Below are positions 1-60,274 of a DNA stretch of 60,274 nt, piece by piece. Each line of letters starts with the position of its first letter. The first letter of the stretch is position 1. The position numbers and the translations under genes are program-made. Under the pieces are notes generated by a model that made no database searches, had not been told where the DNA came from, and saw only the letters and a program-made list of their open reading frames with translations. The stretch comes from Mobula birostris. Taxonomy: Eukaryota. Location: the NCBI RefSeq assembly GCF_030028105.1, contig NC_092370.1, positions 68,001,638-68,061,911 on the forward strand, in the 5' to 3' direction.

Positions 1-26
1 CTAATCAAGCCCTTATTTGAACTTAC

Positions 27-142
27 CACTTTCTTTGCTTACAAAGGCCCCTTGTGGAGATTCAGGAATTCCTTTCCATATTGAAATAGATTTGGGATAA
101 CCACTGTCTACCACATGTGTTTCTTCATTATATCTCCAGTAC
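27..142 (-). CDS. MMP16: MMP16 (MT3-MMP) coding exon, hemopexin domain (human exon 9 equivalent, 116 bp)
   Basis: Minus strand reads AG|GTACTGG...GAAAGTG|GTAAGT and translates to (R)YWRYNEETHVVDSGYPKSISIWKGIPESPQGAFVSKES(G), matching the MT-MMP hemopexin repeat YWRY..E....D.GYPK.I..WKGIPESPQGAF. Phase fits the exon at 16219-16369. Confidence 0.95.
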
Positions 143-1404
143 CTATAAATGAAAATAAGACAAATAAATGTAAGCAGCATGAAAATCTAAGGCAGAACTT
201 AAATAGCTATCAAAGATTAGAAATTGAAAAATGGAAAAATCTGTATCCTTGAGGAGCATGGATTGAAAAATTAATATGAAGGATGAAATTTCCAGTATTC
301 CATTAAACAGGATGATCTTACACCTGAATAGCTCGGATTTGGTCTGCAATGTTGGATGTGACTTCAGGCCTCAGATAGGACCATCTTTCCTTATTTTATC
401 CTCATTAGTAGAATCTCCAATTCTTTTGCATATTCAAACATATATACTAGGTACATATTTTACCTGTACCATTGCAAACAGAGGATGTAGTTTATCAGCA
501 CTCTACTCTAAGTTAGAACTCTCCATGGCCCATGGGATAAATGGACATAGGATGTGTACAATTTTCTGATATTGGTTAGTGAATCACTCCAAGCATGCTG
601 CTGTATTTCTGATAATTATATCCCGCCAGAGGCATGAAATTATAAAAAAAAACACTCTTATACAGTCCACATTTTCTTTCTCTGCCCTTTAATGGTAGCT
701 TACAGGTCTAGAATAAGTATAGAGCTGCCAGCCACCTTTATTGAGATGCTTCCTGACAAATATTTGATGGATAAGCTTTTCATTTCATAGTAACACCAAC
801 AAAGGAGATCTTCAACTTTTAAAGTCAGCGGAAACCAACCACTGGGCTGTTAATACTAATGAATTTGGATTGTGAGTCAGCTTAGTCTAACCGTAGAAAA
901 TCAGAGCATGACTATCACCTCACTTCAATCTATTAACCTGTTATTTTATAACAAATGCTTTTAAAATATGTTTATTTAATCTTCAATTCTTTTACATTTC
1001 AAAATGAGACAAAAAGGATCGGTTAATCTTAATGTCTCATTGAAATTTCTCTACTTTGTGTAGTTTCATGCGGCATTATTTTGCTTTTTTATTATGTTTT
1101 ATGGTTATCTGAATATTTTCCTTTCTTTTTGTTGCCTATTTTTAATTTTTTGATTGCCTTTCTGCTTCCAGTAACTCATGTTGCAACAGTTTATTGCCGC
1201 CGTAACAAAAGAAAATTGTTTAGTACATCAAATCTACTCTAAAGTAAAACAGCTGTGTAACCGTATCATCAATCATTGTCATGTTGATGAAGGAAAAGGT
1301 AAGTATAAAGTCACAAGCATTTTGTGTCCTTTGGTAAACACAGGACTCAGGAATTTTGAATTACTGATTATTCAATCTGGAATAAATTAAAACTTTAGGC
1401 TTAA

Positions 1405-1757
1405 TAAGGGGCTGAGGAGTGCAAGAAGGGGGCATGAGAAGGCCTTGGCGAGTAGGGTAAAGGAAAACCCCAAGGCATTCTTCAATTATGTGAAGAACAA
1501 AAGGATGACAGGAGTGAAGGTAGGACCGATTAGAGATAAAGGTGGGAAGATGTGCCTGGAGGCTGTGGAAGTGAGCGAGGTCCTCAATGAATACTTCTCT
1601 TCAGTATTCACCAATGAGAGGGAACTTGTTCTTGATTAGTCAGGGTGTGAACGGTTACAGGAAGAAGGCAGAAGAATGGGGTTGAGAGGGAGAATGGATC
1701 AGGCATGATGAAACTGATGGGGTGAATGGCCGAATTCTGCTCCTATCTCTTCTGGTC
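1405..1757 (+). mobile_element. CR1-clade LINE fragments (ORF2 linker piece joined to a CR1 3' end)
   Basis: ORF 1445-1639 has KENPKAFFNYVK...LNEYFSSVFT, typical of CR1 ORF2. It is followed abruptly by a CR1 3' UTR ending in aattctgctcctat. Confidence 0.85.
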
Positions 1758-2254
1758 ATGTTTTCATTCGTCAATTAAGCTTAAAAACATGAACTAAACA
1801 GAAATGGAAAAGGATACAGTGAGTTTCTTATTTGCACTGATTTTGTCCATTAACTTGCAACTGAGAATTATTTCAACAGATTTGTTTCCAGTAGCAAATC
1901 AATTTTACAATGAGTGTCAAAGACTTATGTTGAATTTACCAGAACATGCATTTTATAGTTAATAACTTTAGACCAACAGAAACCAAAATTACTTCAAATG
2001 CTTTGATCAAACAATTTGATTTTTATGTGCAGTTCTGCTCTATCTGATTGTAGAATGAATAACATTAAAATGAATAATCATGCAATCATTATAGTAGAGA
2101 AATAGGTAATTTCTGTAAATTCAATTGTACCCTTTAGTTTCTTTCCCATGCCCATTGCCTTGGGAGGTGAAGAAGAACAACCTAAATTGATTCTATTGTC
2201 TGGAACCTGGAGTGGGCTGTCTCTCCATTCTATTATTTGCTTCTAACTTACAAT

Positions 2255-2410
2255 ATCTTTGGATTTCCAGCATTTCCTAATTCTGATGAAAAGTCATTGA
2301 CTTGAAAAACTAGCAACGTTTTTCTCCCTCCACAGATGCTGCTTGACTTAATTAATATTTCTAAGATTTTCTCTTTTACTTAGGATTTCCAGCACCTTCA
2401 TTTCTTTTCA
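2255..2410 (+). mobile_element. Degenerate Penelope-derived terminal fragment with decayed hammerhead core
   Basis: CTGATGA-AAAGTCATTGACTT-GAAA at 2283-2307, followed by cacagatgctgcttgac, similar to the Penelope terminus at about 21410-21508. Confidence 0.6.
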
Positions 2411-2532
2411 GGATCACGGTAGTGAAAAATTCACTTGGCTGCTTTGAGACTGACTGTTAATGGCATTGTTGATTCAGATGGCTGTGTTGTCATCTCATTC
2501 CAGATACTTTCAACCAAGTAAGTAGACTGAAA

Positions 2533-3086
2533 ATGTCAGTGGTTGGAAAGATGTTGGAGTCAACTGTTAAGGATGAGGTTATGGTGTACTTGGTGACACA
2601 GGACAAGAAAGGACAAAGTCAGCATGGTTTCCTTAAGGGAAAATCTTGCCTGACAAACCTAATGGAATTCTTTGGGGAGATTACAAGTAGGATAGATAAA
2701 AGGGACTCAGTGGATGTTGTATATTTAGACTTTCAGAAGGCCTTTGTCAAGGTGCCACACATGAGGCTGCTTATCAAGTTAAAAGCCTATGGCATTACAG
2801 GAAAGTTACTAAGATGGTTAGATCATTGGCTGATTGGAAGGAAGCAGCAAATGGGAATGAAAAGATCCTTTGTGGTATTTATACCACAGGCAACTATGGA
2901 GGCCAGGTCGCTGGGTGTATTTAAGGCAGAACTTGATAGGTTCTTGATTGGACGTGGCATCAAAGGTTCAGGGGAGAAGGCTGGGGAGTGGGGTTGAGGA
3001 GAAGACAAAAGGATCAGCCATGATTGAATGGTGGAGCAGACTTGATGGGTCAAATGGCCTAATTCTGCTCCTATGTCTTATGGTCT
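2533..3086 (+). mobile_element. CR1 LINE, internally deleted RT fragment plus 3' end
   Basis: ORF 2533-2997 contains QHGFLKGKSCLTNL and VDVVYLDFQKAF; the 3' tail ends ctatgtcttatggtct. Confidence 0.9.
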
Positions 3087-3221
3087 AAAACTGAGGGACA
3101 TCTGCATCATTGAGATGATACATTAACACTCTATTTGTTGTGGCTGGATGTTAATTATCCCTTGGCAGATTTGTAAAGAGGAAGGGAGACATTCCTTGTG
3201 TCCTGGTTCATCCGTTATTTC

Positions 3222-4512
3222 AGTTCAAAGTTCAAAGTAAATTTATCATCGAAGTGCAAATAAGTCATCATATACAACCCTGCGATTACCTTTTCTTATG
3301 GTCAATCACAGTAAATACAAGAAACACAATAGAATCAATGAAAGGCAACATCCAACAGGGCGGCCAACAACAAATGTTTAAAAAGACACGACTATGCAAA
3401 TACAAAACTAAAGAGAAAAAAGAAATAATAATAATAAATATGCAATAAATATTGAGAAAATGAGATGAAGGTCATCTTCTGGCAAGATGGCGCCAGTGAC
3501 CAATGGTGACACCTTGTAGGCAGCTTACAAAACTACTAGATATTCTTCTTCTAAATATACTTCTGAACTGCAACGATTGCAAACTGTTATTTTCCTTTTA
3601 AGGGTGTATTTTTGACTTGACTAAATGATCTGGTACTTCTGCAATCTCCTATGGGATTCAGCATGGATGAGAGACGAGAATCAATTCCCAATGGTGGAAA
3701 ATAAACCCATGGTTGGCTCCAATACTCTGTGCCAATTAAATTGTTGAGGAAAATTTACGTCATTGAGGACGAGCAGAAAATGAACAGGTGTTCAGTGTCG
3801 TCTGCCTGCACTTTACTGTTCTCCCTCCCTCCTCACTGCTGCTGGTGGGCAAAAGGTACAGGAGTCTCGCGTCCCATGTCACCGGGTTCAGCAGCAGCTG
3901 CTGCCCTGCAAACACCAGGCTTCTGGATGGGCTCCACTCAGCTAACACTGAATGCATGCTGCAGCTGTGGACTCACTTTTGAGGACCCTGCAGTTCATGT
4001 TCCTTGCATTTTTGTTTACTTCTTTTTTTTCGCTATTTGCATGATTTGATCAAGGTGCTTCAGTGCTGAACTAACTCTACACCTCTGGCTGCATTCATCG
4101 GCACAGCGCTGAAGACTTACTTTTGGGGACTCTAAGTTTAATGTTATTTGTTCAATTATTATTGTTTGCATTATTTGTTCTTCTTCACAGAATGGGTGTT
4201 TGGTGGTCTTGCTGTGTGGATTTTTTCCTTTAAGTGGGTTCTGTTGTGTTTCTTTGTTTTGTGGCTGCCTGCAAGAAGACTAATCTCAAGGTTGCGTACT
4301 GTGCACGTACTTAAATGATAATCAATGTGCTGAGTGAGTCCATGAAAGTGAGTCCACTTCAGTGGGAACATCTCAATGACGGGGTAAGTGAAGTTAACCC
4401 CTCTGGTTCAAGAGTCTGATGGTTGAGGAGTAATAACTGTTCCTGAACCTGGTGGCATGGGTTTTGAGGCTCCTGTACCTTCTTCCTGATGGTAGCAGTG
4501 AGAAGAGAGTAC
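3222..4512 (-). mobile_element. Rex1/Babar LINE 3' end, split by a nested insert at about 3471-4332
   Basis: Starts with the reverse tail ttcaaagttcaaagtaaattt. The sequence breaks at tgagatgaag (3470) and resumes at gagtccatgaaagtgagtcc (about 4336); the same stretch is contiguous in the copy at about 36305-36330. Confidence 0.75.
3471..4332 (+). mobile_element. Non-coding non-autonomous retroposon with a Rex1-like 3' tail
   Basis: 5' end TTCTGGCAAGATGGCG. The 3' end gcctgcaagaagactaatctcaaggttg resembles the Rex1 3' UTRs at about 14670 and 49550. Confidence 0.55.
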
Positions 4513-4575
4513 ATCAGTTTTAAGACAAAGTTCCTCTCCTGGGGGCTCCCAATTCAAAGAGAGTTGAGTATATCT

Positions 4576-5432
4576 TGTTACGTACCCCGTAACTGGGTTG
4601 CCAAACCAGCAGAAATGGATCACTCAGTTGGAGTCTGGATTACTAGAACTAAGAAAGTTTTATTAAAGAAACAAGCAACACAGTACTCTAATCAAAAGGA
4701 TAATAAATGCAACAGTTCAGCAATGATAAACACACATGTACACAGAATTAAGATAACAGGATCAATCAAGCTCTATCGTTGTCTAGGGGTAAATGACCAG
4801 TTTCAAAGTGCGCAAGTTCAGTTCAGTTTAGTTCAGTTCGCAGACAGTGGGGGGAAGGAGAGAGAGAGCAAAACGAATGAATATTCAAACGGCTTCCACA
4901 CACAGACCTTCGCAGTCAGCTTTCGTTCGAGCCCTTTGTGATGTCATCTGAGGTCACCGACCGTGACCCCTCCATTTCCAGATATGATCGTTTCTCTGCG
5001 GTGAACCCAGCACCCAGGCAAGGGTGGACACACACCAGGTTCCTTTCCACCCTGTGCGTCTATGGCTTGTCCCGCGACCAGCCGTCCAAAAAAACTTCCC
5101 ACCGACTTGTGGGAGACGCACCGCTTCCAGGGTCTCGTTACCTCGGGGTGTCGTGTGTGTCTTGCCTTAGCGAACCTGTCCCTTTTTATCCCCCTGCTGG
5201 GGTATCGCCTGTCCATCACTTCAAACAGTTCAGGGTTCAAAGGGGGAGCCGATCTTGACAGCTCTCCTTCCGTTACTCTCTCCCGTCCCTTCATTAACAT
5301 CTCCAAATGCTGCTCCATTGTTTTCCTTATCTCTCTCTCTCTCTCCTGAAGACAGGTGGCAGACCAACTGCTGATCCCACTGGTGCCAGCACAGGCCAGC
5401 TAACATCTTAATCTATGTGTATTCTCGTCACA
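4576..5432 (-). repeat. 3' LTR (857 bp)
   Basis: Direct repeat of 8546-9412 with roughly 20 substitutions and a few indels by manual comparison. Minus-strand GATAAAAA TATA-like box at 5183-5190 and AATAAA at 4659-4664. Confidence 0.95.
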
Positions 5433-5444
5433 CTTCCCCCCTTT
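5433..5444 (-). promoter_or_regulatory. Polypurine tract
   Basis: Minus strand AAAGGGGGGAAG directly abuts the TG of the 3' LTR. Confidence 0.9.
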
Positions 5445-5549
5445 AAGGATTTTTACCGGGGTAAAAATTACAAACATAAATACATTATTTGATACACACA
5501 AATACACATCTTTATCAGCTATTTGGCTAATACAGCGAATTTGAAGTTG

Positions 5550-7130
5550 TCAACACCTGACAGACAGTCAGCCATCACATTTTCTGTTCCTTTTATATGT
5601 GTTATTAATAATCCCTTAGACCAGGCTCCAACTTAGCAAACTTCATAGTGGCCAAAAACACTGATGAATTGCGATCAATGTAACCTCTCATTGGGTTTCA
5701 TCCCGGACCACAATAACAAGGGTTGTCCCATTCCGACTTAGTTTTCTCTCACAAGGGCTTAGTAGGAGGGGGAGGGGTAGTAACCGCAGAGTTATTGCAA
5801 AACTTCCTACAGTACCCCACCATCTCCAAGAGCCTTCTGAGGGCCCTCTTGACTGTCGGGGTTGGGATGTCAGAGATAGCCCGCACTGTAGCTTGCATCG
5901 CTGCCAGCTGCCCCTGTGTCACCACAATTCCCAGGTAAGTGACCTTCGTGTGGCTGAACTCATTTTTTCCAAGGTTCAATATCAAGCTGGCTTCAGACAG
6001 CCGTATTACATCGCCAATACACACCTCTGTGTTCGTCAGCCCTTTAGTCACTGAATTACTCATTCTATAGGCATGTTGCTGGCTAGGCTGACCTAGTAAA
6101 ACAAACACCACCCAACGTCCCAGTTCTTTGCATTGCCTCGGGACAATCAAACACACGTGTGCGAGTCGTTTAAATACTTCTCCTAAAGAGTCGCTTTGTT
6201 CGGGGATTAAGGGAGAGACCTTATCAGCAGAGCTGGCCAGGACAATAGCCTTCTCCCGTCTGGTCGATACCATACTCATCTTTTCAAAATGGTTTTTTTC
6301 TCTTATTGGGGGACCCTAGCTTCATTGATTTCCACGCTAACACCGACTAGGTTTGTTAGCATATCAAAAGCCTGTGACCGTCTCATTTCGCGTCGGCCAT
6401 AATCAATAACATCCTTCCTCCGGTGCAGCCGGTAAACCTCTTTCATAATTCCACCAACTGTTTCCTCCAGCACCGCAAGATGTCCACCGGGGGGTACCTT
6501 GTGGGCCAGGTTAAAAATCTCATCCCCATAATTCTTTTGTTCCACCCCCCATTCCTCATCTGCGGGTACGGTACTTGGTTTCCCTTTCTTCCTTAGCACT
6601 TCCTCCTCCACCAAAACCATCAGCCCCTCGTTTTGCTCCTGCGCCTGCACAAATTCTTTCCTGGCTAATGCTAAGTCTGTCTCAGCTCCCTCACTACCTC
6701 TTGTTTCACTACACTCCTTCTTTTCACTTTCTACCCCCTTCTCGTACAAGGCTGGCAGAAACATCTCAGCTAAATTTACTACCACAGTCCCGTGATGAAC
6801 CTGTGAGTCCATGGGCGGGGCCTCAATGCTGGCAGGCTGACCTGTCAATCTCAGTGCTGGGAACACGATTCCCCCGGCGAGGTCATTACTGAGCAAGACT
6901 TCCACGCCTTTCATCGGTAATTCGGGCCTCACCCCGATCGTGACTAGTCCAGAGACCAGGTTGCTTTGTAAGTGTATCTGGTGCAAAGGCACGGCTTCCG
7001 TCCCTTTTCCAATGCCTTTGACCTTGACCTCCCCAGTCTGGGTCTCTGAGCTAAACTCTAATACACTCTTCAGTATCAGTGACTGACACGTCCCGTGTCT
7101 CTCCAGATCCGCACTGGAACTGGTTTTAAC
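5550..7130 (-). pseudogene. Collapsed pol relic, order PR - IN zinc-binding region - RT - RNase H
   Basis: VRIWRDTG (protease); AHKVPPGGHL...VYRLHRRKDVIDY (integrase N-terminal relic); VCIGDVI...LNLGKNEF...VTYLG...LEMVGYCRKF (RT, YxDD lost); HIKGTENVMADCLS (RNase H C-terminus, about 5556-5600). Confidence 0.85.
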
Positions 7131-7249
7131 CCCTCCTTCACTGACACCAATCCGGCCGAGATAAACTTCTCGCGCCCTTCCTGAACTTTGGCAGACCTGT
7201 CCTCTCCTAGCGGTTCGTTTACCAGCTCGATACAGCCCGTCAAAATCGC

Positions 7250-8072
7250 CGTTTTTCCTTTTCCCGTCTCCTTCTTTGGGGCAAAGCACCTGGACGCAAA
7301 GTGTCCGACTTTCCCGCAATTATAACAGACGATCCCAGGAGACTTCCTACCAGACTGCTCCCGGTCTACCTTATCCTTCTCACTAGTCCCCGGCTTACTT
7401 TCTGACTTTTCTGGCGGACTCTCCCCGCCGTCCTGACTACCCTTCTGGTAGCCTTTACTCGGGGCAAACTTCATTTTATGCATCAACGCATACTCATCCG
7501 CTAACTTAGCAGTTGCGGCTTACGTGGCTGCCTCTTTCTCATCTTGGTAGGGTCTCATACCCTCAGGGACACAACCTTTAAACTGCTCAATCAGGATCAG
7601 CTGTAGCAGTCTGTCATAAATCCCCTCTACCCCCTTACCAATGCTCACAATATGTCTGCATCTCACGGGCAAACTCTAAACACGTGCGGTCCCACTGCTT
7701 CCTCGCATTCCGGAACCTCTGCCGGTATGCCTCCGGGACCAACTCATAAATCCTGAGGATGGCCTCTTTCACCACCTCATACCTCTGGGCATCTTCCGCG
7801 GATAAAGCTGAGTAAGCTTGTTGGGCTTTCCCTTTCAGTACACTCTGAAGCAAAACAGCCCACTTATCCCTCGGCCAGTCCTGACTGGTAGCAACTTTTT
7901 CAAGATGGAGAAAGTACCGATCCACATCGGTATCGTCAAATGGGGGAACCAGCCTAACCTCCTGGGTTGCCCGGAACCCTCCACCTTGGTTCGGCACGGG
8001 CCCCTGCTCTGCCCTTATCTTTAACTTCTGTAGCTCGAATTCCCTTTCCCTCTGTTTCTCCTCTCGCTCCAA

Positions 8073-8107
<35 letters not shown>

Positions 8108-8446
8108 CTCCCTTTCTAACTCTCTCTCTTTCTCCAGCCTTTCTAATTGCTTCTCTTCGTGTTCTAACTGCCGTACCCGGAACTTGTGCTCGAGTCTCAG
8201 TTTTTCAAGCTGCACCTGTACCGCGTCTCCAGCAGGTTTTTCAATAGACACCACCTCCAGCTCGCCTGGGGGAAACACACCTTTAGATACATAGTGCTCT
8301 ACGATAGCTCTGTGTATCTCCTCTCTCCTCATTGTCGACTTCCCCTTAGCAAGATTCAACCGTCTGGCCACAGCTACCAATTCCGATTTCCTGGCATCCT
8401 CTAATGCCTCCAAGGTCGGCGCCTTTATAAATTCCTCAGCCTCCAT
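7250..8446 (-). pseudogene. Disrupted gag with coiled-coil, capsid/SCAN-like region and zinc knuckle
   Basis: ORFs 8021-8446, 7635-8072 and 7076-7486. Motifs VPPFDDTDVDRYFLHLEK, YELVPEAYRQRFR, LLQLILIEQFKGCVPE...AKLADEY (SCAN-like, with an in-frame TAA) and CYNCGKVGHFASRC. Confidence 0.88.
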
Positions 8447-8522
8447 TTATGCTGCTTGTCCTTTCTTTCTTTTGGGAATTTTGACCCAATCAATTTACTC
8501 TGTCCCAAATTTAGCGTTCAAA

Positions 8523-8541
8523 ATCGCGGACGAGAACCCCA
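8523..8541 (-). promoter_or_regulatory. Primer-binding site, tRNA-Pro-like
   Basis: Minus strand TGGGGTTCTCGTCCGCGAT, 4 nt after the 5' LTR, compared with the canonical Pro PBS TGGGGGCTCGTCCGGGAT. Confidence 0.8.
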
Positions 8542-8545
8542 CTTA

Positions 8546-9412
8546 TGTTACGTACCCCGTAACTGGGTTGCCAAACCAGTAGAAATGGATCACTCAGTTG
8601 GAGTCTGGATTACTAGAACTAAGAAAGTTTTATTAAAGATACAAGCAACACAGTACTCTAATCAAAAGGATAATAAATGCAACAGTTCAGCAATGATAAA
8701 CACACATGTACACAGAATTAAGATATCAGGATCAATCAAGCTCTATCGTTGTCTAGGGGTAAATGTCCAGTTTCAAAGTGACGCAAAGTTCAGTTCAATT
8801 TAGTTCAGTTCAGTTCGCAGACAGTGGGGGGAAGGAGAGAGAGAGCAAAACGAATGAATATTCAAACGGCTTCCACACACAGACCTTCGCAGTCAGCTTT
8901 CGTGCGAGCCCTTTGTGATGTCATCTGAGGTCACCGACCGTGACCCCTCCGTTTCCAGATACGATCGTTTCTCTGCGGTGAACCCAGCGCCCAGGCAAGG
9001 GCGGACACACACCAGGATCCCGCCGATCGTGCCTTTCCACCCTGTGCGTCTATGGCTTGTCCCGCGACCAGCCGTCCAAAAAAACTTCCCACCGACTTGT
9101 GGGAGATGCACCGTTTCCAGGGTCTTGTTACCTTGGGGTGTCGTGTATGTCTTGCCTTAGCGAACCTGCCCCTTTTTATCTCCCTGCTGGGGTATCGCCT
9201 GTCCAAACAGTTCAGGGTTCAAAGGGGGAGCCGATCTTGACAGCTCTCCTTCCGTTACTCTCTCCCGTCCCTTCATTAACATCTCCAAATGCTGCTCCAT
9301 TGTTTTCCTTATCTCTCTCTCTCTCCTGAAGACAGGTGGCAGACCAACTGCTGATCCCACTGGTGCCAGCACAGGACAGCTAACATCTTAATCTATGTGT
9401 ATTCTTGTCACA
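8546..9412 (-). repeat. 5' LTR (867 bp)
   Basis: Direct repeat of 4576-5432; adjacent to the PBS; minus-strand AATAAA at 8629-8634. Confidence 0.95.
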
Positions 9413-12400
9413 ATCTCCTTTCTACTCAGAGAGACCAGCAAACAGAACGCGTATGCCGTTTGCTGGTATTGCAGTATGTGCAGGATGGCACTGATTACAT
9501 GTATACTGCTTTGTGAGTACGGTGGGCCATATCCCAAAACCATTTCCTCAATGTGTAACTTCCATTTAACCACAGACATTGCACAGAATAGAGCTAAGTG
9601 CTACAGGGAGAATGAAACAGAATGTGCTTCAGAAATGAATTAGCCATGGTGATGCGCATTTGATGGGATGAATGGCCTTATTCTGCTTCTATATCTTATG
9701 TTGTTATGGTCTTATCATCTAGGTCAATGCACAATAACCAGGCAAGACCATTTTGCAGCGGACTACTTTGCTTGCTGTATTTCAGATATCAGGATAATTC
9801 AAAAATTGGTGACGAAGTTAAAAATTCTATCCATTGATGGCGGAATTCACAAGAGTAGTTTATAATATCCACACTTGTAAGCAGCTTACATACAGTGAAA
9901 ACCCTGTTGTCATTGGCATGTAGAACCAAAGATTCCATTGCCTGGACTATTTTACTGAAGGTATGCTTGAGAGTTAAGATTAGATCAAGTGCATAAAATA
10001 CATGCTGCCAATATTCAGAAACAATCCTTGCTTTCATCCGTTGGGCAGTTAGATAGGAGGAATATTACAAGGGAGAAGAGGAAATGGAAGAGGAGCTGAT
10101 AGAAAAGCCAGTGGAAAAGAGAGGCTGAATCATAGAAGCCCCTTTCTACTGAGGCCACCCATGAGGAACTAACAAGCGCAACACTCGTAAGCCTCATCCC
10201 AATTACCATTCATCAACTGACCACCACGCCTGAGACACTCCTTTCTCCTGTCAAAGACAATCGGCTTCCTAAGGTTTTGTGCAAAAAAAAAACAAAATAC
10301 ACATTCCAAATTCCTAATGTTAGAGGCATTCAGTTTTGATAACACATTTATTATCACCTGCATTATTAGAAGCTTTTGCATTTCCCTCATCAGCTCTCTT
10401 TATTTCATTAATTTATTATTTCACTAATCAATCCACACTTCTCCAAGAGATTGCTGATTCTGTTCCTCGTTATTGCTTCTAAATTTTTCTCCACCACCAA
10501 GGTTGCAATGACTGGTCTGTAGTTACTGAATTTATCTCTGAATCATTTTTGAACGGGGATGGAGCATTTGCGATTTTCTGGACACTGAGCACCACACGAC
10601 AGATGGTTGGAAGATTATGACCAAGATCTCTGCTCCCTCCTTTCCTCATCAATCTATAATGCATATTGTCTTAACTTTTATTTAAAGTGCAGCTGGCCTT
10701 TCGAGTATCTACATTTTACTTAATGTTTATCCCACCCAGAATCTCATCTATTTATTACTTTGCAGTTATTCCAGCAACATCTTTTTTGCTAAAAACACCA
10801 TTTCTGTTTACATGCAAATTTTTGGATTCTCTTTTATGATGATGGCCGGTTTTCTCACGTTTTCTCTCTCTGCTGATTTTATCCATTTTTACTTTCTGTC
10901 TGATGTTCTCACTGGGTTAACGTGTTAGGTTCTGTCACACATTCTTTCTTGTCTTCTCTTTTGCCCTCTGCCTTTTTGGTCAACCAAGGTATGTGTACTT
11001 TAATTTTACTATCTTCCCCTTCTGAATGTGTATTTTGATAGCTACTTAAACAATTCCATCTTAAAGTTCTCTCGTTATTCATTTGCCCTTCTTGCCTGCC
11101 AAGCTTTGATTTTAATTTACCTGTGCCAGATTTGTTATCATAGCATTGAAAATAGCCCTTCTCCCAGTGACAATTTTTTTTTAACCATCGATTAGTCAAT
11201 ATGCTCTTCTAAACTTTGTGTATAATAATGGTTGTTTCTTAGATGACCCCCCCCTCGCCCCAAATGATACTTATTCTGCTGGGTTTGGCTCATTTCCCAG
11301 AATAGAGTCCAACAATACATCTTTCTAATTGAGCCAGAAATATTCTGATCAAAAAGATGTTCTGAATATACTTTAGAAACTCATCAGGTTCCTACGATAT
11401 GTATTTATAGCTGAAGTTCATTACCGTTACATTATGGCTTTGCATTTATCTGCAATTTCCTTGCAAACTTGCTCTTCAATTACTTTTCTCACTAGTATGT
11501 GGCATAAGGGACAATCTTGGTAGTGTAACAGTACCTCCACTGCTTCTTAACTTTAAACCTTCAGTTTGTGATTGGATATCCTTATCACTAGCAGTGCAAA
11601 ATTCCTAACCATTGGTGCCATTTCCCTCCAATTTTTCATTATTTATGTTTTATGAATGTCTTAAAAAGTTCTGGAAAAACACATCAACTGTGTGTGAGAT
11701 TTGTTGTAGTTCCATTGTTTATTATTTTGTTTTGTGGGCAGTCATGAACCAAATGTTAAATAAAGGTGAATGAGAGGATTTGAGGAGAAGCTCCAATATG
11801 TCCATAGCAACTCATAACCTCTTAGCAACACCCCCAGTCCAGCCACAGATACCTGTTAGTTTAAACTATAATGCAGTTTAAAGAGGGCAGGAATGTCCAC
11901 AGGAGAGGTTCTGATGATTTTGGGTTGTTGTACTGACCAGTGTTCTGTGTTCTCTGACAACTTGACCTCAAAACAACAGCAACAATGTTCCAGATCCAAA
12001 TATATCTACTTGAAAGACTATGTGAATTTGTTAGCTAATAAAGGTTACGTTTTGTTATCGTCAGATTGACTATTCATCATGTGCTCTTCTACCTTGATAA
12101 TTTTGGGCAATTTTAGATCAATAGTAGAGTTATGTGATACACAATTACCAGACATGTTATTACAATACTGGCTATGAAGCCTAAGGTTTTTCTTTCTGCA
12201 CAAATGCTGACCGATCTTCTGGGTATTTTCTGTTTTGAGTTCAGATTTACAACAAACTCTAGTGTTTGTACTTCACAGTTGCATCTTTCTTTGTTCACCC
12301 CTCTCTATTTACAGTATACCTCATCCAAAAAAAATCAACTATAATTTAACAAGCCTTCAGCATTTTCTTTAACTCTCAGTCAGCACCAACACCATTTATG

Positions 12401-12569
12401 TTATTTACTCCCTCTTGGTTTTCACCCTGTCACTCATATTCTTGTTAATCTCTCCTTTTTCCTCACTTCTCCTCAGTTAGAAACATCTTGGATCTCTAAT
12501 TTTTCTGAATTCTGATGAAAGATAATTGATCCAAAACTTCAACTCCGTTGCTCCATGTGGCTCTGACAT

Positions 12570-13470
12570 GAAGTGCTTCGAGAGGCACACATTGACTCCG
12601 GCCTCCCAGACAACCATAAGCCATTGTACTTTGCTTACCACTGAAACAGTTCAACAGCAGATACCATCTCCCTCATCTTCACTCATATATGGAGTATCTG
12701 GACAGTAAAGACACCAACCTTCACCTATTTTTTTTATTGACTACAGCCTCAGCTCTCAATGGTATAATTCCAAGTAAACTCATTTCTAAACTGGACCTGG
12801 CACTCGACATTTCCCTTTGCAACTGTATCCTTGATTTCCTGATGAACAGACAGCAATCAGTAAGGATAGGCAGCAAGGCCTCCGCCATGATTATCCTCAA
12901 CACTGGTGCCCCATGAGGTTGCATTCTCAGCTCCCTCCTCTACTGCACGTTCACTCATGCCTCTGTTGCCAGATTCTGCTCTAGTTCCATCTACAAGTTT
13001 GCAGATGATAACACTGGTGTGAACAGTACCTCAAATAAGAGCGAATTGACTTCAGGAAGAAGGTGGTACATACAGTATGCTCCCGTTTACATTAATGCAC
13101 CATCCTAGTCTAACCATGTTGATCCCATGGCCAAGAAGACTCACTAGTGCCTCTGGTTTCTCAAGAGAGGATAAAAGTTAGCATGTTCTCTTTAGCGCAC
13201 AGCAACTTTATTGATAGAAAGCACCCTATCTGGATGCATCACGGCTTAGTGTTGCAACTAGTGTGACGGCACCACAGAGAATTGCAAACACACTTCAGCA
13301 CATCTCCTGTTAACTCTCTTTACACTTCTTGTTCCCTCAATAAAGCAGCCAACATAATCAAAGTCCCCATCCACCCTAGACATTCAATCTTCTTCTCCCT
13401 CCCATTGTCCAGAAGATATAAAAGCTGGAAAACCCATATTATCAGGCTGAAGAACAACTGTTTATGAAAC
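12570..13470 (+). mobile_element. Old Rex1/Babar LINE RT fragment
   Basis: IIPSKLISKL...CILDFL..RQQSVRIG...LNTGAP motifs, with many stops and frameshifts. Confidence 0.8.
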
Positions 13471-13489
13471 TATGTGACTATTATTATGA

Positions 13490-14730
13490 GTCAACAGCAG
13501 ATGCCATTTCATGGACATTTCACTCAACCCTGAAATATCTGGACAGCAAAACCAAAAACATCAGGATGTTCATTATCAGCTACAATTACTATTATCTCTT
13601 CAAAACTAATCAATAAGCTTCAAAGCCTTGGTCTCAGCACCTCCTTGTGAAAGTGCATCCTCAAGTTCCTCTCTTGTTAACCCCACTCAGTTCAAATTGG
13701 CAACAACATCATCTCCACAATCTCCATCAGCACAGGTGTACCACAATGTTGGGTGCATTGCCCTCTGCTCGCCTCGCTTTATACTTACGACTGTGAGGCT
13801 AAGTACAGCTCAAATGCCATATTTAAGTTTGCATGCAATACCACTGTCATTGGCTGAATCAAAGGTGGGGACAAATCAGCAGTTAGGAGGGAGATTGAAA
13901 ATCTGGTTAAGTAGTCCACCACAACGACCTCTCATTATATGTTAGAAGGACCAAGGAGCTGATTATTAACCAGAAGGATTAAACCAGAGGTCCATGTGCC
14001 AGTCCTCATCGGGGGATCAGAGGTAGAGAGGGTTAGCTACTTTAAATTTCTCAGTGTTATCATTTCAGAGAATCTGTCCTGGGCCTAGCATGTTAGTGCA
14101 ATTATGAAGAAAGCACAGCAGCGCGTCCATTTCCTAAGAACTTGTGAAGATTTGGCATGACATCAAAAACTTTGACAAACTTCAATAGATATATGGTGGA
14201 GATTTTATTGATTGACCTGGTAAGGAAACACAATGCCCTTGAATGCAACGGCCTACAAAAAGTAATGGATTTTGCCCAGACCTTCACAGGCAAAGCCCTT
14301 CCCACCACTGAGCACATTTACACAGAGTGCTGTCACAGGAAAGCAGCATCTAGGCCATGCTCTTTTCTCACTGCTGCCATCAGGAAGAAGGTACAGGAAC
14401 ATCAGGACCAACACCACCTGGTTAAGGAACAGTTACTACCCACAACTATCAGGCTCTTGAAGTGGAGGAGATACTTCTCTCAACTTCACTCACCCTGTCA
14501 CTGAACTGTTCCCACAACCTATGGACTTATTTTCAAGGACTCTTCATTTCATGTTATCTATTGCTTATTTATTACTTTTTTTTGTACTTGCACAGTGGTT
14601 GTTTGTCCATCCTGTCGGGTGCAGTCTTTCATTTATAATATTGTGTTTCTTGCAGTTACTCAGTATGCTCGCAAGAAAATGAATCTCAGGCTTGAATGTG
14701 GTAAACCTTTGATAATAAATTTACTTTGAA
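13490..14730 (+). mobile_element. Rex1/Babar LINE, 5'-truncated, RT through 3' tail
   Basis: RT remnants, SKTLTNFNRY...LQKVMD motif, and tail aataaatttactttgaa. Confidence 0.85.
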
Positions 14731-15299
14731 TGATTGAACAGTTCCTTAATCCCTTAATCTATCGCATTATGACTCACACGTTATTGTCTATCTGTAATGC
14801 ACTTTCTTTTTACAGTTATTGTTTTACTTGTTGAATTGATTTTTATGAACAATATGCAAGACAAGCTTCCGTATCTATATATACATCTATACACATCTGT
14901 ATACATGGCCATAATGAAGCAATTTACCAATTTCTCTCCACAAATACTCCATGACCTGCTGAGTACTTACAATATTTTCTGTTTTCATTTTATATTTCCA
15001 GCAACTGCAGCATTTTTGCTTTTTGGTAAAGATGTGACTATAGGTGGTAGGTTGTTAATTGTAATATGAAGATTTTTTTTATTATTAAATGTTAGAGACA
15101 AGTTGAGAAGACAAAATGTTAGAGAAGAAAGATTGCTATACAACGATTAGTGTGATGTGAAGTTGGGTCTCTATTTCCAACATAAACAAGAGTTGTGTTG
15201 AATGAACGATTTTTTTTTAACTTTGTAAAGCCAGGACCAATAAACTAATTACATCTATCTAGTACCTTTTAAATTTGTCTACTTTAACACCTAAGGAGA

Positions 15300-15905
15300 T
15301 GGACCTAAGGCAGAACCATTTCTATTGACAGAAGAAGGGGCAAACGTGCGTTACTGGTACCTTAAAACCAGTCACTTCGAGCAGATAGGGCTCGTCAGCT
15401 GTGGTTGGCAGCTCATCTAGGAGAAAGAAAACTCTAGTCTCAAACCTCTGCTACCTTGTGGCTATATCCACTCATTGGGAAGGCTTCTGTAGTAAATCCT
15501 GAGGGAAAAATCTGGAGCTGGAGTTCCTAAGGCAGTCCTACATATGTGATAGATTGAGAGATCAAGGAACTGTCCAATAGTTCAAAGTTCAAAGTAAATT
15601 TATTATCGAAGATTTACCATACTCAAACCTGAGATTCGTTTTCTTGTGAGCATACTGAGTAAGTGCAAGAAACCCAACAGAATGAATGAGTTCAATGCTG
15701 ACTGGCAATTCCTGTGACACTGCTGCTACCAAACTGCATCGGTCTGTGTTGTTCCTTTGGGTTCATCAGATGCGTGGAGAGGGGGAGCTTGCTACATGGG
15801 CAACAACTTGCTCTCCATAGTGTACTGCCCAGGCTTGTGTATCTAGACAGCTAGGACGAAATATCCACGGTCAGCTCTGACTGATGGAAGCCCTCATCAT
15901 ACCTC
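15300..15905 (+). mobile_element. Short non-autonomous retroposon (RTE-like, tentative) with a nested minus-strand Rex1 tail at about 15579-15688
   Basis: Flanked by 19-bp direct repeats ACTTTAACACCT(A/T)AGGAGA (15281-15299 and 15906-15924); ends in a short CAT repeat; no ORF. Confidence 0.6.
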
Positions 15906-16218
15906 ACTTTAACACCTTAGGAGAAAACATCATGAAAAAAGTATACAAATTATTTAAAGCATCTGCTGACAATTGCTCCGTACAATTTCAAGAGGATTAA
16001 GCTTCACGCAAAGCTCAGCATGTGCATTGAATGATAAGGTAAATGAAACTAAAGAATGATCTGTTGCTTGTGCACCATTGTATAAACATGATAATCATAT
16101 TTGCATGATCTTTCTGTATGAAAAAGTTCTCTGGTAAACAAGAATTTCATCTTCACCTACGTAACATACATCACAAGCCATCCAAAACAAAACTCAAATT
16201 TACATTAACCACACTCAC

Positions 16219-16369
16219 CTGTCTCCTTTGAAGAAGTAGGTTTTGCCAACGTCTTCCCACCACACTGCTGTGTCAATGCCTTGGGAAGGTACACCACTTC
16301 CTAGTTCCACCAAATTCTGAGGATAACCTAATTCCAGTGTAGCTTCTTTGAAGACCCAATACTTACTAC
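16219..16369 (-). CDS. MMP16: MMP16 coding exon, hemopexin domain (human exon 8 equivalent, 151 bp)
   Basis: AG|GTAGTAAG...GGAGACAG|GTGAGT; translates to (G)SKYWVFKEATLELGYPQNLVELGSGVPSQGIDTAVWWEDVGKTYFFKGD(R). WWEDVGKTYFFKGDR is characteristic of MMP16. Confidence 0.96.
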
Positions 16370-16764
16370 CTGTTGAGTAAATATTCTGATATTAAGAGTC
16401 AGTTTTTCATGTTGATATTTGAAGAATAAATTCAGATTAGTCTCATTCATTTGTTTGAAACTTCAAAGGCATAGATTTACTTCCTCCATTGCGATACTTT
16501 CTGAATCTTTGTTAACAATTGCAAGGAGAACAAGCTCATCATTTTTGGTTAATTAAATCTGCACAATTTTGTCCCAAGATACTTCAGCATCCTTAGGCTG
16601 GAAAAAAGTTAAATTAACATAAGGTAAATTGCATTTTTGCTGCTAAAAAGCTGAAATATAATGGGCAGAAGGAGAATCTTGATCAGAAAATGGGTAATGA
16701 AACTATATCTTCAACAAAGTTTTCTCTTTTGCACAAATCATTTGGCAGTCTGTTGGAGAAACAG

Positions 16765-16910
16765 AGCAATGTGGTGTAGCAGCAGTTGCGTTGCAGTCTC
16801 ATGGCTTCAGAGATCTAGGTTCACTCCTGACCTTGAAGTCTGCATGCTTTCTCTTTGGCTCTGCAGCTCTCTTTTGGGTAGTCTGGTTTTTTCCCTCATC
16901 CCAAGTACTG
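16765..16910 (+). mobile_element. Highly degenerate tRNA-derived V-SINE/HE1-like SINE
   Basis: Remnant A and B boxes (ggttcactcc) and weak similarity to the SINE at 34335. Confidence 0.45.
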
Positions 16911-17286
16911 GTTTCTGTAAAGTATCCCCTGGTAGGGATTATTCTGGAGCTATGAAATCATAGATAGTGGTTATTAATTAAAATAAGAACCAGTCATCAG
17001 TAAATAAAACCCGTTCACAATTTAACTTTAACTGAGACTTTGGGGTCATTGAAACCTATCAATGGATATAGGACTTTGAAACTATGCAGGAGAAGACTTA
17101 AGGTTACATTAGGGAAGGCATTAAGTGGCCATCTCCTCTGTTGACACTTTGTTATAGGCATATCCATGCCATATAATGCACAGCTCAGGACAGATCTGTT
17201 TTATCACTGAATATTCAGGCTAGTTGTATATTTGGGGAGCTATTCCTCAACGCTAACAAAAGAGTTGGGTGTCTGGAATGTCTTGT

Positions 17287-17397
17287 AAACACAAAATACT
17301 CTGCAGATGCTGGGGTCAAAGCAACACTGACAACACACTGGAGGAACTCATCAGGTCGGGCAGCATCCATGGAAAAGATTGGTCGATGTTTCGGGCG
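17287..17397 (-). mobile_element. Short Penelope-terminal derivative, truncated inside the hammerhead motif
   Basis: Reverse complement of the 21430-21508 and 31695-31804 type sequence; keeps GAAACATC-GAC but lacks CTGANGA. Confidence 0.75.
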
Positions 17398-18319
17398 AAG
17401 GGTGTGAATCTATTCAAATGTGCAGAACTAAAAATATTATCCTGCGGGTATAAGTATACAGAGACAAAGATTGATTAGGGTTAGAGAAAAAGTAATATTG
17501 CCGAGAACCATTTCTTGTCATAGCAATATGAAAATGCTGCAAAATTGGTATAACTCTAGGGAAAGGCTGAAGTTGTGGTTACAAGTTAAACACAAATGAA
17601 GTGTAGCAAACTCTGATTCAGTACTTTAAAGAAGCTTTACACCATTCCCCAAAGCATTTCAGGTGAAGTTCTTTCTGATCTTTCATTGCTAAAATAATTA
17701 TCAGGTTGGGGAAACTATTGCAGACCACGCAGTCTCGAACACAGCTCTTTGTCAGGTTAAATCTTGTAATGACTCATGACTACAGCCATAACTCAAAAGA
17801 CCTTGCTAGACCGTGGGAACTGCAGCTGGATGAAGGTTTTTAAGTCGCTGAGCCGTTCAGTTTTTTTTCTCAACATCAGCAGAAGGTGTATGTTTGACTG
17901 CTCATGGTTAGCAGTTCTGCAAGGAATTTCCTGTCATTCTACTTAATCTTTCTAATGCTCATTCCATCAGACTTGTTATATTTAGAAAGCACTGGCTGTC
18001 TTTTAGAAAACCACAATATGTTTGAATTTGTTCCCAATCCTGCAGTCTAAGCATCTTTCCTATATCTGATTAATAGTTTAAAGTGGTTTTCTATTTTACT
18101 AAACTGACAAGAAAAAAATCATAATAAACTAAACTGCAACTTGTAACAAGCTGTACTTCAGGACATCTTTATTGATGTATGGACATTTTGACAAACGGGC
18201 TGTGTGGAGGAGTAGACCCATCAGTAGCCTAATCGTCATTAAACTGGATGACTGATGAGTGTTCTGAGTATTTCAGTTTCACTGAAGACTTGTTTTCAGT
18301 GGGGGGAGGGAGGGATAGG

Positions 18320-19188
18320 CAGACATCCCACCCTGCAAAGACTCATTTCAGGGAGGTAGCACCATCAATTTCCAGGAGAGGTGGGATGTCTGCAACAGAG
18401 TAGCTCCTGAGCAGCTAGCCAGCTAGTTTAAATAACGTTAGCTATGCTAATGAACGAATGACACCTGTTAAACTCACCTCAACATGTCTTTTACAGTCTT
18501 AACCCACCACGGGCAATAGAAAAGTCACTGTTGCAGACAGCACAGTGAGCAACACTGTCATTATTTCTGACCCCTATTAGGCAGGGGTACACTTTAGTGT
18601 AGTCTGGGGTGAAGTATGTTTTATATTTTCTTTTTTTGGAACACCCTGCCATGGCATACTCTCACTCTCTCGCTCGCTCTCTCTCTCACTCTCCCTCTCG
18701 CGCTCTCTCTTTCTCTCTCATGCTGTCTCTCGTGCTCTCTCTCTCTCGTGCTCGCTCTCTCACTTGTGGTTGCTCTCTCTCTCTCTCTCACGCTCACTCA
18801 CTCTCTCTTGCTTTCTCTCGCACTCTCTCTCTTTCACGCTCTCTCTCTCTCTCGCGCTCTCACTTTCTCTCTCGCGTGCTCGCTCTCATGCTCTCTCTTT
18901 CTCGTGCTCGCTTGCTCTCTCTGGTGCTCTCTCTTGCTCTTGCTCTCTCTGTCTCACGCTCGCTCTCTCTCTTGCACTCACTGTCTCTCTCTCTCTCTCG
19001 CTCTTTCTCGCGCTCACTTGCTCTCTCTTGCGCTCTCTCTCGCACTCACACACGCGCTCTCTCTTTCTCCCTCGCTCACACTCTCAAAAGATTGATTTCC
19101 ATGATATTGTATATAATTTGCGGGCATCAGGGAGCCGCTATTAATATGCGGGAGTCTCTCGGAACTTCCGGGAGAGGTGGAATGTCTG
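18320..19188. mobile_element. Non-autonomous DNA transposon (MITE-like), superfamily unassigned
   Basis: TIRs CAGACATCCCACC (18320-18332) and GGTGGAATGTCTG (19176-19188); 6-bp TSD GATAGG (18314-18319 and 19189-19194). Confidence 0.8.
18659..19086. repeat. Degenerate (CT)n/(CTCG)n low-complexity tract
   Basis: Seen directly; it explains the SL- and RE-rich ORFs in this interval. Confidence 0.95.
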
Positions 19189-19481
19189 GATAGGGTAGGC
19201 CTCTTCAACAGCAAATTTCACAGTAGATAATTAATATAATTGCAAATTCCTATCAGTGGAAATAATTGGTGGCTTTAGGTTTATTCAGTAATATTTCCTG
19301 GTTTTTTAGCAAAATTATTCAAAATAATACTTTAAGGAACATACCTTATAATGTTTTATCTTTACATTGATAACATATTAATCAGTTACCATGGGTTATT
19401 GTTTTGAAATTTTACTAGATGTGCAGGAAAACTATTTGTAGGAAAATAATAGGCTTCTAAGTCTGTTATCTTCTAAGAAGA

Positions 19482-19812
19482 TTGTTCCCGATGTTGAGGA
19501 AGTCCAGAATGAGGGGTCACAGTTTGAGGATAAAGGGGAAGCCTTTTAGGACCGAGATTAGGAAAAACTTCTTCACACAGAGAGTGGTGAATCTGTGGAA
19601 TTCTCTGCCACAGGAAACAGTTGAGGCCAGTTCATTGGCTATATTTAAGAGGGAGTTAGATATAGCCCTTGTGGCTAAAGGGATCGGGGTTATGGAGAGA
19701 AGGCAGGTACAGGGTTCTGAGTTGGATGATCAGCCATGATCATACTGAATGGCGGTGCAGGCTCGAAGGGCCGAATGGCCTACTCCTGCAACTATTTTCT
19801 ATGTTTCTATGT
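19482..19812 (+). mobile_element. Young 5'-truncated CR1 3' end
   Basis: RGHSLRIKG..FRTEIRKNFFTQRVVNLWNSLP; tail ttctatgtttctatg; near-identical to 40030-40350. Confidence 0.92.
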
Positions 19813-20405
19813 AACATGTTTCTCAGGCTCTGAGTTTAGGGCTGGCAAAGACTGCAAGCTTCTCACATCTTTAATGACAATAGGGATGAGTGCTAGAGTA
19901 GCAACTTGCTTTGAATCATTATTCTTTCAAAAATACTAAATAACATTTAGTAATGAGCTTCTAAATAAATATTTAAGGAGACATTAATATCCTTTGTTGC
20001 TAAGTTACATACAGACGGTCGTGTATTAAGTTGGTTTGCATTCCTGGAAAATTGTCCATACTGCAACTTTTCACAACACAAAGTCAAGAAATGCCTACTG
20101 AAAAATTGTATTTATTAATTTACTTATTTCACATTAATTCAGTGAGAATAATTATTAGTCTACGTACATCTTAAGTTTTGGCTGGTGATTTGTGAATTCT
20201 GAGGGCAAATTTCTGTTACCCGAACAATAACACAGGGTCATCTGCAAACTGATTCTTATTTGGATTTCTTTTTTACTTTAAAATAAAGGAATAAACATGG
20301 TGGGAAGTATTGGACCCAAAGCTCAGATAATTTAAAGGAAATCAGTATAATGAGAAAGCCTTTTTAAAGAAATTTAAAGAATTTTAAAGAAATTTAAAGA
20401 AATTT

Positions 20406-21508
20406 CAGAACGGAGATGTCTGCCTTCTTCAAAGAAAGAGGTTTCCCCTCCTCCACCATCAATGCTGCCCTCAACCGCATCTCTTCCATTTTGCGTGTAT
20501 CTGCCCTCACCCCATAAAGGATAGGGTTCCTCTTGACCTCACCTACCACCCCACCAGCCTCCACAGCAGTACACAATTCTCCGTAACTTCCGCCTTCTCT
20601 AACTGGATCCTACCATCATGCATATCTTTCCTTCACCCCCACTCTGCTTTCTGCAGGAATTGCTCCCCACGTGACTCCCTTGTCCATTCAGCCCTCCCCT
20701 CTGATCTCCCTCCTGGCACTTATCCTTGCAAGCAAAACAAGTGCTACACCTCCTCCCTCACTACCATTTAGGGCCCCAAACAGTCCTTCCAGGTGAGACA
20801 ACACTTCACCTGTGAGTCTGTTGGGGTCATGTACTATGTCCAGTGCTCCCGGTATGGCCTCCTGTATATCGGTGAGACCCAACATAGATTAGGAGACTGC
20901 TTCACCGAGTACCTACGTTCCGTCTGCCAGAAAACATGGGATCTCCCAGTGGCCACCTATTTTAATTCCACTTCTCATTCCCATCCTGACATGTCTATCC
21001 ATGGCCTCCTCTACTGACGCTATGAGGCCACACTCAGGTTGGAGGAACAACTCCTTATATTCCATCTGGGTAGCCTCCAAACTGATGGCATGAACATCGA
21101 TTTCTTGAACTTCCCGTAATGCCACCCACCCCTCCCCCCTCAGCATTCCCCACACCTCTTTCCCTCTCTCACCTCATTTCCTTGCCTGTCCAACACCTCC
21201 CTCTGGTGTTCCTCCCCCTTCTCTTTCTTCCATGGACTTCTCTCCTCTCCTGTTAGACTCCCCCTTCACCAGCTCTGTAACCCTTTCAACAATCAACTTC
21301 CCAGCTCTTTACTTCACCCCTTTCTCCCTCCCGGTTTCACCTATCAGCTTGTGTTTCTCCCTCCCCTTCCCCCCACCTTCTAATTCTGACTCCTCATCTT
21401 TTTTTCCTGCAGGCCTGCTGAAGGGCCTCAACCAGAAATGTCGACTGTACTCTTTTCCATAGATGCTGATTGGCCTGCTGAGTTCCTCCAGCATTCTGTG
21501 TGTGTTGT
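20406..21508 (+). mobile_element. Penelope-like retroelement, 5'-truncated (GIY-YIG endonuclease plus terminal repeat)
   Basis: ORF 20793-21017 FTCESVGVMYYVQCSRYGLLYIGET..RL...F.EYLRS fits a PLE GIY-YIG domain. Pyrimidine-rich 3' region and a mutated hammerhead motif at 21410-21447. Confidence 0.92.
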
Positions 21509-22419
21509 TTGCAAACCTTTTCTTATGATTATTTATGCTATCTTTTCCTGCTGTCTACAGAGTTTAGAAAATTCTCATGACTTTGTTATTCTGTTCGAAC
21601 AAGTCATGTATTCAAAGGTAAATTATGAATAAAGAGTTGTGAACAAGAAGCAAAATTATTTATGTACAGTGTAAAATGCTGCAGATTATTTGTTTTGTTG
21701 CATAGTTCTTTAAAACATTTTCTTGATTGTCTATTTAGATGATATTTAAAATGTGTAAGTTAAATCAACCTATATCTATCCTACAATAACTCCACTGTTA
21801 TTAAGACCCTGTTACTTGTCACCGTTCATCCTGTTGTTTGGATAAAAATCCTTAAGAAAGTACAGAGAACAGATTACTCCTAGTTTTATTTCCAACTGGT
21901 GACTGGTGTTGCAACTCTAACCTTGCATTTGTCTAGAAATACATCTCCGGCTAACAGTGTTAAATGTACCGCATATCAGCATCAGTGTCTTGCACTCTAC
22001 TTCCCAAATTTACTCCATTGACTAACAGAATAAATCTCAGAACCAGGACAGATCTCCCTGACAAGAGATCAATTTTAAGGGTCATATCTTTTGCCTTTCT
22101 CACCCTTTTTCTAACTGTCGCTGCCTTTCCTTCAAGGCCACCGCTTTGATATGGTTAACCCTTTAACCCTTTTTATTAAACCATTCCTTCTACTCAGTTT
22201 CTAATCCTTCTTCATCTTGCAGCCGCCACAAATCCATTGTCTCTAATCTACTGTTATTTTCATCCCTTCTTATCTCTGAACTTGGAGTTGGGCAATCCAC
22301 ACCAAGGGTGTGTGAAAGGAGCTACTTTTTAATCATGATGGGGATCAAGATTTTGAAGGCAGAGTTTTATGGCAGATTCACTGATTTGAGAAGTGACCAG
22401 TCCACAAGGGGGATTCATT

Positions 22420-25400
22420 CAAAAGGGGCCAATAAAAATAGCACTGGCGCTGGCAGAGCGGCCATTTTGGTGAGTGTGTCACTGTTTAGAGTGGCTTTGC
22501 CTCATCAGGGTTAGGTGAGATCAGGTTTGGGTGAGGTAAAGTATCTTGTAAGTTACTCTCTCTGTCTTATTTGTTCATTCCTCATCTGTTAGGGCATAGT
22601 ATAGTGAGAATGGCCCCAGGGGCAGTGTTTTGTACTGTGTGTGGGATGTGGGAAGTCTGGGAGGCCTTGAGTCTCCAATCTGCACCAGGTGTACTGAACT
22701 GCAACTCTTGAGAGAATGTCTTCAGTAACTGGAATTGCATCTCAGTGACCTTCAGCTCAAATGGGAGAATGAGGTGATAGACAGGAGCTACAAGGAGGTA
22801 GTCACCCCTAGGTTGCAGGAGACAGGTAACTGGGTGACTGTCAGGAGGCGGGCAAATGCACAGCCAATGCAGAGTACACCTGTGGCCGTTCTCCTCAATA
22901 ATATATAACTTTTGATACTACTGAGGGGGGTGCCTACCGGGGACTAGGTCTCGGGCACTGAGTTTGGTGTTGTGGCTCAGAAGAGCAGAGAGGTGAAGAG
23001 GAGTGCAGTTTTGATAGAAGATTCTTTAGTCAAAGGAACAGAGGAGAGGTTCTGTGGGTGTAATAGAGACACCCAGATTGTATGTTGTCTCCCTGGTGCT
23101 AGGATCAGGGATGTCTCGGATCGTGTCCATCGTATCCTCAAGGGCGTGGGTGAGCAGCCAGAAGTCTTGGTACATATTGGCACCAATGACATAGGTAGAC
23201 AACGTAAGGAGGTCCAGAAGAGAAATTTTAGGGAGGTAGGTAGAAAGGTGACAAGACCTCCAGGATAGTAATCTCTAGATTGCTGCCCGTGCCACATGCC
23301 AGTGAGGGTAAGAATAGAATGATTTGACAGGTGAAAGAGTGGCAGAGGAACTGGTGCAGGGGTCCAGAAGATTACAACTGGGAACTTAATGTCCAAAGAT
23401 AGGCAGGAAGGCAGAGGAGGTGCCATGACTCTGTTGGTAAAAATGAAATTAAATTGTTAGAAAGAGGTGACATAGGATCGGAAGGTGTTGAATCATTGTG
23501 GATAGAGCTAAGGAACTGCAAGGGTAAAAAGATCCTGATGGGCACTATATACAGACTCCCAAACAGTAGTAAGGATGTGGCTTACAAGCTACAATGGGAG
23601 ACAGAAAATGCATGTCAAAAGGGCAATGTTACAATAGTCATAGGAGATTTCAATATGCAGATATAATGGACAAATCAGGTTGCTGTGGAATTGTAAGAGG
23701 GGTAATTTCTAGACTGCACATGAGATGGCTTTTGAGAGCAGCTCATGGTTGAGCCAACTATAAGATCAGCTATTCTGGATTGGATGTTCTGCAATGAACC
23801 AGAATTGCTTCAGAGAGCTTAAGGTAAAGGAACCCTTAGGGATAAGGGATTATAATATTATCGCATTCACCCCGAAATTTGAGGAGAAGTTAAAGTCAGA
23901 TGTATCAGTATTGTAGTGAAATAAAGGAAATTAGAGGTATGAGAGTGGAGTTGGTTAGAATTGATTGGAAAAAAGCACTGGCAGGAATGATCGCTAAGCA
24001 GCAAAGTCTGGAATTTCTGTAAGCAATTTGGAAGGCACAGGATTACATTACAATGAGGAAGAAGTTTTCTAAAGGCATGATGACACAACCATGGCTAACA
24101 AGGGAAGTCAAAGCCAACATAAAAGTCAAAGAGAGGGCATATAATAGGGAAAAATTAACGGGAAGTTAGAGGATTGAGAAGCTTTTAAATACCAACAGAA
24201 GGCAACAAATAAAGTTATTAAGAAGGTAAAAATGGGATATGAAAGTAAGCTAGCAATGAATATCAAGGAGGATACCAAAGTTTCTTTAGTTACGTAAATT
24301 GTAAAAGAGAGGCAAGACTGGATATTGGACCGCTGGAAAACAAGACTGGATATTGGACCGCTGGAAAACAATGCTGAAGAGGAAGCAATGGGGGAAAGGA
24401 AATGGCAGATGAACTGAATAAGTATTTTACATCAATCTTCACTGTGGAGGACACTAGTAGTATCGTGGAAGTTCCAGGTGTCTGGGGTCATGAAGTGTGT
24501 GATGTTACCATCATCAGGGAGAAGGTTCTTGGGAAACTGAAAGGTCTGAAGGTAGAAATATCATGCTGACCAGATGGTGTATGCACCAGGTTTCTGAAAA
24601 AAGTGACTAAAGAGATTGTGGAGGTATTAGTAATGATTTTTTGAATAATCATTAGATTCTGGAATGGTTCCGGAAGACTGGAACATTGCAAATGTCACTC
24701 CACTCTTCAAGAAGCAAGAAAGGCAGTAGAAAGGAAATTATAGGCCAGTTAGTATGACCTCAGGTTAGGAAGATGTGGAGTCAATTGTTAGGGTATGGTT
24801 TCAGGGTACATGGAGGCACATGATAAAATAGGTCATAGTCAGCATGGTTTCTTTAAGGGAAAATCTTGCCTGACTAATTTGTTGGAAGTACTTGAAGAAA
24901 AAAACAAGCAAGATAGACAAAGGAGAATCGGCTGATATTGTGTACTTGGATTTTCAGGAGGCCCTTGACAAGGTGCCACACATGAGGCTGTTTAACAAGC
25001 TAAAAGCCCATGGTATTCCATGAAGGATTCTAGCATGGATAAAGCTGTGGCTGATTGGCAGGAGGCAAAGAGTGGGAACAAAGGGAGCCTTTTCTAGTTA
25101 GCCACCAGTGACTAGTGGTGTTCCACAGGGGTCTGTGTTGGGAGAAATTCTTTTTACGTTATATGTCAATGATTTGGATGGTGGAATTGATGAATTTGTT
25201 GCAGTTTGCCGATGATACGAAGTAAGTGGAGAGGTAGGTAGTTCTGAGGAAATAGAGAGGCTATAGAAGGACCTAGATAGATTAGGAGATTGGGGAAGAA
25301 GTGGCAGATGGAATACAGTGTCAGGAAGTGTATGGTCATGCACTTTGGTAGAAAAAATGAAAGGTTGACTATTTTCAAAAGGAAGAGAAAATACAATAAT

Positions 25401-25600
25401 GTGAGACGCAAATTGATTTGGGAGTCCTTGTGCAGGATTCCCTGTGCAGGATTCCCAAAAGGTTAATCTACAGGTTGAGCCTGTGGTGAGGAGGGCAAAT
25501 GCTATGTTAGTGTTCATTTCAAGAGGACTAGAATATAAAACCAAGAATGTAATGTTGACACTTAGAAAGTTTCTGGTGGAGTCTTGCTTGGAGTATTGTG
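22420..25600 (+). mobile_element. Long degenerate CR1 LINE (5' UTR, ORF1 zinc-finger/esterase, ORF2 APE and RT), 3'-truncated
   Basis: ORF1 esterase motifs LIEDSLVK, CCLPGARIRDV and VHIGTND; APE motifs ESLWIEL, IYRLPN and IGDFN; [11 protein letters not shown] at about 25117. Local tandem duplications at 24313-24368 (28 bp) and 25429-25456 (14 bp). Confidence 0.92.
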
Positions 25601-25740
25601 AGACAGGGGTGGAATTAGTGAGTTGCTGTGACTAAGAGTGAGCAAAGCTATGGAGGATTGAGTGACTTCATTGTGAGAAATAAAATTTGCATCTGACAAC
25701 ATTTAAGAAATTAAATAAATAATAGTTTGTTAGAAAAAAA

Positions 25741-26490
25741 GAAAACATACAGCACAATACAGGCCCTTCGGCCCACAAAGCTGTGCTGAACATGTCCCTA
25801 CCTGAGAACTACCTAGGCTTTACCCTAGCCCTCTTTTTTTCGAATCTCCATGTAGCCATCCAGGAGTCTCTTAAAAGACCCTATCATTTCTGCCTTCACT
25901 ACCGCCACCAGCAGCCCATTCCACGCACTCACCACTCTATGTGTAAAAAACTTACCTCTGACATCTCCTCTGTACCTACTTCCAAGCACCTTAAAACTAT
26001 GTCCTTTCATGCTAGCCATTTCAGCCCTGGGGTAAAGCTTCTGAGTATCCACACGATCAATGCTTCTCATTATCTTGTACACCTCTATCAGGTCACATCT
26101 CATCCTCCGTCGCTCCAAAGAGAAAAGGCCGGGTTCACTCAACCTATTCTCATGAGGCATGCTTGCCAATCCAGGCAACATCCTTGTAAATCTCCTCTGC
26201 ACCCTTTTTATGGTTTCCACATCCTTCCTGTAGTGAGGCAACATGAACTGAGCACAATACTCCAAGTGGAGTCTGACCAGGATCCTATATAGCTGTAACA
26301 TTACCTCTCAGCTCTTAAACCCAATCCTACAGTTGATGAAGGCCAATGCACCCTATGCCTTCTTAACCACAGAGTCAACCTGTGCAGCAGCTTTGAGTGT
26401 CCTATGGACTCGGACCCCAAGATCCCTCTGATCCTCCACACTGCCAAGAGTATTACCATTAATGCTATATTCTGTCAGCATTTTTGACCT
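25741..26490 (-). mobile_element. CR1 LINE 3' portion
   Basis: ORF 25825-26301 LYRILVRLHLEYCAQF...RVQRRFTRMLPG...FFTHRVVSAWN. Confidence 0.92.
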
Positions 26491-26805
26491 ACATTTGTTA
26501 GATTCTAAAACCTACAACTAAACAATCAAATTCAGATTATTTGATTTGTTAATATATTTCATCTTACAACCATAAGTAACCAACTTTTGCAGCACACAGC
26601 CAAATTTAATTCAAAATTTCCACTGTGTGAATTATAATTTAGAATAATGGTTAAATAACTTTGTTGAAGGCACTATTAAAATGTAATTAACGTAAAACTA
26701 TATGCAGATACTCATCACAAAGATCTTCCAGGCATTTACAAATTTTTGTTTGATTGTAGACAGTGCAAATAGCTTTTGCACTCAAACCAAAAATTCACAC
26801 ATTAC

Positions 26806-26944
26806 CTTTGAAAAACACAAATTTTCCATCAGGCCGTTCGTAAACCGCATCAATATTAGAGGGCAAACCTCTCCAGAAATAGGCAATTTGCATGGGATAA
26901 CCATCCAAAACTTTGTTGTTTCGAACTCGCCAAAACCATTGGTC
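26806..26944 (-). CDS. MMP16: MMP16 coding exon, hemopexin domain (human exon 7 equivalent, 139 bp)
   Basis: CAG|GACCAATGG...TTCAAAG|GTAATG; translates to [46 protein letters not shown](G), close to MMP16 [25 protein letters not shown]. Confidence 0.96.
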
Positions 26945-27059
26945 CTGCAATTGAAAGTTTATTGGTTAAATACAACTATTCGCTAGAGCATGTGTTCACT
27001 GTGTTTAAAAAACTATATGCATCGGACAAGGTAAACAAGAGAAAAAACAAAAAGGCATG

Positions 27060-27590
27060 AAGGCTTTTCATGAGTATATTGAATACAGAATTATATATGC
27101 ATTTGGTAAGACCTCAGTGGGTGTATTGTACAAAGCTTTGGTCTCCTTACCAAAAGAGGATATCGTTACTAACAGCAGGTTTTCTTTAAGAGGAGAAATT
27201 GAATAGAATAAGTCTGCATTTTCAAGAATCTAGAAAATGAGAAAAGATCACATTGTGACTAACTAACATGTTAACAGGGTTGATAGGATGGATGTAGGGA
27301 AGATGTTTCCCAAGCTGAAAAGTCTAGAACTGGGGCTCAGAATAAGAATAAGATGTATACTATTTAGGAATGAGATGAGGAGAAATTTCCTAACTCAGAG
27401 GCCAGTGAATCTTTGGAAATCAAGTCATTCAAAAGAAAGACTGATAAATTTCTAAATATTGAGGGAATTAAAGGAGATCGGATAAATGCAGGAAAGTATA
27501 TCAGTCGTAATCCTGGCAAATTGCATAGAGGGTTGAAGCAAAAATGACCCATTCCTGCTCTTGTTTTTTTTTTAAATTCTTATGTTCTTA
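27060..27590 (+). mobile_element. Old CR1 3' fragment
   Basis: Degenerate similarity to the other CR1 3' ends in the window; tail tcttatgttctta. Confidence 0.65.
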
Positions 27591-28906
27591 CTTATAAATG
27601 CTGGTCATTTGAAATAAGGAAAACTGTTCGTATCTAACTTAGAGAGAAATGATAAATGGGAATTCCATCTTATAACACATAAAAAATAAGACTGGCAAGA
27701 GCAAAATAACCAGGAGAATGGGAAAAGCTTATAATAAACTTTTCACGTAGCATAACATTTTAAAAGCCATTTAATTCATTCATTTTCTTCATGTTGCATA
27801 TATTATATTTTCTTTTAACATTTGAAATGATTGATTTTTGTTTCAGATTTCATACACTATCTAATTTCAGTTATATACATTATGTTACCTTTTTATTGTA
27901 CTTGATGTGGGTTTATATATTTTCTGGTTTTGATTTATTATTTACAGGTACTTTGGTTGTTGAGTACCTTTGTAAAAAGTGTTATTTGTTGCATCAATGA
28001 TGTAAATATAATTAAAACTTCCCCTTAGTGCAGTAAAAACTTTTCCTAGTTTTGACCAAGTCGAATTTAAAAATATAGAAATAGGTTTTATATACATGTA
28101 CTTGTCCTTCTCCACTTCGTTAATGAATGGTGGATTGAATATTCTCTAATAGATTAAAAAATCCAGTTTATACTTACACTTTTCCCACTTACTTCACAAT
28201 TATACATTATCATCCAAAATGACACTAATTATTGTAAGAAGTCATGGAAGGCGGAATTCTGATGATTACTTAACTGAGATATTTTTACACTAATTTTCAC
28301 AGAAAATTAAGATTCACATATAATATTTTAGATCATTTCTAAACACTAAAGTTGAGTACAAAGATTGGAAAATAACTTAATTGTCACATAGAAATCAAAT
28401 GGCATTAGCAACAATATTTTATTAATAGAACAGTTTTACCATGTTCTTAAATTCTTTTGCAATTTTTTCGCATTGTTACAGATTTCCCAAAAATGCATTC
28501 ACATATCTTTTCAAGAATTCTAATATTGTATTCAATACTACTTTAACTGCCTCATTCCCCAGTAGCATCAAACAATATGAAGAGCAGGAAGGGTAAAGTA
28601 TCAACCATGATTACTTTCAAGAATGCTTTATGATGCACCTGAATAGTATGGGGAAAAATAATTTGTGAGGGCCATGATTTTAGTGGGACCACTATACCTG
28701 CTTCATCTCTCCCTAACCCCTCCAACCCTCTCACCCCTTCCATCTCTCTACTCTGCTACCCCCCTCCCCCCGTTCCACTCCAGCCCATACTGGTGATGTT
28801 CTAGCCCTTTGAAAGACTTAGAAATGATGCCAAGCAATGGCCAGATACCCAACTTAATTAAATATCGAGGTAGGTTGATTCTGAATGATTTTATTTGGAA
28901 TAGTGC

Positions 28907-28979
28907 ATAAATAAATAAACAAACAAACAAATAAATAAATGCCATGTAAACATAATATAGTGTATACTGCAATACACAG

Positions 28980-29027
<48 letters not shown>
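28907..29027. repeat. Compound microsatellite (TAAA)n(CAAA)n, (CA)n(TA)n, poly-T
   Basis: Seen directly. Confidence 0.95.
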
Positions 29028-29030
<3 letters not shown>

Positions 29031-29123
29031 TGAGGCTGACTTTTAGACAATGCACAGAATCAGTGTATATTATATATATTATATACACTGATTCTCTGCA
29101 TTGTCTAGAAGTCAGTCTCATTT
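29028..29123. repeat. Near-perfect inverted repeat (43-bp arms, 10-nt AT loop)
   Basis: 29028-29070 is the reverse complement of 29081-29123 with 3 mismatches. Confidence 0.95.
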
Positions 29124-31667
29124 TAAAATTTAATAGCATGCGGGCATAATTATTGCTCTTTGCTTTGGTTGCGTGGTGAATTTTGCAATACCAGGCTTGA
29201 CCAAGATATGGCTGATGTGCTTTGCAGTGACTGATAGGCACCCAATGAATTTATGCCAAAAATGCTTCTGTTAGATTTTTGTCTATTTTTGTTGCTTGCT
29301 TAAGTCAGTGAGGAATTTCATTAGTTCTTTCAACAATATTATTTATTAATTACTGATGCATGTAAGAACTTCAAGTAATATCTGAAAGACACTTCTTCAA
29401 TGTTATAGACTTCATGAGGCAGCATAAAATTGACAGTGCCTCTTTAACTGAATTAAAATGGACTTTTTATCTCTGAAGCACTGAAGAGAACATAATGTGC
29501 CAATGTCAGTTCTTTTCCCAATGCACAGGGTCTGAAAACTTAATCTTGCAGAAAATCTTGTACTACACATCCTTCTAAATAATTCATTGCTTTGCAAAGT
29601 ATGCTGTCTATGTGTTACAAAATGGATTCGTATATTAGACATTTATGTAATCTCCAAGCAGCTTAGAGATCTCACCCAAATATTTCTGCTTGGTATTTTG
29701 TCAGTATTAATTTAAAATAAACAATCATACAGTCATAAATGCATGATAAATTCAGTCTGTGAGCAAATCTTAAAATATTAGTCATGAATTACTTTGCTGG
29801 AACTCCAAACATATAAAAGTGTTAATGAGGGTATGGCTTATACAAACACAGTCTTTTACAGCTGGCAACACAGGTGGAAAACATAGTGAGAAGTTAATAT
29901 CTCATATCTATCTAGGATACTTTCAAATGTTTCAATATGAGTTCAGCAAAATGACAAATAGTTGTATATATTGGGCACAGTTAATTTAGCTGACTTTGCT
30001 CCCTTCTTATGCCTAGAAACTGGATAGACCCATTTCTATTGCTTTGAATTATAATCCATCATCTGAGTTGTTAATGTATGAAGTGAATCAGTGATTTTCC
30101 CAGTGGAATCTTGATAAGATTTCTGTACATTGTTTTGTAGTTTCAGGAAACAGACAAATAAATGTTTGAAGTACAAATAATCAGACATCAAGGTAAGTAT
30201 TCCATAAGCCTTTTATGACTAGACACATTCTTTAATTCTATTCCACAATATACAGAAAATATGCTATTTCAAAGAAAGGACATTACTGTCATAGAGGTTA
30301 AAGGGGTTTCTGGAGCAGTTAAGAATAGTGTGGCTATGGAAATCCATTTGGATACTTCCCTGTAGCTCTTATGGCACTAACTTTAATACTTCATTTCTTT
30401 GAACAAATTCTTTTGAACAACATCAGTTTGGTACTTTCTATTCTTATATCTGTTTTTATCTTATTATGCACGCTTTGCAAACCGCCTTCCGAGACTGTAA
30501 ATATAGGATACAGATAAACAAATCGAATAATAATCCTAATAGATTTGGCCACACAGTATCTGCAGATCACTCATGCATAATTGTGAGCAAAAGAATTCTG
30601 ACATTTCTTTCAAAAATTCTGGATCTCTGAGCTACACTGTACAATGGAGAAGAACCATGTCACAGTTAATGTTTCTCTTACAGACAGATGGCAGAAGTGG
30701 ACCATTGGGATTAGTGTGTTCATTCATTCAGATAGTGATGAAAGAGGATTTTCTAAAATATTTATCTGTTATGCACTTTAAAGCTGTAATACAGAATATA
30801 GAATGGAATGTAACCATACCTTAAACTCAAATGTTGACACAGGTTTTGAAACATCTTAGTTGCAAGGGCTATTCTTGTACACCATTACTTTTACAGTCAT
30901 AGAGTGACAGCAATAAACCTGGTTACAGACCTTTCAGCTCACCAGCCTGTGCCAACCATGGTGCCTATCCAGCTTGTCGCAATTTCCTGCATTCATCCCA
31001 TATCCCTCCAATTCCCATCTTCTACTTATCTATCCAAGTGCTACTATTGTACTTGTCTCAAGTATATGTCCTGGAAGCTTGCTCCATATACTCATCATCC
31101 ACCACTTCAAAAAGTTGCCCCTCAAATCCCTTTTAAGTATTTCTACAAAATCTATGCCCCATAGTTTTGATCTTCCCTACTCTGGGGAAAATGCTATTTT
31201 TATCCACCTTATCATAAGACCATAAGACATAGGAGCAGAATTAGGCCATCTGACCCATTGGGTCTGCACTGCCATTCAATCATGGCTGATCCTTTTTTTC
31301 AATCTCCTCCTCGATACCAGTTCCTGGCCTTCTCCCCATAACATTTGATGCCATGTCCAATCAAAAACTCATCAATCTCTGCTTAAATACACCCAACGAC
31401 CTGACTTCCACAGCTGCATGTGGCAACAAATTCCACAAATTCACCACCCTTTGGCTGAAGGAATTTCTCCGTATCTCTGTTTTGAAAGGGCGCCCCTCTA
31501 TCCTGAGGCTCTGCCCTCGTCCTAGACTCCCCCACCATGGGAAACATCCTTTACACATCTACTCTGTCTAGGTCTTTCAACATTCAAAAGGTTTCAATGA
31601 GATTCCCCCCCATCCTTCTGAATTCCAGTGAGTACAGACCCAGAGCCATCAAACAAACGTTCCTCAT

Positions 31668-31804
31668 TTCAGTTAGTCCTGACGAAGGGTCTCGGCCTGA
31701 AACGTCGACTGTACCTCTTCCTAGAGATACTGCCTGGCCTGCTGCGTTCACCAGCAACTTTGATGTGTGTTGCTTGAATTTCCAGCATCTGCAGAATTCC
31801 TGTT
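31668..31804 (+). mobile_element. 137-bp Penelope-derived insert carrying a hammerhead motif
   Basis: Interrupts the CR1; flanked by 9-bp direct repeats GTTCCTCAT (31659-31667 and 31805-31813); similar to the Penelope terminus at 21410-21508. Confidence 0.88.
31674..31711 (+). ncRNA. Minimal type I hammerhead ribozyme motif (putative)
   Basis: Stem I TAGTC/GACTG; core CTGACGA; stem II AGG-GTCTCGG-CCT; GAAA; loopless palindromic stem III (ACGT); GTC cleavage triplet ending at 31706. Confidence 0.75.
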
Positions 31805-34334
31805 GTTCCTCATATGATAATCCTTTCATTCCTGGAATCAACCTTGTGAACCTCCTCCGGACCCTCTCCAATGCCAGCTTATCTTTTCTAAGATGAAGGG
31901 CCCAAAGATGTTCACGATACTCAAGGTGAGACCTCACCAGTGCCTTATAAAGCCTCAGCATCACATCCTTGCTCTTGTATTGTAGACCTCTTGAAATGAA
32001 TGCTAACATGGCATTTGCCTTTCTCACCACTGTCTCAACTTTCAAGTTAATCTTTAGGATGTTCTGCACAAGGACTCCCAAGTCTCTCTGCATCTCAGAT
32101 TCCTGGATTTTCTCCCCATTTAGAAAATAGTCTGTACATATGTTTCTACTACCTAAGTGCATGACTATGCATTTTCCAACATTGTATTTCATTTGCCACT
32201 TTCTTGCCCATTCTCATAATCTGTCTAAGTCCTTCTGCATCCTACCTGTTTCCCCAACACTACCAGCCCCTCCACCAGTCTTCGTATCATCTGCAAACTT
32301 GACAACAAAGCCATCTTTTCCATCATCTAAGTCATTTATATACAGCATAAAAAGTAGTCCCAACACTGATCTCTGCGGAACTAGTCACTGGCAGCCAACC
32401 AGAAAAGGATCCTTTTTTTCCCACTTGCTGCCTCCTACCAACCAGCCAATGCTCTAACCATATTAGTCACTTTCCTGTAATACCATGGGGTCTTAACTTG
32501 GTAAGCAGCCTCACGTATGGCAGCTTGTCAAAGGCCTTCTGAAAGTCCAAATATACAACATCCACTACATTCCCTTTATCTATCTTACTTGTAATCTCCT
32601 CAAAGAATTCCAACAGGTTCATCAGGCAGGACTTTCCCTGAGGGAAACCATGCTGATTTTGTACTATCTTGTCCTGTGTCACCAAGTAACTCCATCACCT
32701 CATCCTTAACAATTGACTCTAACATCTTCCCAACCACTGAGGTCAGGCTAACTGGTCTATAATTTCCTTTCTGCTGCCTTCCTCCTTTCTTAAAGAGTGG
32801 AGTAACATTTGCAATTTTCCAGTCCTCTGGCATCAGTGCCAGAGTCCAACGGTTTTTGAAAGATCATTTCTAATGCTACCACAATCTCTAACGCTATCTC
32901 TTTCAGACCCCTAGGGTGCAGTTCCTCTGGTCCAGGTGACTTATGTAACTTTAGGTCTTTCAGCTTTTTGAGCATCTTCTCTCTTGTAACAGTAACACTT
33001 CTCTTCTTTCACACACAACATCAGGCATACTGCTAGTGTCTTCCACAATGAAGACTGACGCAAAATACTCATTTAGTTGATCAGCCATCTCATATTCCCC
33101 TTATTATTTGTCCTGCCTTGTTTTCTAGCGGTCCTATATCCACTCTCATTTCCCTTTTATTTTTAACATACTTAAAAAACTTTTACTCTCCACCTTGATT
33201 TTTTTTTGCTAGCTTGCTTTCATATTTCATCTTTACCCTTCTAACAAAGTTTTTAGTTGTTCTCTGTAGGATTTTAAAAACTTTCCAATCCTCTATCTTC
33301 CCACTAGTTTTTGCTTTGTTGTATGCCCGTTCTTTTGCTTTTTACAATAGATTTACTTCCTTCGTCAGCCGCGGTTGTACTATTTTGCCATTTGAGTATT
33401 TCTTCATTTTTGGAATACACATGTCCTGCACCTTCCTCATCTTTCCCAGAAATGCACACTGTTGTTGCTCTGTTGACGTCCCTGCCAGCAGCTCCTTCCA
33501 ATTTACTTTGGCTAACTCCTCTCTCATACTACTGTAATTTCCCTTACTCCATTGAAATATTGCTACATCAGATTTTACATTCTTCCTATCAAATTTCAAT
33601 TTGAACACAATTATATTGTGATCACTGGTTCCTAAGGGTTCTCTTACCTTAAGCTCCCTAATCGTCTCTGGTTCATTACTTAACACCCAATCCAGTATAG
33701 CTCATCCCCTCATAGGCTCAATGACAAACTGCTCTAAAAAGCCACCTGTTAAGCATTCAACAAACTCACTGTTTTGAGATCCATTATCAACCTGATTTTC
33801 CCAATCGATCTGCATGTTAAAATCTCCCATGACTACCATAACATTGCCTTTTTGACTTGCCTTTTCTACTTCCTGTTGTATCCTGTGCTCCACTTCCCAG
33901 TCACTGTTAGGAGGCCTGTATATAACTGCCATCAAGGTCCTTTTACCCTTGCAGTTTTTAAACTCAACCCACAAGGAGTCAACATCTTCCGATCCTATGT
34001 CACATCTTTCTACTGATTTGATGCCATTCTTTACCAGTAGAGCACACTACCCCCTCTGCCTACCTTCTAATCCCTCTGATATAATGTGTAACCTTGGACA
34101 TTCAGCTCCCAACTACAACCCTACTTTAGCCATGACTCACTGATGGCTACTTCATTGTACCTGGCAATCCTTAACATTGCAACAAGATCATCCACCTTAT
34201 TTCTTACACTACGCACATTTAGATATAACACCTCTCATACCAATCAATACCTCTCATAATTTTAAGCATTTGTACAAAGTCGCCATACATTTTCCTATGC
34301 TCCAAAGAATTAATTCCAATCAATATATTACCAT

Positions 34335-34634
34335 GGGGTCGTATGGTAGCATAGTGATTAGCACAACACTTTACGATACCAGTGACTCGGGTTCAATTCC
34401 TGCTGCTGTCTATAAGGGTTTGTACATTCTCCCCAAGACCACGTGGGTTTCCTCCGGGTGCTCCATTTTCCTCCCACAGCCCAAAGATGTACCAGTTAGT
34501 AGGTTAATTGGTCATTGTAAATTGTCCCATGATTAGGCTGGAATTAAATCAGGGGTTGCTGCGATGTGTGACTCGAAGGGCCAGAAAGGTCTATTCCATG
34601 CTTTATCTCAATCAATCAATTAATCAAACAATAA
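34335..34634 (+). mobile_element. tRNA-derived V-SINE (HE1-like)
   Basis: B box GGTTCAATTCC (34390-34400), V-domain-like gtgggtttcctccgggtgctcc..tttcctcccacag.ccaaaga, and (TCAA)n tail. Confidence 0.85.
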
Positions 34635-34701
34635 ATTTCCTCACAGCATGGCACCAGAATTGAACTTTGAACTCCTGAATGGCCCCTAGTATTAACCACT
34701 A

Positions 34702-35040
34702 CGTGGATAGGCTTTTTCCATTGAGAGTAGTGGAGATTCAAACAAGAGGACATGAGTTGAGAGTTAAGGGGCAAAAGTTTAGGGGTAACATGAGGGGGAA
34801 CTTCTTTACTCAGAGAGTGGAAGCTGTGTGGAACGAGCTTCCAGTAGAAGTGGTAGAGGCAGGTTCGATTTTGTCATTTAAAAAAAAAACTGGATAGGTA
34901 TATGGACAGGAAAGGAATGGAGGGTTATGGGCTGAGTGCAGGTAGATGAGACTATGTGAGAGTAAGCATTTGGCACTGACTAGAAGGGCTGAGATGGCCT
35001 GTTTCCGTGCTGTAATTGTTATATGGTTATAAATAAATAA
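34702..35040 (+). mobile_element. CR1 3' end
   Basis: TRGHELRV...NFFTQRVEAVWNELP. Confidence 0.88.
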
Positions 35041-35280
35041 ATACCTAGTCTGTCTAACTTTCTCCCTGGAACTCAGGCCTTGTAGTCCTGGCAACATCCT
35101 CATAAATCTTTTCTTCATTCTTTCCAGTTTAACTGCATCTTTCCTGTAACAGAATGACTAAAACCATACACAGTACTGTAAATGGGGTCTCACCAATACC
35201 ACTTTTATCACCTTGTACAAGAAAGGATTCCATTCATGCTCTATAGAATGCACAAAGAAAAATATGGCACCCACATTTTG

Positions 35281-35575
35281 GGTGCCATGGTAGTATAGTG
35301 GTTAGTATGACACTACTAGGAGCCATTCAGGAGTTCAAAGTTCAATTCTGGCGCCATACTGTGAGGAATCTCTGTACTCCTCTGTGGAACGTGTGGGTTT
35401 CCTCCAGGTCCTCCTGTTTTCTCCCAAAGTCCAAAGATATACCGGATAGGTAAATTGGTCATTGTAAACTGTCCCATAATTATGTTAGCATTAATCAGGT
35501 TTATCAGGGTTTGCTGGGGTAGCATGGCTCAAGAGCCAGAAGGGCCTAATCCATGATGGATCACTGAAAATAAAA
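35281..35575 (+). mobile_element. tRNA-derived V-SINE (HE1-like)
   Basis: Same head and V-domain as the 34335 copy. Confidence 0.8.
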
Positions 35576-35824
35576 CCTAAGGATGGATCTGAAGAGTGGA
35601 TTGTCAGAAGAGCAATGTAGGAAGGGGAGATGAAGTGATGGATGTCCAGGTTCGTGCTCTGATGATGAGTTTGGAAATGGGCCTGATTTAGATTTGGGGA
35701 TTTGGGATTAATACCTTTTCATGGAACTTTAGAGACTGGGAAATCAATTAGAATGTTTAGAGGATCTAGAGTGTGGATAAAGGTGGGCTTTCATGGAGTT
35801 GAATATATTGGGGAGGTGAGTAAA

Positions 35825-37730
35825 TTCACTTTCCAAAGCAATTTTATTATCAATGTACAAATAGATCACCATGTATAACCCTGAGAATCAGTTTCTTGTG
35901 GGTACACTCAATAAATCTATAAAATAATAACCATAACAGAACCAATAAAGGAGAGGGGAGGGAACGTCGACTCAGACCATGAGTGGCTTGTGTCGGGCAT
36001 TTTCATGCCTTAAAAGGCGCAGATTGGAAGTCTGCGTGGGGCGCCACTCCTCGAACAGACACTACAGCAATGTGTGGTTAAGTGCCTTGCTCAAGGCACA
36101 AACATGCTGCCACAGCTAAGGCTCGAACTGGCGACCTTCAGATCACTAGATGAACGCCTTAACCTCTTGGACACGTGCCCAACACATCAATAAAAGACCG
36201 CATCAACTTGGGAGTCCAGTCAGATTACATGATACAACAAACTGTGCTGTATTATGTGTAAATACAAAAAGAAATGGCTAAATAGGCAACAAATATTGAC
36301 AGCATGAGATGAAGCGTCCTTGATAGTGGGTCCATTGGTTGTGGAAATATTTCAATGGTGGGGCAAGTGAAGATGAGTAAAATTATGCCCTTTGGTTCAA
36401 GAACCTGATGACTGGGGTGAAGCAACTCTGACTGAACCTGGTGATAGGATTGCTAAGGTTTCTGTACCTTCTTCCCGATAGCTGCAGTGAGAAGGGAGCA
36501 TGTCCTGGGAAGTATGGGTCCCTGATGATGGATGCTGCTATTCTGCAACAGTATTTCATGTAGAAATGCTCAGTGGTGGGGAGGGCTTTACCGGTGATGG
36601 ATCCACTACTTTTTGTAGGGTATTCTGTTCAAGGGCATTGGTGTTTCCATAGGCAGTGATGCAGCTAGTCAATATACTGTCTGCTAGACATCTATAGAAG
36701 TTTGTCAGAGTTTCAGATGTCATGTCGAATTTTGTCAAACTCTTGAGGAAGTAGAGGGACTGCCATACTTCCTTCATAATGGCACATATGTGCTGAGCTC
36801 AAGACAGGTCCTTTGGAATAATAACACTGAGGAATTTAAAGTTGCTGACCCTATCCGCTTCTGATAAGGACTGGCTCATGGACCTCTGGCTTCCTTCTCC
36901 TGAGGTCAATAATCAGCTCTTTGGTCTTGCTGACATTGAGTAAGAGGTTGTTGCCATGGCACTCATCCAGATTTTCGATCTCCCTCCTGTGTGCTGATTC
37001 AACACCACCTCTGATTCAGCCTGTTGTCAGCAAACTTGAATATTGCATTGCTTAGCCGCACAGATATAAGTGTAAACCGAGTAGAGCAGGGGGCTAAGCA
37101 CACAGCCTTGTGGTGCATCTGTGCTGATGGAGATCATGAAGGAGATATTGTTGCCAATCTGAATTGACTGAAGTCTACAAGTAAGGAAATAAAGGATCTA
37201 ATTGCACAAGGAGGTACTGAGGCCAAGGTCTTGGAGCTTATTGATCAGTTTTGAGGGGATGATGGTATTATATGCTGAGTTATAATTGAAGCCTGCATGA
37301 AGCAAATGGGTACCTCAAAATGCCAAAATGAGAAGTTAAAGATTCAGCGAACACTCCATCCAGTTGATCAGCAGACGTCTTTAGTACTCGGTCAGGCACC
37401 CTGCCTAGGCCGGATGCTTTTTGTGTGTTTACCCTCCAGAAGGCTGCTCGCTCATTGGCCTCACATAGAATCGTCGGGGGATGCGGGTATTTGTGATGGC
37501 TCCTCCATGTTTTGATGGTCAAAGTGAACATAGAAGGCATTGATCTCAGCTGGAAGTGAAGCCCTGCTGTCGCCTATGTTGGTTGATTTAACTTTTCAAG
37601 GGGTGATGGAATTCAAGTCCTGCCACAGCTGAGGAGCATCCGTCAGTGATTCAAGTTTAATCCGGAATTGCCACTTGGCCCATGAGATGGCTTTCTGAAG
37701 ATTGTACCTGGACCTCTTGTAATTTTCTTG
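35825..37730 (-). mobile_element. Rex1/Babar LINE, 5'-truncated
   Basis: SLYFLKSL.KF...LTNFYRC..DSILTSCIT and KASG..RV..RVLK..ADQL motifs; GAPQGCVLSPLLYS-like relic at about 37080-37120. Confidence 0.88.
35950..36185 (-). mobile_element. tRNA-derived SINE with CORE-like domain, nested in the Rex1 3' UTR
   Basis: Minus strand has A and B boxes (agttcgagcc) followed by gtgccttgagcaaggcacttaacc. Flanked by A(C/T)CAATAAA direct repeats (35941-35949 and 36186-36194). Confidence 0.75.
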
Positions 37731-38159
37731 GGAAATCCGTTATTAGGGGATCAGCTAAAGATGATCAGAGAGATGTGCCTGATTTAATAGATGGGTTGGG
37801 GATGCAATCAAAGAATTACAGATCAAATCAAGCATTGGGACTAAGTTGGTACACATGGGTGGGAAGTGGATCACATTCTGATAATACAGAGCAACAGGCT
37901 GTTGCAGTATTAACAAAGTTATAAATCTAGGAGTGATCAATAGGTACTTTGGGAAAAAGCAGAGAATAATTTTCTCTCACACTCCAAAAGAAAAATTATA
38001 CAGTTTCTAGCAACATATTATGTGTATTTGATATGGAAATTGTGTCCGACACTGATGCCCGATTCATGAGGATTAGTGTTCAAATGAAGTTCAGAGCAAC
38101 ATCAAACGATTCTCAAAATAGTGGTCATCTCATTTAACTCCAGGAAAAAGGAATTTTCA

Positions 38160-38785
38160 GTCACTCAGCACTGAAATAAACTGTACTTCCAACAGTGCTT
38201 CTCTTCCTGATGAGCTTAGTGCATTCTATGCACGTTTCAAACTGAAAGAGAATGGGGAACCACCCATTGTGACAGCCGCTGAATCCGCGGTCACCATTGC
38301 AGACATCAGATATGTCTTCTGGAGAGCAAACCTGGCCCAGATGGCATCTCCAGCTATTCCCCCAGATCAACTGCTCTGCCCAGGACCACAAGAAACTGCA
38401 GAGAGTTATGGACACAGCTGAGCATGTCTCAGAATTTAGCCTCCCTTCTATAGACTCTGTTTACAATTCCCACTGTCCCAGTAAAGCAGCCAACCTAATT
38501 AAAGACCCCAACTGTTCCAGACGTTCTCTCTTCTGCCCTTCCCTTTGGGCAGAAGCCATAAAAGCCTGAAACCACAAACTACAAGATCAAGGACAACTGT
38601 AATTCCACTGTTAAAAGACTACTAACCTGTCCCCTGGTACCATAAAGTGAACTCTTGACCTCACAATCTACCTCGTCATGGCCTTGTACCTTATTTTCTA
38701 CCTGCACTGCATTTTTTGTACAAATGTAACACATTACTTTTCATCTGTTAGTTTTCTCTGTTGTACTACCTGAATAGACCGTTGG
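38160..38785 (+). mobile_element. Rex1-like LINE fragments with 3' end
   Basis: NCSAQDHKKLQRVMDTA...KAANLIKDP motif. Confidence 0.75.
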
Positions 38786-38787
38786 AA

Positions 38788-39755
38788 TGTGATGAAGTGT
38801 TTTGAGAGTTTTGAGATGAAACATATTAACTTCCGCCTGAGAAATTACTTTGATCCACTCCAAATTGCCCAAAGGCACAACAGGTCTACAGCAGATGCCA
38901 TCTTATTGGCTTTTCATTCAACTCTGGTACATTCAGAGAGCAAAGATGCAGACATCAGGATGCTCTTTATTGACCACAGCTTGGCATTCAATACCATCAT
39001 CCCCTCAAAACTAATCAATAAGCATCAAGACTTTGGCTTCAATACCTTGTGCAATTTCCTCACCTGCAGACCCTAAATCAGTTCAGATTGGCAATAACAT
39101 CTCCTCCACAATCTTCATCAGCATAGATGTACCAAAAGGCTGTGTGCTTAGTCCCCTGCTCTACTTGCTTTACGCTTATAACTGTGTGGCTAAGCACAGC
39201 TGATGACACCACTTTTGTAGGCTGAAATCAAAGATGGTGGCAAATCAGCATATAGGAGGGAAATTGAAAATCTGGCCAAGTGGTGCCACAACAACTTCTT
39301 GGTCAGTGTCAGCAAGCCCAAGAAGCTGATTATTGGCTACAGGAGGAGGAAATCAGAGGTCAATGAGCCAGACCTTATTGGAGGATCAGAAGTGGAGAGG
39401 GTCAGTAACTTTAAATTCCTCAGTTATATCATTTCAGAGGACCTGTCTTGGCCCAGCACGCAACTGCAATTAGGGTAGAAAGCACGACAGTGCCTATACA
39501 TCCTTAGGAGTTTGCAAAGATTCGGCATAATACCTGAAACTTCTAAAGACTTGTAGTGGAGAGTATATCGAATGGCTGTATCGCAGCCTGGTATGGCTAC
39601 ACCAATGCACTTGAACAGAAAATCCTACAGAAAGTAGGTGATCTGGCCCAGTCCATCATGGATAAAACCCTCCCCACCACTGAGTTCTCTATATGGAGCG
39701 TTGTCACAGGAAGGCAGCCCCCATCATCAGGGATCCCCACCATCCTGGCCAGGCT
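38788..39755 (+). mobile_element. Rex1/Babar LINE RT fragment
   Basis: DPLQIA..HNRSTADAI...IRMLFIDHSLAFNTIIPSKLI. Confidence 0.9.
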
Positions 39756-39759
39756 CTCT

Positions 39760-40430
39760 CGTTTGGTCTAGAGTGGACATGCAGAGAATGTTTCTTAGAG
39801 TGGGGGATTCTATCAGCACAGAGCACAGTCTCACTTTAGAACATTATAGATAGCTCCTTAGAACAGAGAGGAGCAGGAATTTCTTTAGCTGGAAGGTGCG
39901 AGTCCTTGGAATTCATTGCCACAGATGGCTGTGAAGGCCACACCATTGGTTAATTTTAATGTAGAGTTTGACAGGTTTATGATTAGTAAGGGTGTCAATT
40001 GTTATAGGGAGAAGGCATGAGAACATGGTTGATGGGGAAGTCCAGAACGAGGGGTCACAGTTTGACGATAAAGGGGAAGCCTTTTAGGACCGAGATTAGG
40101 AAAAACTTCTTCACACAGAGAGTGGTGAATCTGTGGAATTCTCTGCCACAGGAAACAGTTGAGGCCAGTTCATTGGCGATATTTAAGAGGGAGTTAGATA
40201 TGGCCCTTGTGGCTAAAGGGTTCAGGGAGTATGGAGGGAAGGCAGGTACAGGGTTCTGAGTTGGATGATCAACCATGATCATACTGAATGGCGGTGCAGG
40301 CTCAAAGGGCCGAATGGCCTACTCCTGCACCTATTTTCTATATTTCTATAATAAATGAGACATCATGGAATGGCAGAGCAGACTTGATAGGCAGAATAGC
40401 CTAATTCTGCTCCTAGGTCTTATGATCCTA
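39760..40430 (+). mobile_element. Older CR1 3' end with a younger CR1 3' end (about 40030-40350) nested in its 3' UTR
   Basis: Two successive CR1 C-terminal motifs; the older tail resumes after 40350. Confidence 0.8.
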
Positions 40431-41589
40431 TTTGGCATTTTCTTTGGGAAGAGCATTCCTACTTCTTTCCTGCCTCTGAATTTTGATCACAGTAAATTGT
40501 ATCTTGTTAATATTTGTGTGTGTTCTCCTTAAATACTGTAACTATGCACCATGAAGTAAAGGCATAGAATTAGCTCTAGGAAGTCTAAGTGAATTTTTGA
40601 ATGATTTTGAATGACTGCCAATTGGAGTGGATGGGCTCAGGATACTGTTGTAATCCTGCATAAATTAAACATTTTTAATAGAATTGATTTTTAAATATCT
40701 TGTGAGAAAAGATGAAAACACGCTCTCACAAGACCAGTTGTGAGAATCACCAATGACAATTAAATTTGCCATGTTTCTGACCTTGTAGCTCGACAGCTTT
40801 AAACCATGAACCCATATAGTCAAGTCAGCTAAAATTAAAAAGGTGAGGTCCTTGGAATAAAATAGATATCTTTTCTTTTCCTGCATTATAAGCAACTACA
40901 ATAGAAAATGTTATTGTTTCTGAATTGTTTTTAGTCATACTGTGAAAGGCATTCCATAAATGGATGATCTTTCATTTTCCATAACTTAGACTATTACTGC
41001 ATTGATACTAATAATGAGATACAGCTACAATTAAGTTAATTATAAACTTTTGAATCACTGACTAATATATTCAATAATCTGTATAATTGCCATTTTATTG
41101 GTAAAATGAATATTGGGTATAAATATCTATACTTGTTCAAATTAAACCTGCAATGGCACAGATTAAAATAACGTATAATGACATCAGTTTCATTAAATAA
41201 CATAGCAAAAGAGTGTTACTCAAATACTTGTCAGAACAGTTCAGCATTGTAAGGTTATTGTGCCAACACATACATCAGGCTTCATTAGTAATTTTCTTTA
41301 TAATGTCCAAAGAGATCCATGCTGTAAGATGTTATACTAGAAGACAGTGCTGGTATCATGCATGGAAAACACTTTTTGTACCAACTGATGCAACAATAAT
41401 TTTGGCTGTACAGATGCAGTGGCATTAAAAAAATTGTATTCTATAATGTGCTAATTGTGTAGAAAAAGAATAATATGCACATTTTATTAATTTCCAAAAT
41501 TTGATACCATTGTTCTTTCTGATTTACCAATAGAGCATCGAAACAGGGCCTTGATTTCACAGTGCCCGGGTAATGCAGACTGCACTTAG

Positions 41590-42150
41590 CTATACATTTG
41601 CACAGTAGTATTCTATGCCAGTTTCAAGTGTTCAACTAAATACTCTTTAAATGTTGTGAGAATGTTTGCTTCCATCACCTTCTCAGGCTGTAGGCCAAAA
41701 ACTTCTTCCTCAGATGCCCTTCAAAGCTCTTACCCTCTTATTATCTTAAATCTATGTCATCCAGTTTTAGATTTCTCTACTATGGAGAAAGATTTTCTTC
41801 CAGGTTTTGTCTCTTACTCCAAAGAAAACTGATCTATTCTTATGCTTGATTCCAGAAGCATCCTAGTGAATCTCTCTGTATACTCTCCATGTCATTACAT
41901 CCTTCCTATAGGGCTAGAGGGCTATGGGTAAACCTAGGTAATTTCTAAGGTAAGGACATGTTTGGCACAGCTTTGTGGGCCAGAGGGCCTGTATTGTGCT
42001 GTAGGTTTTCTATGTTTTCTAGGTTTCTATAATGTGGTAAACTCAACTGCAGACTGACTATTTTACATAATTGTATCATAACTGCATTGCTTGTATATTT
42101 TACAAACCCTGTAAATAAAGGTAAGTACACTTCTGCCTTCTTAGGTATCT
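41590..42150 (-). mobile_element. Old CR1 3' fragment with a plus-strand CR1 tail (about 41911-42028) inserted
   Basis: The insert is the reverse complement of the 25741-25830 and 54870-54980 tails. Confidence 0.65.
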
Positions 42151-42154
42151 TATG

Positions 42155-43080
42155 AAGATGTCCTCAGTGGTGGGTGGGTTGAGTGCATGATGGAGTCTAC
42201 AACCCTTTGCAGCCTCTTAAAATGCTGTGAAGTGGAGGCTCCATACCAGGCTGTGAGGTAAACAGTCAGAATGCTGTCCACCATGCATATATAGAAATGT
42301 GTAAGAGTCTTTAGTGACATAACCATCTCATCAAATTCCTAATGAAGTATATCTGTTGGTATGCCTTAGTCATGATTGCATCAACACATTAGGCACATGA
42401 TAGATCCTCTGAGATGTTGATACCAAGGAAAATGAATCAACCCCTCAATGGAGGGCTGGAGTGTGTTCTTCCAACCTCCCCTTGAAGTCTACAATTAGTT
42501 CCTTGGTCTTGCTGATATTGAATGCGAAGTTGTAGTGACACAATACATCGATATGATCTGTCTCACTCCTGTAAGCCTCGTCAGCACAGCACCATCTGAG
42601 ATTCTACCAGTAACAGTGGTGTCATCAACAAAATTATAGATTTCATTCGAGCTGTGATTAGCCACACAGTCATGAGTGCAGAGAGAGGAGAGCAGTGGGC
42701 TAACCATTCATCCTCGAGGTGTGTCCGTGTTGATCATCAGCGAGGAGATCTTGTTACTGATCCACACGTACTGTGGTCTCCTGATAAGGAAGTCAAGGAT
42801 CCAGTTTCAGAGGGAAGTACAAAGGGTTAGGTTTTGAAGTTTGCTTATTACTAATAAGGGAATGATGTTGAACATCAAGGTGTAATTTCATAAACAGCAG
42901 CTAGCTGCATGTCTTGCAGTTGTCTAGGTACTTCAAAGCAGAGTGGGGAGCTAGAAAGATTGTGTCTGCTTTAGTTAGACCTGTTGTGACATTAGGCGAA
43001 TTGCAGTGGTTCCAGGTTCTTGCTCAAGCAGGTGTTAATTCTAGCCATTACTAAACTCTTGAAGCATTTCATTATGCTAA
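42155..43080 (-). mobile_element. Old Rex1/Babar LINE RT fragment
   Basis: SPLLSSLCTHDCVA......NFVDDTTV.G.IS. Confidence 0.85.
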
Positions 43081-45051
43081 ATGCCAAATTAAGCTTAATC
43101 TCTTCTGTCTGTACATGATCTATGTCACTCTAGTCCTTGCATATCTATGTATCAGTCTAAAAGCCTCTGAAAGGCCAGTATTGTGTCTCCTTCCATCACT
43201 CCCCCAGCAGCCCATTCCAGCCACTTATCACTGCGTAAAATGTTGATCTACACATCTTTAAACTTTCCCCCTTCGCCTTAAATGCACATCCTGCATGCAA
43301 TCCTATTCTAAAGCTTTCATCTGGAGGAACTGCAGGCAAGTAAAATAACCATTTAAATTCTTGTGGCACACTATTCCCTATAATTACACAAACCACAAAG
43401 CCTACTGTCAAATGCATCCTTAAACCCTGGTTGTGCTTTCCTGTCCCTTCAGTCTACACACTTCTGCTGCTGTTAGCAGCTCCATACATCTGAATCCAAT
43501 CTTGCCCCTAATCCCTCAGCAGAATATCCCTTTCCCACTCTTAAGTGACAGGTAAATCCCTTGCCCCCCCACCCCACTTCCTGGATAAGCATGCCTAATG
43601 TTTTGTTTCCATTCCCTCAGCAGCTGTGTCTGTTCCTTTCTCAGCACTCCCCAACATCACCAGTGCATCCAGTCCCCACTCATCCTCCCTTCCACAACTG
43701 CAATGTGTCTGATCCCATCACCCATCAACAATGCCATTCCTCCATTGACAGAAGAAGACAGCACAGGAGCAATGCTGTTAGTTGAATTGAGAATTCTCCC
43801 CACTATACTGGCCACAAGCAAATTTATCTATGGCTTACCACATGAGGCCAGATTCCAGAGAACGGGAGACACATTTCTGATCTTGAAAATGTGCAGTCTC
43901 TGGGAACTTGCAACCAGGTTTTGGCTGCAAAGAGTTAGCAAATGGATTTAAAGAATGGGGCTCAGGGTATGCTTTAAAGGATCCTGATTCTGTAATTAAA
44001 ATGTGGGACAAAAGTGCAAACATCTTCAAGGTTTTGTTATTTTATTTATATAAGAAAGAAATGGTATTTATTACCATTTTCCCAGAGAAGATGGAGGAAG
44101 TGAACTCAAATCTCAAGAATGTCTTGGGCTCAAGTTGCAAAGCAGTCTCAACAAAACTGGGGGGGGGGGAAAGAAATCACATCTCCATTCCATGCATATT
44201 TACATTCCTAAATTCAGTTTCTTGGTAACAAGATCTTGTGATAAATTTGAAGCACTACCACTCTAACCACGCAATGAACGATATTGCTGTAGGCTATTTT
44301 TACTCAGGGACATTCTGTTAAAACTAAACAGATTCTAATTTACAATTTGTCGTCACACATCAGAATGGGAGCAGCTACTGTAGGCAACAATAATTCCCAC
44401 AATGTCAATTTAATTGTTGTGTGGAAAACTTGAAATTGCAGCAAAGTATGCAAATTTCCTACACAGCATGACTTAACACTCCATAATAGATGGAAAAGGA
44501 GAAATTACTATATGCTATAAGATTTCTTTCTGCTAGAGGCAATCTTGCACAATTTGAGAATATCAAGTTTTTTTCTCTTTAGCTATAATGTATAAAAGGT
44601 AGCTTTAATGTGAGACCCCCTGATGCTGATATTATACAACTGAGTTATTAGATGACAAAACTTCATTGTTGCTCATGGCTGCTTCATTTCCAACATTAAA
44701 TATACAGTAAACATCATTCTAATCCACATAAAGAATGTTTTAAACGTGAAATATCACATATGTGACTCATGGACAGTGGAATTATTTGAGCCTCAGAATT
44801 ATTAGCATAGGAGCATACAAAAATGATCTAGAAGTTGGTTTGTTAGCTCCCCAAGGTTGTTCAATTATCAGCAAAATTGAGCTGTCTTCTAATTTTAGAT
44901 TGGATGGTATAGTTAGACATCAGGGATTGGTGCTGCCTCATTGCTCCAGCGACTTAGGTTCAATACTGACCTCAGGAACTTTCTGGATGGAGTTCACACA
45001 TTTTCTCCATAACTAATATTTTTCCTGCATTATAATGTTTGGTAGGTAATT

Positions 45052-45126
45052 CATCCTCCTTATGTGCCATACCGTATGATGTGGGCGATCATGGTCTTTC
45101 CATGACCATGATTGTTCTTGGCAACA
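45052..45126 (-). mobile_element. 75-bp retroposon 3' tip inserted in an old SINE (about 44905-45290)
   Basis: 9-bp TSD TAGGTAATT (45043-45051 and 45127-45135) and an internal 9-bp hairpin. Strand is tentative. Confidence 0.65.
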
Positions 45127-45429
45127 TAGGTAATTAGCTGTTGTAAATCTCCCTCAGTTCACGTGTGTCGTAGGAGAATTACAGGTGTGGTAAGGGACAG
45201 AAATAGAGAAAAGGTTACAATAAGTGGGTGAATGGAATTGATGAGATCGTTCTATGATGCAGCATATAGCCTGCTTTATGGCATAAGGAAAGTAATATAA
45301 AAATTCTTATATTTCCCACATCTTCCATTATTAAATATCTATAAAACAGATTTCAAACTAGTAACTGACCTCATCATTGGTTGCCTTTAACAGAAGATGA
45401 CTGTAAGTTTTAGTCACCCTCTATGTATA

Positions 45430-46415
45430 GAAGTGTGCCATAATTGTGTGTACAGGGACACTTTGAATCTAGTGATCATAATTCCATTAGTTCCAAAATA
45501 ATTATGGAGAAGGATGGGTCTAGTCCTTGGGTTGAGATTCTAAATTGGAGAAAGGTCAGTTTTGATGGCATCAGAAAAGATCTGAGATGTATCGATCGAG
45601 ATAGGTTGTTGTCTGGCAAAGAGATGCTTGGTAAGTGGGAGGCCTTTAAAAGTGAAATATTGACTGTAAGTGGTTTGTATGTTCCTGTTAAAATAAAAGT
45701 AAGTCTAACAGGTTTAGGGAGCCTTGGTTTTTCTGTGATATTGAGACCCTGCTGAAGGGGTACGGAGGTCTTATATAGATTTTTTGCATCTATATTTACT
45801 CAGGAGATGGACATTGAGTCTATAGAACTGAGGCAAGACAGCATTGAAATCATGGACTGTATCTGGATTAGAAAAGAGGAGGTGCTCACTGCCTTGAGTC
45901 AAATCAGGCTCGATAAATCCACAGGGCCCGACACCCTCGGAGTCTATGGGAGGCTCGTGCAGAACTTGCAAGGGCCCTGCAGAGGTATTTAAAATGTTCT
46001 TAATGATGGGTGAAGAATCAGAAGACTGGAAGATAGCTAATGCTGTTCTATTTTTCAAGAAAGGCTCTAAGAGTAAGCTAGGAATCTCTAAACTGGTGAG
46101 CCTCACGAAGTGGGTAAATTATAGGAAGGTATTCTAAGGGACAGGATAATAAATATTTGGATAACATGGTCTGATAATAGATAGTTAACATGGCTTTATG
46201 ATAGATCATATCTAAGCAATCCTAAGGATTTTGATGAGGTTATCAAGAGAGTGGACACTGTCTAATAGGAAATTAGCAAGGTGTTTGATAAGTTCCACGT
46301 GGGTGGCTAGTCCAGAAGGTTTAGTTGTGTGGCATTCAGGAGGAAGTTGTAAATTGGATTTGACATTGGCTTCTAAGAAGAAGCCAGAGAGTGATAATAG
46401 ATGGTTGCTCTATGA
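45430..46415 (+). mobile_element. Old, multiply deleted CR1 ORF2 fragment
   Basis: SSDHNSI, LNWRK..FD.IR and EDWKIANA..FFKKG. Confidence 0.85.
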
Positions 46416-48429
46416 TTCTATATCTTCACTCCTGAAAAGCTTAGATGTAGAAATTTGCTCCATGCCCCAAAAATTTAAAAAACACAGTATTAATTATTTT
46501 TGAATACACTAAATACATTAATGATAATGTTAATATAATTAATGATAATCATTAGTAAGGTATGGCATTTCTAATTTGAGAGTTTTGTGCAACCTTCACT
46601 GTATGTCCGGTGACCAGCTCACTCAAATGATTTCAGCCATTGTACTACTCCCAAAATCTGTTTGCAATCAGCTTTTTAACACCATTGTCTTATATCACAG
46701 CAAGTACTCTTCATGTATGGAAAAACAAGCTTTTAATAACATTGATTGCTCAAACTGAAAGTCATTTCTAGTTTCTAGTTCAGATGCACTTCTAGTGAAG
46801 GAATAGATTAAGTGCTGTCAGTCAAAACCTCAACTAGCCTAAGTCTAACTGGGATACCAGTCATTACCCTTAAAATCATGTAGCCACAAATGCCAGAAGA
46901 AATCCTATAAGCAGGGAAGGGTTCCATAACCATTAAACCTGAAAAGCAAAGATGAAAAGAACATCTGATGGAAAGGGCGGAAACCTTGGGAGGAAGTTGT
47001 CCGTAAGAGTACTCAATGACTGCACATAGGTTTGGAAGCCAAATGCCTCTTTGAAATTTGAATGCAAGTATCACTAGCAAATATCATACAATGTCAAAAA
47101 TTGAAAGCTTCCCAGTTTGCTGGTGTAGCATTTGAGATGAAGCTGTGAGCAACAAATTGTCATATGTGACATATTTCAGCAGGGAGAGCTTGCAAGAATC
47201 TTGAGGCAAGGTTTCTGAGAGTGAGGATAATGATGATTTTGACTCAGAGGTCGATGCAGCCTTGTGGTTACTTGCTTGGAAAACTAGAAGCAAAACTAGA
47301 ACTAGAAACTAGAAGCAGCAAATGAGCACAAGTCTACAAAGTTTACAACGTCTACAAAGTCTTAGCAGGGTAGCTGTCTCAGAAAGTTTGTCGAAGAGTC
47401 CTTAATGCAGCCTCTCCTGAAATGTATCATGTGACTCTTTACTGCTCATAATGACAAAAGGAATCATGAAAACTCAATGGACAGTGGGAACTTTTCACTT
47501 TGTGTGACTTCAATGTGATTTTAGTATTCTCATTGGGCTGCAGTGCAGGATTCTGAAAAGTGAAGTCATTCACAGATGGAATCTATCTCTTCATAGACAC
47601 CATCTAGGCAATTTTATTACACGTGTCCTCTCTGGACAATGTGATGTCTCTTGTATGCACAGCTCCTTTATCTCCACAAAAGGACACTGTAACGCTCACC
47701 TCTCATCAGTGTATGTACACCCATTCCTTGCCAACACTCCCAGCAGCTGAGAGAGTGTGGGTTAAGATGTGCCATGATCCTTTAAGGGCAAAGCTGCTGA
47801 AGTCAGAGCGGTGATAGAAAGTATTATTAATGTAGGAAATTTGATCCTTCACAGGAGAATACTAGCACACTAGCACAATTTTGGACTGGCACTACCAAAT
47901 TTCACTTCTTATTTTAGACTTTTTGAAATAATATTAGGCAGATTATTGTTACATACTTTTTGGTAAAATAATGGCACAATAGTTCCTTGTTATCTACAGT
48001 ATGTGATCAGGTTTGCTTAAATTTACACATTCCTTCAAATCCAAGTTTATGCAACCTTATCCCCAGTGAACTTAGAGACTTAAAATGTTATTCTGGCAAA
48101 TTTACACGGCACTTCTTCCAAGGGAAATATATACTTCCTAAGGTGCGGTGCAGAGGACTACTTATGTCTCTTAAAATATGTCTAACTAGAACTTCTTATA
48201 ATTATTTTACTTCTCTGGCTAACTCCAGTCATCTGGTAATAAAGACAAGTATTCCATTAGATATTTACGCTATGTCTGCTTCCAGCTGTTCACCACTTAA
48301 GAAGCATTTTGGTGTTGGGTCTCTTATAGATCCAAAGTGGATGAACTCAATATTGTCAACTTTGAAACCTATTTGCCATAGCTTTCCCAAATTTAGACAA
48401 ATAATATGCCTTTGAAAATTAATATTTCC

Positions 48430-49618
48430 ATGTTAAACCCTGGAACACCTGGGCAGCAAAGATGCATACATCAGGATGTTCTTTATCAACTACAACTTGG
48501 CAATCAATAATATCATCCTCTCAAAACTAATCAATAAGTTTGGCATCAATACCTCCTTGTGCAACTGGACCCTCAATTTCCTAACTTCCAGAACCTCACA
48601 GTCAGTTTGTTTTGGTAATAACATCTCCTCCATAATCTCTATTAGCACAGGTGCACCACAAGGCTGTGTGCTTAGCCCCAAGCTCTACTCGCTTTACAAT
48701 TATCACTGTGTGGCTAAGAATGCTCCACTGCCTGTCGAAGGCTGAATCAGACGGCGGTGACAAATCAACATACAGGAGGGAGATTAAAAATCTGGCTGAG
48801 TGTTGCCATAACAACTGCCTCTTACTCAATGTCAGCAAGACCAAGGAGATGATTATTGACTTCTGAAAGAAACCAGTAGTCCATGAGCTAGTCCTCAGCA
48901 AAGGATCAGAGCTGGAGATGGTCAGCAACTTTAAATTCCTCGGAGGACCTGTCCTGGGCCCAGCACATAAGGGCAATTAAAAAGAAAGCACAGTAGCACC
49001 TCTACTTCCTTAGAAGTTCCTATAATTTGATTAACATCTATAGATGTGTGGTGGAGTGTATACTGACTGGCTGCATTATGTCCTGGCATGGAAACACCAA
49101 TGCCATAATATGGAAAATCCTACAAAAGGTTGTGGATATGATACAGTCCATCACGGGCAAAGTTCTTCCCACTGCTGAGCGCATCTACATGGAGCGCTGA
49201 TAGAGGAAAGCAGCATCCATCATCAGGGACCTCCACCACACAGGGCATGCCCTCTTCTCACTACTGCTGCCAGGAAGTCGCTACAAGAGTGGCAGGACTT
49301 TCATCACCAGATTCAGGAACAGTTATTCCCTCTCAATTCATCAGGCTCTTGAACAAAAGTCCCATGACATACAGTACGGACTCACTTTCAAGGACTCTTC
49401 ATCTCATGTTCTTAATATTTATTGCTTACTTATTCATTATTTTTCTTTTTGTATTTGCACTGTTTGTTGTCTTTTGTACACTGGTTGTCTGCCTTGTTAA
49501 TGCCGTCATTCATGGATTCTATTATGGTTTTTGGATTTATTGAGTATGCCCTCAAAAATTGAATCTCAGGGTTGTATATGATGATGTATACGTACTTTAA
49601 TAATAAATTTACTTTGAA
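48430..49618 (+). mobile_element. Rex1/Babar LINE, RT through 3' tail
   Basis: ISTGAPQGCVLSPKLYSLY and LLLNVSKTKEMIIDF; tail aataaatttactttgaac. Confidence 0.9.
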
Positions 49619-49639
49619 CTGCTTATAATAGTGTAATTA

Positions 49640-49950
49640 TTTACATAATTTGCCACCAAGGGTTGGAGGAACAGGTATGTAGACTGATTATGGAAAGGTG
49701 TAGGAACAACTGGATTGTTGTCATAGTGAAGGACTTTAACTTCCCCATTATTGATTGGAACTTCTTTTGTACAAAAGGCTTGATGAAGTGGGATTTCTTG
49801 AGTGCATTCAAGAGGATTTCTTGTGTGTGGAGAATCCAACTCAAGGAGAAAACACACTGAACCCAGTTTTGGGAAAATATGCCAGTCCTAGTGACGGAGC
49901 TGATAGAGTCTGAACATTTTAGGAATGGTGACTATAACTCATTATGTTTC
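49640..49950 (+). mobile_element. CR1 endonuclease fragment
   Basis: IVVIVKDFNFPIIDW. Confidence 0.7.
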
Positions 49951-51006
49951 AAGAGAAAGGATAGTATAGAAGCTCATCTGTTCAATAATTAGCCTCAGAT
50001 TCCTTGAGACCCTTATTTAGTCAACAGTCTCTAATGTAGAGCTTCCTCAAATATTCCTCAAATAGGACGACGTAACCAACATTCAGTTCCTGGAACAGTC
50101 AGCAACAGACTAATCTGAAATCCCTGCTGAGGTTAAATTGATTTGCAATTTTTTTCATTCTCTAACTCTTTAATACCTTTGGATAACAAATATCATGTCA
50201 GGTAATTCCTCAATGGAGACATTCTGATTGATTAACAGCTATTCCAGTCTAGCTAACACGTACATTTCTTTCCAACAGGGGCACACAGTTGTGTGCAAGG
50301 TAACATGGAAACAATCTTATCAAATGCTCAGACAAAAAACATTTTAAGTTATTATTTGTATATTCTATACTGACCACTCTTACAGATCGTTTCACAGACT
50401 CCAGTCTGTGCAAAGGTGTACAGTGAGAAAGATTATAGCAGCATCGGCAGAGATACTTGAAGTGCAGAGGATTACTTTGCCAAATAATGGAGTCTATAGT
50501 TGTTCAGCACAGAAGCAGGCTCTTTTGCTTAACATTTTCATACAACTATAAGTACCTATCTATAATAATCCCATTAATCAGCACTTGGTCCACAGCCTTT
50601 ATTGAATTGCTCATTGGGATTAGTTTTAACTACTGTGAGATCATCCACTTTGATCACCTCAGACAGGACACTCCAGACTCCAGCCATTGTCTGGATGATG
50701 CTTTCCCCCTCAGATCCCTTCAAGTGCTCTTACTTTTCACTTTCAATGTATACCTTCTGCTTTTGGAAGTCGGTATTAAGGAGAAAACTACCCTATTTAT
50801 GTTGCTCAAAATTTTGGTAGTATACCTCAGCCTTCCCTGCTATAAAGTAAACACAGCTAATGTAACTTCTTTGTTAACTGAAATGTTTTAACCCAGGCAA
50901 CATTATTGTAAATCTCTGCAGCCTCTCCAGTGTAACCATGCCCCTCCTTTTGTGTGAGAACTAAAACTGCACACAGTTTTCCAGGTGTAGTTTCATAAAT
51001 TCGTAC

Positions 51007-51655
51007 CATGCCTCTCACCTGGTCCAGGAACACCACTGGGATTGTGAAACGGGCCCAGCAGAGATTGCACTTTCTGAGGAAGCTTAAACAAGCATCACTC
51101 CCCACTAACATCTTAACTACATTCTACAGAGGCGTGGTTGAGAGTGTGCTGACCTTTTGCATCACAACCTGGTACTCCAGCTGCAGTGCTGTCGACAAAA
51201 AAGCCTTGCAGAGGGTGGTTAGGGGAGCAGAGAAGGTCATTGGGGTCTCCAAGACCTCTTTCAGAGTCCATGCCTCCAGAAGACACGGTACATCATTAAA
51301 AACCCCTCACACCCTCTGCATGAACTGTTTGTTCTTCTGCCATCAGGCAAACGTTACAGGAGCGTCAAAACTAAAACCACAAGGCTACTAAACAGCTTCC
51401 TCCCACAGGCAGTCAGACTGCTAAATAGCTGCTCCACCTGACTCTGTTTTGGACACTTTTAACTTGAACTGGACACTTATAACTGATTTTAACTGACATG
51501 TGGCTGTTGTGTTTTACTGTTTATTGTTCTGTTTATTACTTAGTGTTGCATTTGTGATGTTATGATTGCACTGCCCCTGAGAAATGCTGTTCATTCTGCC
51601 CTGCAGAGCTGATGTATGGTTAGAATGACAATAAAGTTTTTTGAATCTTGAATCT
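51007..51655 (+). mobile_element. Relatively young Rex1/Babar 3' end
   Basis: LTWSRNT..IVKRAQQRLHFLRKL...FYRGVVESVLTFCITTWY; tail ttgaatcttgaatct. Confidence 0.92.
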
Positions 51656-52055
51656 GTACCTATATGCTATGGTTCAGATGATTAGCCAGCAACCCATATG
51701 CTCACCTCTCCCCCAAACTTCTTATCAACCTGTGCCCTTAGACCTAGGACCTTCACAAACTGCATCGCTTCACACTGTGCAATTGGAGCAAACAACTTCC
51801 AATTGAATGTTATAGCAGTTTAAGTGTATTAAAAACAAGTTAAAGGTCAATTTGCTACTTTCTTTAGAAGAAACAGTTTCTGTCAAATGAAAATATAACT
51901 GTCAGTATGTAAAAGTGTAAAAACGTTTTCAGTGACATGAAGCTGCTCTAAGTAAGTACAGTCATCAAATTTCTTGAGCAAAGTTTGATCTTAATTCAAG
52001 TTCTTAATTATAAAGATAAGGGGGGACAGTGGGGGGAGGTGGGAGGGAGAGACAT

Positions 52056-52153
52056 AATGAAGGGTCTCGGCCAAAAACATCAACTATACTCTTTTCCATA
52101 GATGCTGCCTGGCCTGCTCAGTTTCTCCAGCATTTTGTGGGTGTTGCATAGAA
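52056..52153 (+). mobile_element. Short Penelope-terminal derivative with broken hammerhead core
   Basis: atgaagggtctcggccaaaaacatcaact...cagcattttgtg; flanked by 8-bp direct repeats AGAGACAT (52048-52055 and 52154-52161). Confidence 0.8.
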
Positions 52154-52639
52154 AGAGACATCTGATGCAACGTTAACAACAGAGGCTTTTTGTGACATCC
52201 GGTAAGAAATTGCATCTGCTAATCAGAATATATTTAATTAGTTGGAATAGCAACTATGAAAATATTAACTTATTACAATAACTACTGATTGCAGTTGCTG
52301 AATAATCCTAATCATGCTCAGTTCTGTCCGGTTTCTGAAAATGAGTCTAAAGCAGAAACAAGGATCCTGAATTACAAAAGTTCCAGCTAATGGTTGTTTA
52401 GATGGTCCATAAAGTTGTGCTATTGACCTGTTGATTAGGCTCATGGCTTGTATGATTTCAACAAAGACTAATGTCAAGCAATCCTGTTGTTCTGGCCCAG
52501 CAGTCTTCTCAATTTTGCTGCAATGTTCCATCTCCCCCCTAACTGTATGAATGCAACTGTTTAACCTTAGACAATTAATCTCCAGAACCAAAGTTATCCA
52601 TACCTCAGTAGTCATGCTGAAAGTACGCAGAAGACACTT

Positions 52640-53402
52640 ACAGTTTCTGGTAAGATGGTGGTCCCAGCAGTTTCTCTGGGTGGAACTAAGGACTTTTTTT
52701 TATGATCGCAAGTTACTGCTGGATATTAAGATCAAGTAGTGCAGGTCTACCCAACAAATGAGTTGCTCGATAGCAGTGGAGCTGGGTTTGTCATGTACCA
52801 TGTCACTGCCTACTACAGCAGCCCAAGATGGACAGCACCAAAAATGGCGTACAGAGGTAGTGCACACTACAAATGATTGTCTTGGACATTGCTAATGTAG
52901 AACAATGCAATTTCATTGATGAGACCAACAATGGGGAAGCTGTGCGGCCTCCATTGTTGCATGGACCAGGCTCATGCGCCAGTTGAACCTGCCCAGGGAA
53001 GGAGACCTCAGAAGTGGTGTGGGAGAGAGCTGGAGTCTGTGCTGGGTTGAGGGCTGGCCCCTCTCAACAGTACAACCCTCCAGTGATTGCTTGGAGAAGG
53101 TCAAGCTGGATTGTGTTCACCTTTGGCTGCACTAGCACACGATGATGGCTGCTGCATGCTCGTTCTTGCAGAAACATGTCTCCAGGACAACATCCCATAC
53201 ACCATTAGTCTACGGGCCATGACACTAAGGGACTTGGGCTCTTTTTTTTTTTGCAACAGCATGTTTTACTGCTAATGTACTATATGTGCCCTGTGCTGTT
53301 TGTGACTGTCGGTACTGCATTTTGTACCATGGCCCCAGAGGAAGCTGTTTCATTTGATTGTACTTGTGTGTACAATTGAATGCCAATCAAACTTGAACTT
53401 GA
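52640..53402 (+). mobile_element. Internally deleted Rex1-like element (5' end, endonuclease relic, 3' tail)
   Basis: 5' TTCTGGTAAGATGGTG; CCMLVLAETCLQDNIP resembles the APE N-terminal ETWL motif; tail aaacttgaacttga. Confidence 0.6.
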
Positions 53403-53859
53403 GCTGTGCACACTTGGAAGCTGAGCTCCATGGTATCATCAACTGAGCACTGACGCACAAGAAACTATAAGCAACCATTCAACAGCCATAACAGAAAGGT
53501 CTTTACAAAACTACCCTTTTGGTAGAACATACCCTCTGAGTATGACATACCCTCTGATAATAATTATGCACGACCTTGAAAAAACATGAGCTACTTTGCA
53601 CATCTTGGGAGCCACTGCTCAGAAAAGGCAATTTGTGAAGGGATTATGTGTATAGATTGAGGAAAAAGGTATTTGAAGATACAGACTTCAGATATGGCTC
53701 ATAGTTTACCATGAGGCAGTGATGCAAGCCTTCCTTTACACTTCCTGCTGAAACCTGAACTCAACCTGAACCAACAATGGCATCGCTCCAAAATCTTCAC
53801 GGGAAGGTAAGTGACCCAACATTAGTTTACTCTCTCATCTCAAGTACTGAGTCACTAGC

Positions 53860-54270
53860 AACATTTACTCAATTCCATTAGACAGTTTATGCTGGACAGA
53901 TTCTATATGAGATTTTTGAAACAGGCACTTGATGCCAAGCTCTGTTAGAGAAAGAGATGGGCACAGTATAACTTTAAAGGATGTGCTCAAAGCTTCTGTG
54001 AAAAATGTAACAGTGCCACAGAGTCTTCTGAATCTCTGGACAGTCATGGAGCAAATGTATTAAGACAGTATTGATATCTCGAATCTACACATCGGTAGTT
54101 CTGAACGCTGGATGGATCACACCACCTTGCAAAACTTCCACCTGTCTTGCCCCTCAGCTACCTTCTGCTCCATCTATGCAGAAGTCTGCACTTCTCACAG
54201 TGGTCTCATTAATCACCTTAAAATCCACAAAACCAGTGGAAGCAAATCATCCTTGAAACCTAGGGAAAAA
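53860..54270 (+). mobile_element. RTE (BovB-like) LINE 3' fragment
   Basis: KDVLKAS relic at about 53977, and a C-terminal zinc-finger relic CSIYAEVCTSHSGLINHLK. Confidence 0.6.
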
Positions 54271-54869
54271 AGGTTAATCATGAATGTTTGAAAAATGGCT
54301 AGACACAGTCATATTTTTCAGGGATTCTTATGATGCAGAATGATTATCCGAGAAATTGAGCTTTATTATGTCTGGTATAAAGTGCCAGAAGTGCAAGGCA
54401 ATTATACAAGAATCTATTTAACATCATCATGAGGATTTGGAGGAGCAGTGAGCGATCCTAAAGGCAGTGAATGAGCCAAGGAGTTCCAATCGTTAAACAA
54501 AAACAATGGACTTATAAGTCCTCAAATCAACAGAAACACAGGCGCAGATTGTATTATACTTTCCAAACACCCACTTAAAATGCTGTGTACTCCGGACAGG
54601 CAAAGTTGCCTGTCAAGAGGCAGTGGCAGAAAATTACTTACAGTTTGCTTGTATGTAGCTTGAATTTTTTTTTTTTTTTTTTTACACAAGAACAAAAGAC
54701 AAAATTGTGCCTGGAAATAATACCAAGAGATGTTCAATTACAGTGAATATGTTTTCCTCTTAACCAGGGGAAGGCAACATTTATCTAAGAATCTGAAAGA
54801 CTTAGATATGCAGTAGATTGCACCTTACTTTATCTTCTTTCCCTTTCAGGAACATTCTAAGGCATCGCA

Positions 54870-55312
54870 GAAACATAGATAACCTACAGCACAATACAGG
54901 CCCTTCAACCAACAAAGCTGTGCCGAACATGTCCTTACCTTAGAAATTACCTAGGGTTACCAATAACCCTCTATTTTTATGAGCTCCTTGTACCTGTCCA
55001 GGAGTTTCTTAAAAGACACCATCGTATCCACCTCCAGCACCGTTGCTGGCAGCCCATTCCATGCACTCACCACTCTCTGCGTAAAAAAGACTTACCCCTG
55101 ATATCTCCTCTGTCCCTACTTCCAAGCACCTTAAAACTGTGCCCTCTTGTGCCAGCCATTTCAGCCCGGGGAAAAAGCCTCTGACTATCCACATGATCAA
55201 TGCCTCTCATCATCTTATACACCTCTATCAGGTCACCTCTCATCCTCTGTCGCTCCAAGGAAAACCCTATTCTCATGAGGCATGCTCCCCAATCCAGGCA
55301 ACAGCCTTGTAA
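54870..55312 (-). mobile_element. CR1 3' end
   Basis: RMRGDLIEVYKMMRG...TRGHSFKV; same subfamily as 25741-26490. Confidence 0.9.
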
Positions 55313-56699
55313 ATTTATATAACAAATAAATAGTTTGACATGCAATGACCTGGAAGTAAGCAAAGAATCACCAAAAATAATATGGTATAGGACATCATCG
55401 CTGTACTAGCTCGTTAAAATATCCATTACTTTTATTCATCCCCTAAAGCTCGAAAAATTTTTCCACTCTTTAAACATGCACCCACTTTTCTTTAGGTGCC
55501 GCACCCTATGTAAACAAATGAATATATGATTATTGGTTCTAATTGAAAGCCATGATTTCTAATCCATTTGTTATTGTAAATGTTTTTTGTATTATTTATT
55601 CTATCAAATTCATTTTTTCCTTTTCTCAAATATTCCCTTAATCTTCTTCGCACCATGGAGAACAACTCTAGTTTCCCAGTCTCTCAATGCAATTGCAGCC
55701 TTTATCTCTAGTACTATTCTAGTAAATTTTTTCTGTACCCCTTCTGAAACTGTACATACCCAAACTGCATGGAGCATAATCTACAGCTTTCCTTCAGGTA
55801 AGAGCTTGATGGAGTGTGGAGGGGAGAAGGAGGTTGATGGGTGCTTTGTGGCTTGAGACCAGAATTTAATAGATGATGGGGCTGTGGTCAAAGGTAAATT
55901 TTCCCTACCAGCTGTTAGCATGATTGACATTAAGGGCATTGTCAGTCACACCAGCTTTCACAAGGCAACGCCACAAATTGCAGACCCAAGGAAATTAACA
56001 GCTAGCGTACAGCTTATCACAAATGCAGAGGTGCTGATCACTTAATTTAATTACAAAATAGGTCGCATTTATGACCTACCATCTTGCCAGATGGAAAACT
56101 CAAAAATGAAATATCACATGTTGGTAGCACTGATAATGTTTAAGAACCTTTGTCGACATGATATAGCATATTTTACTTTCAGTGTTGAAGTGGCTTTGAG
56201 GGAACATAAATGCAGGGCACATGGATAATAATTTGGGGGCAATCAATTTAGCCATTATACAATGATAGATGTTGTAAACCAAAACATTAATCTTCAGAAA
56301 ACTAGTGCAATGAAAAACATGTCATGGGAGCAGAGTAAGGGCTTCTCTTTATTCACCTTCTAGCTCAAGGCACTGGATACAAAATGTTAGATATGATAGA
56401 TATATTTATCATGTAAATAATTATAATAACTCAAATACTTTGTGTACACATTATTATGAACTTAAATACATGTGAAATTGAAAAGAAAACTACAGAAAAA
56501 TGATGCATTTCAGATAAAAATATGTTAGCATTCAAATGCAGTAACAATAGGTTTGCAAGTAGATGATGCTTTTGTGTAAAAATAAAATTCCAAGGTGTTT
56601 ACTAAAGAATAAATAGAAAAACCAATGAGAGCTTAGCAAAGGAAGGAGATCTCTGAATGGTTGATTGAAAGATTGATCAAGACGACAACTTCTAAAAAA

Positions 56700-57446
56700 C
56701 ATTTTTGAAGGAGCCAGAAGTGCAGAGCTGAAGAACTGTTGAAGTGTATATTTTGTGTGCCTATCTGTGACAGCGTATGAAAGTCACAAATATTGTTCCT
56801 GCATGATCGGTCACTCTTTATGGAAGGACTGAGCTGGATTCTGCTGTGGAGGATGTTTTTGAAATTCTTAGAATTGTGACTATTGGAGTGTAGTTTATAT
56901 TGCTCTCCTTCAGTTTTCTGTGTTTTGTTTCTTGTTGCCAATTGGTGGGTTGGGGTTCTGAGTGAGTGACATGTTAGTTTTTGAGAGAGACAGGGGTTGG
57001 GGATTTGGGGTCTAATGTTTGTGTTGGTTCTCTGTGGGTGATCTTTTAATTTTTGTGCATGAGAGTGTGTTTAGAGGTCTGATGTTATTGTTGTACATTT
57101 TTGCCAGGGAGAGAGTTGGGGGTTTGATGTTACTGTTGCTGTTGATTTTTGCGAGGGAGGGGGTTTGATGTTATTTTCACTGTTTTTTGTGAGGGAGGGA
57201 ATTGGAGGTTTGATGTTTGGTGTTCCAGCTCTTGTTTTCCATGTGGGCGATCTGTCAGCTTTTGTGTGAGAGAAGGAGTGGGGGGGGGGGTGTTCTTTTT
57301 CCTTTTTATTTAGGGAGGGGGTTGCTGTCTGTTCTTTCAATGGCTTCTGTAGTTGTTTTTCTGCATTTCATGGCTATCCGGGAAAGACGAATATCAGAGT
57401 TGTATTGTGCATGCATACATCGAGAATAAAATGAACCTTTGAAGTT
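56700..57446 (+). mobile_element. G/T-rich non-coding retroposon with a Rex1-like tail
   Basis: Ends gaatatcagagttgtattgtgc...aataaaatgaacctttgaa; 5' boundary uncertain. Confidence 0.45.
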
Positions 57447-57884
57447 TAAATTCATTTGAATTTGCAAGCAATTGATGAGTCTTTCATGTGACTTCTACAG
57501 CCAAAAATTTTGAAACCTTTGTAAATAGTCATTACATTGGTAGCTTCAAAATATGGAACTGACTGCTGTGTCCCACTAGTATAGTTGGATATTTTGTATG
57601 AAGTGAGAATAAATGAATAAAATTATGTATAATAATAAAATTAATTACAAGACAGCTTTATCTTAGCCAGCTGGTCCCTAATGTAATGATGAATCTTAAC
57701 TACGCACACTCCATCAACAGACCTGGCATTCCTGCTGTTCTAGTTTCCTGTGGAAATACAGCCTGTGAAGCTACTTTGATCATAACTATTTTTAGAGTGC
57801 ACAGTAATATACTATGTTTGCATTCTGTAGTATTTAGATAATTAAAACTAAGATATAGGCAGGGCCAAATCTATAGACACTAGC

Positions 57885-58164
57885 CTATGGTAGTGTTGTG
57901 ATTAGCATGATGCTATTTCAGTTCAGGGCGTTCCAGACTTTAGGTTCAATTCTGGTGCCATTCCATAAGGAGCTTCTGTATGTCCTCCCTGTGGCTTTTC
58001 CCAGGTGCTCTGGTTTCCTCCCACCGTCCAAAGATGTATTGGGTAGTAGGTCAATTGGTCATTGTAAATTGTCCTGTGATTAGGTGAGGGTTAATCGGGG
58101 TTGTGGGGTTCCTGCAGTGGTGTGACTCAAAGGGCTGAAGGGCTGTGTCACTAAATAAATAAAT
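57885..58164 (+). mobile_element. tRNA-derived V-SINE (HE1-like)
   Basis: B box ggttcaattc, V-domain, and (TAAA)n tail. Confidence 0.82.
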
Positions 58165-58607
58165 TCGTACATACACTGTATTAAGGGATTTCTGAATGAA
58201 GCAAGGCTATTTTTAGTAATATTACCATGATGCAAACTAACTTCTTGTACCACGCTCAATAATAACCGCAGCCTATATATGGATCCACATGTGATAATAT
58301 ACAAGTCACTTATGACTTTTCTGCATGCATTTTTAATCGCTAAACCATCATCTTATAGATAGAAAATCAACACTAAATACTTGTGATCTACGTCATGGCT
58401 GATTAGGAGGTCAGCAAGTCGAGACACTGGATTTAAGTTTTTGGAAAGGCTATTGATAATTGGTAAATGGTATTTGGTTAATTATCATCACATGTACCGT
58501 TGTACAGTGAAAAAACTTTACTTTTGCATGCAATCCATATAGATTATTTCACATCAGTACATTGAGGTAGAACAAGGGAAAAGCCAAAGGAGAGTGCAGA
58601 ATATAGT

Positions 58608-58802
58608 AAGCACAAGAGATTCTGCAGATGCTGGAAATCCAGAGCAATACACAAAATGCTGGAGGAACTCAGCAGGTCTATGGAGAGGAATAAACAGTTT
58701 TTTTTTCCAACTGGGGCCCTTCATCAGGATTGCAAAGAAGGTGGAAGAAGCCAGAATATGAAGGTGGGGAGAGGGGAGGGAGTACAAACTGGCAGGTGAT
58801 AG
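58608..58802 (-). mobile_element. Penelope-terminal derivative nested in a LINE tail
   Basis: Minus strand CAATC-CTGATGA-AGGGCCCCAGTTG-GAAAAAAAA; flanked by GCA(G/C)AATATAGT direct repeats (58596-58607 and 58803-58814). Confidence 0.8.
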
Positions 58803-59074
58803 GCACAATATAGTGTAACAGTTGCAGAGAAAGTTACAGTGCAAGTAGAAATTATGGGGTAAGGTCATAATGAGGTAAATCATGAGGTGAGGAGTCCATC
58901 TCATCATCCAAGAAGTCTGTTCAATAGTCTTTGATTTGATGAACTTTGTTATAGAGTGCAATTATTCATACTTTGTTCACTAGACTTAAGTTGAAGATAC
59001 TTTATTTTTGGCACTTGTCAACAATATCCAATTGTATATTGTGATTTGTGCATCATCTTTAAAGCTTTGTCCTC

Positions 59075-60165
59075 CTGGAGTTTGAGTAGAGGATTGGGTA
59101 ACTGGCAGGAGGTAAAGAGTGGGAAACATGGACTGTTTCAGGTTGGGTGCTTATGACTAGTGGTGTACTGCAGGTATCAGTTTTGGGACTGCTTCTTTTC
59201 ATGTTATATGTTAATGAATTGGATGATGAAATTGATGGATTTGTGGCCAAGTTGCAGATGATACAAAGATAAGTGGAGGGACTGGTACTATTGTGGAAGC
59301 AACGAGTCTGTATAGGGACTTAAGGTGGATTAGTAAAATGGGCGAAGAAGTGGCAGATGGTATACAGTGTAGGGAAGTACATGTTCATGCACTTTTGTAG
59401 AAGGAATAAAGGCATGCACTATTTTCTAAATGAAGAACAAATTCAGAAATCAGAGGTGCAAAGGAACTTGGGTGTCCTCATACAGGATTCCCTAAAGGTT
59501 AACTGGCAGGTTGAGTCAGTGGTAAGGAAGGCAAATGCAATTTTGATGTTCATTTTGAGAGAACAAGTATATACAGTAAAAGGATGGAATGGTGAGGTTT
59601 TATAAAGCACTGGTCAGACTGCACTTGATGTATCATGAGCAGCTTTGGGCCCCTTACCTAGAAAGGATGTGCTGGCATTGGAGAAGGCCCAGAGGAGATT
59701 CAGAGCATGACCCTGGGAATGAAAGGGTATGAGGAGCATTTCAGGACTCTGATTTTGTACTTGTTAGAGTTTAGAAGAATGAGTGGGATCCCAATTAAAT
59801 CTACCAAATGTTGAAAGACCGAGACAGATGAAAGTGGAGAAGATGTTTCCTATAGTGGGGGAGTCAAGGACCAGTCTACCGAATAGAAGAACACCCCTTT
59901 AGAACAGAGATGATGAGGAATTTCTTTAGCCAGAGGGTGGTGAAACTGTGGAATTTGCTGTGGATGGGTATATTTCATTGGGTATATTTGAAGTGGAGGT
60001 TGATAGGTTCTTGATTCGTGAGGCCATCAAAGGTTATGGGAAGAAGACAGGAGAATGGGGTTGAGGGATAATAAGTTAGCCATGATGGATGGCGGAGCAG
60101 ACTCAATGGATTGAATGACCTAATTTTGTTCCTATGTCTTGCTTGTATGTCTTATGGTCTTATAG
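59075..60165 (+). mobile_element. CR1 LINE, RT through 3' tail
   Basis: Degenerate GVxQ.SVLG motif, QRNLGVLIQDSLKV..QVESVVRKAN, and tail tatgtcttatggtcttat. Confidence 0.9.
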
Positions 60166-60274
60166 TCTACAGTTGCAGCCTGTTCTACAATACTTTCTTA
60201 ATAATTTCTCCACCAGAATATGAATAAATTTCTGAACTTTAGAACTCTGTTCTCTTGTTCTCTCAGCCTTCTTC

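What the first reader, a model, noticed from the sequence alone, without database searches (positions are those of the whole stretch)
31668..31804. 137-bp retrozyme-like insert with an intact minimal hammerhead ribozyme
Seen: a discrete insert with a 9-bp target duplication whose 5' part reads stem I TAGTC / CTGACGA / stem II / GAAAC-GTC / GACTG, with all core nucleotides present and a loopless ACGT stem III. Established: Penelope-like elements carry minimal type I hammerheads proposed to cleave as dimers, and retrozymes are non-coding hammerhead-bearing retroelements. Inference: a mobile, protein-free self-cleaving RNA unit in a cartilaginous fish, mobilised by Penelope RT. Because it keeps sequence 5' of the cleavage site, the template was uncleaved, multimeric or circular. 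Stem II is weak, so activity is uncertain.
Basis: partly seen in the sequence, partly recalled or inferred. Interest (0 to 1): 0.7.

Follow-up and report, generated by a model that had tools for sequence, protein, structure and literature searches.

The report
Penelope end piece with hammerhead
This 137-base insert is the short end piece of a very abundant Penelope-type jumping gene and carries a known kind of predicted self-cutting RNA motif; it is not a family of its own, but its sister copies mostly start at the motif's front edge, and rare duplicated ends stop exactly at the predicted cut site, which likely records where the element's RNA begins and, less surely, that it cuts itself in cells.

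Summary
The insert, its 9-bp target duplication and the minimal hammerhead are real. It is not a separate retrozyme. It is the pseudo-LTR and tail of a 3.5-kb Neptune-type Penelope-like element with RT and GIY-YIG domains; one 32-mer has 56,725 exact copies. Short and long copies share the same variants, and no arrays of the 137-bp unit were seen. Such hammerheads are published (PMC4209133), and uncleaved RNA is the main Penelope template in vitro (PMC11167929).

Two family-level patterns go beyond the papers I read. First, 19 of 100 copies start within the hammerhead's first four bases (+7..+10; +1 = 31668); genome-wide counts are 931 at +8 against 52 at +1, this insert's start. Second, in 20 of 82 rare back-jumps the upstream piece ends exactly at the predicted cut (+39) and joins +8. 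Only positions +36..+48 were screened, and no clean copy starting at the cut was found (0 of 20). Best reading: reverse transcriptase runs off the RNA's 5' end; cleavage in cells is suggested, not shown. The scan noted both patterns earlier on other DNA of this genome.

The parts
31668..31804 (+). 137-bp insert: 3' end (pseudo-LTR with tail) of a Neptune-type Penelope-like element
   Evidence: 97.8% to the 3' end of L062, which carries RT and GIY-YIG upstream; present in both pseudo-LTRs of the partial tandem L155
31659..31667 (+). Left copy of the 9-bp target-site duplication
   Evidence: single copy at the empty site in other host LINE copies
31805..31813 (+). Right copy of the 9-bp target-site duplication (first three bases also match the element's tail)
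31674..31711 (+). Minimal type I hammerhead motif (+7..+44): stem I, CUGACGA core, weak stem II, GAAA, loopless ACGU helix III
   Evidence: sequence; anatomy as in PMC4209133; commonest form in the family (50 of 161 descriptor hits identical); activity untested
31706..31707 (+). Predicted self-cleavage bond (+39/+40)
   Evidence: hammerhead numbering (established knowledge); 20 of 82 back-jump joints elsewhere in the genome end exactly at +39 and join +8
31674..31677 (+). Preferred 5' start of family copies (+7..+10, peak +8 = 31675); likely 5' end of the element's RNA
   Evidence: 19 of 100 copies; boundary counts 52, 931, 474, 171, 249, 143 at +1, +8, +10, +13, +40, +44
31730..31804 (+). Predicted long hairpin and tail; family 3' ends fall in two clusters (+94..+117 and +132..+154), the likely two RT start sites
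   Evidence: fold; 47 and 53 of 100 3' ends; two RT start sites bounding the tail shown for the anole element (PMC11167929)
31214..34065 (-). Host LINE fragment (CR1-like by recall) into which the piece inserted
   Evidence: self-BLAST of the window, reading frame 31584-32213 minus strand, empty-site alignments
20388..21511 (+). Older, decayed copy of the same element type: thumb/linker, GIY-YIG region, 3' UTR and degenerate hammerhead

Best explanation
The insert is the last 137 bases (pseudo-LTR with minimal hammerhead and tail) of an abundant 3.5-kb Penelope-like retrotransposon, likely copied into a LINE by that element's own reverse transcriptase and endonuclease from RNA that was not cut, or still held together, at the hammerhead. 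Shown: identity with the ends of coding elements, the target duplication, two clusters of 3' ends and a sharp pile-up of 5' ends at +7..+10. Inferred: the element's main RNA begins at about +8, so the hammerhead sits at its very front; RT primes at one of two internal sites about 100 and 135 nt downstream and runs off the RNA's 5' end, giving the common 100- and 135-bp stubs, while long copies come from priming at the 3' copy of the same site. This insert starts seven bases before the peak, so it likely came from a slightly longer RNA or from ordinary truncation of the 3' pseudo-LTR. More weakly inferred: a minority of RNAs are cut after +39, and RT that has run off at +8 sometimes jumps onto the free 3' end of the 32-nt 5' product, leaving [+8..+39][+8..tail] joints.
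For: Coding context. Copy number: 7,767 and 56,725 exact matches. No separate short family. 5' ends: 19 of 100 in 4 nt, 0.060 per nt against 0.0007-0.0047 per nt upstream of 0 and 0.000-0.002 downstream of +28; genome-wide 931 at +8 against 52 at +1 and 171 at +13. The peak is not only an inversion effect: 7 of the 13 copies with a clean target duplication start at +2..+10. In inverted copies starting at +8 or +10 the partner arm does not begin at +44, as stem I fold-back would need. Back-jumps: 20 of the 34 direct joins onto +8 come from +39, next +46 with 7; 26 of 75 joint types in 74 locus groups end at +39 (p 1.5e-10 against an even spread over 12 positions); the young subfamily has no microhomology at +39|+8. 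In 5 of 12 loci with a 5' stub, ORF start and second pseudo-LTR, both repeats start at the same base within one nt, as run-off plus end-to-end jumping would give. Literature: internal priming at two sites, uncleaved RNA as main substrate, protein-assisted hammerhead (PMC11167929); transcript starts inside the upstream pseudo-LTR (PMC2377424).
Against: No RNA 5' end and no cleavage were observed. The cap signature is mixed: an extra G precedes A+8 or A+4 in 19 of 27 back-jump joint types with extra bases (one locus counted twice), but simple +8 starts show G:A = 44:56 at the base before (my hand count of the 100 listed). Copies starting at the cut are only 1.7-fold above +44 (249 vs 143); 18 of 20 examined are inversions, many with microhomology, and 0 of 20 have a clean target duplication. 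The shared start points (-83, -35, -5, +19, +86) are not at +8. Boundary patterns differ in their anchors and +10 used pyrimidine flanks, so those counts are rough. The 100 copies are the first on one contig and include both arms of inverted pairs. Stem II is weakened (U for C at +31 in 70 of 97 copies). No RNA-seq reads began or ended at the cut in the anole study (PMC11167929).
Confidence: 0.7

Rival explanations
1. Independent non-LTR retrozyme: a protein-free unit of about 135 nt that is transcribed, self-cleaves in multimers, circularises and is reinserted by Penelope RT.
For: A recurrent short class exists (39 of 100 copies start in +1..+28). A few short head-to-tail hammerhead repeats exist: 72-nt trimer in L202, 32-nt trimer in L313, 36-nt trimer in L276, 40-nt array in L260. 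Animal retrozymes are proposed to arise from Penelope pseudo-LTRs (bioRxiv 10.64898/2026.07.22.740005).
Against: The insert is a monomer. No arrays of the 137-bp unit among 9 direct pairs within 500 bp in the loci scanned. Short and long copies share variants at 16 positions tallied; only +135/+136 lean (C at +135 in 8 of 15 short, 3 of 16 long). Ends match the Penelope tail sites, not a permutation at the cut.
Confidence: 0.07
2. Plain 5'-truncated Penelope copy from the 3' pseudo-LTR; the pile-up at +7..+10 comes from RT stalling or favoured joining at the edge of the pyrimidine tract or a splice acceptor, and the +39 joints come from the GTCGAC palindrome or RNA structure, with no cleavage.
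For: This insert starts at +1, off the peak. Upstream of +6 and +10 the sequence looks like a 3' splice acceptor; in Drosophila Penelope an intron ends at helix I (PMC4209133). The palindrome axis coincides with the cut. Secondary joint peaks at +42 and +46 need no cleavage. In vitro activity of such motifs is low (PMC4209133).
Against: No shared upstream exon was seen in 60 copies starting at +8 or +10. The drop upstream of +8 is about 18-fold, more like a template end than a pause. A palindrome explains inversions more easily than direct joins.
Confidence: 0.2
3. Solo pseudo-LTR left by recombination between the two repeats of a tandem element.
For: Solo pseudo-LTRs were attributed to recombination or deletion in rotifer Penelope (PMC3846280); the insert has a target duplication, as a solo repeat would.
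Against: Only 35 exact matches to the ORF-start 33-mer against 56,725 to the pseudo-LTR 32-mer; the two repeats of tandem elements seen here vary widely in length, so recombination would not give a peak at +8.
Confidence: 0.03

Closest known systems
Minimal hammerheads (min-HHR) in pseudo-LTRs of metazoan Penelope-like elements (Cervera and De la Pena 2014, PMC4209133; read parts 1-2 of 4 of the text)
   Same: Type I, 4-5 bp helix I, unpaired base before helix II, palindromic loopless helix III, place in the pseudo-LTR, mostly found as single motifs from truncated elements; reported in fish Neptune, Poseidon and Xena.
   Different: Helix II is short (4 pairs, two wobble) rather than long, and G10.1-C11.1 is G.U in most young copies; copy number is tens of thousands; that paper does not map copy ends.
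Neptune-clade endonuclease-bearing Penelope-like elements (Craig et al. 2021, PMC8557442; passages)
   Same: RT then C-terminal GIY-YIG, CX4CxxC linker, partial tandem, inverted 5' copies, optional 30-40 bp tail, heavy 5' truncation.
   Different: No tree was built, so Neptune against Nematis rests on the linker and on the report that only Neptune and Poseidon occur in vertebrates; the sharp 5' pile-up at the hammerhead edge was not in the passages seen.
Anole Poseidon element PAc (Frangieh et al. 2024, PMC11167929; read parts 1-2 of 4)
   Same: Two internal RT start sites bounding a tail; hammerhead near the ORF start; uncleaved RNA copied.
   Different: Other clade; the PAc ORF starts in stem II, here the likely start is at +180; no reads at the cut were found for PAc, while genomic joints here peak at it.
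Non-LTR retrozymes (Cervera and De la Pena 2020, PMC7229834, passages; Li et al. 2026, bioRxiv 10.64898/2026.07.22.740005, parts 1-3 of 5)
   Same: Short, non-coding, type I hammerhead, related to Penelope pseudo-LTRs.
   Different: Retrozymes are tandem repeats of about 170-400 nt with canonical hammerheads, expressed as circles; this is a 137-bp monomer with a minimal hammerhead, identical to the end of a coding element.

Membership tests
Penelope-like element, endonuclease-bearing (Neptune type) | RT followed by GIY-YIG endonuclease in the parent element | tested here: met
   L062 RVT_1 E 4.3e-5 and GIY-YIG E 2.2e-4, both just under Pfam's cut-offs; same order in L155
Penelope-like element, endonuclease-bearing (Neptune type) | Partial tandem forming pseudo-LTRs that hold the hammerhead | tested here: met
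   L155: 1,019-bp repeats at 2868-3886 and 6365-7383, unit 3,497 bp
Penelope-like element, endonuclease-bearing (Neptune type) | Optional 30-40 bp tail; inverted 5' copies | tested here: met
   3' ends in two clusters, 47 and 53 of 100; 44 of 73 mapped 5' ends abut an inverted copy
Penelope-like element, endonuclease-bearing (Neptune type) | CX2-5CxxC linker (Neptune/Nematis) | tested here: met
   CX4CxxC in L062 and L064 translations; definition from PMC8557442
Penelope-like element, endonuclease-bearing (Neptune type) | RT phylogeny inside the Neptune clade | not tested
   No reference set was fetched and no tree built
Minimal type I hammerhead (min-HHR) | CUGANGA and GAAA core, UH triplet, helices I and II, palindromic helix III | tested here: met
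   Sequence, descriptor scan
Minimal type I hammerhead (min-HHR) | G10.1-C11.1 pair | tested here: not met
   G.U in the insert and in 70 of 97 sampled young copies; G-C in 23 of 97 and in the majority of 46 older or divergent copies
Minimal type I hammerhead (min-HHR) | Covariation in stems between families | tested here: inconclusive
   Old-to-young changes keep pairing on one side only (C-G to U.G, G-C to G.U) or hit the free core base and loop II, while flanks differ; no two-sided change seen
Minimal type I hammerhead (min-HHR) | Self-cleavage, as a dimer or with protein help | not testable with these tools
   Indirect only: joints at +39; no clean copies from +40
Non-LTR retrozyme | At least two tandem units each with a hammerhead | tested here: not met
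   Monomer; no tandem repeat at the site; only rare 32-72 nt stutters elsewhere
Non-LTR retrozyme | Family with its own sequence, apart from coding elements | tested here: not met
   One base from the majority of 100 copies; short and long copies share variants
Non-LTR retrozyme | Canonical hammerhead with helix III loop; monomer about 170-400 nt | tested here: not met
   Loopless helix III, 137 bp; definition from PMC7229834
Non-LTR retrozyme | Expressed as circular RNA | not testable with these tools
   Needs RNase R or divergent RT-PCR

The most novel reading that the evidence does not exclude
The genome holds a fossil record of the Penelope cycle: the RNA starts at the hammerhead's first base, RT primes 100-135 nt downstream and runs off to make strong-stop-like stubs, then jumps end-to-end onto free RNA 3' ends. 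The commonest such end nearby is the ribozyme's own 5' cleavage product, which would be in-cell evidence that animal minimal hammerheads cut; the same jump would explain how pseudo-LTRs and seed retrozyme repeats arise.
Probability: 0.4. Interest if true: 0.68.

Novelty: new member of a known kind. Interest (0 to 1): 0.42.

Why it matters
The insert alone is ordinary. The family matters because two open points in Penelope biology become testable with tens of thousands of copies: what the hammerhead does (called unclear in PMC8557442; no in vivo evidence in PMC4209133; no reads at the cut in PMC11167929) and how pseudo-LTRs are regenerated ('no obvious mechanism' in PMC2377424). The data name exact positions to test: an RNA start at +8, RT starts near +107 and +142, and a 32-nt 5' cleavage product ending at +39.

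Tried and rejected
Rfam scan: no hammerhead family at E<=10. DNA search of the own genome with the insert returned nothing because common words are skipped; exact patterns were used instead. Cap-G at +8: suggested by 5 of 6 copies, not borne out by 44 G: 56 A in the 100 places listed (hand count). Copies made from the 3' cleavage product: 0 of 20 clean insertions at +40, against 1 of 20 at the +44 control. Stem I fold-back as cause of the +8 peak: rejected, partner arms begin at scattered positions. Spliced upstream exon: none shared among 60 copies. Separate short subfamily: rejected. RNA evidence: no RNA holder listed; four runs laid were contigs of uncertain kind and cannot show RNA ends. 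Folding energy does not single out the motif; cofolding of two copies did not give the double hammerhead as the lowest-energy form. Lunse et al. on dimer cleavage is not held and was seen only as cited in PMC6765202 (passages). Paper searches listed no title or abstract opening on genomic joints at a Penelope hammerhead cut or a 5' pile-up at its edge; subscription papers and Repbase were not searched, and no supplements were read (those of the 2026 preprint, which sampled one cartilaginous fish, may list this family). Back-jump sites outside +36..+48 were not counted genome-wide, so the rank of +39 among all sites is open.

Full report
Numbering: +1 = window 31668. 'Boundary count' means exact genome-wide matches to the element from a given base onward, preceded by two bases that both differ from the element.

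Observation. The 137-bp insert and its 9-bp duplication are at the stated places. It sits in a LINE fragment on the minus strand (CR1-like by recall). The joined flanks gave 37 spanning hits in other copies of that LINE, and the 14 printed lack the insert. The hammerhead spans +7..+44 with the predicted cut after C+39 (31706). Rfam does not score it and its folding energy is unremarkable; it matches the published minimal hammerhead of Penelope pseudo-LTRs (PMC4209133). Stem II closes with G.U, not the usual G-C: -2.5 against -5.1 kcal/mol.

What it is. The first 31 bases occur exactly 7,767 times in the 4.0-Gb genome and a 32-mer at +63 occurs 56,725 times. None of the 30 loci starts at the insert's boundary. 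L062 carries RT, a CX4CxxC linker, GIY-YIG, a 3' UTR and then the insert sequence at 97.8% (both Pfam scores are just under cut-off). L155 is a partial tandem: a 1,019-bp upstream repeat, a 3,497-bp unit with a frameshifted ORF whose likely ATG is at +180, and the insert sequence in both repeats. The window holds an older copy with the endonuclease region at 20388-21511 and three more stubs. This is the standard anatomy of endonuclease-bearing Penelope-like elements (PMC8557442); Neptune is likely but no tree was built.

Is there a separate short family? In all 100 places listed, aligned to L062 up to 420 nt upstream, 36 reach the endonuclease coding region. The 27 short copies (+1..+14 start), 39 long copies and the rest share the same variants; the insert differs from the majority at one base. 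Among loci held, 9 same-strand hammerhead pairs lay within 500 bp; none was an array of the 137-bp unit. The retrozyme definition (tandem units, canonical hammerhead, 170-400 nt, circles; PMC7229834; bioRxiv 10.64898/2026.07.22.740005) is not met.

Where copies end. 3' ends fall at +94..+117 (47 of 100) and +132..+154 (53 of 100), as expected from two RT start sites around the tail (PMC11167929). 5' ends: 19 of 100 at +7..+10, 39 at +1..+28, 2 at +36..+44. The rate is 0.060 per base in the peak against 0.0007-0.0047 upstream of 0. Boundary counts are 52 (+1), 931 (+8), 474 (+10), 171 (+13), 249 (+40) and 143 (+44); anchors differ, so ratios are rough. Of 73 mapped ends, 44 abut an inverted copy and 13 have a clean target duplication; 7 of those 13 start at +2..+10. 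Sixty copies chosen for starts at +8 or +10 showed no shared upstream exon and no fixed partner breakpoint at +44. A template end fits best. The bases +6..+12 match a YYANWYY initiator (motif recalled), but such matches are common, and the same bases resemble a splice acceptor. A cap signature was not seen in simple +8 starts (44 G: 56 A, hand count of the 100 listed) but appears in back-jump joints (19 of 27 joint types with extra bases end in G).

Trace of cleavage. One locus (L117) had a duplication ending at +39, so I searched for upstream units ending in +36..+48 followed by a restart at or before +8. There were 82 matches, all fetched and parsed: 20 are direct +39|+8 joins at 18 loci, out of 34 direct joins onto +8; the next site is +46 with 7. 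By the script's rule 26 of 75 joint types end at +39 (p 1.5e-10 against an even spread); three of these are ambiguous by CpG decay, and four more joints scored at +40 could lie at +37..+40. The young subfamily has no microhomology at +39|+8. End-to-end jumping onto a free 3' end (known for R2 RT; recalled) would give this if the 5' cleavage product exists. Against: the search window was narrow; seven unselected loci had upstream ends at seven different places, one at +39; starts at +40 are only 1.7-fold over +44, 18 of 20 examined are inversions and none has a target duplication; the palindrome axis coincides with the cut. RNA runs gave contigs only.

Pseudo-LTR clue. Of the first 30 of 35 loci with the ORF start, 12 show a 5' stub, a piece of ORF, then a second pseudo-LTR; in 5 both repeats begin at the same base within one nt (-83, -35, -5, +19, +86). 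This fits run-off followed by a jump on the same RNA, but these starts are not at +8.

Conservation. The majority of 46 older or divergent copies keeps the core and stems with different flanks; changes to the young family are one-sided or in free positions, with no two-sided change.

Comparison and novelty. The motif type and its host element are published; low activity and dimer dependence are reported (PMC4209133; review PMC6765202, passages), and uncleaved RNA is the main template in vitro (PMC11167929), so keeping sequence 5' of the cut does not imply a circle. The 5' pile-up and the +39 joints were not found in searches. Earlier notes of this scan report both on other DNA of this genome; I reached them before that look-up and do not count the notes as support. 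One note warns of an equally used second site, which I could only partly check.

Verdict. Observation confirmed; retrozyme reading not supported; new member of a known kind. Interest 0.42, carried by the family-level end patterns.

Noticed in passing
window 31727-31777 (+60..+110) and L155:3804-3926: An ATG at +60 (mutated in this insert) is in frame with the main ORF but is cut by TGA at codon 17 in 95 of 102 young copies measured; older copies appear to have TGG there (by eye). The young family may have moved its start to +180, or reads through.
   Followed up: partly
L159, L164, L165, L167, L169: Stub-ORF piece-stub structures whose two pseudo-LTRs start at the same base; a possible route to pseudo-LTR formation by run-off and jump.
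   Followed up: partly
L202, L215, L260, L276, L313: Short head-to-tail repeats of hammerhead pieces (72, 52, 40, 36 and 32 nt units), all restarting at +4..+8; possible seeds of retrozyme-like repeats.
   Followed up: partly
L255, L270, L276, L297, L312 (and L280, L305): A recurrent joint class ends at +38, adds one G and restarts at A+4 (five loci) or A+8 (two loci); may mark a second capped start at +4.
   Followed up: no
window 4576-9412: LTR retrotransposon-like element: 94% identical direct repeats at 4576-5432 and 8546-9412 around broken gag-, protease- and RT-like frames on the minus strand (labels recalled).
   Followed up: no
window 20388-21511, 52059-52147, 58619-58799, 17285-17396: Four older copies of the same Penelope-like family with decayed hammerheads.
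   Followed up: partly
L175-L178: Four near-identical tandem element copies on contig C17 sharing the same internal change near -178; possibly one expanded locus or a recent master.
   Followed up: no
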